From positions 62,001 to 126,000 of the forward strand of contig NIVC01000696.1 of assembly GCA_002269645.1 (NCBI GenBank): a DNA stretch of 64,000 nt, read 5' to 3'. Made by a program: the position numbers and the translations under genes. Source of the DNA: Macrostomum lignano. Taxonomy: Eukaryota. Numbering within the stretch: the stretch's first letter is position 1; each line of letters starts with the position of its first letter. This document shows positions 1 to 64,000 of the stretch, one piece after another. Below the pieces are notes generated by a model, which saw only the letters and a list, made by a program, of their open reading frames with translations, made no database searches and was not told where the DNA came from.

Positions 1-904
1 GCAGGTGTTCAAAATCTTTCAGTAGATATACTGATAGCATCCGATTTTCTCCTTTCTAGAACATCCTAGCAACGCCTAGCAACCGAAGAGCTGAGCCGCA
101 TTTCTCGTCACGCTGCTGTACAGAGCCGACCACTCGCCGCAAATCGACTCACCGGCCCCACTGATCAGCCAAGCTGCTCCACTTCATTCCCCATTTCAAC
201 CAAATTGCCTCAATACTCGCTCGCAAATTCGTTTTAAAATGATCTATTTTTCTAAGAACTGAACTAGGGCTTGAGCACACTGATTTCTGCTGCGCATTCG
301 CACTTAAAAAAAACGAGCACAAAATAATTAGTCCTACCCCAAATCCTGAGTGCAGAGTTTTCAAATCACTTTGGCTAGCAAACTCAGTGGGAAATGTTAA
401 AGTTAATTAATTTTAGTTTGCGATTTAGTTCAAAATCAAATAACCAACTTGTACTCGTAGAGTCACAGAGTGAAGGAAAACTTGTACTTTTTTAAACGAT
501 AAGTAAGTCAAATTCCAAAGAATTGCCTCTGCGAACATTTGCTGTTTATGAAAAAGGTATCAATTCCGTGCTTTTTACCTGAAAAATTGCTTGCAAAAGT
601 TAATCCTCATGAAGCGCCATTTGCACTGGATGCCCCTGCAGTGACGCTCTTCACGATTCCGCTCGGATTTCCCACTTAATGCAGCGGCGTTTGTAGAAGT
701 GCTATTGATATTTTTGTTAATTTTCATTAATTTCGTCCATTGAAATACATTGTTGATTGTGTATTTATCGACAGGAAGTCTTTAAACTCCGTCATTTGTT
801 TGATTGCGTGCACTATTATAATTTTGAAACCGGTTTTGAACCAACTGTGCGTTGATTTGAGCAATCTTTGACCCGCGGAGCTGCTGGCGGTAATGTGAAT
901 CGGC

Positions 905-960
905 CTCTATGGTGGCGTACCATCGCACCGGGTTCCAGGTCCCGGGCTCGATTCCAAGGC
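905..960 (+). mobile_element. tRNA-like SINE head fragment (group 2)
   Basis: B-box-like GGGCTCGATTCCAAG matches the head of the minus-strand copy at 1400-1468 (CAGGCTCGATTCCAAGTGC). Degenerate. Confidence 0.45.
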
Positions 961-1129
961 GTCAGCAACCCTCGGGTGCCGTGCTGTTGGCACTCTACGT
1001 TCTTCCGGAAGCTCGGAGTCGAATGTCAGGTGAGAGAGTGCAGTAACATATAAATAAGTTTGTTTATCGTGAACAATTGAGGCAGGAGACAAAATTCATT
1101 AGCGAGATTGGAAGTCGTCACTTTTTTAG

Positions 1130-1468
1130 CACTGCATTCCCAATATCTCAGCTTCACAACCGGCGAGAGGCATTGCTGCCCATTCCGCCGACTCCCCTGA
1201 GCAGGCACACAAGCGCGCGGATACGTACGCAGTCATACGCACAGGCACACACTCACACAGGAGTGTACAGCGGCCCTAACTTTATTTATCGTTAGGCATG
1301 TACACTTCACTGTGCCTTGGGGGTTGGCCCTCAAGGGTGTTAATTGCACGAGCAGAGCCAAGCCGAAATTCCAGTTTAACCCCTAAATAATGCGAATGCA
1401 CTTGGAATCGAGCCTGGGCTGCTGGAACATCAGAGCGCCGTGCTAGACCACTGGGATACAGGCCCCCT
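1130..1468 (-). mobile_element. tRNA-derived SINE, group 2, near full length
   Basis: The reverse strand shows an A-box-like TATCCCAGTGGTCTAG and a B-box GGCTCGATTCC. About 190 bp align with 4772-4955, and the 3' body (GCGCTTGTGTG..CTCAGG..GGCGGAATGGGC) aligns with 8430-8530 and 30110-30270. Confidence 0.7.
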
Positions 1469-2269
1469 GCACTCACAATTTTATCATGCTATTTCTTCAT
1501 GAAGCAAAGTTTTTCTATCTCCGTATTAAATTTTAAATGGGTTTTCCATTTCCAAGCAGTGCTGTGCTTGAAAGAAAATCTTTGCGAAAGCCGTTTAGAA
1601 AGGTAACCAAGAACTACAATTCATATTTTTCAGCTTTACGAAAACTTACTGTCATTAATATTGCTCTATCCCAGTTTGTATTTGTTGTCAAAGCGTCAAT
1701 TAAGGCATGATATATGAGCTGCAATATACTTCAAGCCAGCCACAGTTTAATCAGTTTTTGTATAGAAATCTGTCTGAATTATGATGTATGAATAATTGTG
1801 GATTATTCTATCTGATCTATCTGATGTATGTATCTGATACATATATACAGACATACTATTAGCATATATAAATACGAGCTGCCCTACTGGCTTGCTATTT
1901 TAAAAGAATAGTGCTTGAATTCATTCTTAGAGGATACAGCCGAACGTTAATCAATAACTGAATTTCTGGATTGCACTAAACTTCTGCGCTGGTTAGCTAT
2001 TCCTAGTCCAAAGTCTTAATTCATATTCATGCACGGGAATTGTTCGATACATGAAACAGTTTTTTCTAACTTGCCGGAATGAACATACGTCGGTGGAAAT
2101 CAACTTCAAAAAATATCAAGCAGTGAAGTGATGACGATGTACATGTACTGTAAGTCATACCGACAAAGTGAATTTCACTCTGTTCAAGATGCAAACAACC
2201 AAGCACCAATAAAACGGTCAATTCTGAGCCTAGTGGTTAGCTAGCGGACTCCGTACACCTATCGTCATC

Positions 2270-2980
2270 AAATAGACTACGAAAGATCCGCTTAGAGACG
2301 TCTAAGTCAGAAAGGAGCCACGTTCCCGGAGAGCTCAATCCATGGGCTCAGATCTGCTGTCCAAGGGATGCCTTCCTGAAAAGCTGGCTAACCGCGAGTT
2401 CGGGCTGACGGGACCAGTCTGTCTCCGGACAGTAAAGTTTGTATCACAGCCATTTTGATTCCAGATTTACGATCTCAGCCGTCAGAGTCGCACACAGAAA
2501 CGTCTACCACGATGAAGGTAGTCACGACCGCCTCATAGGACACACAAATCGTCTCTTTGTCGGAGGTGATCGACAACCAGAAATTTTCTTCGCTCTCTCG
2601 ACTTCTATGCATCACCACCTGGGTGCTGCGGTTCGTACCTACCATTCGGACGTCCATTCAGTCAAGCACGTCAGACCCGACCGTTAAGCTGACTGCCAGA
2701 GAATGTCAAGACGCGTGTGACCTTTGGGTAAAAGACAATCAGCGGAACACGCTCGTCTCCGTGTAAACATCAAGCTGAAGCCACATTCCTCAATCGTGAT
2801 CTCAATCTCTCTCTGGATGACGGCTTACTTCGTTGTCGTGGTCGACTGCCTGCGCAATTTCCATTTCCAGCAAGCAATCCGATCCTGATCCACGCTATTC
2901 GAACCTTCGCACATCATCCGGCATGCTCCTAACTCCGTTGCTCACTAAGAGTATCAGCTACACTTACGAAGGTTTGCTAC
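2270..2980 (+). mobile_element. BEL/Pao LTR-retrotransposon pol remnant (RNase H to pre-integrase region), frameshifted
   Basis: Frameshifted frames give NRLRKIR..HVPGELNP, DLLSKG..GP, KFSSLSRLLCITTWVLRFV..LTARECQDA and DDGLLRCRGRL. These are the recalled BEL/Pao motifs (HVPGxxNPAD; FSSxxKLxRxxAxVxRF; DGxLRxxGRL). No LTRs seen. Confidence 0.75.
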
Positions 2981-3644
2981 AAAAGCACCCAGTTACATGC
3001 ATTTACAAACATATTTAAGACCGTGCCTAAACCACCACGCAAAAAGCTTCACTTCCGAACTTTCGACTAGTTAAAATTTTCCCGTTCCAGACGGTCGGAC
3101 TGGACTACTGAAAGCAAAATGGCCCACATCAGATCCTGCTTGATGAAGTCACTCGGTGGTGATGTCAGCCCATCTGCGATCGGCACTACATCGGTGGTCA
3201 CGTCGTCGTCGAGCACAATTTCGGGAGACGTCGATGACATCAAATTTACTGTGTGTTTACTGGCTTACTGTACTCTTGAAATTATTACCTCAGTTACAGT
3301 GCCGATAAAAAGTCATTCCTGCGTTCCTCTCAATCGTCAATCGATAATGCTCTGTCTCGCATACTGATAAAATTTAACTTAAAGAACGTAATAAAATTCA
3401 TGTTTAGAATTTCAGAAATTCCTTGCTACAAATTTGCTTTGCTTGCAAAGTCAAATCTTTAAAAGATCCACAGTGTACCCAAAATTTACAGAGCCTAAGA
3501 ATATACACGAAAGCAATTTCTAGTCCTGCATAAGGAGACCATAATACCAAAAAGGTGTCTCCTAATCCTAATTCCTGTCAACTGGATTTATTCTCTTTAC
3601 GTTAATAAAATCAACTGCCAACCTGCTTGCAGCAATTTGCAGAG

Positions 3645-3860
3645 ATGCTTCGACTCTTCAACTTGACCTTGCTGTTAGCCACCTGCCTGCCGCTGCACCG
3701 GGTAGAGGCCAGCTGCAAAGACGAGACCATTTTGCGTAAATGTTCGATGCTGCTCAGTGAAGACGACTGCGGCGACTGCGTCATAACGGCACTTAGACGG
3801 TGCAATCGGAATGAGGCATCGGAAAAAATTGCTTCTCTCTGCAGTTTTGCACACTATTAG
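3645..3860 (+). CDS. Candidate small secreted cysteine-rich peptide (71 aa)
   Basis: ATG at 3645 sits 2 nt after TTTGCAG. N-terminus MLRLFNLTLLLATCLPLHRVEA looks like a signal peptide. The 49-aa mature part has 6 Cys. The ORF is GC-rich relative to its flanks, and AATAAA is at 3955-3960. Confidence 0.55.
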   Translation: MLRLFNLTLLLATCLPLHRVEASCKDETILRKCSMLLSEDDCGDCVITALRRCNRNEASEKIASLCSFAHY

Positions 3861-4687
3861 GACACGATTCGTTAACGTGGTTCAAAATTGATCAAAATCA
3901 AGGAAGATTCTATAGGACTGATCAGTTTCCTTTACGCTCGCTGCAGTGTTTACAAATAAAACTATTGAATTGAAGTGCAGCAATTTAATCAAAATTACTT
4001 GTCTGTCAGTATGGGGTTGATTTTTAAAAAACGGCTCAAGCGATTTTAACAAAACTTGCACTGTTCGATTAGAATTTTTTGGATTTGGTAAATATGTCGT
4101 GCCTAAGCAATTGCTCAATGCTAAGGGGATTAAATATTCGACAAACGAGTTTTCATATTGCTTTCAATAGGCGATCCCTGTAGGTAAAAAAAATTGACCG
4201 ACTGAAGTTCAAATCTAAATTCAATTCTATGGGGGCGTAGACTGCTAGTCTACTTCGTACGTATTAATAATCGATAATTGAAATTATCTCGGCAAATGGC
4301 TACTGAAGAGACACTTTTTGCACTCTTCGCTCTCGCACCAGCCATTTTGAAGGCCAGTAGCGGAAATTGCTAAAATATGTTTCTCGAAACTAAATAAATT
4401 TATAGCTGACTCTAACACTATTTCAAGTAGTATTTATTAGCTGCAAAAATAATATAAGCCGTTGGAATTACGAGTCCCTGCAAACAGTTGTATTAAACGA
4501 TTAAAGTTAGGACAATAGAAAATTCCAATACGGAAAATAAGTAACTTCAAACAAAGAAGCGAAAGGGATATTCCAAAGATCACAGGCATATGTAGTCTAT
4601 ATCGGGGAAGTGAAAACATGAACCTATTGGGATGATGAGATGGCGTAGAAATGATCAGGGGATACTGACAGACGAGGAATGATGGGT

Positions 4688-4740
4688 CAAGCGCGGCGCT
4701 CTTATATGCCAGCGACCCAGGCTCGATTCCAAGTGCAGTT
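4688..4740 (+). mobile_element. SINE group 2 head fragment
   Basis: AGCGCGGCGCTCT..CCAGGCTCGATTCCAAGTGCA matches the head of the 1130-1468 copy. Confidence 0.55.
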
Positions 4741-4771
4741 ATATGATCGGTAATCGTTACATATTATCGTT

Positions 4772-4955
4772 ACGCCTGTACACTTCACAGTTCCTCGGGG
4801 GTTGGCCTTTAAGGCCGTTAATTGCACGAGCAGAGCCAAACAGAGATTCCAATTTAGCCCTGAATTACTCGTCATGTTAATGCACTCTTGGAATCAAGCC
4901 TGGACTGCTGGGGCATCAGAACGCCGCGCTAGACCACACTGGGCTACGGCCCCCT
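4772..4955 (-). mobile_element. tRNA-derived SINE, group 2 (5' half)
   Basis: Clear alignment to 1290-1468 (TGTACACTTCAC..GGGGTTGGCC..GTTAATTGCACGAGCAGAGCCAA..GCTAGACCAC). Confidence 0.7.
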
Positions 4956-5239
4956 TCCTAGGATTGTGCTTAGTTCTCCCAACTGTCGTAGCTATGGCTT
5001 AAGACGTCTGATACTACTGTGAGTAGCTAGTATAGAATGAGATCTGTATAAATAACAGCATTTATTTTACAGATATAGATAGCTACAAGGTCTGCTAGTT
5101 TAGGACAGTGACCTGTAGGATACTGCTGCATCCAAGTCAACCAAATCAAAACAGTCAGCTGAAAAATGAATCCTTGATGCTTCAGATTAACTTTGAATAG
5201 CTTTTTTTTGGCGATTCATGAGCTGATCATGCATCACAA

Positions 5240-5405
5240 GGGGTTGCAGCTTAGTGGTTAGATCGTCGGACTGAAAGGTCGGGGGTTCGATTCTCGACCC
5301 AGTCGGAGCAATTTGTGTCTTTTAGCAAGACACTTAACTCTGCATTGCTGTAAAATGGGTGCCAGCATTAGCTGGGGTAATTGAGGGTGTTTGTGGCGAA
5401 ACCAG
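5240..5405 (+). mobile_element. tRNA-derived SINE, group 1 (3'-truncated)
   Basis: A-box GCAGCTTAGTGGTTAGA, B-box GGTTCGATTC, and core GCAAGACACTTAACTCTGCATTGC..TGTAAAATGGGTGCCAGC shared with 20427, 22183 and 58128. Confidence 0.75.
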
Positions 5406-5498
5406 CGGTTGAATGTATCTTTCAAGCTTTATTAAAGCCTATTTTTCCCTATTTAGTGAAAATCGCAACTTTTGCTCGAGCATATCGGCAGCGCTTGA

Positions 5499-6215
5499 TG
5501 AGTTGAGCTGAGTTGAGCTGAGTTGAGTTGAGTTGAGCTGAGTTGAGTTGAGCTGAGCTGAGTTGAGCTGAGCTGAGCTGAGTTGAGTTGAGTTGAGCTG
5601 AGTTGAGTTGAGCTGAGCTGAGTTGAGCTGAGCTGAGTTGAGTTGAGCTGAGTTGAGCTGAGTTGAGTTGAGCTGAGCTGAGCTGAGTTGAGCTGAGCTG
5701 AGCTGAGTTGAGTTGAGCTGAGTTGAGCTGAGCTGAGCTGAGCTGAGCTGAGCTGAGCTGAGCTGAGTTGAGCTGAGCTGAGTTGAGCTGAGCTGAGCTG
5801 AGTTGAGTTGAGTTGAGCTGAGTTGAGCTGAGCTGAGCTGAGCTGAGCTGAGCTGAGTTGAGCTGAGCTGAGTTGAGCTGAGTTGAGCTGAGCTGAGCTG
5901 AGCTGAGTTGAGTTGAGCTGAGTTGAGCTGAGTTGAGTTGAGCTGAGTTGAGCTGAGCTGAGCTGAGCTGAGTTGAGTTGAGCTGAGTTGAGCTGAGTTG
6001 AGTTGAGCTGAGCTGAGCTGAGATGAGTTGAGCTGAGCTGAGTTGAGCTGAGCTGAGTTGAGCTGAGCTGAGTTGAGTTGAGCTGAGTTGAGCTGAGTTG
6101 AGTTGAGCTGAGCTGAGTTGAGTTGAGCTGAGCTGAGCTGAGATGAGTTGAGTTGAGCTGAGCTGAGTTGAGCTGAGTTGAGCTGAGCTGAGCTGAGCTG
6201 AGTTGAGTTGAGCTC
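5499..6215. repeat. Pentamer satellite (GAGTT/GAGCT, rare GAGAT)
   Basis: About 143 uninterrupted 5-bp units, directly visible. Confidence 0.97.
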
Positions 6216-6936
6216 AGGTACGATGCAAGATGTAGGCAAGATTGATGAACAGGCCGCCGGGAAGAGGCAAAACTGCATGTTTACACACTTTTTTCCCGCA
6301 GCTCGCAACTGGGAGTCTACGGTGGGAATGAAAATTTTTTTAATTGTCGAAAACAATATTGCCGTCGGCTGAGGGAAAACTGATCAATCATTAATAAATA
6401 ATGAGCCTCTGCTATACTAAAATAGCAGACAGAGTCTCCAGGCAATCACCAGTAGCTGCGCCAGTTTGCGGAAGCTGCTGCTGGTAGCGCGGGGTGAAAA
6501 TTTACTAATTTTATTGTGTATCGATCACTGTAGGCGGCTGCTGGGGGGCAAGAGGAAGGGGTTTGATGGAGGATAGCTAGGTAGCAGTCAGGTGGTTATT
6601 TATCAAAATATCTGTGGGTAGCTAGACTTGTCCAATATCAGACAAAGAACCAGTTGGAAGGGTGTAAGAGCTCATATCCCAGGTCTGGGCAATTTTTTTT
6701 CTTCAAGGGCAAATAAAAAATCTAGCTCATGACTGCAGGCTAGGTGAGAGCGAAGGAAAGGCAATCCAGGAGAGAAGAGATGAGAACAAACATGAGATGA
6801 AATATCAAAGGAGATAAGAGAAGAGAGTTTGTTGCATGAATGTGAGATGCGTGCTTGAAATGAGCTATTTTTTGAACGGACGTTCCGACTTTATTAGCAG
6901 GGCAATAATTGTTTGTTTAACGAGTAATTAATGAAA

Positions 6937-7878
6937 TATCGGATAGTGAATGATATACTAGTGAGTTATCGGATAGTGAATGATTATATACTAGTGAGTT
7001 ATCGGATAGTGAATGATATACTAGTGAGTTATCGGATAGTGAATGATATACTAGTGAGTTATCGGATAGTAAATTATGATATACTAGTGAGTTATCGGAT
7101 AGTGAATGATATACTAGTGAGTTATCGGATAGTAAATTATGATATACTAGTGAGTTATCGGATAGTGAATCATGATATACTAGTGAGTTGTCGGATAGTG
7201 AATGATATACTAGTGAGTAATCGGATAGTGAATGATGATATACTAGTGAGTTATCGGATAGTGAATGATTGTATACTAGTGAGTTATCGGATAGTGAATG
7301 ATTGTATACTAGTGAGTTATCGGATAGTGAATGATTGTATACTAGTGAGTTATTGGATAGTGAATGATTGTATACTAGTGAGTTATCGGATAGTGAATGA
7401 TATACTAGTGAGTTATCGGATAGTGAATGATTATATACTAGTGAGTTATCAGCTAGTGAATGATGATTTACTAGTGAGTTATCGGATAGTGAATGATAAT
7501 ATACCAGTGAGTTATCGGATAGTGAATGGCAAACTAGTGAGTTATCGGATAGTGAATGGCAAACTAATAATTTATCGGATAGTGAATTATGATAGACTAG
7601 TGAGTAGTCCGATAGTGAAATATGATATACTAGTGAGTAATCGGATAGTGAATGACATACTAGTGAGTTATCGGATAGTGAATGATTATATACTAGTGAG
7701 TTATCGGATAGTGAATGATTATATACTAGTGAGTTATCGGATAGTGAATGATTATATACTAGTGAGTTATCGGATAGTGAATGATTATATACTAGTGAGT
7801 TATCGGATAGTGAATGATTATATACTAGTGAGTTATCGGATAGTGAATGATTTGCTAGTTAGTTATCGGATAGTGAAT
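6937..7878 (+). repeat. 30/33-bp minisatellite (CTAGTGAGTTATCGGATAGTGAATGAT[TAT]ATA), about 30 units
   Basis: Directly visible. It keeps one reading frame open (ORF 6931-8064, IVND[Y]ILVSYR repeats). Confidence 0.95.
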
Positions 7879-8429
7879 CAGGACTCACTGAGAAGCAAGC
7901 AGGCAGTCAAACGGAATTTCAGGTGTGGAGATCTCGATCCATTTTCATTGCCCCATATACTTCATACACAGCTACATTTCGCTTGGCTTAAGATGTTCTC
8001 TGCTAGGTGGACTCAAAAGCAAAATTGGAATTTAATGCATCGAAAATTTGTTACCTACCTGTAGAAACTCCCCTGATTGGTAAAAGCATATTTTCCCAAA
8101 GGATTTGGTCTCTATTTTCATAAAAAAACAATACATAAAGCGGACGAACCAGCTGGACATTATGCTACAGTTAATCCTCAAGGAAATGCCACCCATTATC
8201 TGGACAGAGTCATCAGTTTTGGTGCCTGGAGGCGATTTATCATTTGGAGGTAGTTTGAATGATTTAAAAACTCAAATCAGATGCTCTTGCAAAGGAGATA
8301 GTCATGAACGATAGAATAGATCAAATTATGAAAAAATCATTCAACATTTATCTGATCTGGTTGAAGTGATTTATTAAAATTCAATGTTTCATGTGGCATT
8401 AGAAACGAAAATTGACCAGGAGATTGACC

Positions 8430-8530
8430 GTACAGTATTGGGGCGCTTGTGTGTGCTCAGGAGTCAGCGGAATGGGCGCCGTCAGAGCTGGTTGTGAGAC
8501 AATGTCGCCGAATTCCTTGCAGAGCCTACT
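8430..8530 (+). mobile_element. SINE group 2 body fragment
   Basis: GCGCTTGTGTGTGCTCAGGAGTCAGCGGAATGGGC matches the reverse complements of 1178-1220 and 30176-30210. Confidence 0.55.
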
Positions 8531-10501
8531 TGACCTTCTGAAACTGTTTCCATGTTCGGGTCCGAAGTGGTTTCAAATGTTTAGCCATCGATTTTTGAAG
8601 CTTGTCAGTTTGTTGTCACTGTTTTAATTATCAGTCCGAACAGCTCTCGTTGAAAGAGGAAATTGACCTAAGGAAGTCGAAATAATGACACATGACGTGC
8701 TCTGTTAGGGAACTTGGCTGTTACGGAAATACTACTGTGCAGATAGGCCTACTCAGGCCTTTCTAAGGGATACAAAGATGCGGATAGAGGCCAGTTTCCT
8801 GGACCCTGTCATGATCAATATCAAAGGCCGCAGACGAGGTAAATGCTTGTCACGTGTTGTTTTGAGAGTCACAGCTTTTGCAAGTGCATCTCTTGCTTTT
8901 TAAAACTGACGCTCTCTGGAACTTTTTGAGTCTCCCACGTCCGCTGTCCTTTAGTTCTCGTCTATTTTCACATAAATTCTATTTTCTTTCTTCCCCAAAT
9001 GAAATGTTGACCAGAAAAAAACTGAAGTTGTATTTTAGCTCGTACATCATGGTGCCACTGCTTCGATAGAACTATAATTTATAAATTGAAACTCTTTGGA
9101 TTTTCATTGATTAGTCTTTTAGGCTGGTGGGTATTGAGAGCTGGATAAATTTTTTTGTGCTTTCCAACCATATCCAGGCTGAAATGCTTCACCTTTGCAA
9201 ACTGTATTGCAATACCCCTTTCACTGAACAGTGTCCAGCCCCAGCACGGCACAGATGGAGAGCATCAGGGACGTTTCAAATTTATCAGCATCCGGGTCTG
9301 TCTAAATGAGGTACTCATTGCTGACTGAACATAGCAGTTTCTCAACTCGCCAATGATAGGCAGCTCTGCTGGTCAAATCAGCCAATTGGCTGAGCTCTGC
9401 ATAAAATCTATAGCAAGTCAACAGTACCGCACTGACTTGTGCTTATTTGCTGCAGAAGTTGCCCAGTCTGAGTCTCCTCTTTTTGAAAAAAACGCTGTTT
9501 GCGATGGACTCGACTGACTTAATCGGTAAGTTTGAGCAAGTGCTTCAATCTTCTGCTTCCTTTATTCTGTTAGGCTTGTAAGTTTGAAGCACAAGTGATT
9601 TCCCTTCTTCAAAGAGAAAGATGCTCATGGTTTAAGTCATACTTTAGATAGATAAGTGATAAGTCAGTCCAAGTCCTCGAATCTTCGTCATCGACGAAAT
9701 GGAGCGAGAATGTTATGCAGCGATTGCAGCGATAATCTGTTACATATCTAGTTTAGTGCAATATGAATGAGCGCTTACTCAACCGTTTCTATTAGAAAGC
9801 TATTCTCATTCTCAAGGCTGTATTCGAGTAGTCACCACTGCTAAGCTATGCACAAGAAAATGTGTGTCCACATGGCTTCTTGGTGAATGTCCGCATATTC
9901 CAGGATAGCAGATTTGACTAACGCGATAGCAAACGAACGAGAAATTCCAAAACCCCATGCAAAGTAATTCCCGGCTTCGTCGGCTTCTCAGAATGCATGA
10001 GTTGCTATGCATTAATTACTACCGATTTGTATCTCAGGTCATCTGACAGCAGCTCATGTTTGCGGCACGAGTTAATTTCGTATAACGAGATGCAGGCTCT
10101 TTAAAGCATCATCAGATAAGGGGTTTCTCAGGAGAAAAATGTCATGTCATGGTCACTATATAACACAATAATACGTCGAACACGTAAAGAATCTTCAGTG
10201 ATCTAAGGAAGTATATTTAAACAGTCATACGAGCAAATCAGGACACAAAAATGCTCTTTTCGTTTGAGGATCGCATACACACATAGTACTATTGCAGATG
10301 AAATCCAAGCGGTTTCCAAGCCAGATCAGAAGACAGAGCGGTCATAAATTTATTCATAATAAGCTTGGCGAGAAATAAATCCTTAAAGTTCCAATGGGTC
10401 ACAGAGAATGCTGTCTTTAACATGTCTCGGCATGTATGCAATGCAGTCAAGTCATTCAATGTCAAACATTGATTTGGAATCGCTGTTTTTTTAACTTTCA
10501 G

Positions 10502-12075
10502 CCGACAACAAAACGAATGGAACCGATGACTCCGACAGAGCCAGTTTCTATCTTCTGAGTGCTTTCCGTCTGCTTCTTTACTCCAACAACATTATGGCAG
10601 GCATCGGTGTTGTCATCAATTTCGTTAATTACCGCGTCTTCTGCCACAGCCCCGTCAGGAAGCACTACCTATCCAGGGTTCTCCGCCTGCTATCACTCAA
10701 CGACATGATGCTGCAGCTAATTTACCTGGTCACTGCCACCACAACCTTGCACGACAGTAACTTGTTCAGTTGCTATGTGATTACTTACTCATACAGCCTG
10801 CTAACCTTCCTCAGCGCCTGGCTGCTGGTTGGCATCAGTCTGGATCGCTTCATGTGCATTATACTGCCGGCGACCTACACGCCCAGAATCGGGTCCGAGA
10901 AGGCGTACCGACTTGTTATCATTTTTCTGGCGCTCGGCCTCGCATGGAGCATTCACGTATTTTTGCTAGTCGACTACCGCGTCGTGACCGAGATGGAGCC
11001 CGACCGCAAGTACTGCCGAATACAGACGTCCAAGATGACCTGGCACGCTCTGGACTCCGTAGTGAGCGCGATCGCACCCGGAGTGCTGCTGACGGTGATG
11101 AATTGCTACATCTGCTTCGCAGTTCGCTCGTTCTTCCGTCGTGTCCGGCTGAACAATCTGCGCGAGTCCGTCTTGTGCGACCGCGATCAGCTGGCCACCC
11201 TGCGACAGGGGCCCGCGCAGAGATGCGCTCACCAAGCCTGCTTTGTGTTTCAGCAGCAACAGGAACTACTGCTGAAGCAGCAACAGCAGCAGGAGCAGCG
11301 ACATCAACAGCAGAAACAACATTCTCCATCGGGAGAACAGCACTGTACCATTCAGACAGAAGTAAGAACCTTTCTGTCCCATGTCTATACATAACTATTC
11401 CTAATCCTACCTCACATCTTGTTATAATTAGGACTCAAGGCTCCAAAGCCTGTTCGATTATTGCTGTGTGCTCAGAATTATGGAAATTAATTGAGAGTGA
11501 AAGAAGTTGGTCGTTGGTCACTTCCAGTTTTCGCCAACTGAACCTCAAACCATCGATGACTAAAATTCGACGATTTTCGACGCTAGTAACTACTTGAAAA
11601 TGTCTGAGAAACTTTATACTAACCAATATCATTGATACCACAGGACTCTGGTGACGGGGCCAGCTCCTCAGATCAAAGCCGGCATCAGTCAAGTCAGCAA
11701 CAGTCACAGCAACAGCAGCAGCAACCGCAGATCGAGAAAGCAGAGGAATTGGCTAATGACACAGACGTGAACAACAATGCCAAGGAACTTCTCCGTCAGC
11801 AGTACCAAATCACCAGGATGTTGCTGATCTTCTGCCTGGCATACTTTCTGCTAAACCTGCCGCACTACCTGGCCCTGTTAGTAGCTCTGATCCGCTACCC
11901 ATTGGCTCCATACCGGATACTGCAGTTCAATGTCATGCGGTCCGTGGCGCAGCTGCTGTACTTTTTGCACTTCTCCACCAATTCGCTGATTTACGCCTAC
12001 GCCAATAAGCAGTTTCGCATTGCCTTCATCAGACTGGCTCGCAGGTGTCTCCGCTTTTGTTGTCGCAGGGGATGA
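10502..12075 (+). CDS. Rhodopsin-class (neuropeptide-receptor-like) GPCR 1
   Basis: Exons 10502-11361 and 11644-12075, phase-0 intron GTAAGA..CACAG with TACTAAC at 11617-11623. Seven hydrophobic segments, SLDRF in TM3, FxxxYFLLNLP in TM6, [13 protein letters not shown] in TM7, N-glycosylation sites NKT/NGT, poly-Gln in the third intracellular loop. The exon at 10502 needs an upstream phase-1 exon (candidate 8778-8838); otherwise the ATG at 10594 is used. Confidence 0.88.
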
Positions 12076-14409
12076 GCAGAGATTATTAATCAGCTAATTT
12101 TCAGCTAGTTGTAGAGCTGCATACCCGTACAGCTGTCCCACTTTTTCGAAGTCATCGACTTCGCTGTCAAATATGCACTTTTACATTGCTGACATATGAC
12201 GTCGTTATTAGTCGATGTAAGGTAAAAGTACATATTCTTCGCCGACGTCTAATTGATGTACTGGATATTGGGCATGTTGGTAACCCGCACTGCTGTTAAA
12301 TGTTTACACAGCTAAAGAAAAGAAAGCAGAAGCTTTTCATTAATTATTTACAAACAATGCTCTAAAAATTGATAATATTTTATTGAAATTCTTTACACAG
12401 TAATGCTATCCTTGTTAAAGAAAACCAGAAATGACTCAAGAATGCTAACTAAGTAATAAATTCATGCGCTCGTATCGTTCGCTTCTTCGTTTCGTGAAAA
12501 AACGAATAATTAAGCTTTATTTAAGCTTTAGGTGATGAAATATGTATTTCAATGCTTTTCTCTTACTTGGTGTACCTGAAAAAGTAAGTGTTGTATCATT
12601 AGTAGAACTTGAGTGTCGTTTGAATGTTTAAAGCACCAAGAGTCGAAACACTCTGCTTCCTGCACGCTTTCTTCTGCTTCTTCTAGAAGTGACACTGCAG
12701 CTGTTCCCGATCTCTTGCCATGGTTTTGTTGAGTACAAGTTATGAAAAATTACATTTAATGCTTTGATATTCACAGTTTTTGTGCTATTGTTTAACACCA
12801 TATAATTCATGATAACCATACTAACTTTTCAATTGCCGTTTTTGAAATTATCTATATAGATGTAACTGTACTTCACTTGACTATATTTAATCGTATTTAT
12901 CCACAGCCACGATAACATAACTGTCTGTTTTTCGTACTCTGACATGTACATTTGCTTTTCCCTTCACAATTAAAAGCTCTGAATGACGAATGCACATGCT
13001 TTATACATATTGGGTTTAAATTTTGAGCTAAACCTGCCAAGTAAGACATAGCAATGAAATGTCCAACTTCCGTCCATCTTTACGACGACGTCTAAAGCTA
13101 ATAACAATTTCATTTGCAATTTAAGTCCCGATGGACTAACGAATCAACGAGAGCTCGAGCACAGAACCGGAACTCGTGTGCAGGGTGTTTGTCCGGCGAG
13201 AGTAACTGAGCCGCTAAATAATTGTTCAATTTGAGGCTGCCTATAAATTTGATTGCTTAGCAAGCTGGCTTTGAATTGCTGGTAAATTGGGGCAAAATTA
13301 GCCGTCAATTAGGCGTGTAGCGGACGCGGACAGTTAAGTCTGTCGATTCAATGCAGACTCTGCCCCATACGATTGGTGTATTTGGCGGAATCGTTTTAGG
13401 CAAAATAACTTCCGACGCGCAGTGAAGCGCATAGGGTGTACAGCGTGTACCCTGACCTTCTCGTGGTCTCTTGTAAATCTGCACTGCTGAAATCTATGTC
13501 TGATGAAGTCTGGAGTTGAAGCCTTGAATTGATATACCAAAATGACAATCGGATCTGCACTGCAATAGAATCAGATCCTGCTAATGAGTATGAGAAAAGT
13601 TTGTGCGGCTGGTAGTGCTTCAGAATTCTTTCAGACTTCACCTGTCAGCATGTTTCACTAAATTACATCCGGATAGATGCGATATTTTACCTCGTCAACA
13701 GCTCGTCACGCGGATGCCAGAGACACATCGTTAATCCGTAGAGAAACACCGTGCACTTTTATTTCCCTGGGAATGAACTTCTTGAGTCCAAAAAAAGCTG
13801 AAAAATGATTGGAAACTCTTTTTGCTTAAAAAAGCAGTTTTCGGGCCCAGTTTTTCTCTTCTTAAAGCCAAAATTTCAATTTGCAAATGAAGCCAGCGTC
13901 CTATAGGTGAATCGGATTTTCAAAGTAGACCTCGCAAACGCGTTGAGTATAAGGGTTTGTGATGATGGCTACTTATATGGAGCACAAGGTTATTTAGTTG
14001 TCAGTCAATGAGAGTTTAGGGGCATGGTCGTGCTTGCGGCCAAGCCAAATCGAGCGCTTGTATTTTGGAACTGAAAGATGGTATTGATATACCAGCTTAC
14101 AACTCAAAGGATTAACAAAGTTTGGACATAGACACAGTTTAAGCACATACGTATTGACTGCATTAACGAATCATAAGGCATAACAGGGTTTTCATTTGTT
14201 AACAGAAAACCGTCAAGAAAGAACACTCAAGAAGGAGGATGGAACTGTCATTTCTTGGAATTTCCGCGATCGGAAAAAGAAGATGAGAATTTGGCGCTAA
14301 AAATGTTTGCGAGTCCAGCAACCTTTCACTTACTTCTTTTTACTGTTTTGTCGATGTGTCTAAAAAATTCAAAATATATTTGGCTTTTTTCTACGTTCTG
14401 TGTATAGCA

Positions 14410-14940
14410 TTGAAACTTTTTTGTAATAATAACCTTGCTTGATGTTCCAGCCTGGGTTGCCGGACTCTTTGCTGGACCCGTTCCTCGAGGCTATCCTGCA
14501 GACCCTGACGGCCTGCCCTGACGGCCATAGGGCGGCGTTGTTCCAGGCGGTGATCGAGACCTTCCTGTTGTACAACGCCGAGACCTGGACGCTGACGAAT
14601 TCGCTCGAACAGCAGGTCGATGCGGCGCATGCTGGCCTGCTGCGCGCCGCTTACAAGAACGGCTACGAGCGAGTCACCAATGCGGCACTCTATCGCCGCA
14701 CGGCCTGTCCCGTCCCAGCGAACTGTTGCGCCGTCGGCGACTCCAGCTGGCAGACAATATTATCCGAGCCAAGTCGTACTGCTTGCACCTGCTCGCAGCC
14801 GGTGCAGGAGATTCTGTTGCTCTTGCTGCAGGTACCCTGCAGATCAACGTTTCGTCGACTACTTGCTGGCTGATGCCTGCGCCCTGTAACGTTGTCTCAT
14901 GCCTGACTGGCTGACAACGTATTTTGTTGTTGTTGCTGTT
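14410..14940 (+). mobile_element. RTE-like non-LTR retrotransposon 3' fragment
   Basis: LFQAVIETFLLYNAETWTLT..LLRAA..VTNAALY and, after a frameshift, RRRLQLA..IR match the RTE-type RT C-terminal region. It ends in a (TTG)n tail near 14925-14940. Confidence 0.78.
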
Positions 14941-15729
14941 GGACAAGACAGAGGCTTGCAGTTGTGAATAGTAGTCGTAGTTCCAACTCGAACTCTAGAG
15001 TAATACGCTCGTAACTCAGGAGATCGAGCAGGTGGTTAGGCAGAATGCTGTAATTCTGACCTTTCTTACAGACTCGATGTGCAAGTTCCGCTCTAAGCAA
15101 GAGCCAAGAGCCTTACAACTCTAATCTTTCTGTGACTTCTCTACAATTTTGCGCAGCTTGCGAGCCTACAGGAATTCCTTTCTCTAGCCGGCTTTCTTAT
15201 ATGGGAAACCTTAAAGCTTGAAGCCCGCATCGCGTATACTCAAGTTGCTCCCGAGAAGCAACAAGAAAATTAGAGCAGTATACTGCAGAACGCACTGACA
15301 GTCAGTTATAGGCATTCATATTCGATAGACAACAAACCTTTCCGGATATCAAGCCAAGAAAAAGCAATGAAAATTGAGCAGCTTTCACAGTCCGTAAACA
15401 ACTCCAGTCTCGGCAGATTTAAATAAAAATTTTATGACATCGAGCTTCAGCTTTGCTGCCTAATCTAATATTTTAAAAGCAAGTGGATTTCTCATCATAG
15501 AGTTGCACGCATTTTCATCTACTGCTCAAAGTAGTATCTCATGGAAAAGTCATGGATCAGATGTAAAAATGCAAGAGATGTCGTATTAATAACTCAGGAA
15601 ACCTCTAAAATCGATATTTCGTTGCAAAGTGTAAACTGTGCAATCTTTTTATTTTGTTTTACACAGTAATACGTTGGATCCTCAGTTGATCAATATTGCT
15701 TTGCAGAACCTGTGATTTTTGAGTCCCAT

Positions 15730-16172
15730 TTCGGACTCAACCGCAGGGACATCAGGGCAGTGACCTCTCAGGTCATGGCTCTCTTGCCTGGCACCGCCAC
15801 CTACAGGGAAAATTCATAGTAAGGAATGCCCATTCTGCATCTCCAGAGTGGTGAAGTGTTGTAACACTTCATCTGTGAATGCCTCCCCTTTACTCAGGGC
15901 AGGCTCACCTACCTCGGCCCAAACCCGGACCTCTCCGACATTTTCAGGCCCGAGAACTTTTTCCAGCTCGTCCGCTACCTAAGGGCTACCGGGCGAGCGA
16001 CCATCCACCTCCGGAGGGGGACTGCGCTGTGGACACCGGCACCACCGGATCTCCCTGCGCGACACCGCAGCACCAGCTGCCCGTGGTCGCCATGGGTTAG
16101 CGGAATGGGCGGCGACGCATCCCCGCTGCATCCGGATGCCTGGAACCCCCTGCAGCTGAGTCAAATAAGTCT
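15730..16172 (+). mobile_element. Non-LTR retrotransposon 3' end (Cys/His knuckle plus 3' UTR)
   Basis: Frameshifted SGHGSLAWH..CPFC..HFICECLPFTQGRLTYLG..LVRYLRATGR. The 3' UTR GGTTAGCGGAATGGGCG..CCCTGCAGCTGAGTCAAATAAGTC matches the end of the 32690-33330 element. Confidence 0.65.
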
Positions 16173-17052
16173 CTCAACGCTGCAGATTAATCCAGCGGTG
16201 AGCTGTATTTCATATAAGCAAAGCCAGATAAAGCAAAAAATTGCCAGAGCAGATTGAGAGAAACACTCGGACTGATTAGAATCGCGGCTCAGCCCCTGAC
16301 CAAGCCTTGGTATCAAGTGGTTCAAGATACGAATGCGGGCCTCAGCCGCTCCAGATCAATTCCTAATCACGATGAAGCCGTCTTTATTACCAATGCCAAT
16401 TCCATCTTCTTTGAGTAGCGCACAGTGTCCAGAGCAACATCGTATTAGTCAACATAGACCGGAGCGACTGCTCAGGCAAAGGCCAACCGTCTTATCGGCT
16501 GCTCCAGGGCTCCGACTTCGTGACCGGATCGCTTCTCAGAAAGCTGCTGCCTACATGTAAGATCTGAGCATTAGAAAGAGCAGGATGGATTCAAGCGCTC
16601 ACAACGTAGCCTTTTCTCAGAAGCTGAGTCTATCAAAGTATAGAAATTAAATCCAACTAATTTTCAAGGACAAGTTAACTATCAGTTACTATATTATACT
16701 TCTAACAGTACATTGAAGAATGATCACTGGTTGTAAAAAGACGAGACGAGAGTCTTAGTATTTTTTGAAGAATTCAACGCATTGAATAGAGTTCTACCAC
16801 GGACAACTTTAAAGTCCCCTTATAAAAATACATACTGGAGCGATTCAAAGTTACCAACTCAAAGTTAATAACTTTTTTTTGAATTATTAGAATAGTTCCT
16901 GTAAGCAAGCATGCTATTGAAATACATTTATTTTCATGTATGCGAGCTGTGAGTAAGAAGATTATAGCGCATGCAACTACACTATGCTATACTCTGTTCT
17001 GTCCCAGACCTGCTGTGCCTGCTTGTACGTACGGCGTACTCGCACACGTACA

Positions 17053-17289
17053 CCCAGTGTCCCAGTGTCCCAGTGTCCCAGTGTCCCAGTGTCCCAGTGT
17101 CCCAGTGTCCCAGTGTCCCAGTGTCCCAGTGTCCCAGTGTCCCAGTGTCCCAGTGTCCCAGTGTCCCAGTGTCCCAGTGTCCCAGTGTCCCAGTGTCCCA
17201 GTGTCCCAGTGTCCCAGTGTCCCAGTGTCCCAGTGTCCCAGTGTCCCAGTGTCCCAGTGTCCCAGTGTCCCAGTGTCCCAGTGTCCCAG
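17053..17289. repeat. 9-bp tandem array (CCAGTGTCC)n, about 26 copies
   Basis: Perfect repeat, directly visible. Confidence 0.98.
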
Positions 17290-17330
17290 GTCATTCTGTT
17301 CTCGGCTACGCTTGCCAAACCACCCAGAGC

Positions 17331-17833
17331 CTACATCACTATCAGTATAGCTACATCACTATCAGTATAGCTACATCACTATCATTATAGCTACATCACT
17401 ATCAGTATAGCTACATCACTATCAGTATAGCTACATCACTATCAGTATAGCTACATCACTATCAGTATAGCTACATCACTATCAGTATAGCTACATCACT
17501 ATCAGTATAGCTACATCACTATCAGTATAGCTACATCACTATCAGTATAGCTACATCACTATCAGTATAGCTACATCACTATCAGTATAGCTACATCACT
17601 ATCAGTATAGCTACATCACTATCAGTATAGCTACATCACTATCAGTATAGCTACATCACTATCAGTATAGCTACATCACTATCAGTATAGCTACATCACT
17701 ATCAGTATAGCTACATCACTATCAGTATAGCTACATCACTATCAGTATAGCTACATCACTATCAGTATAGCTACATCACTATCAGTATAGCTACATCACT
17801 ATCAGTATAGCTACATCACTATCAGTATAGCTA
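17331..17833. repeat. 20-bp tandem array (CTACATCACTATCAGTATAG)n, about 25 copies
   Basis: Near-perfect repeat with one G>T variant at 17381-17390. Confidence 0.98.
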
Positions 17834-18372
17834 ATCAAACTTTTCCGAGGCTAATCGTCCGAAGTTCTGCGGCTTTTCTATAACTTCCGATTGTAAATTT
17901 TGTCACAGCTGCTGATTTGAAACGTTTCTGTACAAGTGCAATTTCTCTTTAGCTAGGATTGTACGCTTGTACTTTTATTCCGGCAATCTGCTGGAGTGTG
18001 GTTTACAGTTGAGTATTCGACCATCATGGGGAACTCTCCAATTAAAGTGATTTTAAGCTACAATCGCCAGCATATTTACATGCATCACATTGACACGCGA
18101 CTGTTTATCCAATGTTACAAGCAGTGAACCTACTAAGAAAGCATTTCGTATCAGGAGTAGTGATGTGGACAGCTTTTTAACTGATCATGAGTTTCTTCTA
18201 CTTTAATAAAAAGGATTGACTACTCGTATATGTAGTCTACATGTAATATAGAATTGACTTGCTTATAAGAGCGAATCCAGGAAATTAAGATTAAAAAGTT
18301 TATCCTATAAAAAAGAAAATGTTCACAATTTTTTTGTCTTTACCGAGCCAAAACTTTCTGCTAGGGATTCGC

Positions 18373-19992
18373 CTAGTTGTTCTGCTCTATCTCTATCTGA
18401 TCGGTCTGGGACACGTTCCGGCTGACGGTCAGTCTGATAGTCTCCGGAGGCGATCGCGACGCCCCTGCCATTTCCCGACGGGCCGCCCGCGTCTGAACTC
18501 GACTGGTTGCCACCGCAGCAGCTCCGGTCGTTGTTGAGGCTCCGTTGGGACGCCCGCCGCCACGTAGGCAACAGCTGAGAAACCGGCGGAACTCGGTGCG
18601 GAAATTTCGACAGGCTAAGTTGTAGATGACAGGATTCAGGCAGTAGTTTAGGTAGAAAAGCAGTCTCAGCAGATCCACAGTTAGGTTGGACAGGTAGTCC
18701 GCAACCATCTTGTAGCACTTAGTGCTTGCTAAGCACAAAGCGAGGCTGCGAAACGGCATTGTGGTGAAGAAGTACACCGCGGCCACAATCACACTAAAGT
18801 ACACTACCCTGCGCCGGTGCTTTAAAGCAACGCTATTTGTAGCGCAGCAGGTCTGATTGGTGCGACGCGGTGTTTGCTGCTGCGATTGCTGCTGGGAAGC
18901 TGCGCAGCTTTGGCCACTGAGCCTAGCGGGTAGAGACAGCCTAAAATTTTAAATTAAAGAGCTCGTGTGCTTTGCTCCTTCAACTGGTACGGTACTTTTG
19001 CATCTTAACGCCCTCGCGTCGTCCATAAGCGCTTTAGAAGTTCTTTGTGCCTAAATTCTTAGTTGTTAGCTGCAAAAGCACTTTAATAAATGTCTTAAAT
19101 TTCACTTTCTATATTCTATCCTTGGGAGCAATTCACTTCTTCCCTTTAAATTACCCTAATCCCCTGAACGTCACCTAGCTCCTGAAGGGTGTCGTTGCCG
19201 CTGCTGCTGCTGCCGCGGCTGCTCGCCATGCTTGCCTCGCAGATGTTGAAACGAGCGCACCAGTCGGCAGAAAACCAATGCATAGAGAACGGCGGTCAGG
19301 CCAAGAGGAAGGAACAACTCTGTCACCGTGTTCAGCACGTAGAATGTTCCCTGCTTCATCGCAGATGCTATGAGACTGTGATTTGCCGGCGGCAGATTGC
19401 AAATGTACAATGTGGTGCCATTTTCTGTGTCTGATACTCTGACAAGGAAGGCGGTGAAGAAGAAGGGCAGGGGCACAGCCAGCGACAGAAGCCAGAGCAG
19501 CACCAGAGCGCCCGATCGAAGGCTCCTTTTGGCCAGCAGTATTGGCGCTTTCAGCGGGTACCAGACAACAACGAATCGTTCAATGGCCACGAGAACAATG
19601 CACAAGCTCGACGCCATGGTGAACACGTGTTCCAGCCAGAAGCTTAGCTTGCCTATAATAAAATATGCAGTTGTGACGAAGTGATACACAATCAATGGTT
19701 TCGGTGCAGTAGCATCTGTGCGAAGTTGTCTAAACTTACAGACAATTTCCGGCTTGTACACCCTGCGAAAATCCACCAGGATGCCGTGCGGCACGCACAC
19801 AGCCAAGGACAAAGTGTCCGCAACAGCCAAGTTGACCATTAGTGCGTTCACTCTGGTGTGCAACTGGCGACTGCTGATGATCACGGCTATGACCAACAGA
19901 TTGCCGGCTAGGCCGAAGGTCATGATAGTCAGTTTCGTAGCAAACAGAAACACCGTATACGGGTCAAACTCTGTAGCTGTGTCGTTGAACAT
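18373..19992 (-). CDS. Rhodopsin-class neuropeptide GPCR 2 (ETH-receptor/TRH-receptor-like)
   Basis: Exons 19992-19740, 19652-19175 and 18940-18373, with matching phases (GTAAGT..TATAG; GTGACG..TTTTAG). Motifs GNLLVI (TM1), LAVAD (TM2), VCKL, AIERF..PLKA (TM3), LFYLNYCLNPVIYN..FR (TM7). Subfamily call is from recalled similarity only. Confidence 0.88.
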
Positions 19993-20426
19993 TTTCAGTT
20001 TTGCTGAATAGTCTCAATATGACAGGGCAGAGCCTTGGCTCAGCCTTGGGGCCACAACACGGAAATATATACTCCATCCCAAGTGGGCCGGGGAGGGGTC
20101 TCCAAATTTTTATCTCGATTGGCTTAGCAGGAGAGGGGCTGTTCAGAGAGTTGATGATGTGAGCGGTTTCTGATTTAAATTTCTGTTTCATCAATTTGTA
20201 AGTAGCCATTAGTAGGGGGCGATCCGGTAAATTTCCATGAGCTTTTAGCTAAATGCTTGTGATGAATTATGTAGGATATATAGGAATTATGTAGGAATTA
20301 TGTAGGATCACTATGATCTTAGCAATGCATGCAATGCTTTTTCATTCTAGCTTAACATGCTGTTTAGCAAGAAAAGCCAAATGCATAAATCTGCACGAGA
20401 TATGAGTGGTTGTTTCCTGGGACTGA

Positions 20427-20750
20427 GGCAGTTGTAGCTTCGTGATTAGAGCGTCGGACTCAAAGTTGGAAGGTCGGGGGTTCGATTCTAGACCCACTAA
20501 GAAGAAAAATTCGCGTCCTTGAGCAAGAAATTTAGCTCTGCATTGCTTCAGTTCACCCAGCTGTAAAATGGGTGCCAGCATTAGCTGGGGTAATTGAGGG
20601 TGTGTGGTGACCCCCCCTTCCAGTCCTTGGACTGAACAGCCGTACACAGCCTTCAGATGCGCCGCGCCGCGCAATAGCTGCGGCTGAGCTGACGGTGGCA
20701 CATCTGCCATTAGTGCAGGTGTAATCAATTATTGTTTTTATATTATTTAC
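20427..20750 (+). mobile_element. tRNA-derived SINE, group 1, full length
   Basis: A and B boxes, shared core, 3' domain (CAGCCTTCAGATGCGCCGCGC..GCTGAGCTG..GCACATCTG) and an AT-rich tail. Collinear with the reverse complement of 58128-58410. Confidence 0.82.
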
Positions 20751-22182
20751 TATTCTTAAGATAACAGCCTAATAAAACATTTCACTAATTTAAGTCAGAA
20801 TAAGAAAATCAATTAGGCTGTAGGGAAACTTCAATAATATGGACTATTATTGAGCAACTAAGGTTTTGTTCATTTTGCTCCTTTTTGCAGAAGGGAAAAT
20901 TTTCAGGATTCGTAATGGTTAATTTTGTGTTTTTGAAAAATTTAATATCATCTACCGAGGATCTGCAGTGCTTGCGAAATGTCAGGCGATATGAGCAAGC
21001 TTATACGAGTATTGACCCTGAGCATGTGACATTATTTCATCCATCGGTTCAAAGGCGTCTTAAGTAAAGATTTTCCCAGAACCATGTGAGGATTTCATAT
21101 TGTCAAAAATTTTGCTAGTTGGCCACAATTCTCCTATATTTCTGCAATTAAAAATTGAATCTATTGAAATTTGCGGGTGAAGCAACGCTACTTATAGTAG
21201 CGTAGAAGCGTAATAATCTGTCGCTTTTTTAATCTTCGTTGCTGAATATTGGAGTATTACAATCTGTAAATTATTGAAAATTGATTATTAAATTATTATA
21301 AAATACTACAACTCAAGTTACTCAACACAGTAGAGAAATATAAAAAATAACAAATTTGCACATCGAAATAGAGGAAATTATATTCCACAGCGTGCTAGCA
21401 GTTGGTCGTTTGGGAGCATTATAGTTTTATACAGCTCTATGTAATTAACAAATCGTCAATGCTGACTCACCCTGTCTGTCAATATTGCCGTACTCAAATT
21501 CAAATTCACTCTCGCATTTTGCTAACCGGAAACTCAAGCAAACTCAGAGGCTCGTCAGCGCATGCGAAAAACGTTCTTGTTCATCTGTCCAAGGTCGATG
21601 GCAATTTAATAATTAATTTTCAGCCTCTGTCTGATAATTCAATGTTGCGCTTGGCACTTTCTAGTATCGCTTGAAATATTAAACAAAACGCGTGAGCATC
21701 CATTTTTTCCGCGACAATGGAATTCTAATATTACCGGGCTGCCAATGCATTAGCCACTCAAACATTCTAACCCTGTTGAAGTCCCGCCTGTTCTGATGAA
21801 ACATTGATGCCAAATTAGTCTCCGAGCGAAGCAACTAATCCGCACCTGGCCCTCACATCTCACAGTTAATTTTTTTCGAGTCGGTTCGTTTCACCAGCCA
21901 CCTTGCATGAAATTTACTCTCGAGCTAAATCGACAGATTTGAAATGTCGATTATATGCGATATTCGCTGCTCAATACTCGCTAATAATGCTCAAATGTGC
22001 AAAACGCGGCAATTGATAAGGGTATTAGGCAACGGGAGCACTGGAAGGTCACGATCCCCACTCAGACGGCCGCGACAATTTGAAACGTTTACTGTACTGT
22101 TCCTGACTTTGGCCACTTAAGCACGATCGAATTAGGCCTGCTCTTCAACACCTGTCAACGTGGGCGGTACATGTAGATAATA

Positions 22183-22436
22183 AAAATAACTGATTGCACC
22201 TACCCTATTGGTCAGATGTGCAACCGACAGCTCAGCCACAAGTATATTTCGTTGCGCATCTGAAGGCTGTCCATTCCAAGAACTGGGGGGTCGCCACACG
22301 CACCCTTAATTACCCCAGCTAATGCCGGCACCCATTTTACAGTTGGGTGAACTGAAGCAATGCAGAGTTAAGTGTCTTGCTCAAGGACACAAATTGTTCC
22401 GTGAGTCCGACATGAGTCCAACCACTAGGCTATAAC
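22183..22436 (-). mobile_element. tRNA-derived SINE, group 1 (internal head deletion)
   Basis: The reverse complement aligns along most of its length with 20427-20750. Confidence 0.8.
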
Positions 22437-23185
22437 GATGCTAGGTACACGTAGAGGCTGTCGAAATAAACTATCTGATGGCTACCGGACAAGGAGACAC
22501 TCATGCACAAAATGTCTCGAGAACTTTAAAAAGTTCCGCTCTATGAAATTGAAGTTTTATCGATACTCATTCACTGTATCAATTATCAAGTAAACCTTGC
22601 AGGTGCAGAATGGCTAATGGCTAAGCGTGATCTTGCGTCAAATGAGCTAGCTATATTAAAAAAAGGAAAGTGTCACTTATCCATCGTATTTCATTTCCTA
22701 TCCTCGCACTCAGGCTCTTTAGCCTACAGGAAAAGCTCGTTTTCATTTCGGTCCACTGAGCGAGCGCAGACCGCAGAGTTCTGTAGCGAGTATAGATGCA
22801 CTTAGACACGGATTTCAAGCTTATGGCAATACTTTTCAACCATGAAAAACCACAATCGTAAAAAACACGCTGATGAGTAAGGAGCCTGACAGAGACTGTC
22901 GGACTAGTGAAAAATGTACTTCTTCTACCAAGAAAGGTCTACTTTCTTGTTGTTGTTTTTGTCATGACTAACAGTGACTAACAGACTTTCGCCTGTCTAA
23001 TTGGTAAAGATTTTCTATCGCAAATCGTGGCCTGATTGGCCCACAGATTTTACTGGAGAAAATCCGTATATAGAGCTGCTCCCTGGCTCATTGCTCAAAA
23101 TCTGTGCTCGGAGATCTACGAGCGTATGTGATTGACAGCATCAGTTGTTTATCATCCTAATCATCGGTGCGACTGGTGCTAAGAA

Positions 23186-24247
23186 ATGTGTGCCAGCAAC
23201 ATGGCGACTTTGATGGGCCCAGCGTCTCTGACGATACTCCAAGCCCTATTATGGCTCGTCTTCACGGCTTCACTAACCATCAATGGCAGCATTGCGCTGC
23301 TGTTGCACAAGCGTAGAAGGCACTTCCGCGGTTCCAACAGCCTCCGATTGCAGAGTTTAGCCACGGCGAACCTTCTATTAGGGGGCGCAGCCATGAGCAC
23401 AGACGCTCTGGTGCTGGCCAACCCAGATTTTACGCAATTCAACGGCTTCTGTGAAACTTCCCAGTTTCTGGAGTCACTGGCGCTTGTAGCAAAGGCCTGG
23501 ACTTTGGCGGCCATCGGACTGTCCAGAGCTGCTGGAGCGGCCGCTCCCGGAGGTGGTGGTTTCCGCATCTCGCGAGCGGCCGCACTTGAAACGGTTTTGT
23601 TGTGGCTGGCGGCTGCTGCCTATTCAAGCCGCTGGTTGGTTCTGGGTGGCCCCGTCGCATCCCTAGAATTCAATGATGCTCGGAACACTACTGAGAGCAT
23701 AATTATGTGCGATATCATCACTACTCCAGTCGGCCGAGTCGCTTCAGCCATATCCGACGTTCTTGTGGAGTTTGGCGGCCCGCTGGCAGTAGCTGGTGCT
23801 GCCTACGCATCGATTGTTTGGCGGCTAAGACAGTCAACTCGACGTCTGCGGCAGTCAGGAGTGTCGAGTGGGGCAGCCGCGGGCGATCAGGCCGGCGCCG
23901 ATTCGGGGGACTCGGCAACTAGCAAAGTGGCGCGAACAGCGGCTCTGCTTCTGCTGCAGTTTGCGGCTGCTGCTCTGCCGTATCAGACTTTGAAACTTCT
24001 GGGCCAGGCTATTGCCGGCGTTGGCGATCCGCTGCTTCTGGAGGCCATGCGAATGCTCATGGTGCTTGACACCTGCGCCTGCGTTCCTGTCTACGCGCTC
24101 AGTGTCAGCTTTGTTCGCGATCAGCTGATGGCTGCTCTGCCGAAACAATGCCAAACGTGTTGCTGCTGTCACGGGCGGGGCTCCTTGCGAGTTGGCGATG
24201 CAACAAAGACAGGCGGCAGTGGGGGCCGACGCGGTGCAACAAGTTAA
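23186..24247 (+). CDS. Divergent intronless 7TM receptor, GPCR 3 (353 aa)
   Basis: Seven hydrophobic segments with class-A spacing, TM1 Asn (INGS), TM2 LAxAN, Cys before TM3 (FCETS), Cys in loop 2 (IMCD), Pro in TM5 (EFGGP) and TM6 (ALPY). The DRY and NPxxY positions read LSRA and CVPVY. Confidence 0.8.
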   Translation: MCASNMATLMGPASLTILQALLWLVFTASLTINGSIALLLHKRRRHFRGSNSLRLQSLATANLLLGGAAMSTDALVLANPDFTQFNGFCETSQFLESLALVAKAWTLAAIGLSRAAGAAAPGGGGFRISRAAALETVLLWLAAAAYSSRWLVLGGPVASLEFNDARNTTESIIMCDIITTPVGRVASAISDVLVEFGGPLAVAGAAYASIVWRLRQSTRRLRQSGVSSGAAAGDQAGADSGDSATSKVARTAALLLLQFAAAALPYQTLKLLGQAIAGVGDPLLLEAMRMLMVLDTCACVPVYALSVSFVRDQLMAALPKQCQTCCCCHGRGSLRVGDATKTGGSGGRRGATS

Positions 24248-25169
24248 ACTCGCTTGTTTGACATGAAATACTGTTTTGTACGTACAAACAGTTCGTTTTG
24301 TTTGCATATACATATTCTTACAGTAAAAGTGAAGTTCCCATGAGAAATCCTTAACCTGGATAAAGGATAAAGCATGTGCAAGCCTCGTTAATCAATGTTG
24401 AACTTTCTTAATCCGTCATTTGCAATCTTTTATTATTTTGCTTCGTTATCGAGTCCCAGATTTTGTTAAATTGGCACGTTTTTAAATTAGCAATAAAATC
24501 CGAAACTTTTCATGAGAAGCCATTAGAGCAGCCATTTTTCCGTCAATCTCCGCAGGTTTCTCACTAGACAGAACATAAACTAGGACTGCTACTGTCTCTT
24601 TCCGAGTGGAATTAGCTGCATGATCCCCCTGCCTTGCACGGTTCGGGATAATTAGTTCGAAGCACGATTTCTTTTCGCTTCACCTGTTCTCATTGCCTGG
24701 TAGATTTTACTCACGGATTTGGCTTGTCAAGAAACAAATAAACAAAAAATCCTGTTTAGTTACAGCGAAGGAAAAGTAAAGTGCAACATCTGTCATTTCA
24801 AAGCTTCTTGCCTAACCGCTAATAAGTATAGAGAGTTGGAAATTAGTGGGATTTATCCTCAAGACTTAAACTGGTCTCTACTAACGCAACATTTTGAAAT
24901 TGACAGGAAAGGGCTTGTGAAACAGACTGATTATCCACGGGGAGCCTCTTAGTTCCTAGGTCTTAGATCGGAGAATTTACTAAGCTCAAATATTACCTTT
25001 TAATTGTGTTTTTTGGGCAGAAATGGAATTTTATTTTGTTTTAAGTCGCTAACCACTGTGCAACTGGACACTCCAGCCGCGAAAATCCACGACAGGCGGC
25101 AGTTTCTTGTCAGTTGCATTTGTCTTGTCATTTGCGTGACCAAAATGAATCCACTTTGACTAAATGAAA

Positions 25170-26132
25170 GTTATTTCCGTTTATTTATTTTTTTGGTCTG
25201 AAGCAAAAGCAGAAGACTCGTTTCTTGGCCGAGGCGAAGCCGAGGCCTGGATGCGAGTCCAAAGCTTATGCTTCAGACCATAGACTAAAATAAACGGAAA
25301 TAATATATTTATACCCCGTTTGGCCATTTTAACTTTGTACATTTTAACCACAGAGAAATGTTGATTTGATACCGTTCACAAAAACGACTGTGTTGGTTAT
25401 TTAAGAGTGAGTAGTTGTCTCTATCTCTACTAAACCTTTCCTGTGAAACTTTGGAGTTATTTGCTTTGAACCACTCAGTTTTGCTGAAGTCGAAGCTGTC
25501 CTGAGTGACTTGCCATTGGCTCCAGCAACCGACTATCCGAGTTTGAGCAAGCGCGATCGCAACTTATGCGTTCTTATGTGTTTTATCTTAGAGATCCAAA
25601 ATTCACGTGGTGATCGCTATGGCGCTTCTGCGTTGAATGATTATTTTCAGCTCGGATACTACTTGTTCGACCAATGCGGAAAGCCATGGAGCCTTTGGAA
25701 GGACGGGGAATTCAATGAGAGCCGACTTCCGAAGAGAAACTCTGATCTGAAGGCGTGATTGGTAGTGATGTCCACGACAAATGGTGAGTTCTGTGATTTG
25801 GGGGGGGGGGCTATTTGGAGTGATTGTCTACTTTGATTGAGTTGATCTATTACGTAACTGTCAAACAAAAAAAAATGGTTAACAACTGCTCGTTTTTCTA
25901 AAACATTATAGTCTGTTGCTTTTACATTTATTTCTTTGAGTTTCTTTCTTTCTTTCTTTTACAAATGAGCCACTTTCTTGTGGCTCATTTGTTTGTCTTG
26001 TTTATTTGGATCGTTTATTTGGCCGGGATAAATAAACGTCTTTTACATAGGACCATAGACAAATCACTTTGCGCTTAGCTCTAAGTGAAGACGACCAAAT
26101 CGATTCCCACTTACTCACAGTCGTCTATGGTA
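25170..26132 (+). mobile_element. Crypton-like (DUF3504/tyrosine-recombinase family) remnant with inverted-repeat end
   Basis: 25510-25758 encodes LMCFILEIQNSRGDRYGASAL..LGYYL..G..LWKDGEFNESR, which fits the recalled Crypton N-terminal pattern (LCxFIxExRxxxGxxY..L..YL..KDxEF). A 34-bp imperfect inverted repeat (25170-25305) surrounds GAGGCGAAGCCGAG. CCATAGAC/GTCTATGG occurs at 25278, 26053 and 26123. Confidence 0.55.
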
Positions 26133-26920
26133 GAGGCCAAAGACGAGACTAAATCAGACTCACTTCGCGTTTGCGAACTTTAGATTAAAATATATTGCGA
26201 TTCTGTCCAAAAACACTGTTAAAAAGGTAATCCGTAAGTAAATGACTAATTAAGCAGCCGAGCGTTGGAAAATAACCGTTTTCTGCGCTATTCTTGACAA
26301 AACGCTTCAGATCGTTGGAAGGTAGCACTGTCTCCCCAAGCCCCAAGTCATTCCGCCATTTATATGCTTCTGGGGAGAACCAGATTAGCCCTGAGTTATC
26401 AGCCGCCTCGAGGGCATCATAATAGAATTATTTTTGCTTTGCAAAGTGTTTTATTTCATTTTTCAAAGTGGACGGCAGCACCGGCCGAACAGATTATGCT
26501 AAATTCCATAAAAGCAGACCTGCCCCTCTATCTCTACCTTGGAATTAGCATTGGTCCCTTTCTATATGCAGCCCTAGAAAGCAAAAGCGCGAAGAAGGGC
26601 CTGGCTCGGTGCCCCCCCCCCATTCTGTGGGCGGCGCCCCCTTGTGCGGTCAGATCGGCAGTCGTAAAAGCGATTGCTTTTTACAGCTCCCGTGTGTTTG
26701 TGTGCGCGCCCGCAAGCTTTGAGAGTCCCGGTGTCTGCGCTGTGGCAGCACAACTAGTGGCCGCTGGGAGGGGCTGTAAAGATAATAAAAGCTTGCGGTG
26801 GGTGGCCGGGCTTTAATAAAGCCTCTCCAGCCGAGAAAAGTCACAGGTGGGAGAATTCGAAAGAATCGCTTCGCTTCCGTTTCTTTGTCCTTGTCATGCG
26901 CTCCTGAATACTTCCGCAGC

Positions 26921-27953
26921 ATGCACAGGTGAGTCAAAAATTTAAAATTTATTTATTGAAACTGATTTAGAACTAGACTTCTTGTTTCGCTCTTAGTTCC
27001 ATCTAAATTCACGATGCAACCTCATCACCTGTACAATCATCGACAGTGCAAAGCACGAGGTTCAGCAGCAGCAGCACATCGGCTCAGGCCATGCAGCCAG
27101 CGACTCCCCTCGAGGACCTTCGGTACATCCGGCACAGCTGCTGTTGGCACCCTGGCTAATGCAGCTGCCGCCGCATATCCTGCTTGCTTTTGCATCAGCC
27201 AGCGCCGAATGTCAAAATCTGCTGCGAAGTTATCAGCACCAGCGGCAGCTAGTGCAGCAACAGACCTGCTGGCAGCAGGCTCAGCAGCGGCCACGGCAGC
27301 AGAAATTTGATTACAGTCGCCTGGCCGAGTCTTGCTTGTGTGCCGATGAAAAGCCGCAGATGCAGCAGAAAGTGCAGCAGAATAGCAAAGGGTGAGCATT
27401 GCTGAGACGCTTTCATTAGCACTCATGAAAATTGCAGGCTTGTCACAATTGCCGGCTTTAACAGTCGGACATTTCACGGGCTTTTAAAATATGAGCCCCT
27501 AATTAAAAGTATGCATGCTACACCGCCTTAAGGAAGCAGAGTTACCACTGTTTCCCGATGTCGTAATAACTGCTTTCTGCAAAGACGCCGATTTTATAAA
27601 TTGACTCTTAAACAGAAGAAGTGTACAGTGAAGTAAAATAATCATTGTTATTCTATAATGCTAGAAATTGCAGAGCCCGCAAGGAGTACGTGTGCAAGTA
27701 CTGCAGGCGCCACTTCACCAAGTCCTACAACCTGCTGATTCACGAGCGAACCCACACAGATGAGAGGCCGTTTCCCTGCGAGATCTGCGGCAAAGCCTTC
27801 AGGCGGCAGGACCACCTGCGGGACCACCGGTACATTCACTGCAAGGACAAGCCGTTCAAGTGCGACGTCTGCGGCAAGGGCTTCTGCCAGGCCAGGACTC
27901 TGCAGGTGCACAGGACGCTGCACCGCAGAGCCTCAGCTTCAGCTGTGGTGTGA
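26921..27953 (+). CDS. Osr: odd-skipped/Osr family C2H2 zinc-finger transcription factor (3 fingers)
   Basis: Exons 26921-26928, 27047-27391 and 27665 (or 27674)-27953, all phase 2 and consistent. [57 protein letters not shown] is the odd/Osr signature, with the [10 protein letters not shown] motif upstream. AATAAA at 28044. Confidence 0.93.
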
Positions 27954-28793
27954 AGCCATCGAGCACGCTTCTCGCGTTGATAGACAGTTCCGCATATTTC
28001 AACTGTGTTCGAAATTCTGCATGACAGAAGCAACTATAAAGTAAATAAAGTGTCTTTTACTTTTTGGTATATTTTAAAACATCACTGATGGTTGATAGCT
28101 GGCTTTCAGAACGGATGCTTAATTTATTGCTTTAAATATCAATTTCCTGAAATAATCAATAATAGTGACTGAACAAGGTCAAAACCTGTACATGTAGTTT
28201 TTGTAATATTTTTTCTATTTCTTTCTCTTGCTGCCTCCCAAACGGGGGAACACAGATTGCTAGTCTATTCCCAATTGCGTTAGGTACAAGCAAGCACCTA
28301 GCTAAGTACAAATGAATTGAATTCAACTGTTTCATGAAAATTTTCTGCTCTACGAACTAAAACGCAGCCACTTTTGTATTTACACCTAACAATAAGCGGG
28401 TGATAAGTGCCCTTTTAAACAAAAGAGAATTTTCCAACGCGTTTCAAACCTCTAATGCATGAGCTGTAGCTATGCTAGAACAGAAATACGAGGTATCGTT
28501 TACTATTCATGCCTTTGCAGGATGGTGAACTGCATAACCTATCTTCCCAGAAAAATGAAAATGCTCCGTTCATTTTTTTAGCATAATTTTAGTACGACGC
28601 GGTGAAGGAGTGCCTCACGTAGTTATCAGCTGCAGAATACAAAAAATCCCTTGCTTGGGGAGAGAGGCAAAACACTCAAAGAATTTGTTCAAAATTAGAC
28701 AAATTTTGACAATGACGACACAACTCATGAAAAGCTCCACTTACTGTAATGCTTCGAACTAATAGTATGATGCATACTTTATACAACTTGAAT

Positions 28794-29092
28794 CAGAGGC
28801 GTCGCCATGGATTTTATGGTGGGCGGGACAAAGCCGAGAATTGTACATGTACATTATTTACGAATCGGTCTTGTCATCGACCATTTTGGCGCCGCAGGCA
28901 CCATTTTAGCGCCGCAGGCACTCATTTTGGAGCTGTAGGCGCTATATTTTGTCACCCTGAGGCAAATTTTTTGATTTCCATAACGGGTCAACAAGGTGGG
29001 GTGGGGGGGACAAAGTATTAGCTTATCCCCCCATAGTTTTACTGGGGGAGGGTGGCATGTCCCCCTGTCCCCCCCCGGTGGCGACGCCCCTG
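28794..29092. mobile_element. Non-autonomous hAT-type MITE (299 bp)
   Basis: TIRs CAGAGGCGTCGCCA / TGGCGACGCCCCTG, with a perfect 8-bp target-site duplication ACTTGAAT at 28786-28793 and 29093-29100. Confidence 0.92.
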
Positions 29093-30109
29093 ACTTGAAT
29101 ACAACTGAAGGCCTCTGGCCATCCTCATATAGCACCTAACCAATTCCAATTCCAATTCTGATATGTAGACAACATATTCGATTTTTTGTTGCAATACAGC
29201 TTATTATTGGACTTCTTTGGCTTTTCAAATCAAATTCATGGGCCTCATTTAGTTCAAGGAGTTTTAGCCGTTCCAATTTAACTAAAAAGAGCAACATGAG
29301 TTGATTGAGGGGGTGGGCTCCAGCACCAGAGGGGTGCCATTGAAAGGACGCTATCGTGGGAGCATCAAGGGGCGACCAAGCACCAAAAGGAAAGTAGCTC
29401 CATCAGCGGTATAGCGCCTGACCTGCTGTGAAAGGCTGCCATCATTTTTGCCAGCCTGTTGCGGGGGCCGCAGCCTCTGTTACCTGTGAACTGATATTAA
29501 TACCTGTAGGCTGAGCCGAAGCTCGTGTTTGTTGCCTAATCCTCAATTTTCTCCCTCTGACTGCTCCATTAATTAATGATAAACTCGCGCATGAAAATCT
29601 ACAAAGTCAATCCGGTTTAACCTGAGCGCTAAAATTCCATCTCAGAATCAAAGAAGCTGCAGAGAGTGTAGCCGTTGAGCAGGAAAATTTCCGATTTCTG
29701 CTGGCTTCGATGTCTCTACAAACAGAAGACAAGCTACAGTCCTCTCCGTACAGCTCCTTTGGCCACATTTCCTTGCCGCCCCGAGCTCTGAACCCGAAGA
29801 AATATTTAACTATTCTTCAAGCATTGGCATCAGGCTTGTTTTGCTAGATAGCTTTTTTGACTTCCCTTTAAGGAAAATATATGTGCCACTGACACTGCAA
29901 TACACCAATAGAGACAGACCGGAAAAGATCATAAATAAAATTGTTTTGCAAAGTTCTGAATGCTCGATAATAGTGCTTTAGTAGTGAAAAACAGTCAGGC
30001 AGACTGGTGAAATAAATGCTACAAGCTGTGCTAAATTGGCACTGACTTGGAGAGCTAAATTGTTCCTAAAAGAACTGCAATTAACATGCATATTAAAATG
30101 AAAAGCAAT

Positions 30110-30362
30110 AGAAATAACAATAGTTGCAAGAGGATTGTGGGTTCTCTGGCGTACCGCCTTTGATGAAGCATTTCTGCCCATTCCGCTGAGTCCTGAGCAC
30201 ACAAGCGCGCCTGCAATGCTGTACGCAGACACGCACTCAGACACACGCTCACACAGGGTGTACAGCAACCCTGACTGAATTTCTAATCGTGGCGCACGGA
30301 TTCGAACCAGGGGGTCGTGGCGCTAGAGTCAGACGCGTTTACCGTTGAGCTGCTCTGCCCCC
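30110..30362 (-). mobile_element. SINE with tRNA-Trp-like head and group-2 body
   Basis: Head CAACGGTAAACGCGTCTGACTCTAG..GGTTCGAATCC resembles tRNA-Trp. Body GCTGTACACCCTGTGTGAG..GCGCTTGTGTGCTCAGG..AGCGGAATGGGC is shared with 1130-1280. Confidence 0.68.
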
Positions 30363-30771
30363 GCCCCCCGAATAGCGATAGAGGAATTCGGAGCACTTTT
30401 AAAGAATAATTATGCATCCATCAGGTTAGGCCTGCACGAACAGTTCCTTCAGCTCCCATCGATGCTAACAAATTACTTGCATTGCTTCCTATGAACTCAA
30501 GCAAAAGTCCTGCTTCAGTCCTAAATCAAACATACCTAGCTCATAAGCCTGTTTGTTATGGAAGAACTGCAATTGTAAAAACAGGAAAATGTGCGAGGAG
30601 AAATATGCCTAATTTGATGTATGGAAAATTACCACCGAGGCATTTGTCGCATAAAATCCATCGGCTGTTGCTGCAATGGGAGCCCGACATTTGACTTGCC
30701 TTCAGTCAAGAACAAATTACCCTTGCCTTCTTGCCTACCTTAGCAGAGAGACTGCAAAAATTTACTCGACG

Positions 30772-31658
30772 ATCAAATGGTGGCAGTCAAATGCTTGTAG
30801 GTCAAATGGTGGCAGTCAAATGCTTGTAGGTCAAATGGCTGGCAGTCAAATGCTTGGAGGTCAAATGGTGGCAGTCAAATGCTTGGAGGTCAAATGGTGG
30901 CAGTCAAATTCTTGGAGGTCAAATCGTGGCAGTCAAATTCTTGGAGGTCAAATGGTGGCAGTCAAATGGTGGCAGTCAAATGCTCGGAGGTCAAATCGTG
31001 GCAGTCAAATTCTTGGAGGTCAAATGGTGGCAGTCAAATGCTTGTAGGTCAAATGGCTGGCAGTCAAATGCTTGGAGGTCAAATGGTGGCAGTCAAATGC
31101 TTGGAGGTCAAATGGTGGCAGTCAAATTCTTGGAGGTCAAATCGTGGCAGTCAAATTCTTGGAGGTCAAATGGTGGCAGTCAAATGCTCGGAGGTCAAAT
31201 CGTGGCAGTAAAATTCTTGGAGGTCAAATGGTGGCAGTCAAATTCTCGGAGGTCAAATGGTGGTAGTCAAATGTTCGGAGGTCAAATTGTGGCAGTCAAA
31301 TGCTTGGAGGTCAAATGGTGGCAGTCAAATTCTCGGAGGTCAAATTGTGGCAGTCAAATGCTTGGAGGTCAAATGGTGGCAGTCAAATGCTCGGAGGTCA
31401 AATCGTGGCAGTAAAATTCTTGGAGGTCAAATGGTGGCAGTCAAATTCTCGGAGGTCAAATGGTGGTAGTCAAATGTTCGGAGGTCAAATTGTGGCAGTC
31501 AAATGCTTGGAGGTCAAATGGTGGCAGTCAAATTCTCGGAGGTCAAATCGTGGCAGTCAAATGCTTGGAGGTCAAATCGTGGCAGTCAAATTCTCGGAGG
31601 TCAAATGGTGGCAGTCAAATACTCGGAGGTCAAATGGTGGCAGTCAAATCCTTGGAGG
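30772..31658. repeat. 29-bp minisatellite (GTCAAATGGTGGCA + GTCAAATGCTTGGAG), about 30 units
   Basis: Directly visible dimeric 14+15 bp unit. The overlapping ORFs are repeat translations. Confidence 0.96.
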
Positions 31659-32689
31659 TATGCTAGTATGAGAATGAAGGATCGAAGAGAGGGGTTGCTA
31701 ATCTTAGCCGTTTTCGGTGGGGCTCAAGCGTGTGAGCGCGTATCCAGCCGGATACGGCGAAGAGGGAATGGCGGGATTCATCTCCTTCGGAAGCAAGACT
31801 TAAAACTGTCAAACAGTGTTAGACGGGGCAAAACTGGAAGAAGTTCAGGTTGACACTAATAAGTCAAGACAGTGTAAACAGGGCATATCCTCAGTCACCG
31901 TCTCACTTTTTGCCGGATGGAGGATTTTTTCTTCAGCAATGCAACGAGGAAGGAAACGAAGCGCATAGGAAGGAATACTTGGCTTTCGAGACTTCAGCAG
32001 TTGCCTCCGTAATTCTCTGCCTCGTTGGCGAAGATCGCGACGGCCCGTTAATTTGCAGCGCCGTTCACCTTCAATAAACTTGAAATTTGCGAAACACTTG
32101 TCTCCTCTCTCGATCGAATTTGCAATCAAATTGTACCGTTCATTTTGTTTACCTTGTTGAATGGACCACGTGCTGTCTAATTCTGTTCTTCCAGGGCGCC
32201 CTCTGCTGTTACAGCTCTTCATCTTCCTCAAAAGGCTCGTCCTCGTCATTGCTCATGTTTCCTGAGTCCGTTTGTTGAACTGCAGGTCAGCAAAGCCACG
32301 GGTTTGCACCGAGTGCCACAGTGTCCCTTGGTGCTTGAATTTCCCACAGTTATAGCGAGTTATGTGTAGTATCACACCCATAAAATCTTCCATAAAAATT
32401 GTTCTATGGAAAAGAACATCGTACAGGAGGCGCTTCTCAGGCCGAGGCGAAGCATGCGCGGACGTTCGATCAAAGAACTATTTTTAGGAGGGTGTGATAA
32501 AATTTCATCCCTAGTTACAAAGCCTCCACTGGGGGGGCGTGAGGGCGAAGCCCCCACATTTATAGCTCGTAGTCGTTTTGCAATCGTGTCTTCTGACGAC
32601 GCCCAGCGAAAGTTGCTGGCTGCTGTTCCTTACCATGCCGTTTTTGCTAGAAGCCTACTTTATTCTGTTAGTTAAAAGCTTTAAATACA

Positions 32690-33330
32690 CACTCTTGACT
32701 TACTTGACTTAGCTGCAGGGCTGTCCCGGGGGGGGGGGGCACAGCGGGAAGGCGCGAACGCCCATTCCGCTAATCCCTGAACGGCCGACGCGTCGCTATG
32801 GACGATAGGGTTTTTATCCATAGTCGGCTCGAAGGCCATGATAAAGGTTGGTGGGCTACCCTCGAAGGGGCGCGGTACCCACCCGGCCGCTCCACCTGAC
32901 TGGGCAGTAGGCCAAAAGAACCCTCAAGGAGAGATGCTCACCAGGAGGGGTACCGCTTGCGACCGGACTACTCCCCGGCCTTCCAGCCCATCGGCACGGT
33001 CAAACACCTTAGGCATTAGAGGGTACGTTGAGCAGTACCACGGCCTGCGGACTGGCAGCCAGACCCGCATACCCAATTGGCAAAAGCCACTGGATGGGTC
33101 CCCAGCGCCGGAGCCCAGTCTGTCTGGCAGCCCTAGGGTCTGCCTTGAACACTCGCGGGGACGGGTACCCCTGGGTCGGCTTGCGAAACAGCGTGGGAGG
33201 GGGTCTGCGGCTGCGAGCGGCAAATAGAGGGTGAAGACCTCCCTCCAGCCTTTACCTGCTGAAGATAGAGGCAGGCGTGGAGCATCGCAGACCTTATCCC
33301 ATAGGCCTGGTCTGTCTCATACTTCACTGG
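32690..33330 (-). mobile_element. Non-LTR retrotransposon 3' fragment (clade uncertain)
   Basis: GC-rich block with a degenerate peptide (MLHACLYLQQVKA..SP..C..TPSH). Its terminus GGATTAGCGGAATGGGCG..CCCTGCAGCTAAGTCAAGTAAGTCAAG matches the one at 16095-16172. Confidence 0.58.
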
Positions 33331-33629
33331 CATGCTGAATACGCCCGTGCAAGCAAATACACACTCATTTCTCAGTTCTCTTTTAGGACTTCTCAGTCCG
33401 AGTTTTCGGGCTTGAAAATCGGATTGACTAAAAATCTACCATAGACTAGGACTTCCACTGGAAAAGAAGAGCCTAATTAAACGGCCATTACTGGGGATGA
33501 TTAGTGTATATGATTATTGTCATTTAATAAGCAACGGTCCTGCACAAGGCTATAGCTATATCATTGAGTAAAAAGTGCAACAATTAGAAAACGAAGCATC
33601 GTCTTAGTTGTTATCTTGCGCGATAGTTG

Positions 33630-34991
33630 ATGGACTCAATCATCGAAGTAATTCAGCACGTGTTCCTCGGCTCCAGCAGCGCAACGGAGAACTCTGATCT
33701 ACTGCGGGAGCACGGTGTGACCCACCTTCTCGGTGCCAGCCATGCCTACAATCTCAGGGAGAGACGAATCCGGTTCGGCGGGCTGATACTGGGCTGCAAG
33801 AATGTCTTCGTTACCGACACTTTGTTGGAGGTGGTGGAGGAGTGCAACGAATATATTCACTTTTGTAGAGTAAGTTTGCCCACGCACAGGCTGATTCCCA
33901 ATATCTCTAATAAACTATGCTGGAACAGCTTGTGTAAATCACTGGTGCTTCGTTATTCAGGCCTCTTGTTAATAGTATAGTTTCACCATTACTGAGTAGC
34001 ATCTGGGAACAGTCATAAATACACTATCATTATTTAGATTGCACAGCTCGCTTGGCCATGAATTATCATATAAGAAAAATTATAGACGATCCAGAAGAAA
34101 TCACTGCTCTTTTTGAGGCAAAAAACGCAACCGTGTGCATTAGAAGGTAGAAAATTGTATGCGTCAAAGAAGTTACATGAAAACTGATCGACAAAAGAGA
34201 CGAAAAGATTTTGTTTAGCGGCTCTGACTGTCGCTTTTCTCGACTTTGAACTTGGGAAGCTACTGGAAAATGAGATCAACCTATGCTGTCTGTTGTCATT
34301 TTCGCTGCTTTTCTTACTCTCAGGAACTTATCAATGTAGCTCGTAATCAAGCAGTCAAATTCCATATTTTGGGCCCTAATGGTATTTTATTTCTTGCCAA
34401 AAACAGGAATGCTTGGATACAAAGAAAATTCACTAACGAATCTGCTAATTGAATGTTTTGATGGAACGGAAATGCGCGTGATAAAGCAGTGAAATATGAG
34501 GCCTCTATCAGATCTGAGGTAAAAATATTTATTACGGCTGAGTTGTTCGAGTGAGTTCGCAATTCGTCCACGTGACCTGGCTCCTTGCTTTCCTAGACAC
34601 CATCCTTTTGATAATCCATAAGAGGCCAAAAATTTCCGCTAGCCTCATTAACAAGATTTGTTACGTTTTGTTGCAGAAAAACGGCTTCAATTTGCTGGTT
34701 CACAGCCCGCGCTCACTGCCACTGAGCAATCTATTGATTGCCTTCTATCTGACAACGGTATCGAACTGCAGCCTGAGTGACACGGTGCAGCTGCTTCGCC
34801 AGTTCAGGCCCGACCACGATCTAAGCGTGTACAAGCGAGAATGGAATCACTTTGAGACGCCGCATGGCCCATGCTCGGACGAGATCGCCCACCTGGATGA
34901 GACTTGGGGCGAGAAGCAGCCAACGCTGACCTACTTTGACTACGCCATCCTCACCCAGCTGCATATGGAGGCCAGACGTATTTCGCGTTAG
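33630..34991 (+). CDS. DUSP22/DUSP15-like dual-specificity phosphatase-fold protein, predicted pseudophosphatase
   Basis: Exon 33630-33869 (GTAAGT donor) joins exon 34677-34991 (TTGCAG acceptor) in phase 0. VFLGS..LREHGVTHLL..EECNEYIHFCR|KNGFNLLVHSPRSLPLSNLLIAFYL aligns with the DUSP22 pattern LYIGN..VTHIL..FIHECR..LVHCLAGVSRSVTLVIAY. It may continue into 37038-37354. Confidence 0.78.
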
Positions 34992-35864
34992 TATCAATAT
35001 TTCTTTGTCATTTGTGTTTAATTCTTATAATTATTGCCGCTAAGGATTGCTGCTTCTCCGCTTTTTCAGTGCGGATAATGGTGAGGTGTAGAGGGAACCG
35101 GAAAAGTACGTTTAATGACAGTTAGCAAGAGTCAATTGCTTTGAGAAGATGCCGAAATTGTCTAGGCAGTATATTGACTACTACATCGAATGCAAAGTAT
35201 AATAGTCTGATGTCATTCAGAGACTAAGAAATTTTTTGTAACTTTCCAGTATTATTTACCAGTTTGTATAAGTCGTATTCGTTCAATGGGATCACTGACA
35301 CAAGGGGCTAGCAGTCTCTCTATATACAGACATTATTTCTACCTGTAGATGAGATCAGTTAATGAATGCTTGTAGAAAAAAGGTAAGTAAAAAAGTCAAC
35401 ACCAGCATGATGATGTTTAATTTTCTTAGCTAACGAGTTCGTCAACTCAGACGTGTCTGAATGTCAGAGAAGTCAAAATCAACATCATGCACTTAAATAA
35501 AAATTTATGGGCTTCTTGCTTTCTATGATATAGCTCTTAGCAGGTTGCACTCTACGTGCAATTCTGACTGTCTGATGGGAAAAAACATTGGAGCTGTCCT
35601 CGCCCTTCGGTTTTTATAAACGCTTGGGTAGCTAGCACTTTTCTTGCTTTTTAAAGTGAAGATTGACAGATCGTTGAGGGAGGAGACAAAAGCTCTACTT
35701 TAGACTTGAAAATGAGCCGTATTGCGAAGCATCCCTGCCTTGAAAGTGAACCAAACTCAGAAAAGGCATACTTGCACTCGCTGTGCTTGCAAATCCGGAA
35801 GTTCAGAATTTCAGATATTGTCAAATCCACATATTACGAGGTACTAGCTCAATGTCTACTTACA

Positions 35865-36790
35865 TGCTTACTACTGACGGGGGCGCACGCGCCGCGAATA
35901 GTCCGTGAGGCCCCGATCGCAACCCCAAGGTAAAAGAGACCAAGGATTAACCCTGGGGGTGCGCCCAGCCCCCGCCAGTAGTTGGCAGGTTCGCAAAGGA
36001 AGCATCGGCGACCCTCATCCGGCCGGAATCTCGGACGAAGGCGCGGTGGTCACGGATGTTGTCCGGGGTGGTCAGTTTGTCCATCCGCTGGGGGTGGCAG
36101 AGGTATTTGTGCCGCGCCTTATTAAAGTAAGGGCAAGAAGGCGACGTGATGCTCCGCGGTCTCCTCTCCTATGCCACAGAAAGGACACGTGGTAGGGCAA
36201 CCGGTTTGCAACGAGATATGTCTCTGGAAGAAAGCATGGCCGGTTAGGACCATGCACATCTCCCTGAGGTCGGTTCTGTTAAGTGATATCAGATATTCAA
36301 GGACTTTCCTGTTCAGGTTTTGCATTGCAGAGCGGATCTGCCTGTAGTCGGTGCAACTGTTCCAGTAAAATGGTGTTGCTGGTGGAGCCACCTGTTGATA
36401 TGGCGGGTGACTTGCGACCTGGGAGTGGGTAGCCTCATCAGACGGTGGTTGCCGTCTGGGTTGCTGCCCTATTTGGCGAGAGAAGCCGCGAGCTCGTTGC
36501 TTAGGATATTGCTGTGACCAGGTGTCCAGATAATTCTAATCATGTTAAGAACTGAGAGGGATTGCACACTGTGGTGGCATTGAGATACTGTAGCAGCAGA
36601 AACTTTTTTTGGTGGTTAAGGCCTTGATAGCGGCTTGGCTATCAGTGTAAAAATGAACATTAAAATTATCAATGTTCGCCTGGAGCAGGTGCTGGGCGCA
36701 CTGCTCAATGGCGCAAATTTCGGCATAGAAAACCGAGGTGTTCTCACCGAGGTGCAGACTTTCCTGAAAGAGCATCTTACCCTCGTGAGC
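35865..36790 (-). mobile_element. RNase H-bearing non-LTR retrotransposon 3' fragment (I-group-like)
   Basis: [27 protein letters not shown] and NELAA (RNase H), followed by LTGH..TCPFCG..ETAEHH (CCHC knuckle). Frameshifted. Confidence 0.85.
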
Positions 36791-37037
36791 CTCTCTGTTT
36801 GTAACTTTCTAGATATTGAACGGCTTAACCGAATTTGATCGCGATTGCCGCAGATCCGATGCAAATCAGGGGTATTATTTTGCTGGTGTTTTACTTATTG
36901 TGCTGAAAAAAGAATTATCCCCAATATTGCAAACAAATTCTATTTGAAAATTAATTTTTTATGTGCAATTTTGCATGGTTTTTCAATTAGGCGTCTTCCA
37001 GCTCTACCTTAGGCACCCAGCATATTCTCGCCCGCAG

Positions 37038-37366
37038 GACGCAGAGCCAGTCGTCGCTCGGTACAGATTTCCGAGAGTCAGCACGATCAGCTGCTGACTT
37101 GGAAGGCGCTTGAGGAGCATCGGCGGAGCCTCCTGCTGGACAAGACTGTCAAAGAGGAGACGCAGCGTCGCGAGATGAAGGAGAGACGCAGGGAAGAGAA
37201 GTACCAGATATCGTACGCGCCGGACTACAAGCTCACCTACGACTGTCACGAGTTTGACGAGAGCATCTTTCACAATAATCGCGTGGTGGATTTTTACCTG
37301 CCATCTAGCATTGACTCCATGCTGAGGCTGCAGCGAGTGTCTACCTACAGGCAGGTAATTTCGTGA
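37038..37366 (+). CDS. Probable coding exon, possibly the C-terminal exon of the DUSP-like gene
   Basis: GC-rich open frame RRASRRSVQISESQHDQLLTWKALEEHRR..EEKYQISYAPDY.., bounded by acceptor CCCGCAG (37037) and donor CAG|GTAATT (37355) or stop at 37366. Confidence 0.55.
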
Positions 37367-37904
37367 CAGTGCAGCAGCCATCATCTTCCAAGGACGACTC
37401 AAGAAGGACGGGGAGCTTCGTATCGTAGAAAAAATTGATGAGTACTTTAGGAACTCGTAGTAGCTCGTATCTCTCAGGAATTTTTAGCTTAGGACATTTG
37501 TGCAGAAAACATAAAAATTTGAGCTACTCCAAACTCTTTTTTTCTAAAAAAGACTCTTTTTACAAAAATGAATAGAGCTATTCAAAACCGAATCGCTGAC
37601 GCATGGGCATGTAGTAGCGCATATATGTTATTTTGCGGCCGTGTTTTTAACTGTTTAAATTGCGAAGCAAATTAAAGGACAGTTCGAATTTGTTGCAGCT
37701 TTGCTGCGAGAACTTCATAATTTTGAGTTAATACAGTTGAGCACAGTTCGCCTATGCAGAAACGCTTTGCGGGTGTTTTTGCTGAAATTTTTGGCTCAAA
37801 AATGAGTAGTTTTGTGTCTTGGAATACCAGCATTCTTTTTTATTTATCGAATTCAAAACGATTCCAATGGCCGATTCTCTAAGATAAGCAAAATAAAATT
37901 TGCT

Positions 37905-38194
37905 TCTCTATTCTACAAACTTTATCTCAAGGGCCAGAATAGAAAACTTAGCACATAACTGCGGGCCAGAGGAGGGTTAGAGAGGGGAAGAGGGTATGAA
38001 GTAGAAGAGAGGAGACAAGGGGAGAGGTGAGACAAAATAGAAGACAGAGGAGAGAATGGAGAAGAGAACAGAGAAGGGAGAGAGAAGAGGAGGGAGAGGA
38101 GAAGGAAGAGGAGGAGATAGGAGAGAAGGAGGGAAGAGAGGAGGGAAAAGAAGAGAGAGGGGGAGAGTTCAGAGATGAGAGAGATCGACCCCTG
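37905..38194. mobile_element. hAT/Charlie-like MITE with internal polypurine tract
   Basis: Left part AAGGGCCAGAATAGAAAACTTAGCACATAACTGCGGGCCAG is homologous to 58434-58470. Right end GATCGACCCCTG. About 190 bp of GA-rich sequence lies between. Confidence 0.55.
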
Positions 38195-38870
38195 CTCTAA
38201 ATAGGTAATCGAAATCGGCATCATGTCGATCTAGCCAGCGAATGCGAACTAGCTAGCTGCATGAGTGAAAATGAATTGAAAGGAAGATTGCCACGAACAC
38301 ACCGGACCACCTGATAAGAGAATGCATTAGCTAGAGCTGCGAGTGCGAGCATGTACATGTAGAGCAGTCCGTCCATTAAGCCGAAATGGTACAGACAAGT
38401 TTAGCAGCGCTCAGCCGTTACCCTTGCGCTGAAGATCGTGACTATAATCTTTCAGGGCTTATGCTTGCAACAGTTTACGTGTACTGTGGAAGTAATCATG
38501 TCTAATAAAAATATTAACAAATTCTAACACAATGCAATCTAGTTAAATTGAAATACTTCAGTACAGTGCAAAAGAAAGCAGCAATGCGCTGGGCTTTGAT
38601 GCTTTTGCTTGATTAACCCTCGATCAAGCTTTTGAAATGTATCGCATACCAATCAAACCTTAAGGTGAAAAACAGACTAAGTCAATAATTTTATTTATTA
38701 GTGCACATCAAAGCAGATCTGTTTCTACTCAGTGCACAAAAATTGCAGCAGAAATTCTAAAACCGCTTTGAGCCTATTTTTGAAAGCTTTTAATCCATCT
38801 GCGCATGGGATTTGGATCGGGAGCTGAGCTGGACCTGAAATATTTTTAATTAAATTCGTTGCTTTGCCAG

Positions 38871-40233
38871 CTAATCCTGACGCCCAATTTGCAGCTGCGA
38901 CTCGAGCGTCCTCCTGCGCGATAGAACCTCATCCCAGAGCAGATAGGCTCCAGCCAGCTGCCTCTCTCCGCTGAATCCTGTCCGTGAGTGAAGCAGACGC
39001 GAGTTGTCAAACAGAGCCATCTCGCCCGACCGCAGCTTCACTTGTAGTTGGACTTTGCTACTGTCACTGCTGATATCGCGACCTTCAATGACATCGTTGA
39101 AGGCCTTCAGGGCGTCATAAATCAACTGAACATCAGCCAGCGGCCAAGCCTGAAGTAGGTCACGCTGTTGATTACTGAAGTGCACCCGTCTGTAGCACCA
39201 TTCACCGTCTGGTTGGCAGTCCAACTCAATTGTCGCATGCGTCGCTACAAGATCAAATCGACGGTCGGCGAGCTGGCCGCGATCGCGAAATCGAACCGGC
39301 ACGGTGGTTAGTAGGCGAAAAAGATCCGGACGGCTCCGTCGAATGTGCTCGGCAGCTGAGAAGCCGTCAGCAAAAAGGCTGTCGCCGCCGGGCCCCGAAG
39401 CCTGCACCTGACATAGTAGAGCCTGTACACCCGGCTGCTCGTGCATGTATGGCAGGTCCGTATGGAAGTCCAGTCTATCACTTGTGTAACCCTTTGAGCG
39501 TTTAGATGTGAGGAATGGCATGATTTGAGACCAAAGTCTTCACAAATCATTAAGACATTTTATTACTCACCAGATTCCTGGGCTTCGCCTCGGCTCGCAT
39601 TTCAAATGTCTCGCCATAGTGAGTCGTTCTAGGGAAGGATAACCTTTTGCAAATATTTTTCACGACCTCAGAGTCCACACCACAGTCCTCTATCAGAACG
39701 AGTCCCCGTTCTTCGAGCTCTAATAGAGTTAGTAGTAGCTCTGCATCACTCTTCATTATGTGTTCGAAGCGGACCTTTTTAGGCTGCCAAATAGGTGCAG
39801 TGGCTTTTGAAGCATCGCACCAAAGCACTGGTCGGTTGCGGGTCAGTGGAGGACGCTGCCGGCCAGCAGTATCGGCACCGAATGCTACAGCGCGCAGCCA
39901 TTCAAGACGGTAGGAGCTCGAATGTCCATCATCCCAAGACACTGTCATGGACTCGCTTTGCTCGCTCATCTGAACTGATACAGCGTTTACTCGTGGACAA
40001 AAGTCCATCATCTTTAGATTTCGCAACTCGGAGCTAGCACTATAGCATACTGGGCACGGACAGTTGTCGCGGAGCCAGGCCAGAGGAAAGTGCATTTTTT
40101 TATCCTCATTCGTAGCATTTTTTATGGTTATGACTCTTTCTGTTGGATTTAACAATACAGTCGTTGCATTTGCAATAGAACAGAAAAATCGCTTCAGCGG
40201 GCCCGGTAATGCCATATGCCCGAATCGCAGCAT
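38871..40233 (-). CDS. BBOX1: Gamma-butyrobetaine dioxygenase (carnitine biosynthesis)
   Basis: Exons 40233-39571 and 39491-38871, 79-nt phase-0 intron GTGAGT..AAAG. N-terminal zinc site WLRDNCPCPVC..WDDGHSS, Fe ligands HTD and LLHSR, 2-oxoglutarate Arg in RQLAGAY. HTDLPY..PGVQ fits BBOX rather than TMLHE. The likely ATG at 40233 is 4 nt after TTTTTTCACTCCAG. Confidence 0.92.
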
Positions 40234-42425
40234 TGTTCTGGAGTGAAAAAACATGCAAGATGCAAGATGCAACAAAATACTATGTATATGCATTTTTAGA
40301 TACAATTTTTGTGGAATGGATTAGCTGCTTTATTTTGAAATCGCTCTAAACTATTTTCATAAATGTGTAGCTACGATATATTTCCCTATTTGTGAATAGG
40401 GAAAAAATGCACTTCCCAAATTACATGTAAATGCATTAACCAGTTTCAAGTCGTTTACTATTACCTAAAGAAAGTCAGAATTAAACGCACAAATTACTGA
40501 TTTTTAGTCGAACTGTAGAAAACTATGGCTGCCTGCCTAGTAAATATTTAATGCCAACACAGGTGTGTCAGCTATTGATTATACGAGCAACTACACCGCA
40601 ACTTTAAAATTGAAATCAAAGCGATTTAATGATCTACTAAATAATCTTGGTAGTTTGTAGTTTATAGTGGTTTAGGTTTTAGGAAGCAACTTAGAAATAA
40701 CGTAGTTGGTTACAAAACTAATTTTTGTTTGCCACGGTCCACAGTGTATACGTTTCTTGAAAAAAATATATCATAAATTATAAACATTAAAATATTAAAC
40801 ACAAATACATCAGCAGACTTCATGCAAATTCGATTGAAGCACACAAAAGTACAAAACGAAACTATCGATTACAAAGCGGTAAAAGTAAAAAAATGGAAAT
40901 GAAATCAATCATTAGTAATAATAGTAACTGCACATTTGAATTGAAACAAAAACGGTATTAAGGTCTAATTTTTTCGTTCAAACATCAGACTATAATTAGT
41001 GTTATAGATTGATAAAACATAGATAAACACTCAGTTAAAGTAACTCTACCTTAATTTTTTTGTTTTACGCACTTCAAATACAATTATAGAGAAAAACCAC
41101 CACAGGCACAGGTTTTTATTCGGGCTTTGAGTGATTCGGCCTTTGTACATGCATGCACCATGACACTCATGGCTTATTGGCTTTAAACCTTTGAAATTGG
41201 TCAGTTAATATTTTGATACTTCAAACTTTGCCAAGCCTATTTCCTATTCAATCTAGCCTTACCATAGAGTAATGTAAATTAATTTAATCCTTGGACAACT
41301 ATTTTTATAAAAAGCTTGTCACTTCACCTTTCTTATTCTTTTTATGCCCAGAAAGCACGCAAAGCCCCCACTCCATCTAACTAAGCCTGTATAGAAGTAT
41401 ACATGCATACATGCAGTATACATGCAGTATAGAATGCTTTATTGACTAAATAAATAGTAGTAGTCAGTCTATTATCAATACTAGGCCTAGGCCTAGCTAA
41501 AATTAAAAACAGAGTTGGTAATGGCAATGAGTATTTTAGTATATGGATTAGGCCACTTATCAAAGACAGTGTCTTGAGTGCTATTAGTGTCCCACTTGAA
41601 TATTTTAAATAGTAGGCCTTAGCCCTAGCTTTTCAATAGATTACTTTGCAGCTATCTTCTCGAATCGTTCGTTTAATTCCAACCCCCACCCCCCCACCAC
41701 CCTTGAATAGAGGGCCAAATAATTCTGGAAATAATTAAATGAACGATTTGAGAAGATTGCCTACTTTGCTACTATGTTGCTACTACTAGGGGCCTATCTA
41801 GTTGCCAATATTGCATTAGAAATATCTAGGTATAATTCAAGTTACTAAGCCTTATGCATTTGTGAATTCAATCTTTGTATGATAGCCTAGAAAGTCTTTT
41901 TTGTATGCTTTTATTAATATAATAGGCCTAATCATTCATATGTAGTCATAGACTCATAATCAAAAATGTTTTTTTATTATTTATTTAAATAGTGTTTAAA
42001 TAAAAAAACAACTAATACAGGCATTATGTTTTCAAAATAGAAAAACAATTAAAGAATAGTGATTTTAATATATTATATTAGATTTAAAATTAAATATCTA
42101 ACACAACTTAGCATTTTTAAGTAGGTCCCTATCTATAAATTATATTATATTCTAAAAATGTGGCATAGTTCTAATTTATTTTGTTATATTATTCTGCCTT
42201 TTGTTAAATTATTTTATCCCATAGTCAGGAAGGTGGCAGAGTGTGCGCCGGAATAAATTTTGGAGGGACAATCTGTGTGCCATCTGTGCACTGTCTTTGT
42301 GCCATATGTGTGCCACTTATGCGCTGTTTCTGTCCCCTAACCCTGACCCTACACAGAAAAGCACCCTATGTTAACCTAAGGGTATATGATAAATTAATGT
42401 TACGAAATAAAATATGCTCATATAG

Positions 42426-45400
42426 TTAGGTTATCGCATTCACAGATCGTTGATAACTCGGCCAATGTATGGACAGCGTGGCTTTGTAGTTGCATTGTGG
42501 TGGACCACCTTGCTGACAATATACTTCTTCTTTGCCAGAAGCCATCTGCGGCGTGTTGATGGATGGCTGCGCCAAAGTATCATTTGACTGGCTGCCTTGC
42601 TGCTTCTGCGAACGCATAGCTAAGTAGAAGGTTTCTACTATGGCCTCTGAAGGTAAAGACAAGATTAGAGCACGGAATTTAATTGTAATGTAAGTTTGAT
42701 GTGAATGAACAAGACAAAAGACATGATCATCATTGTAATTTCCTAGAGTTGAAATTAAACACAATTTAAAACATTTAAAACTGTATGCCTTGATCTCACC
42801 AGTACCACTGCGTTGCAGCGCAAAATCCAGCAGACGACAGACCTTTTGTCTGGCAGGCTCAAACAGCCGTGGGTCATGGTACATCGACTGGTAGACAGCC
42901 TTCTCCACAAGGTAAGTGAGCACCATATTGCCGGACTCTGTCACGACTTCCAGGCAGAGATCGAAGCAGCATGAGTTGGCGGCGACATAGATGGCAACAA
43001 TTGGCTCCGAGATGGCTGGTGACAGCCATTTTTCATGGCCCCTGCCAGTTTTAAACGCTTGGTGCACACTGGCCATGTATGCAGCAACGTACTTGCGCGA
43101 TAACTTCGCATTCATTTCCAGATGATTGTGGCACTGCGCTTGTTTGACAAGACATTTGGCCTAGGGGGACTCCGTGTAAGCCTCTACATCGACATCAAAA
43201 TCATTTGATGCCAGCAGTCCAATGATGGCAGCAGCATCCATAATGGCACAATCGGAAACTGCTGCATTGGAGGACTTCAAGATGCGCTCAGTGAGGCTAT
43301 TGTGCAGTGCACCAGCAAGCTTAGCTATGTCGTTTTGCATGTCATCGCAGTTGCATGCGACCCAATTAACCTGCGCCTCATTCGTCGTCCGCCCAATACG
43401 CCCTGAAGACGCCCTCTGTGCGCCCTTATTCGTCACCAGCCAACTGTCGAGTAGTGGCATGCCGTCGAAAACACCCCCAGGTCAAATTGAGTCGTAGCAC
43501 GAGGCTAGGCATGGATAGTCTAAAAGGCTGAAGCATTCCGACCTTCGCTTTAGGTAGCTGGCGACCTTCTGCCACAGCAGTGACACTTTCCAGTGGGGCT
43601 GCTGAAGGTCCTGTGTAATTGAAGGACAACAGCAACATGACGCAGACGCAAGGAAGAAACAAGTTGCTAAAAAAAGTATTTTAGACTTACCTGGGCGATT
43701 TCCATCAGTTCACAGAGGGGTGCTAACAAATGGAGCAGGGCCAGCATGTCGAACACAAAATCACAGCCAAACATCTGGTACTGCAAAGTCTCGTCATCCT
43801 TGCAGTTTGGGTTTTCCGCGCGGAAGGCCTTGTGCAGAGTCTGTGCAAAAATGTGTAATACTAATGCGAGTATCAAGTACGAGTATTTTTATGGCAGCTA
43901 TTACTTATACCATAAGAAGATGCAATGGCTTCCCACTGCTTCATAGCTGAGCTGGCAAAGCGATGTGTCGCAAATGAGCAGATGCACCTGGCACCCTCCT
44001 CCGTCGCTTCTTCTAAAGCAGCAAAGCCCCCGCCTCAACCAAACTGGTGGGAAAATTTGTTGGCCCACTTTACAAACTGGCTGAAGAACTCTCTGTTGGG
44101 GTTTTGGCCATCGTGGACATTGGTGACTGCCAGGTTCATATAGTGCGCCGCATCCCAGCTGATGGGCTCAAACTCCTTGTCATCGACGTCGATATTCAAC
44201 TGCCTGCGCAACGCATCTGCGAATGGCCGATTGTGGATGTACTGACCATTGGCAACGACGCCGATGATACTGCAAAGGGGAGGATCGAATACTTATACCA
44301 TCTCCAACAGCAATTTGGCTAGGGCTTCCACTCCTGCGTCTATACTGCTGTCGTAAATCCGAGGTGTGCCAGCTGGGATAGCCAAAGCTTCACCAGATTT
44401 GTCCCTGTGAATTGCAGGAATTTCGCTTTTAAATAATTATTCTGAAAGGCAGTAGGGATTAGGAGACATCATGTCTTCAGTAATGCAATGCAAGGTAATT
44501 CTACCTGGCCAACACTATCACTGCTTGGTTAGTGATGTGCGACAGCATGCTTTTGTTGCAGGTAAGGCAGATGAGCGGCGGGAGACCCGTAGATGGCAGG
44601 GGTGCGCGCAGAAACTGGCTGGTGCTCCTGTCGACACAGACCTCGAGCAGGCGCCACATTTCCATGAAGAATTGGCTATATAATTGGAATGGGGTGAATA
44701 ATGCAAAGCCAGTTAATAGGCAGCGTTTATAGGCTAAGTTAACAGAAACAGCAAAACCCTCACAATCTGAGTCCGATGTTTCCAACTTTGGCTTCACATG
44801 CCTCCAAATGATTGATGAACAGCTCGTAATGCATGGCTGCAGTTGCCGTCTCGATGAGTAGAGCTGCAGTTCGAATAATATTCCAAATAACCGTCTGATT
44901 TAGAGTGTTTCGCTTCTCCTCATTATTCTGCAGATCAATAGCAAAATGGTGATCTCTGCCATTCGCTCCAGACATGTGGCTCAGAATCCTGTAGTGGAAT
45001 TTGTAGAAGGCTAAGTGGTCATTATGCAGCTTCTCCATCTTTGCTGTGTTGACAAATAGGCCTGTGCCAATTAATCCTTTAGATGAGGGATTTCTGTGAA
45101 TAAAGTATAGATTATGTTTCTGTAAATGAATTATAATAAATAGATCTTGGAGGCCAAAAACCTTATTGTCCCAAACTTACATATGCCGATGCACACCCTC
45201 AACTGACATTGTACAATGCTCAAGCGTGCAGATAATGCCTATGTCTATGCTAAAATCATATAGTTAGTCTATACAAAAAGCGTGCTGATAATAAAAAAGC
45301 GTGCAGATAATTGATGTCTATGGCAAAACTTTAATATGGTTTGTCAGTGTTTATATTTTAAGTAAGAATTTAACAAAACAACTGCAAAGAACTCTATGAG

Positions 45401-47087
45401 AGGCCTGTGTCACTTTCGCAGTATTGTCCATTTTAAAGTAGTTATAAAAAAGGTACTGTCATTTTGGCAAATAAAAGGTGCATATACTCACATTTCCATG
45501 AAAGTTGAGTGTCAAGGCTGCACAAATGCAGATTAGCAATGTTGGTGAATAAAATCTGCCGTCAGGCTTATAAGCCATGCCGTAGAACACTCGCAGCACA
45601 CAGTTGACATCCTCCGGCTCAGCCATCAGCAGGTCAATTTTTAATGATGGATTCGATTGCATGAATGCCAACAGCCTTTTGACGTATTGATCCATTTGTC
45701 ATCTGGTATTGTTACTCGCAACACTGTCTTCTAGGTTGTTGATAGCTTTTTCAGGGTCTTTAACGCTAGGCACGCAGTTAAACATGCCATCCAGGTCAAT
45801 ATCCTCGGGCAGCTCAAACTTGCCATCTCCATTTGACAGTTGCTAGACTAGACGCTCGTCTATTTGCTTTTCCAAAAACTGCTCCTCAGTTTGCTGTTGA
45901 AGGAGAATATCAATCTTTGATTATGACATTCCAGAAATGGCTTCTCCTGGCAGTTTCTTGTCGTCTACATAGTAGACATGCTTAGCCAGTGGCTCCATGG
46001 TCAAGTTATAGATCGCCTGATTTCTGGGCACTTAAACTTCAAACGCTCTTAAAGTTATATAGATATATGTCTATCGCTGATACCCAAAAAGTGTGCAGAT
46101 AACGGATGTCTATGGCCACGAGAGAGAATAATTTTGCGTTCGTACAATGTGTCTAACATTCAGTTTTATCGTGCATAAATGTCTATGGCACTCGTGTGCA
46201 CTCAAAACTGAATGTCAATCCTACATTGTTTCAGAGACATTGTGCAACTTGAGGGCCGACTGGAAACATGGCACACAGTAAACGATATAGTCTTCTCCCA
46301 CTGGACATACACTAACATAATGGTGCTTGAGAAGATCAGCCAAGCAAGCGTACTTCTCAGTAGACAGCACTGAGGCTCAAGCAACTGCTGGCGTAGAAAC
46401 GGATTCTGTGGCCAAAAGCCCCTGAGCTGACAGCTTTGGCAATGTAGTGCTAAGATTAGCAATTTGCTGCGACTGCTTTGCAATAAAATCACTCAGATTG
46501 GCAATCTGCTGCGAGTGCTTTGCCAGTTGCTCATTCTGCATAGCTAGCAACTTCATCATCGCTGATAGGCTGGTAGTTGAAGACTCCCACTCATTAACAC
46601 CCTCAATTCCAGATCCTCATGCAGGAAACTTCCAATGGGAAGTGCATGCGTCCTATTCCAAAGTCATGTGTCGATTCTCGTACATCAGCTACAGACATAT
46701 GATTTCTAATGTCACCAGCTCTGACTCTCCAGTGTTGTCAGGTGCATTACTTTTAGTCACTTTGGAAGCTGCTTCTTCCTGTACTATGTCATCTGTCCTG
46801 GACCACAGCAGCTGCTGCACCAGCAGACTGTCTTGCGAGGCAAACTCTGGGCACTACAGAACAGTGCCCTTGGCATCTGCATGATGGTTTGCAATGTGCC
46901 GTTTCCTCGACAACTCGTTCCCTTGGTATAATTGGCATTGCACAATGACCTTTCCAGCCCTGAGGCAATTCAAGCAGTAATGGACATTGCAAGTAACTCG
47001 CCTTTTCTTGGATGGTGGTTCATCTTTGGATGTTATAGGTCTGGTTATAGGTCTGGCTGGTTGATAGATTTTAAGAAATGTATACAT
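42426..47087 (-). pseudogene. Decayed intron-containing hAT-family transposase (ZNF862/ZMYM1-like), interrupted by a Crypton-like fragment
   Basis: N-terminal PPSKKRR and C-x2-C..H-x4-H finger. WDAAHYMNLAV corresponds to the hAT CxxHxLNL motif, and spliced SGT|EAIVETFY to the C-terminal catalytic-Glu motif. GT-AG introns at 43690-43611 and 42799-42647. Many stops and frameshifts. TIRs not found. Confidence 0.72.
45190..46200 (-). mobile_element. Crypton-like (DUF3504 family) fragment nested in the hAT gene
   Basis: 45900-45459 reads ..NNTR*QMDQYVKRLLAF..EDVNCVLRVFYGMAYKPDGRFYSPTLL with two in-frame stops, fitting the Crypton/KCTD1/ZMYM pattern NTxxQxxxxVKxF..LxxFYxxxRKxDGxxYxPxxL. Repeats GTGCAGATAA..GTCTATG occur at both ends (45225, 45300, 46093). 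Confidence 0.62.
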
Positions 47088-48755
47088 TAGTATGTGTCCT
47101 TGGCAAAGCCAAATAGCCTTATGGCCTAGTTTATTCTTTTGGTATAGTCTTTTTTTGTCTTTTTACTTTAGGCTTACCATCTAGCCTTATTTTTTAAGTG
47201 GCAAATACATCTTGGCTAGACCTCTTCTGGCTTGTTTGTGATGGCACCAAAAAAGTAATTGTTATTATTAGTATTTTTTCTAGCTATATATATATAGTAG
47301 ATGCGAGTTTATATATATAAACATATAGTTTATATATATATAGTATATATAGTTTACATATATTTGCAATATATATAAACTTCATAAATTAAGTAGCTAT
47401 AATATATAGCTAATATATTTATATTAATAAATAATATGTTAACAGTATTAATAGTCATATTATTAATAGTCACATTAATATTTATAGTAAAATATTATTG
47501 TAACAATAATATGCATCAATTTATTAAAAAAGACAAGATTATTACAAAAATAGTTAAAGTATATACTCTAAATTAAATGAAAGAAACTACAAAACACAAT
47601 ATAATATACATTTTGGAAGGTGCCAAAAACTGTATAGAGCCAAAAAAGATAGCATATTAAAGCAAGTCTAAGTATATAAGATAAGTCTAAATTCAAAAGC
47701 ATGATTGTTTACTAAATAACAAAAAAGACCTTTAAGCATTTTATCAATAAGTAGTGCTTAGACTTATCCTTGATCTACATAGGTCAACAAAAGTTATTAA
47801 GCTAAGCATAGGCAAGTTAGTTGTAAATAGAATAACTTTACGATAGCAGCATATAAATTTAGATAAAAAGAAAAATATTTAGGAATAGATATTAAACCAT
47901 TGTATCATTTTAATAAGTTTTCCCTTATGCAATCTCTTCAAAGTTTTTAAATTGAATAATAATATGCCATTCTTATTGCAATTATGTGTTATAGAGTAGG
48001 TATAGCATAGTTCATGTTCTATTATCATAATATGACATTTTAGGTTGTCTTAAACCTATTCTAAGGTAATTTTGCCTATAATTCTAATTTGAATACAATA
48101 TTCACAAGTCTATAACAAGATCAAATATATTTAAATTTATGTCCTTGGTGTAATTTTATATATAGGAGAGAAGTTCTATGGACAATATTCAATATATTTA
48201 TGGGGCCCTTAAACTACAATACAATGTATATAAAGCATATATAACATGCCTTGTACACACAGTTTTATGCTACAAGCCTGTAGCTATACTTGCGCTTAAC
48301 TCAAGTGTGTAGTAAAGGATATCCTAGCGGATAACAAAATTCTAAAGGAGTGTAGAATTTAATCTGTGTATTCACAAATTTCAAGGTTACCCTATTTGAG
48401 TTTCTCTTAAGTCATGTACTTAGTAGCTGCACACTAACAAAGCAAACTTGTGGACATTGTATTGCCCTGTTGTTGGATAGGTCGGAGTGCTGCTACAGGC
48501 TAATGCCAGAAGCGCAAACTGCTTGGAGCTGATCTTAATGTAGGGAAAAAAATTAAGGGGCTAAGGGTGGTTTTATGGCTTACTAGCTGAGCTTTTGAGG
48601 AAAAGAAGTCAGGACCAACAGATAGGAAATAGTTACTTAGTTACTAACAACTATAAAATCTGAACTTAGAAATTAATGCACATTCTTCTGCCAAGTCCAT
48701 ATTGGGCCAAAACTGCTCAACTAAACAGTCCAGTCCTTATTAGCTAATTATATAA

Positions 48756-49127
<372 letters not shown>

Positions 49128-49837
49128 TTCACCCGCCCCGCTGTTGGGCAGTCAGTTGCGCAGGGCTTCTCTGTGGAACTAATTAAATTATCACTTAATA
49201 AATATATGAATTATCTAATTAACCCGAGTTCTAACTGGTAATTTTAGCTAACTTGATACCAAGATTTGAGCTCGCTTATATCAGCACCCCTTTCATTAGT
49301 TCTCTACACACTAAACTCTTATATAGATAGTAAATTTATTTCTTCTAGCGATTAAATAATCTGATTTTTTGTTCAGCCTGGCGCAAGCTGTCCTATAGAT
49401 TGCTTGTATCAGATGAGCTGTTTTCGATTGTTATTTTTTACGTTCCAATGTTGTTAGCTGGGCTGCGAGAGACATGCTTTGTCATAATTAGAACTGTCTT
49501 CTATTTAGTTTCTGTTGGAACTCATAAAACATACTGTTTTCCTCTCTACTTACTAACATCAGTGCCGCACAATATTCAATCAGTCAACACTGCCCTCTCG
49601 AGTACTATAGTAATACTACAAAACTTCTATATTTGTGTGTGCTCGTAGTTCAAACTATATCTAACCATCCTCTGATATCTGATACTTTCAACATCGGGGA
49701 ACATCTTGCTGAGTAGTAATAATTATAAAATAAAAACTCGTTAGCAACAAATGTTTATTTTAATATGGTTGTTTTCGATCTTTCTACTTATTTCATTTTA
49801 TATATAGTAGTATTAGTAAGTTTTGTCATGGGGGTTT

Positions 49838-50062
49838 ATGACCCGTATAAAAGTGGGACTGTCACATTTTGACTATGTGACCGTTCATTGTGACACTTAG
49901 ATGTGGCAGTCAAGTGAACTGTCACATATTTGTCTGTTACATTTGAGGGTCACATTGACGGTCACATCACTATCACTCTTGACGGTCACAAGCGTGACAG
50001 GCAGTGTCACATTTTTTTGACTGTCATAAAAAATGTGACCTTCCCCCTTTTATACGGGTGAT
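49838..50062. mobile_element. MITE-like element with 33-bp imperfect TIRs
   Basis: Left ATGACCCGTATAAAAGTGGGACTGTCACATTTT versus reverse complement of right ATCACCCGTATAAAAGGGGGAAGGTCACATTTT (4 mismatches). The interior is rich in GTCACA/TGTGAC. No convincing TSD. Confidence 0.68.
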
Positions 50063-50076
50063 CAGTATGTAAATGG

Positions 50077-50205
50077 GTATGGAGGTCCATTATCAGAATG
50101 TTATTGGGCATGGGGTCCATAATCAGGAGGTTACTGGACATGGGATCCATGATCAGGATGTCATTGGGCATGGGGTCCATGATCAGGATGTTATTGGACA
50201 TGGGG
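50077..50205. repeat. 30-bp tandem repeat (about 4 copies) upstream of MDH2
   Basis: ATGTTATTGGGCATGGGGTCCATGATCAGG-like units, directly visible. Confidence 0.85.
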
Positions 50206-50272
50206 GCATAGGGATTTATCCATTACAACTTTACAACAATAAAACACTTCAGTTCTCAAAGCCAGTCGCGCA

Positions 50273-51981
50273 ATGCTCAGCCTTGCTATTCGAATGTCCT
50301 CCTCAATGGCTGCCAGGAGCTGCCGATTGCGGATCGCTTCTCGGAGCTTCTCAGTCGGCAGCCAGTTGAACAATAAGGTGACGGTGCTAGGCGCCGCAGG
50401 GGGCATCGGCCAACCGCTGTCCCTGCTTTTGAAGGAGTCGCCATTGATTAGCCAGCTGGCGTTGTACGACATCAAGGGCGTCATGGGAGTAGCCGCCGAT
50501 CTTAGTCACGTGGCCTCGCGCGCAGAGGTCACCGGATACGAGGGGCCAGATAAGCTTGAGGACTGCTTGAAGGTGCGAATGCTTTTGGTAGATTTAGTAC
50601 TCGTCACTAGCTGTTTTTGATATATAAGGCCTAGGGGCAAAAGGTAACCGTATCCTGGTCCTTCAGTCACAATTGCTCCATTCATTCATTGTGTCTGACA
50701 CCATATCCTGGTCCTTTAGTCACAATTGCTCCATTCATTCATTGTGTGTCTGACACCATATCCTGGTCCTTTAGTCACAATTGCTCCATTCATTCATTGT
50801 GTGTCTGACACCATATCCTGGTCCTTTAGTCACAATTGCTCCATTCATTCATTGTGTGTCTGACACCATATCCTGGTCCATCAGTCACAATTGCTCCATT
50901 CATTCATTGTGTCTGACACCATATCCTGGTCCTTCAGTCACAATTGCTTCATTCATTCATTGGGTGTCTGACACCATATCCTGGTCCTTCAGTCACAATT
51001 GCTCCATTCATTCATTGTGTGTCTGACACCATATCCTGGTCCTTCAGTCACAATTGCTCCATTCATTCATTGTGTGTCTGACACCATATCCTGGTCCTTC
51101 AGTCAAAAGCTCTCTATCAGAAAACTATGTAAACATTTTTGCCTGACGCGTCATCTCGTGTACTTTTAAAACTATAGCGGATAAATAGGCAAAACTCTTG
51201 CTCATATACCAGCCCGAAATCCCTCGACAACCCACAGGACAGCCAGGTGGTGGTGATCCCGGCCGGCGTGCCCCGCAAGCCGGGCATGACCCGAGATGAC
51301 CTATTCAACACAAATGCCGGCATAGTTGCCGATCTGACTAGCGCTTTTGCCACGGCCTGTCCTAAGGCCATGCTGTGCATAGTTACTAATCCGGTTAACA
51401 GCACCGTGCCAATCGCAGCCGAGGTGCTCAAACGCCGGGGCGTCTACGATCCCAGACGCCTGTTTGGTGTGACAACTTTGGACATTGTCCGAGCCAATAC
51501 GTTTGTAGCCGAGGCCAAAGGCTTGGACGTGAATAAGGTTAGCGTGCCAGTGATTGGCGGTCACAGCGGAGTGACAATTATCCCAGTGATCAGCCAGGCC
51601 GTGCCCGGGGTCAGCTTTAAAACCGCCGATCGTGAGGCGATCACAAGGCGAATTCAGAATGCCGGCACAGAGGTTGTGGAGGCCAAGGCCGGGGCCGGGT
51701 CGGCCACCCTGTCCATGGCTTTCGCCGCCGAGCGATTCGTCGTGTCGGTGCTGTCGGCCATTGACGGCAAGCGCGCCGTCATTGAGTGCGCATTCGTCGA
51801 ATCCACGGTCACCGAGGCGCCGTATTTTTCTACTCCGATTCTGCTTGGCCGCGACGGCGTTGAGGAGAACTTGGGACTCGGCAGTCTGCTTGACTATGAG
51901 GCGAAACTGCTGCAGTCTGCTATGCCCGAGCTGCTGGCTAACATTGACAAGGGAGTCAAGTTTGCCAAGGAGCGATATTAA
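50273..51981 (+). CDS. MDH2: Mitochondrial malate dehydrogenase
   Basis: Exons 50273-50572 and 51238-51981, phase 0 (AAG|GTGCGA..CCCACAG|GAC). [60 protein letters not shown] and [13 protein letters not shown] are present. AATAAA at 52109. Confidence 0.98.
50651..51107. repeat. 55-59-bp minisatellite (about 8 copies) in the MDH2 intron
   Basis: TATCCTGGTCCTTCAGTCACAATTGCTCCATTCATTCATTGTGTGTCTGACACCA units. Confidence 0.95.
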
Positions 51982-54362
51982 CGTTTAACAATAGGATTAT
52001 AGCTGACTGAATTTTTATATCCGTTTTCTGTATCACGAAAGGATGCTAAAACAGCCGCCTCGCTCTACTCTGCAGTGCAGGCAAGCAAGTCTCACAAAGG
52101 TGTATTTAAATAAAAATTTATATTGAAATGTTGCATTTTACATTTTCTAGTTAGTTATATATTTAGGTATAGGATTAGTTCCCTGGGGGAGGGTTTTTAG
52201 CCTAGTGGTTAGAGCGTCGGACACACTGATTGGATTATGATATTTCTCGTTTATTTATAACAAAATTGATATTCAATCTAGACAGGTGAAAAATGCTAAT
52301 CTGCAGTTATAGAAAACTCTTTACTGTGAGTAGGTTGAATGGCAAAATCGAATTATATTTTAGAAGGTTAAAAGGCAAAAAAACGTTATAATGTCTCATT
52401 TAAAAGGCTTTAAAAACAAGATTGTTACCTTAGAGCTCACTAAGATTATGATATAATTTATGATATAAAAGCTATTACCTATCTGTCAGACTATCACGGA
52501 TGCTAAAATAACTATATGTGCCACTCAGGCATATATACTTAAAACAGCTTTCTACTTTCACTTCAGTAGCAAAGAAGAATACATAAGCTATTTTATAAAA
52601 ATAAAGGCAGCTGAAATGACTTTGATAAGTTTAGAAGCCCAAGCTTGCAGGCGTAAACAGCTTGCTAATTGGTTCAGCAATAATGTACATTGGCCAGTCC
52701 ACTGAAATGTACATGGCAGCTTTAGGCTGGAATTATCAGAAATGCCATAAAAATTATTGAGTCAGGGTGGGGGTAGTGTGGAAAGTCACGGTTGGTGGGT
52801 TTGTGCTGGGGGATACTAATTAATAAGTGAGCCTTGGCTTTAAAAATACATTCAAATTCTTATGTTTAACTTGCTACTGAACTGAAAGTAGCTTACACGC
52901 AAATGTGCTGAGTGGCCCATCTAGTTATTCTAGAATCTTTGCTATCTATAAGGCTGTTACACTTCTAAGTTACCTTGTTAGTACTGTTTATTAAGAATTT
53001 GAAATCCAGCTAAATTTTGCTCAAACCTAGTACAGAAGAACTTGAATTATAAAAATTGAATCAATAAATTATTAATTTGACGCAATTTCATTATATTTAC
53101 TGCTAGTTTTTCAACACTTTTTTGTTGTTTTTTCATCGCACGCCATTTCGTCAAATTATGTTTTAGCAGTGTGGATGATAAAATCTGGTTCGATGGACTG
53201 TGGCAGGCTTTGTAAAGAAACGTACATAGATTTTTTGTTGACAATTTTCACACTTTCATATACTCTTTTCTGTCTCTGCATTTTTGTTAATTGTGTGGAA
53301 GAGTTTATGACAAAACTGTCATATGCGCTTGCCTATAAAAACCCCATTGCTCATAAATCTTTCATGACGAAGAAATATTAGCTAATTTGAAGCCAAATGC
53401 ACATTAAATCATCAGTCATAACAAGCACATTTATAGGTCCCTTTACTGGTGTATAAAATTTCCAACATTTACACAATGTCCCAGCATTCCCTTAAAACTA
53501 ATTGTGATTTTGTATCGCTGGGGAAAAGTCAATTGTTTTTTTAAACCGCAGGATGTCGAAACTCGAGGATTTCATTCTTAAAAAAAATTGAAGTTTAGAA
53601 ATTTGCTTATTTTTAATTTTGTGTGTTGCTGTTATTTTGCTGCAATTCTGTTTTTATTAATTCTTTAATATAAACAATCATTAGTTTTTCTTCAGTCCTA
53701 CTAATTAGTAGTATGTTCTGATTAGTTCTACTAGCTAGCTTGCACGAGTGTTCCAAGAAAATAATTCATCTTTATAAATAAAAAAATTATCAAATAGGTT
53801 TTGAGTAGCAAGACTCTTTTCTTTTCTTTTTTGTTTTGACAACCACTTATTTGCTTTTACTATTGCGTAGTTTCTAGGGCTAGCTAGTTTAATTTTGTTT
53901 TGTGTATTGTGAAACGTGCAGCAGTGGGAGATTGTGTCCAGAGTTAATGCTTACTGCAGGTGTTAAACGATAGCTGAAACAACTGATTCCTTGAGATGGT
54001 CCATAAAGTTTTTCAGAAATGAAGGTAATTTTGACTTTTGTCTCATATGCTATTTTTAGAACTTCATAACTTAGCATAGCACCAAGTGAGGATTTACCAC
54101 AGACAGTCTCAGCGAGCGTGAAAAACTGTTTCGTACTATCTATATCAATGAATGCTCTTTTGGCCATAGACATTCTCAGGCTGCCGTGCAGCTTTCAGCT
54201 TTTATTATTTCATTTCTACTTTCTACGGCATCAAATTGTGTGACTTGTATAGAATAGTTTCAAGCCAAGATTACGTAGTTACTAGGCTTAGGTAAGAATC
54301 CTTATTTATAGCCTCGGAAGAGCAACAACTAACTGCAAGCTCTACTGTAAATCAGTCCGGCC

Positions 54363-55094
54363 ATGTCAGTTGGGCCGTCACAATTAGAGTCGGCTAAACA
54401 CACATCCGACAGAGAATTTCAACAGCAATTAACTGAGGAACCTATTCGCAAGGCATTTATTCGCAAGGTTTACAGCATATTGTGCTGCCAGCTGCTGATA
54501 TCGGGCGGTTGCATTGCATTCTTCATATTCTTCGAGCCGGCCAAGAAGTTTGCTATAAAGTTTCAGTGGCTCTATATTGTGGTATTTTCTGTACTATTCG
54601 TATTCCTCATTGTTTTGTCATGCTTCGACAGTGTCAGGCGGAAGTTTCCGCTCAACTTTATTCTGCTTGGCCTGTTCACCTTGCTTCAAGGCTTTGCATT
54701 GGGCCTGGTGTCCGCTCGCTTCAAAACCGATGCTGTACTAATCGCTGTTGGGGTGACAGCTTTTGTAGTGCTTGCACTGACCATCTTTGCTTTGCAAACT
54801 AAGCTGGACTTCACTTACCTGAGCGGTATCCTGTTTGTACTAGTAATTGTACTTGTAGCATTCGGCATCCTGTGCGCTATTCTTCAATCTCGGTACCTCA
54901 CCCTGGTCTACTCGTGTCTGGGCGCTCTAATATTCAGCGTCTACTTAGTCGTTGACACTCAGCTGATGCTTGGCGGAAAGCATAAATACTCGGTGTCGCC
55001 TGAGGAATATATCTTTGCCGCTCTGAACATCTACATGGATATTGTCAATCTGTTCCTCTTTATTCTAATGCTTACTTCATCGTTTCGGGACTAA
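54363..55094 (+). CDS. Lfg: Lifeguard/TMBIM (Bax inhibitor-1 superfamily) membrane protein, copy 1, intronless
   Basis: IRKAFIRKVYSIL, RRKFPLNFILLGLFT, LTIFALQTKLDFT, YLVVDTQLMLGGKHKY..SPEEYIFAALNIYMD, with both conserved Asp residues present. Confidence 0.95.
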   Translation: MSVGPSQLESAKHTSDREFQQQLTEEPIRKAFIRKVYSILCCQLLISGGCIAFFIFFEPAKKFAIKFQWLYIVVFSVLFVFLIVLSCFDSVRRKFPLNFILLGLFTLLQGFALGLVSARFKTDAVLIAVGVTAFVVLALTIFALQTKLDFTYLSGILFVLVIVLVAFGILCAILQSRYLTLVYSCLGALIFSVYLVVDTQLMLGGKHKYSVSPEEYIFAALNIYMDIVNLFLFILMLTSSFRD

Positions 55095-55818
55095 AACTTT
55101 TGTTAAATCAATGCAGCTTTTAGTTTTACTAGAAATAGAGTATGCACCGTAACAGCGCGGGCAATGCTTACTCTTTTGCTGTAGAATTTTCATAAATCTG
55201 CATGGCTTGTTTCATAAGTTTAATAGACAGTAAATGATCGACACTATACTGTATTGAATAGCTTTCGTAAGTGTAGCAACCTCAAACTTTCATTTAGTTT
55301 CCTTTCGGTTTGCTCACCTGTTTAATAATGAACCAACCATTTCGCAATGCGGTCCTTCCATTTTTACGTAATAAATAAATGTCACGTTATGTTCTGCAAA
55401 CCCATAAGTTGCTATTGCAACATTTAAACATGGTGAATAAACTCATGAAGTTATAAGAAACATATTGAGGGAAAGGGAATGAATCACAGTTTATGAGATG
55501 GGGATTATTCAGTTATAGTTTGCAGTGTGGCTCTAAGTTAGAGTACTAATCATAGCGAAAGTCGACCCACGGACCTCCTGAACACGTACAAGGAAACTGC
55601 ACGCACTCCCACATGGTGTACAGCGGCTATGGCTTTCTCTGTCGTCAGGCATGTACACACTGCCTAAGGGGTTGGCGAGAATCGCATTAATGTGGCCTGT
55701 CCCTTCTTGACCCACCTAAAAAGCTTCGATTAAAGCATATTACAATTCGAAAGCTAAACTGGGGCTAACAAAAGTGACTCTGACTGTCATTTTTCCCAAT
55801 TTGCAGTGCCAATTGTAA

Positions 55819-56556
55819 ATGGCGGCAGCCAGCGAGCCGCAGTCGGGTGACGCGGAATCCGGCGGCCTTGTAGACAATGGCAATATGCAATTTAACGAAG
55901 AGTCTATTAGGAAAGGATTCGTGCGCAAAGTGTTCGGCATACTCACTGTACAGCTCGTGGTCACCATGGGATTTATAGCGCTGTTTGTGTTCTGCCAGCC
56001 GATTAAACAGTATGCTATACGCAATGACTGGCTGTACATCTTAGCCTTGGTGCTAACTATAATACTAGTCATTGTCCTGGCCTGTTGCGAGGATGTCAGG
56101 CGGAAGTTTCCTGTCAACTTAATCTTGTTGGGCTTGTTCACTCTGTGCGAGAGCTACATGCTAGGCAGCATCTCTGCTCGCTTCGATACTGACGCCGTGT
56201 TTATGGCTATCGGTGTCACAGTGTTCATAGTGTTCGCTCTGACTCTGTTCGCTATGCAGACTAAGATTGATTTCACCTATCTGAGCGGAATTCTGTTTGT
56301 CCTGCTCATCGCCCTGATTCTGCTTGGTCTGCTGTGCGCTATTGTGCAGAACAGGTTTGCCACCCTAGCCTATGCCTGTTTGGGAGCATTGCTGTTCAGC
56401 GTGTACCTGGTTGTGGACACCCAGATGATGCTGGGCGGCAAGCACAAGTACTCTCTGTCGCCCGAAGAGTACGTGTTTGCTGCGCTCAATCTCTACTTGG
56501 ACATTGTCAACATCTTCCTATTTATCCTTATGATTATCCAAGGAGCGAGAGGTTGA
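55819..56556 (+). CDS. Lfg: Lifeguard/TMBIM membrane protein, copy 2, intronless
   Basis: IRKGFVRKVFGIL, RRKFPVNLILLGLFT, FAMQTKIDFT, VDTQMMLGGKHKY..SPEEYVFAALNLYLD. AATAAA at 56671. Confidence 0.95.
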   Translation: MAAASEPQSGDAESGGLVDNGNMQFNEESIRKGFVRKVFGILTVQLVVTMGFIALFVFCQPIKQYAIRNDWLYILALVLTIILVIVLACCEDVRRKFPVNLILLGLFTLCESYMLGSISARFDTDAVFMAIGVTVFIVFALTLFAMQTKIDFTYLSGILFVLLIALILLGLLCAIVQNRFATLAYACLGALLFSVYLVVDTQMMLGGKHKYSLSPEEYVFAALNLYLDIVNIFLFILMIIQGARG

Positions 56557-57494
56557 CTTTTACTGTATACGGGCCTATATTAGGGTATTTTGTTCTGTTG
56601 ATTGGGTAAAAAGTTTTGTTTTTGGTTGACTTACTGATCTTCACTGCCTTCGACAGATGGAACGTATTTAAATAAATATTTTCTTAGATTCAGAATTACA
56701 AAAATTGATGAGGAATCTCAGCCATACCTTTACAGCGGCAAACAAATTGTCAAGTTGTTAGTTCTGCTGTTAGATTAAAGCCTACTAGAAAATTGAATAT
56801 AATTTATTTTAACTTAAGCTGCACTGGTTCCTGTCGGGCTATTGTTTCTAGTCTGCAATGCTTGGTCATTGGTTTTGTCATTCTGAAGTTTTCTATTTAA
56901 AGGCTACCAATTGTTGTAATAACGCTTTCTCCTTGATAAATTTAAATGTCTTCCCGTATACTGGTGGCCAATTGTGTAATGCTTTTAACAGTTTTATGAT
57001 TTCAGTAGTAAAATGCGTATTTTTTTATTACAATATGACAATTTTTAATCGTGGTGCCGGTTCCTATCGCGCTATGCACATATACCGACTTTACAGCTAG
57101 ACATAAAGGCTTATTAGGCATGAATTAGTAGTTCCTCAATCCTTATCTGATCTGCTGATCAGAAGATATATGAGTCCTCTTAATCGGAATCTGAAAGCTC
57201 TATTGAGATACCCTATGCGAAAGTATTTTTTCGGTGGCCGTTGCTATGTAGTTTTATTATTTTTTTATTCATTGCGTCGTGTTTTTCCTATTCAGTGATA
57301 GCATAAATTTTTAGCACAAATATATAAACTGATTATACACTTAAACTGCTTCTGCTCCTGTATTGGTCTTTTGCCTTCTTATTGCTATAAGTTTTGGCTA
57401 GCAGCAGGAGTAAGCTACTTAGTAAGTAGTGTAGATGTATCTATGGAGACCGAAGTTTAGAGTAGAACAATGCTGACTCAATCTAAAGCAATGA

Positions 57495-60400
57495 ATGCCA
57501 CTATTGCTGGCGGTGACAGCCTCTCTGCTGCTGACTGTGACGGTCATAGCCCTAGGCTCGTCTTTTCAGTTCGGCTATCAGACTGGCGTAGTGAATGAAG
57601 CCCTGGTGCTCATCGGCAACTATACAGCCTCGGTGGCTTTGAACCGGACAGGCCAGCCAATGTCCGACACGACTATTGAGACTCTCAAATCCGTTGTCGT
57701 GGCAATTTTCCCAGTTGGCGGCATGGTCGGCGGCGTGTCGGCTGGCTATTTAGCTCGCCGTTTGGGCCGCAAAGGCAGCCTGCTGCTCAATAATGTGCCA
57801 ATGATGCTGGGCTCCGGCCTGATGCTGCTGTGCGCCTGGGTGGCCTCCTACGAGCTGCTCATTGTGGGCCGCCTGTTTGCCGGTCTGTCTGCCGGGGTCA
57901 GCACCGGCGTGGCGCCGCTCTACCTGTCCGAGGTGGCGCCGCAGTCGTTGAAAGGCGCCAGCGGAACTTTGAATCAATTGGCTATCGTAATCGCTATTCT
58001 AGTGTCTCAGGTGAGCTTTTGTTATACGGCTGTGAATCCCCGATTTTTCATAGGTTCAGGATTGAAACTTATTAAAAGCTTAAGGCTAGCTGTTGGCTGA
58101 ATCTTCATGAACTGTCAAAACAACTGCCCCAATGGCCAGGTGTGCAACCGACAGCTCAGCCGCAGCTATTGCGCGGCGCATCTGAAGGCTGCGTACGGCT
58201 GTTCAGTCCAAGGACTGGGGGGTCGCCACACACAGCCTCAATTACCCCAGCTAATGCTGGCACCCATTTTATAGCTGGGTGAACTGAAGCAATAATGCAG
58301 AGTTAAGTGTCTTGCTCAAGGACACAAATTGTTCTGGCTGGGTCGAGAATCGAACCCCCAACCTATCAGGATCGTGAGTCCGACGCTCTAACCACTAGGC
58401 TACAGCACCTTAAGGCAGGGTTGGATCACCTTAAAGGGTCAGATAGAGAATCCAGCACATGACTGTGGACTAGGGGAGGGGGGAGGAGAGGGAGTAGAGA
58501 AGAGAGAAGAGAGATAGGAGAAAAGAGAGGTGGGTGAAAAGGAAAAGAGGAGTAGAGGGATGAAATAGGAGAGGGGAGAGGAGAGGAGAGGAAAGGGGGA
58601 GGTTAGAGAAGAGAGCTGAGAACGTGAGAAGAGACAGGCCTTGAGCGGGCCGGATTGCTATTGTGAAGTTTCAAAGACCCGAGGGCCGGAGTTTGCTGAC
58701 CCCTGCTTAAAAGCTTCTGTGCTTTCAGCCGCTACAAACTCGGACTACTCAGAACCCCTTAGCATCAGGTGATGAGCTGTCAAAATCCCTTAGCATCAGG
58801 TAATGAGCTGTCAAAACCCCTTAGCATCAGGTGATGAGCTGTCAAAACCCCTTAGCATCAGGTGATGAACTGTCAAAACCCCTTAGCATCAGGTGATGAA
58901 CTGTCAAACCCCTTAGCATCAGGTGATGAGCTGTCAAAACCCCTTAGCATCGGGTGATGAGCTGTCAAACCCCTTAGCATCAGGTGATGAACTGTCAAAA
59001 TCCCTTAGCATCAGGTGATGAGCTGTCAAAACCCCTTTAGCATCAGGTGATGAACTGTCAAAATCCCTTAGCATCAGGTGATGAGCTGTCAAAATCCCTT
59101 TAGCATCAGGTGATGAACTGTCAAAACCCCTTAGCATCAGGTGATGAGCTGTCAAAACCCCTTTAGCATCAGGTGATGAACTGTCAAAACCCCTTAGCAT
59201 CAGGTGATGAACTGTCAAACCCCTTAGCATCAGGTGATGAGCTGTCAAAACCCCTTAGCATCAGGTGATGAGCTGTCAAAACCCCTTAGCATCGGGTGAT
59301 GAGCTGTCAAAATCCCTTAGCATCAGGTGATGAGCTGTCAAACCCCTTAGCATCAGGTGATGAACTGTCAAACCCCTTAGCATCAGGTGATGAACTGTCA
59401 AACCCCTTAGCATCAGGTGATGAACTGTCAAACCCCTTAGCATCAGGTGATGAGCTGTCAAAACCCCTTTAGCATCAGGTGATGAACTGTCAAAACCCCT
59501 TAGCATCAGGTGATGAACTGTCAAACCCCTTAGCATCAGGTGATGAGCTGTCAAAACCCCTTAGCATCAGGTGATGAGCTGTCAAAACCCCTTAGCATCG
59601 GGTGATGAGCTGTCAAAATCCCTTAGCATCAGGTGATGAGCTGTCAAACCCCTTAGCATCAGGTGATGAACTGTCAAACCCCTTAGCATCAGGTGATGAA
59701 CTGTCAAACCCCTTAGCATCAGGTGATGAACTGTCAAACCCCTTAGCATCAGGTGATGAGCTGTCAAAACCCCTTTAGCATCAGGTGATGAACTGTCAAA
59801 ACCCCTTAGCATCAGGTGATGAACTGTCAAACCCCTTAGCATCAGGTGATGAGCTGTCAAAACCCCTTAGCATCAGGTGATGAGCTGTCAAAACCCCTTA
59901 GCATCGGGTGATGAGCTGTCAAAATCCCTTAGCATCAGGTGATGAGCTGTCAAACCCCTTAGCATCAGGTGATGAACTGTCAAACCCCTTAGCATCAGGT
60001 GATGAACTGTCAAACCCCTTAGCATCAGGTGATGAACTGTCAAACCCCTTAGCATCAGGTGATGAGCTGTCAAAACCCCTTTAGCATCAGGTGATGAACT
60101 GTCAAAACCCCTTAGCATCAGGTGATGAACTGTCAAACCCCTTAGCATCAGGTGATGAGCTGTCAAAACCCCTTAGCATCAGGTGATGAGCTGTCAAAAC
60201 CCCTTAGCATCGGGTGATGAGCTGTCAAAATCCCTTAGCATCAGGTGATGAGCTGTCAAACCCCTTAGCATCAGGTGATGAACTGTCAAACCCCTTAGCA
60301 TCAGGTGATGAACTGTCAAACCCCTTAGCATCAGGTGATGAACTGTCAAACCCCTTAGCATCAGGTGATGAGCTGTCAAAATCCCTTAGCATCAGGTGAT

Positions 60401-62889
60401 GAGCTGTCAAAATCCCTTAGCCTCAGGTGATGAGCTGTCAAAATCCCTTAGCATCAGGTGATGAGCTGTCAAAATCCCTTAGCATCAGGTGATGAGCTGT
60501 CAAACCCCTTAGCATCAGGTGATGAGCTGTCAAACCCCTTAGCATCAGGTGATGAACTGTCAAACCCCCTTAGCATCAGGTGATGAGCTGTCAAAACCCC
60601 TTTAGCATCAGGTGATGAACTGTCAAAACCCCTTAGCATCAGGTGATGAACTGTCAAACCCCTTAGCATCAGGTGATGAGCTGTCAAAACCCCTTAGCAT
60701 CAGGTGATGAGCTGTCAAAACCCCTTAGCATCGGGTGATGAGCTGTCAAAATCCCTTAGCATCAGGTGATGAGCTGTCAAACCCCTTAGCATCAGGTGAT
60801 GAACTGTCAAACCCCTTAGCATCAGGTGATGAACTGTCAAACCCCTTAGCATCAGGTGATGAGCTGTCAAAATCCCTTAGCATCAGGTGATGAGCTGTCA
60901 AAATCCCTTAGCCTCAGGTGATGAGCTGTCAAAATCCCTTAGCATCAGGTGATGAACTGTCAAAATCCCGCAGCTTCTCGGCCTGGACTTCGTCCTGGGC
61001 ACGCCTGACCGCTGGTTCTACCTGATGAGCCTGACTCTGCTGCCCAGCTGCCTGCAGCTGCTGGTGCTGCCATTCTGCCCCGAGAGTCCGCGCCACCTGC
61101 TGCTGGACAAATCCGACAGCCGGCTCGCCCGGTCCGCTCTTGTCCAACTGCGCGGCGAGAGCTCCGAGGTTGATGAGGAACTGTCCGAGCTGGCCAGAGA
61201 GGCCGACCCGCCGCCGGAGCCCATGAGTCTCCGCAAGCTGTTGTGCACGCCTCACCTGCGCTACCTACTGCTAGTAGCCTGTGCTATGCAGCTGTCCCAG
61301 CAGCTGTCCGGCATCAATGCCGTTATCAACTACTCCACTGAGATATTCTTATCGGCCAATATGACCCAGAAGACGGCTACTTATGCCACTATTGGCATCG
61401 GCTGCGTCAACGTACTGGTCACCTTTGTCAGCGCTGCTATTGTTGATAAGGCCGGCCGGCGCACTCTGCATATGTGCGGCTTAGCCGGAATGTGCCTATC
61501 GGCCGGTGCGCTTACAGTCTCCTTGGTGCTGCATCACAACTTTCAGCCGGTTGTATACAGCTGCGTAGCCTTCATCTATATCTACGTTGTGTTCTTCGCT
61601 ATTGGGCCAGGCGCTATACCGTGGTTCATTGTGGCCGAGATGTTCAACCAGGCCGCCCGGCCGGTTGCTGTTAGCGTGGCCGTGCTGGTTAACTGGGCCG
61701 GACAGATCCTTATTGGCATGGGCTATCCACCTGTTCTGGTGAGCTGCTAGGGCGTGCCTGGAGCAAATATCGCTTGTGTGCGAATGTATTAATAGGGTTT
61801 AGGTGGCACCTCAGAATGGGTGAGATTCTGAGTGACATCTCATATGGGTAGGTGAGACTCTCAGTTGCATCTCATATGGGTAGGTGAGACTCTCAGTTGC
61901 ATCCCATATGGGTAGGTGAGACTCTCAGTTGCATCCCATATGGGTAGGTGAGACTCTCAGTTGCATCCCATATGGGTAGGTGAGACCCTCAGTTGCATCT
62001 CATATGGGTAGGTGAGACTCTCAGTTGCATCTCATATGGGTAGGTGAGACCCTCAGTTGCATCTCATATGGGTAGGTGAGACCCTCAGTTGCATCTCATA
62101 TGGGTAGGTGAGACTCTCAGTTGCATCTCATATGGGTAGGTGAGACTCTCAGTTGCATCTCATATGGGTAGGTGAGACTCTCAGTTGCATCCCATATGGG
62201 TAGGTGAGACTCTCAGTTGCATCCCATGTGGGTAGGTGAGACTCTCAGTTGCATCCCATATGGGTAGGTGAGACTCTCAGTTGCATCTCATATGGGTAGG
62301 TGAGACTCTCAGTTGCATCTCATATGGGTAGGTGAGACTCTCAGTTGCATCCCATATGGGTAGGTGAGACTCTCAGTTGCATCCCATGTGGGTAGGTGAG
62401 ACTCTCAGTTGCATCCCATATGGGTAGGTGAGACTCTCAGTTGCATCTCATATGGGTAGGTGAGACTCTCAGTTGCATCCCATATGGGTAGGTGAGACTC
62501 TCAGTTGCATCCCATATGGGTAGGTTCTAAGTATCATCTGAGTAACAGCAGATTTTGAGTTGCATGTCATGGGTAAGAGTTTGAGCATGTAAAATAGATG
62601 TTGAGTAGTATCTTTTGAGTGAATGTAGCTCTACACAATGCTCTCATGTCAGTCAGTGACTGCGATTCAAACAGACCCACCAACCCTGCCATTTTGCCCA
62701 CCGCAGGCCCAGCTAAAGGACTACTCATTCCTGCCGTTCGTGTTTCTCCTGCTCGTGTTCTTCCTGTTCACCTGGTTCTTCGTGCCAGAGACGAAAGGCC
62801 GCACACCTGAGGACGTCGAAATGGTGGCCAGAGAGCGGACTGGCACTGTTCAGTATGAGAGCATTAACCCTGACCTAGATACGGACTAA
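57495..62889 (+). CDS. SLC2A: Facilitated glucose transporter (GLUT/SLC2A class I-like MFS sugar porter)
   Basis: Exons 57495-58010, 60974-61738 and 62707-62889, both introns phase 0 GT-AG. Motifs FQFGYQTGVVN, LGRK, YLSEVAP, PESPR, QQLSGINAVINYS, DKAGRR, GPGAIPW and PETKG. Confidence 0.96.
58128..58410 (-). mobile_element. tRNA-derived SINE, group 1, full length, in GLUT intron 1
   Basis: The reverse strand has A-box TAGCCTAGTGGTTAGA, B-box GGTTCGATTC and the same core and 3' domain as 20427-20750. Confidence 0.85.
58416..58705. mobile_element. hAT/Charlie-like MITE with internal polypurine tract
   Basis: Starts CAGGGTTGG and ends GAGGGCCGGAGTTTGCTGACCCCTG (a Charlie-type end). The left part is homologous to 37930-37975. 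No clean TSD. Confidence 0.55.
58753..60970. repeat. 30-32-bp satellite (AACCCCTTAGCATCAGGTGATGA[G/A]CTGTCAA), about 72 units, in GLUT intron 1
   Basis: Directly visible, with a 306-bp higher-order period. Confidence 0.98.
61820..62525. repeat. 32-bp minisatellite (C[T/C]CATATGGGTAGGTGAGACTCTCAGTTGCAT), about 22 units, in GLUT intron 2
   Basis: Directly visible. Confidence 0.98.
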
Positions 62890-63084
62890 TGCTGAATGCT
62901 GATTGAAATCGCTCTCATAAACAGTTACAGTTTTACGCTATTCCCCTGTCTTGATCCGGTACAATACGGTTATTTTACAATATTGTGTATTAGAAGTTTA
63001 ATATAAAACGCCTGGATAGTAGTGTATTTGGAACATTGTCACATTTGTAAAGACGCTAGACCTTTTATTTGGTTCTAAAGCTGA

Positions 63085-63550
63085 CTGTCCAGGGTGCTGC
63101 TGTAGGCTGTTCAGTGTGCTGTCCAGTGGACTGTCCAGTGTGCTTTCCAGTGTGCTGCTGTGTGCTGTCCAGTGTGCTTTCCATTGTGCTGCTGTGTGCT
63201 GTCCAGTGTGCTTTCCAGTGTGCTGCTGTGTGCTGTCCAGTGTGCAGTCGGGTGGGCTGTCCGGTGGGCTGTCCAGTGGACTGTCCAGTCGCTTTCCAGT
63301 GGGCTGTGCTGTGTGCAGTCGAGTGGGCTGTCCGGTGGGCTGTCCAGTGGGCTGTCCGGTGGGCTGTCCAGTGGGCTGTGCTGTGTGCTGCTGTGTGCTG
63401 TCCAGTGTGCTGCTGTGTGCTGTCCAGTGTGCTGCTGTGTGCTGTCCAGTGGGCTGTCCGGTGTGCTGTCCAGTGTGCTGCTGTGCTGTCCATGGGCTGT
63501 CCGGATGGCTGTGCCTGTGCAGTCGGCTGTTCAGTGGGCTGTGCAGTGGG
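63085..63550. repeat. Degenerate roughly 12-bp repeat (TGTGCTGTCCAG / TGGGCTGTCCGG family)
   Basis: Directly visible downstream of the GLUT 3' end. The ORFs across it are repeat translations. Confidence 0.9.
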
Positions 63551-64000
63551 CCAGGACTGATTTTAGTTAGTTAACTAATAATAAGTGCTATTTCAGAGTG
63601 TGAATGTTGAATGTGTGAATGTGTGTTGAATGTGTGAGTGTGAATGCTTAGATCGCAATACAGTAGTACCCCTACGGCATACTTCGCGCGTTCCATATTT
63701 GACCGCCACACTTTTCAGAAAGACAAGTTTTTCCACTTTTTATTCCTGTATCTGGCTTGTCCAATACTTAATCTGTCATTTCGCTTTGATTGTAAGCTGT
63801 AAGATTGATTGCCATACTCCACAGTCTAAATATACTACTTTAAGCGGAGAATTTTGTCATTATTTAAATTTATTTTTTCTCAAAACTTATCCAGCCTCCG
63901 TTGATCTCTAATTAGTAATTTGCTTATTTTGCTAGATCATGAATTCCAAGTTTCTTCGTTGCACCTCTTAGTTGTACTTGCAGTAGGCTGTATTGAGTAT

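Follow-up and report, generated by a model that had tools for sequence, protein, structure and literature searches.

A possible orphan gene for a secreted, six-cysteine micropeptide in the flatworm Macrostomum lignano

Aplysia attractin and the Euplotes Er pheromones are small, helical, three-disulfide peptide pheromones that are released into water. Other cysteine patterns are carried by larger or differently spaced families: DUF26 is a plant alpha+beta domain of ~100 aa, and Kunitz/BPTI proteins have the spacing C-x8-C-x15-C-x7-C-x12-C-x3-C. Short open reading frames (ORFs) tend to escape annotation pipelines. In the annotation of Macrostomum lignano, coding potential was scored with TransDecoder (PMC5730564). 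The closest described peptides from this animal are encoded by the prostate-limited transcripts Mlig-pro1-76, for which SignalP predicts a classical signal peptide in 38 of 65 cases; very short (<40 aa) or unidentifiable ORFs were dropped from the analyses of these transcripts (PMC5977470). Reproduction-related genes of the genus Macrostomum diverge until homology detection fails (PMC7336406). Secreted peptides of the sort discussed below are already known, and M. lignano has many fast-evolving secreted gland products (PMC5977470, PMC7336406). In addition, 30–39% of M. lignano genes are trans-spliced to a spliced leader (SL) of 35 nt, whose 3' end is ATG, at a [T/C]TNCAG acceptor (PMC8629364, PMC5730564), and this trans-splicing is concentrated in conserved genes (PMC8629364). 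For the genome of this species, tracks of SL reads, T-fill poly(A) reads and RNA-seq coverage are public (PMC5730564).

The locus considered here lies in a 64-kb stretch of the M. lignano genome, the whole of which was analysed and is referred to as the window. Direct translation of positions 3645–3860 on the + strand gives an ORF of 71 aa followed by TAG, with the full translation MLRLFNLTLLLATCLPLHRVEASCKDETILRKCSMLLSEDDCGDCVITALRRCNRNEASEKIASLCSFAHY. A sequence-only reading had proposed this ORF as the gene of a secreted six-cysteine micropeptide, and its coordinates, leader, Cys spacing, TTTGCAG and AATAAA all proved exact when re-read from the DNA. The features of the locus are as follows.

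3601..3876, no strand assigned: GC-rich island coinciding with the ORF, 51% GC against 34% in the AT-rich flanks
3604..3609, + strand: upstream AATAAA, 17 nt before the first acceptor motif
3627..3632, + strand: TTGCAG, matching the SL acceptor motif [T/C]TNCAG (motif from PMC8629364); the exon start would be 3633
3637..3642, + strand: second TTGCAG, within the TTTGCAG at 3636–3642; the exon start would be 3643
3645..3710, + strand: predicted signal peptide MLRLFNLTLLLATCLPLHRVEA, from a heuristic predictor, with cleavage after residue 22
3711..3857, + strand: predicted mature peptide, 49 aa, 5.5 kDa, pI 5.6, six Cys and three predicted helices, from translation and modelling
3858..3860, + strand: TAG stop codon, from the sequence
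3955..3960, + strand: candidate AATAAA poly(A) signal, starting 95 nt beyond the end of the stop codon

The 22-aa leader ends in V-E-A and has the layout of a Sec/SPI signal peptide, for which we required a positive n-region, an uninterrupted hydrophobic h-region of 7–15 residues and small neutral residues at -3 and -1. As scored by the heuristic predictor, the n-region carries R3, the 14-residue h-region (L4–L17) is free of charged residues, Pro stands at -7, and Val and Ala occupy -3 and -1, respectively. Six Cys are located in the 49-aa mature part, at positions 2, 11, 20, 23, 31 and 44, giving the spacing C-x8-C-x8-C-x2-C-x7-C-x12-C; the seventh Cys of the precursor lies inside the leader.

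The candidate resembles several described systems in part. With the seminal-fluid and gland transcripts Mlig-pro1-76 it shares the organism and the frequent combination of a short ORF and a signal peptide, but nothing ties the candidate to the prostate or to another gland, and its sequence is absent from the three supplementary text files of PMC5977470. Like SL trans-spliced M. lignano genes, it has [T/C]TNCAG immediately upstream of its start codon; those genes are mostly conserved (PMC8629364), whereas the candidate is an orphan for which trans-splicing is read from the hexamer alone. The resemblance to attractin and the Er pheromones consists in size (~40–60 aa), secretion, six Cys, a predicted all-helical disulfide-stabilised bundle and the lack of a strong positive charge. 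The Cys spacing differs, however, and no PDB match was found; the analogy is one of design and not evidence for a pheromone. The C-X8-C-X2-C motif (CSMLLSEDDCGDC) recalls DUF26/Gnk2 (Stress-antifung, PF01657), but the match of the ORF to this family reaches 11.8 bits against a 25-bit cut-off (E = 0.39), which makes it a non-member, and the candidate is a 49-aa, all-helical prediction from a flatworm. Membership of the Kunitz/BPTI family is likewise not indicated: the spacing differs, there is no match to the family in Pfam even at E<=10, and the predicted fold is all-helical. When the spacings of DUF26, Kunitz, insulin-like, CHH/ITP, ShK and defensin peptides were compared with that of the candidate, none matched.

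Among random open 71-codon frames with the base composition of the candidate ORF, at least seven Cys occurred with a probability of 0.0097 and a signal-like N-terminus, scored by the same heuristic, with a probability of 0.031; the joint probability was 2.2e-4 per random ORF. The window contains ~137 ATG-initiated ORFs of 50–150 aa, so one would expect ~0.03 ORFs of this type in each window. When the window was simulated 200 times with a second-order Markov model, signal-like ORFs with at least six Cys appeared at 0.125 per window, with at least one in 12% of the simulations. The chance rate of a signal-like leader together with six Cys is 3–12% of such windows, and in the real window the candidate is the sole ORF that combines the two. 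We regard the pattern as suggestive: it exceeds chance in part and is not compelling when many windows are scanned.

These numbers bear on the possibility that the candidate arose by chance as an ORF in non-coding, GC-rich DNA, its hydrophobic start, seven TGY codons and flanking TTGCAG and AATAAA being coincidental. We consider this explanation doubtful, yet it deserves serious weight. Chance matches of this kind are to be expected because many windows were scanned, and the 12% obtained in the simulations points in the same direction. On the other hand, the leader, six Cys, acceptor and AATAAA would occur jointly in only ~6e-4 of windows (0.125 x 0.038 x 0.137), although these features were picked post hoc.

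The composition of the locus is harder to reconcile with coincidence. The GC step of the island over both of its 300-nt flanks is equalled or exceeded at 0.9% of window positions. The other such islands in the window are mostly Pfam-recognisable or plainly coding exons, among them the C2H2 zinc-finger exon at 27661–27996, ATP synthase c, exon 1 of malate dehydrogenase (MDH) and the sugar transporter; the remaining ones are a few satellites and unassigned pieces. A chance ORF leaves this sharp, 230-nt island unexplained, given that most islands of this kind are exons. Within the candidate, GC content is highest at the third codon position (GC3 0.62), followed by GC1 (0.49) and GC2 (0.44), the same order as in 12 trusted coding segments, and the position-specific pattern fits the + frame of the candidate best, which also argues against chance.

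Codon usage does not discriminate. With the Pfam-confirmed genes of the window as the coding reference set, the candidate has a log-odds score of -0.005 bits/codon, compared with 0.19 ± 0.16 for coding chunks and -0.15 ± 0.18 for non-genic ORFs. Its synonymous-only score of 0.029 (coding, 0.137 ± 0.135; non-genic, -0.112 ± 0.154) ranks at the 22nd percentile among coding chunks and at the 84th among non-genic ORFs, and is slightly surpassed by that of one antisense frame. Two results favour a chance ORF. First, the Cys-rich mature part is not coding-like, scoring -0.19 overall and -0.09 on synonymous codons only. Second, half of the six reading frames are free of stops across most of the island, namely +0 (83 codons) and two antisense frames (68 and 80–82 codons), as happens in GC-rich non-coding DNA because stop codons are few there.

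It is also conceivable, though we think it unlikely, that the island is a real exon of another transcript (UTR or otherwise non-coding, 3' terminal and read in another phase, or from the minus strand) and that the + strand ORF is incidental. The GC-island signature predicts an exon and says nothing about its frame, and codon scores do not separate +0, +2 and two antisense frames. The minus strand has an acceptor-like CTGCAG at 3839–3844, a stop at 3675–3677 in one frame and at 3611–3613 in another, and then AATAAA, and a coding-like minus-strand ORF lies at 3067–3243 (score 0.074; GC123 0.57/0.36/0.62). However, the antisense frames of the island have no Pfam or PDB relatives, and their interpretation as a real exon was dropped when no family was found. 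Moreover, the AT-rich DNA on both sides shows no convincing partner exons, the other + frames end after 8 and 34 codons, and only the + frame combines a signal-like leader with a start codon placed just after the acceptors.

The minus-strand ORF at 3067–3243 encodes 58 aa (MMSSTSPEIVLDDD...) and has a codon score of +0.07; no Pfam match was obtained for it. Facing away from the candidate across ~400 nt of AT-rich sequence, it may represent a divergent first exon, with a promoter region common to both.

Two YTNCAG acceptor motifs stand 2 and 12 nt 5' of the candidate ATG, and on the hexamer match alone the candidate carries the acceptor motif of the SL trans-spliced class. The TTTGCAG at 3636–3642 had been noticed before as acceptor-like; the motif is indeed present, but an SL trans-splice acceptor fits it better than a cis-splice site. 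An exon start at 3633 would place the SL-terminal ATG in frame, giving MQFAE plus the ORF, and an exon start at 3643 would cause the SL ATG to open an out-of-frame, 8-codon uORF overlapping the ATG of the ORF itself. Across the window, 3.8% of ATGs have an acceptor motif in the 22 nt that precede them, as do 2 of 9 real start codons. One of these two belongs to the Bax1-I gene at 55819, where the AATTTGCAG context of the second acceptor recurs 12 nt ahead of the ATG. Among the real genes of the window, 3 of 7 have AATAAA 20–200 nt after the stop, against a background of 13.7% of stop triplets. The candidate alone, among 135 ORFs, has both the acceptor motif and AATAAA.

These accessory signals nevertheless carry limited weight against a chance ORF. 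In addition to the backgrounds of 3.8% and 13.7%, the minus strand of the island also offers a YTNCAG, in the palindromic CTGCAG, and an AATAAA, seen as TTTATT at 3587, the latter downstream of both antisense stops; because the antisense strand carries such equivalents, signals of this kind are cheap. Furthermore, trans-splicing is concentrated in conserved genes and the candidate is unconserved, which counts against an SL-spliced gene model.

The AATAAA at 3604–3609 may have arisen by chance in AT-rich DNA, or it may serve as the poly(A) signal for a cistron further upstream, as at the junctions of operons. The order poly(A) signal, short spacer, acceptor and ATG is the intercistronic layout of SL operons, in which the mode of the intercistronic spacing in M. 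lignano is ~100 bp (PMC8629364). A search for an upstream + strand gene that would form such a junction at 3604–3609 identified no convincing one.

Homology searches identified no relatives of the candidate. A word-indexed search of 5.8 billion clusters gave zero candidate homologues of the ORF, and an exhaustive phmmer search of 1.84 billion representatives of ~15 billion proteins gave no genuine homologue. The lone phmmer match (P0002, E = 6.5e-4) is an artefact: this protein of 1,555 aa contains four near-identical internal repeats, each of which matches a short 'DDCG..C' stretch, and one chance similarity was therefore counted four times. The protein collections searched include the UniRef proteins of M. 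lignano, with the genomic homeologues of this hidden-polyploid species and its congeners lying outside them; because no match was found, there is no annotated copy or homeologue among these UniRef proteins. No true homologue of the ORF was found in a scan of metagenome contigs. Two loci there with 35% identity (L001/L002) were rejected, since they come from a bacterial contig of 65% GC that carries ribonucleotide reductase genes and the similarity consists of the seeded word CLPLHRVEAS alone, in an antisense non-coding frame with zero Cys conserved.

The search for paralogues that had been suggested for this ORF was run by tBLASTn within the 64-kb window and found none; the ORF DNA is single-copy there. 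Overall, neither the protein collections nor the metagenome contigs nor the window contain a homologue or paralogue that keeps both the frame and the Cys, and none that breaks the frame appeared either, as no homologue at all was found in the searched collections. Pfam gave sub-threshold noise only for the ORF, the best phmmer match in the PDB was an unrelated protein (E = 1.3), and Rfam and tRNA scans of the window yielded no matches. The earlier impression that the Cys spacing belongs to no known family was thus borne out by the Pfam, PDB sequence and Foldseek searches. The absence of homologues and paralogues in the searched collections and the window is also what would be expected of a chance ORF.

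The same searches bear on a third alternative, namely that the locus is a fragment of a transposable element or dispersed repeat that is richer in GC than its surroundings. The M. lignano genome is repeat-rich (PMC8629364), and frame-shifted pieces at ~2400–3130(+) (LSLDDGLLRCRGRLP..., ASLPNFRLVKIFPFQTVGLDY) resemble the part of BEL/Pao LTR-retrotransposon polyproteins that precedes the integrase, in an orientation in which the would-be element points toward the ORF. A BEL/Pao retrotransposon running into the ORF was rejected because the resemblance in motifs was not supported by Pfam or homology searches. A match to a transposon protein had been named in advance as grounds for abandoning the gene, and none was found by Pfam, by exhaustive phmmer or in the + frames of 2201–4400, where no Pfam transposon domain is present. 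At E<=0.001, no homologue was retrieved for the stitched upstream fragment, the peptide is matchless among the 1.84 billion representatives, annotated transposon proteins included, and the 64 kb hold no second copy of the ORF DNA. Finally, ~400 nt of DNA with 28–39% GC separate the fragment from the ORF. We consider an origin from a repeat very unlikely.

Structure prediction with AlphaFold2 was carried out without an alignment. The full precursor was modelled with a pLDDT of 62, and Foldseek searches with this low-confidence model returned meaningless matches only. The mature part alone gave a compact model (pLDDT 77.7, pTM 0.56) with predicted helices at residues 5–13, 17–30 and 33–43. The Cys residues of the modelled mature peptide are located at the helix ends and are brought together by the up-down-up arrangement of the bundle, which makes three disulfides geometrically plausible; we suggest, without having computed it, that the pairing may be C1–C5, C2–C3 and C4–C6. 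The proposal of a helical three-disulfide peptide thus stands for the predicted helices, and for the disulfides as a matter of geometric plausibility. In a Foldseek search with the mature model, the best match had E = 3.7 and the matches were generic designed helical bundles. Among disulfide-rich helical folds in the PDB (attractin, Er pheromones, CHH/ITP and saposin-like proteins) there was no significant match in sequence or structure. A compact model with a pLDDT of 78 weighs against a chance ORF.

The neighbouring gene downstream is that of a G protein-coupled receptor (GPCR). A rhodopsin-type GPCR ORF at 10594–11394 is 100% identical to the M. lignano UniRef protein P0001. The gene, at 9504–12075(+), has a first coding exon at 9504–9525 (MDSTDLI, then a GTAAG donor) that splices to ~10499, and this model reproduces P0001 exactly. 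The idea that the candidate ORF supplies a first exon or signal peptide to this GPCR is ruled out by the position of its coding start at 9504–9525; the candidate lies 5.6 kb upstream of the GPCR start codon, outside the GPCR coding sequence. P0001 (193 aa) looks truncated relative to the ORFs in the window, and a further intron is likely near 11394–11632, in a Q-rich third loop.

Three divergent rhodopsin-family GPCR genes are found within 15 kb, at 9504–12075(+), 18373–19992(-) and 23186–24247(+), and the candidate is located at the edge of this cluster (9.5–12.1, 18.4–20.0 and 23.2–24.2 kb). They have weak Pfam matches to the nematode chemoreceptor families Srsx, Srx, Srw and Srz, and the one GPCR of the cluster that was searched had a single match at E<=1e-5 among 5.8 billion clusters. 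The cluster may consist of lineage-specific chemoreceptor-like receptors.

Beyond the GPCR at 9504–12075, Pfam confirmed the other two GPCRs of the window, along with genes for malate dehydrogenase, a gamma-butyrobetaine-hydroxylase-like protein and a sugar transporter and two Bax1-I genes in tandem. The Bax1-I (GRINA/TMBIM-like) paralogues, at 54363–55094(+) and 55819–56556(+), are apparently intronless and ~725 nt apart; the YTNCAG 12 nt before the ATG of the second suggests SL trans-splicing, perhaps of an operon-like pair. Visual inspection of the GC-island scan indicated that the exon at 27661–27996(+) codes for C2H2 zinc fingers in tandem. A 144-aa ORF at 14439–14873(+) (…LYNAETWTLTNSLEQQVDAAHAGLLRAAY…), which resembles the C-terminal part of a LINE reverse transcriptase, had no Pfam match at E<=0.001. 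Minisatellite arrays at 5439–6356, 6931–8064, 16940–17390, 30854–31414 and 63065–63574 read as long artefactual ORFs (SAQLN..., VSYRIVNDIL..., PSVPVSQC..., WQSNGGSQMLGGQIVAVKFLEVK... and AHWTAHRT..., respectively). Together with these arrays, the strong local GC skew of 0.22–0.40 at 4–8 kb is typical of this repeat-rich genome.

Whether the candidate is a real gene is, in our judgement, roughly an even bet. The reading that we tentatively favour, at slightly less than even chances, is a lineage-restricted, orphan, single-exon M. lignano gene for a secreted, disulfide-stabilised three-helix peptide. In such a gene, the pre-mRNA would be SL trans-spliced at either YTNCAG, with the exon starting at 3633 or 3643. 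From the former, the in-frame SL ATG would add MQFAE; otherwise, translation would initiate at the ATG at 3645. The hydrophobic leader would then target the chain to the ER, where it would be cleaved after V-E-A, and the 49-aa product would fold as an up-down-up bundle of the three predicted helices, plausibly with three disulfides. The 3' end of the mRNA would lie ~15–25 nt past the AATAAA at 3955, giving a message of ~0.35 kb, and the product would be a slightly acidic, 5.5-kDa extracellular peptide.

The functions listed in the sequence-only reading (seminal fluid, antimicrobial, toxin) were guesswork with an insect flavour, and the source is no insect but a free-living flatworm. With a pI of 5.6, the predicted mature peptide is mildly acidic, which disfavours a cationic antimicrobial peptide of the classical type. 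A gland secretion or a signalling or pheromone-type molecule is more likely than a cationic, membrane-active antimicrobial peptide, but any function is a guess. A far bolder version, to which we would give very little credence, is that the peptide is a newly arisen three-helix, three-disulfide extracellular signal, such as a water-borne or mating cue, for which a nearby GPCR could be the receptor and whose start codon may be donated by the SL.

Gland secretions of M. lignano, both in seminal fluid and in adhesion, are under active study by RNAi and in situ hybridisation. Animal genomes commonly encode orphan peptides that are secreted, so that a single unverified example leaves the wider picture unchanged. 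If real, the candidate would be a further secreted micropeptide, cysteine-stabilised and taxonomically restricted, from a model flatworm, and would provide a neat case of an SL-terminal ATG that is able to act as an in-frame start codon. The more useful lesson is that the combination of a sharp GC island, YTNCAG and AATAAA offers a cheap way to shortlist missed small genes in the M. lignano genome.
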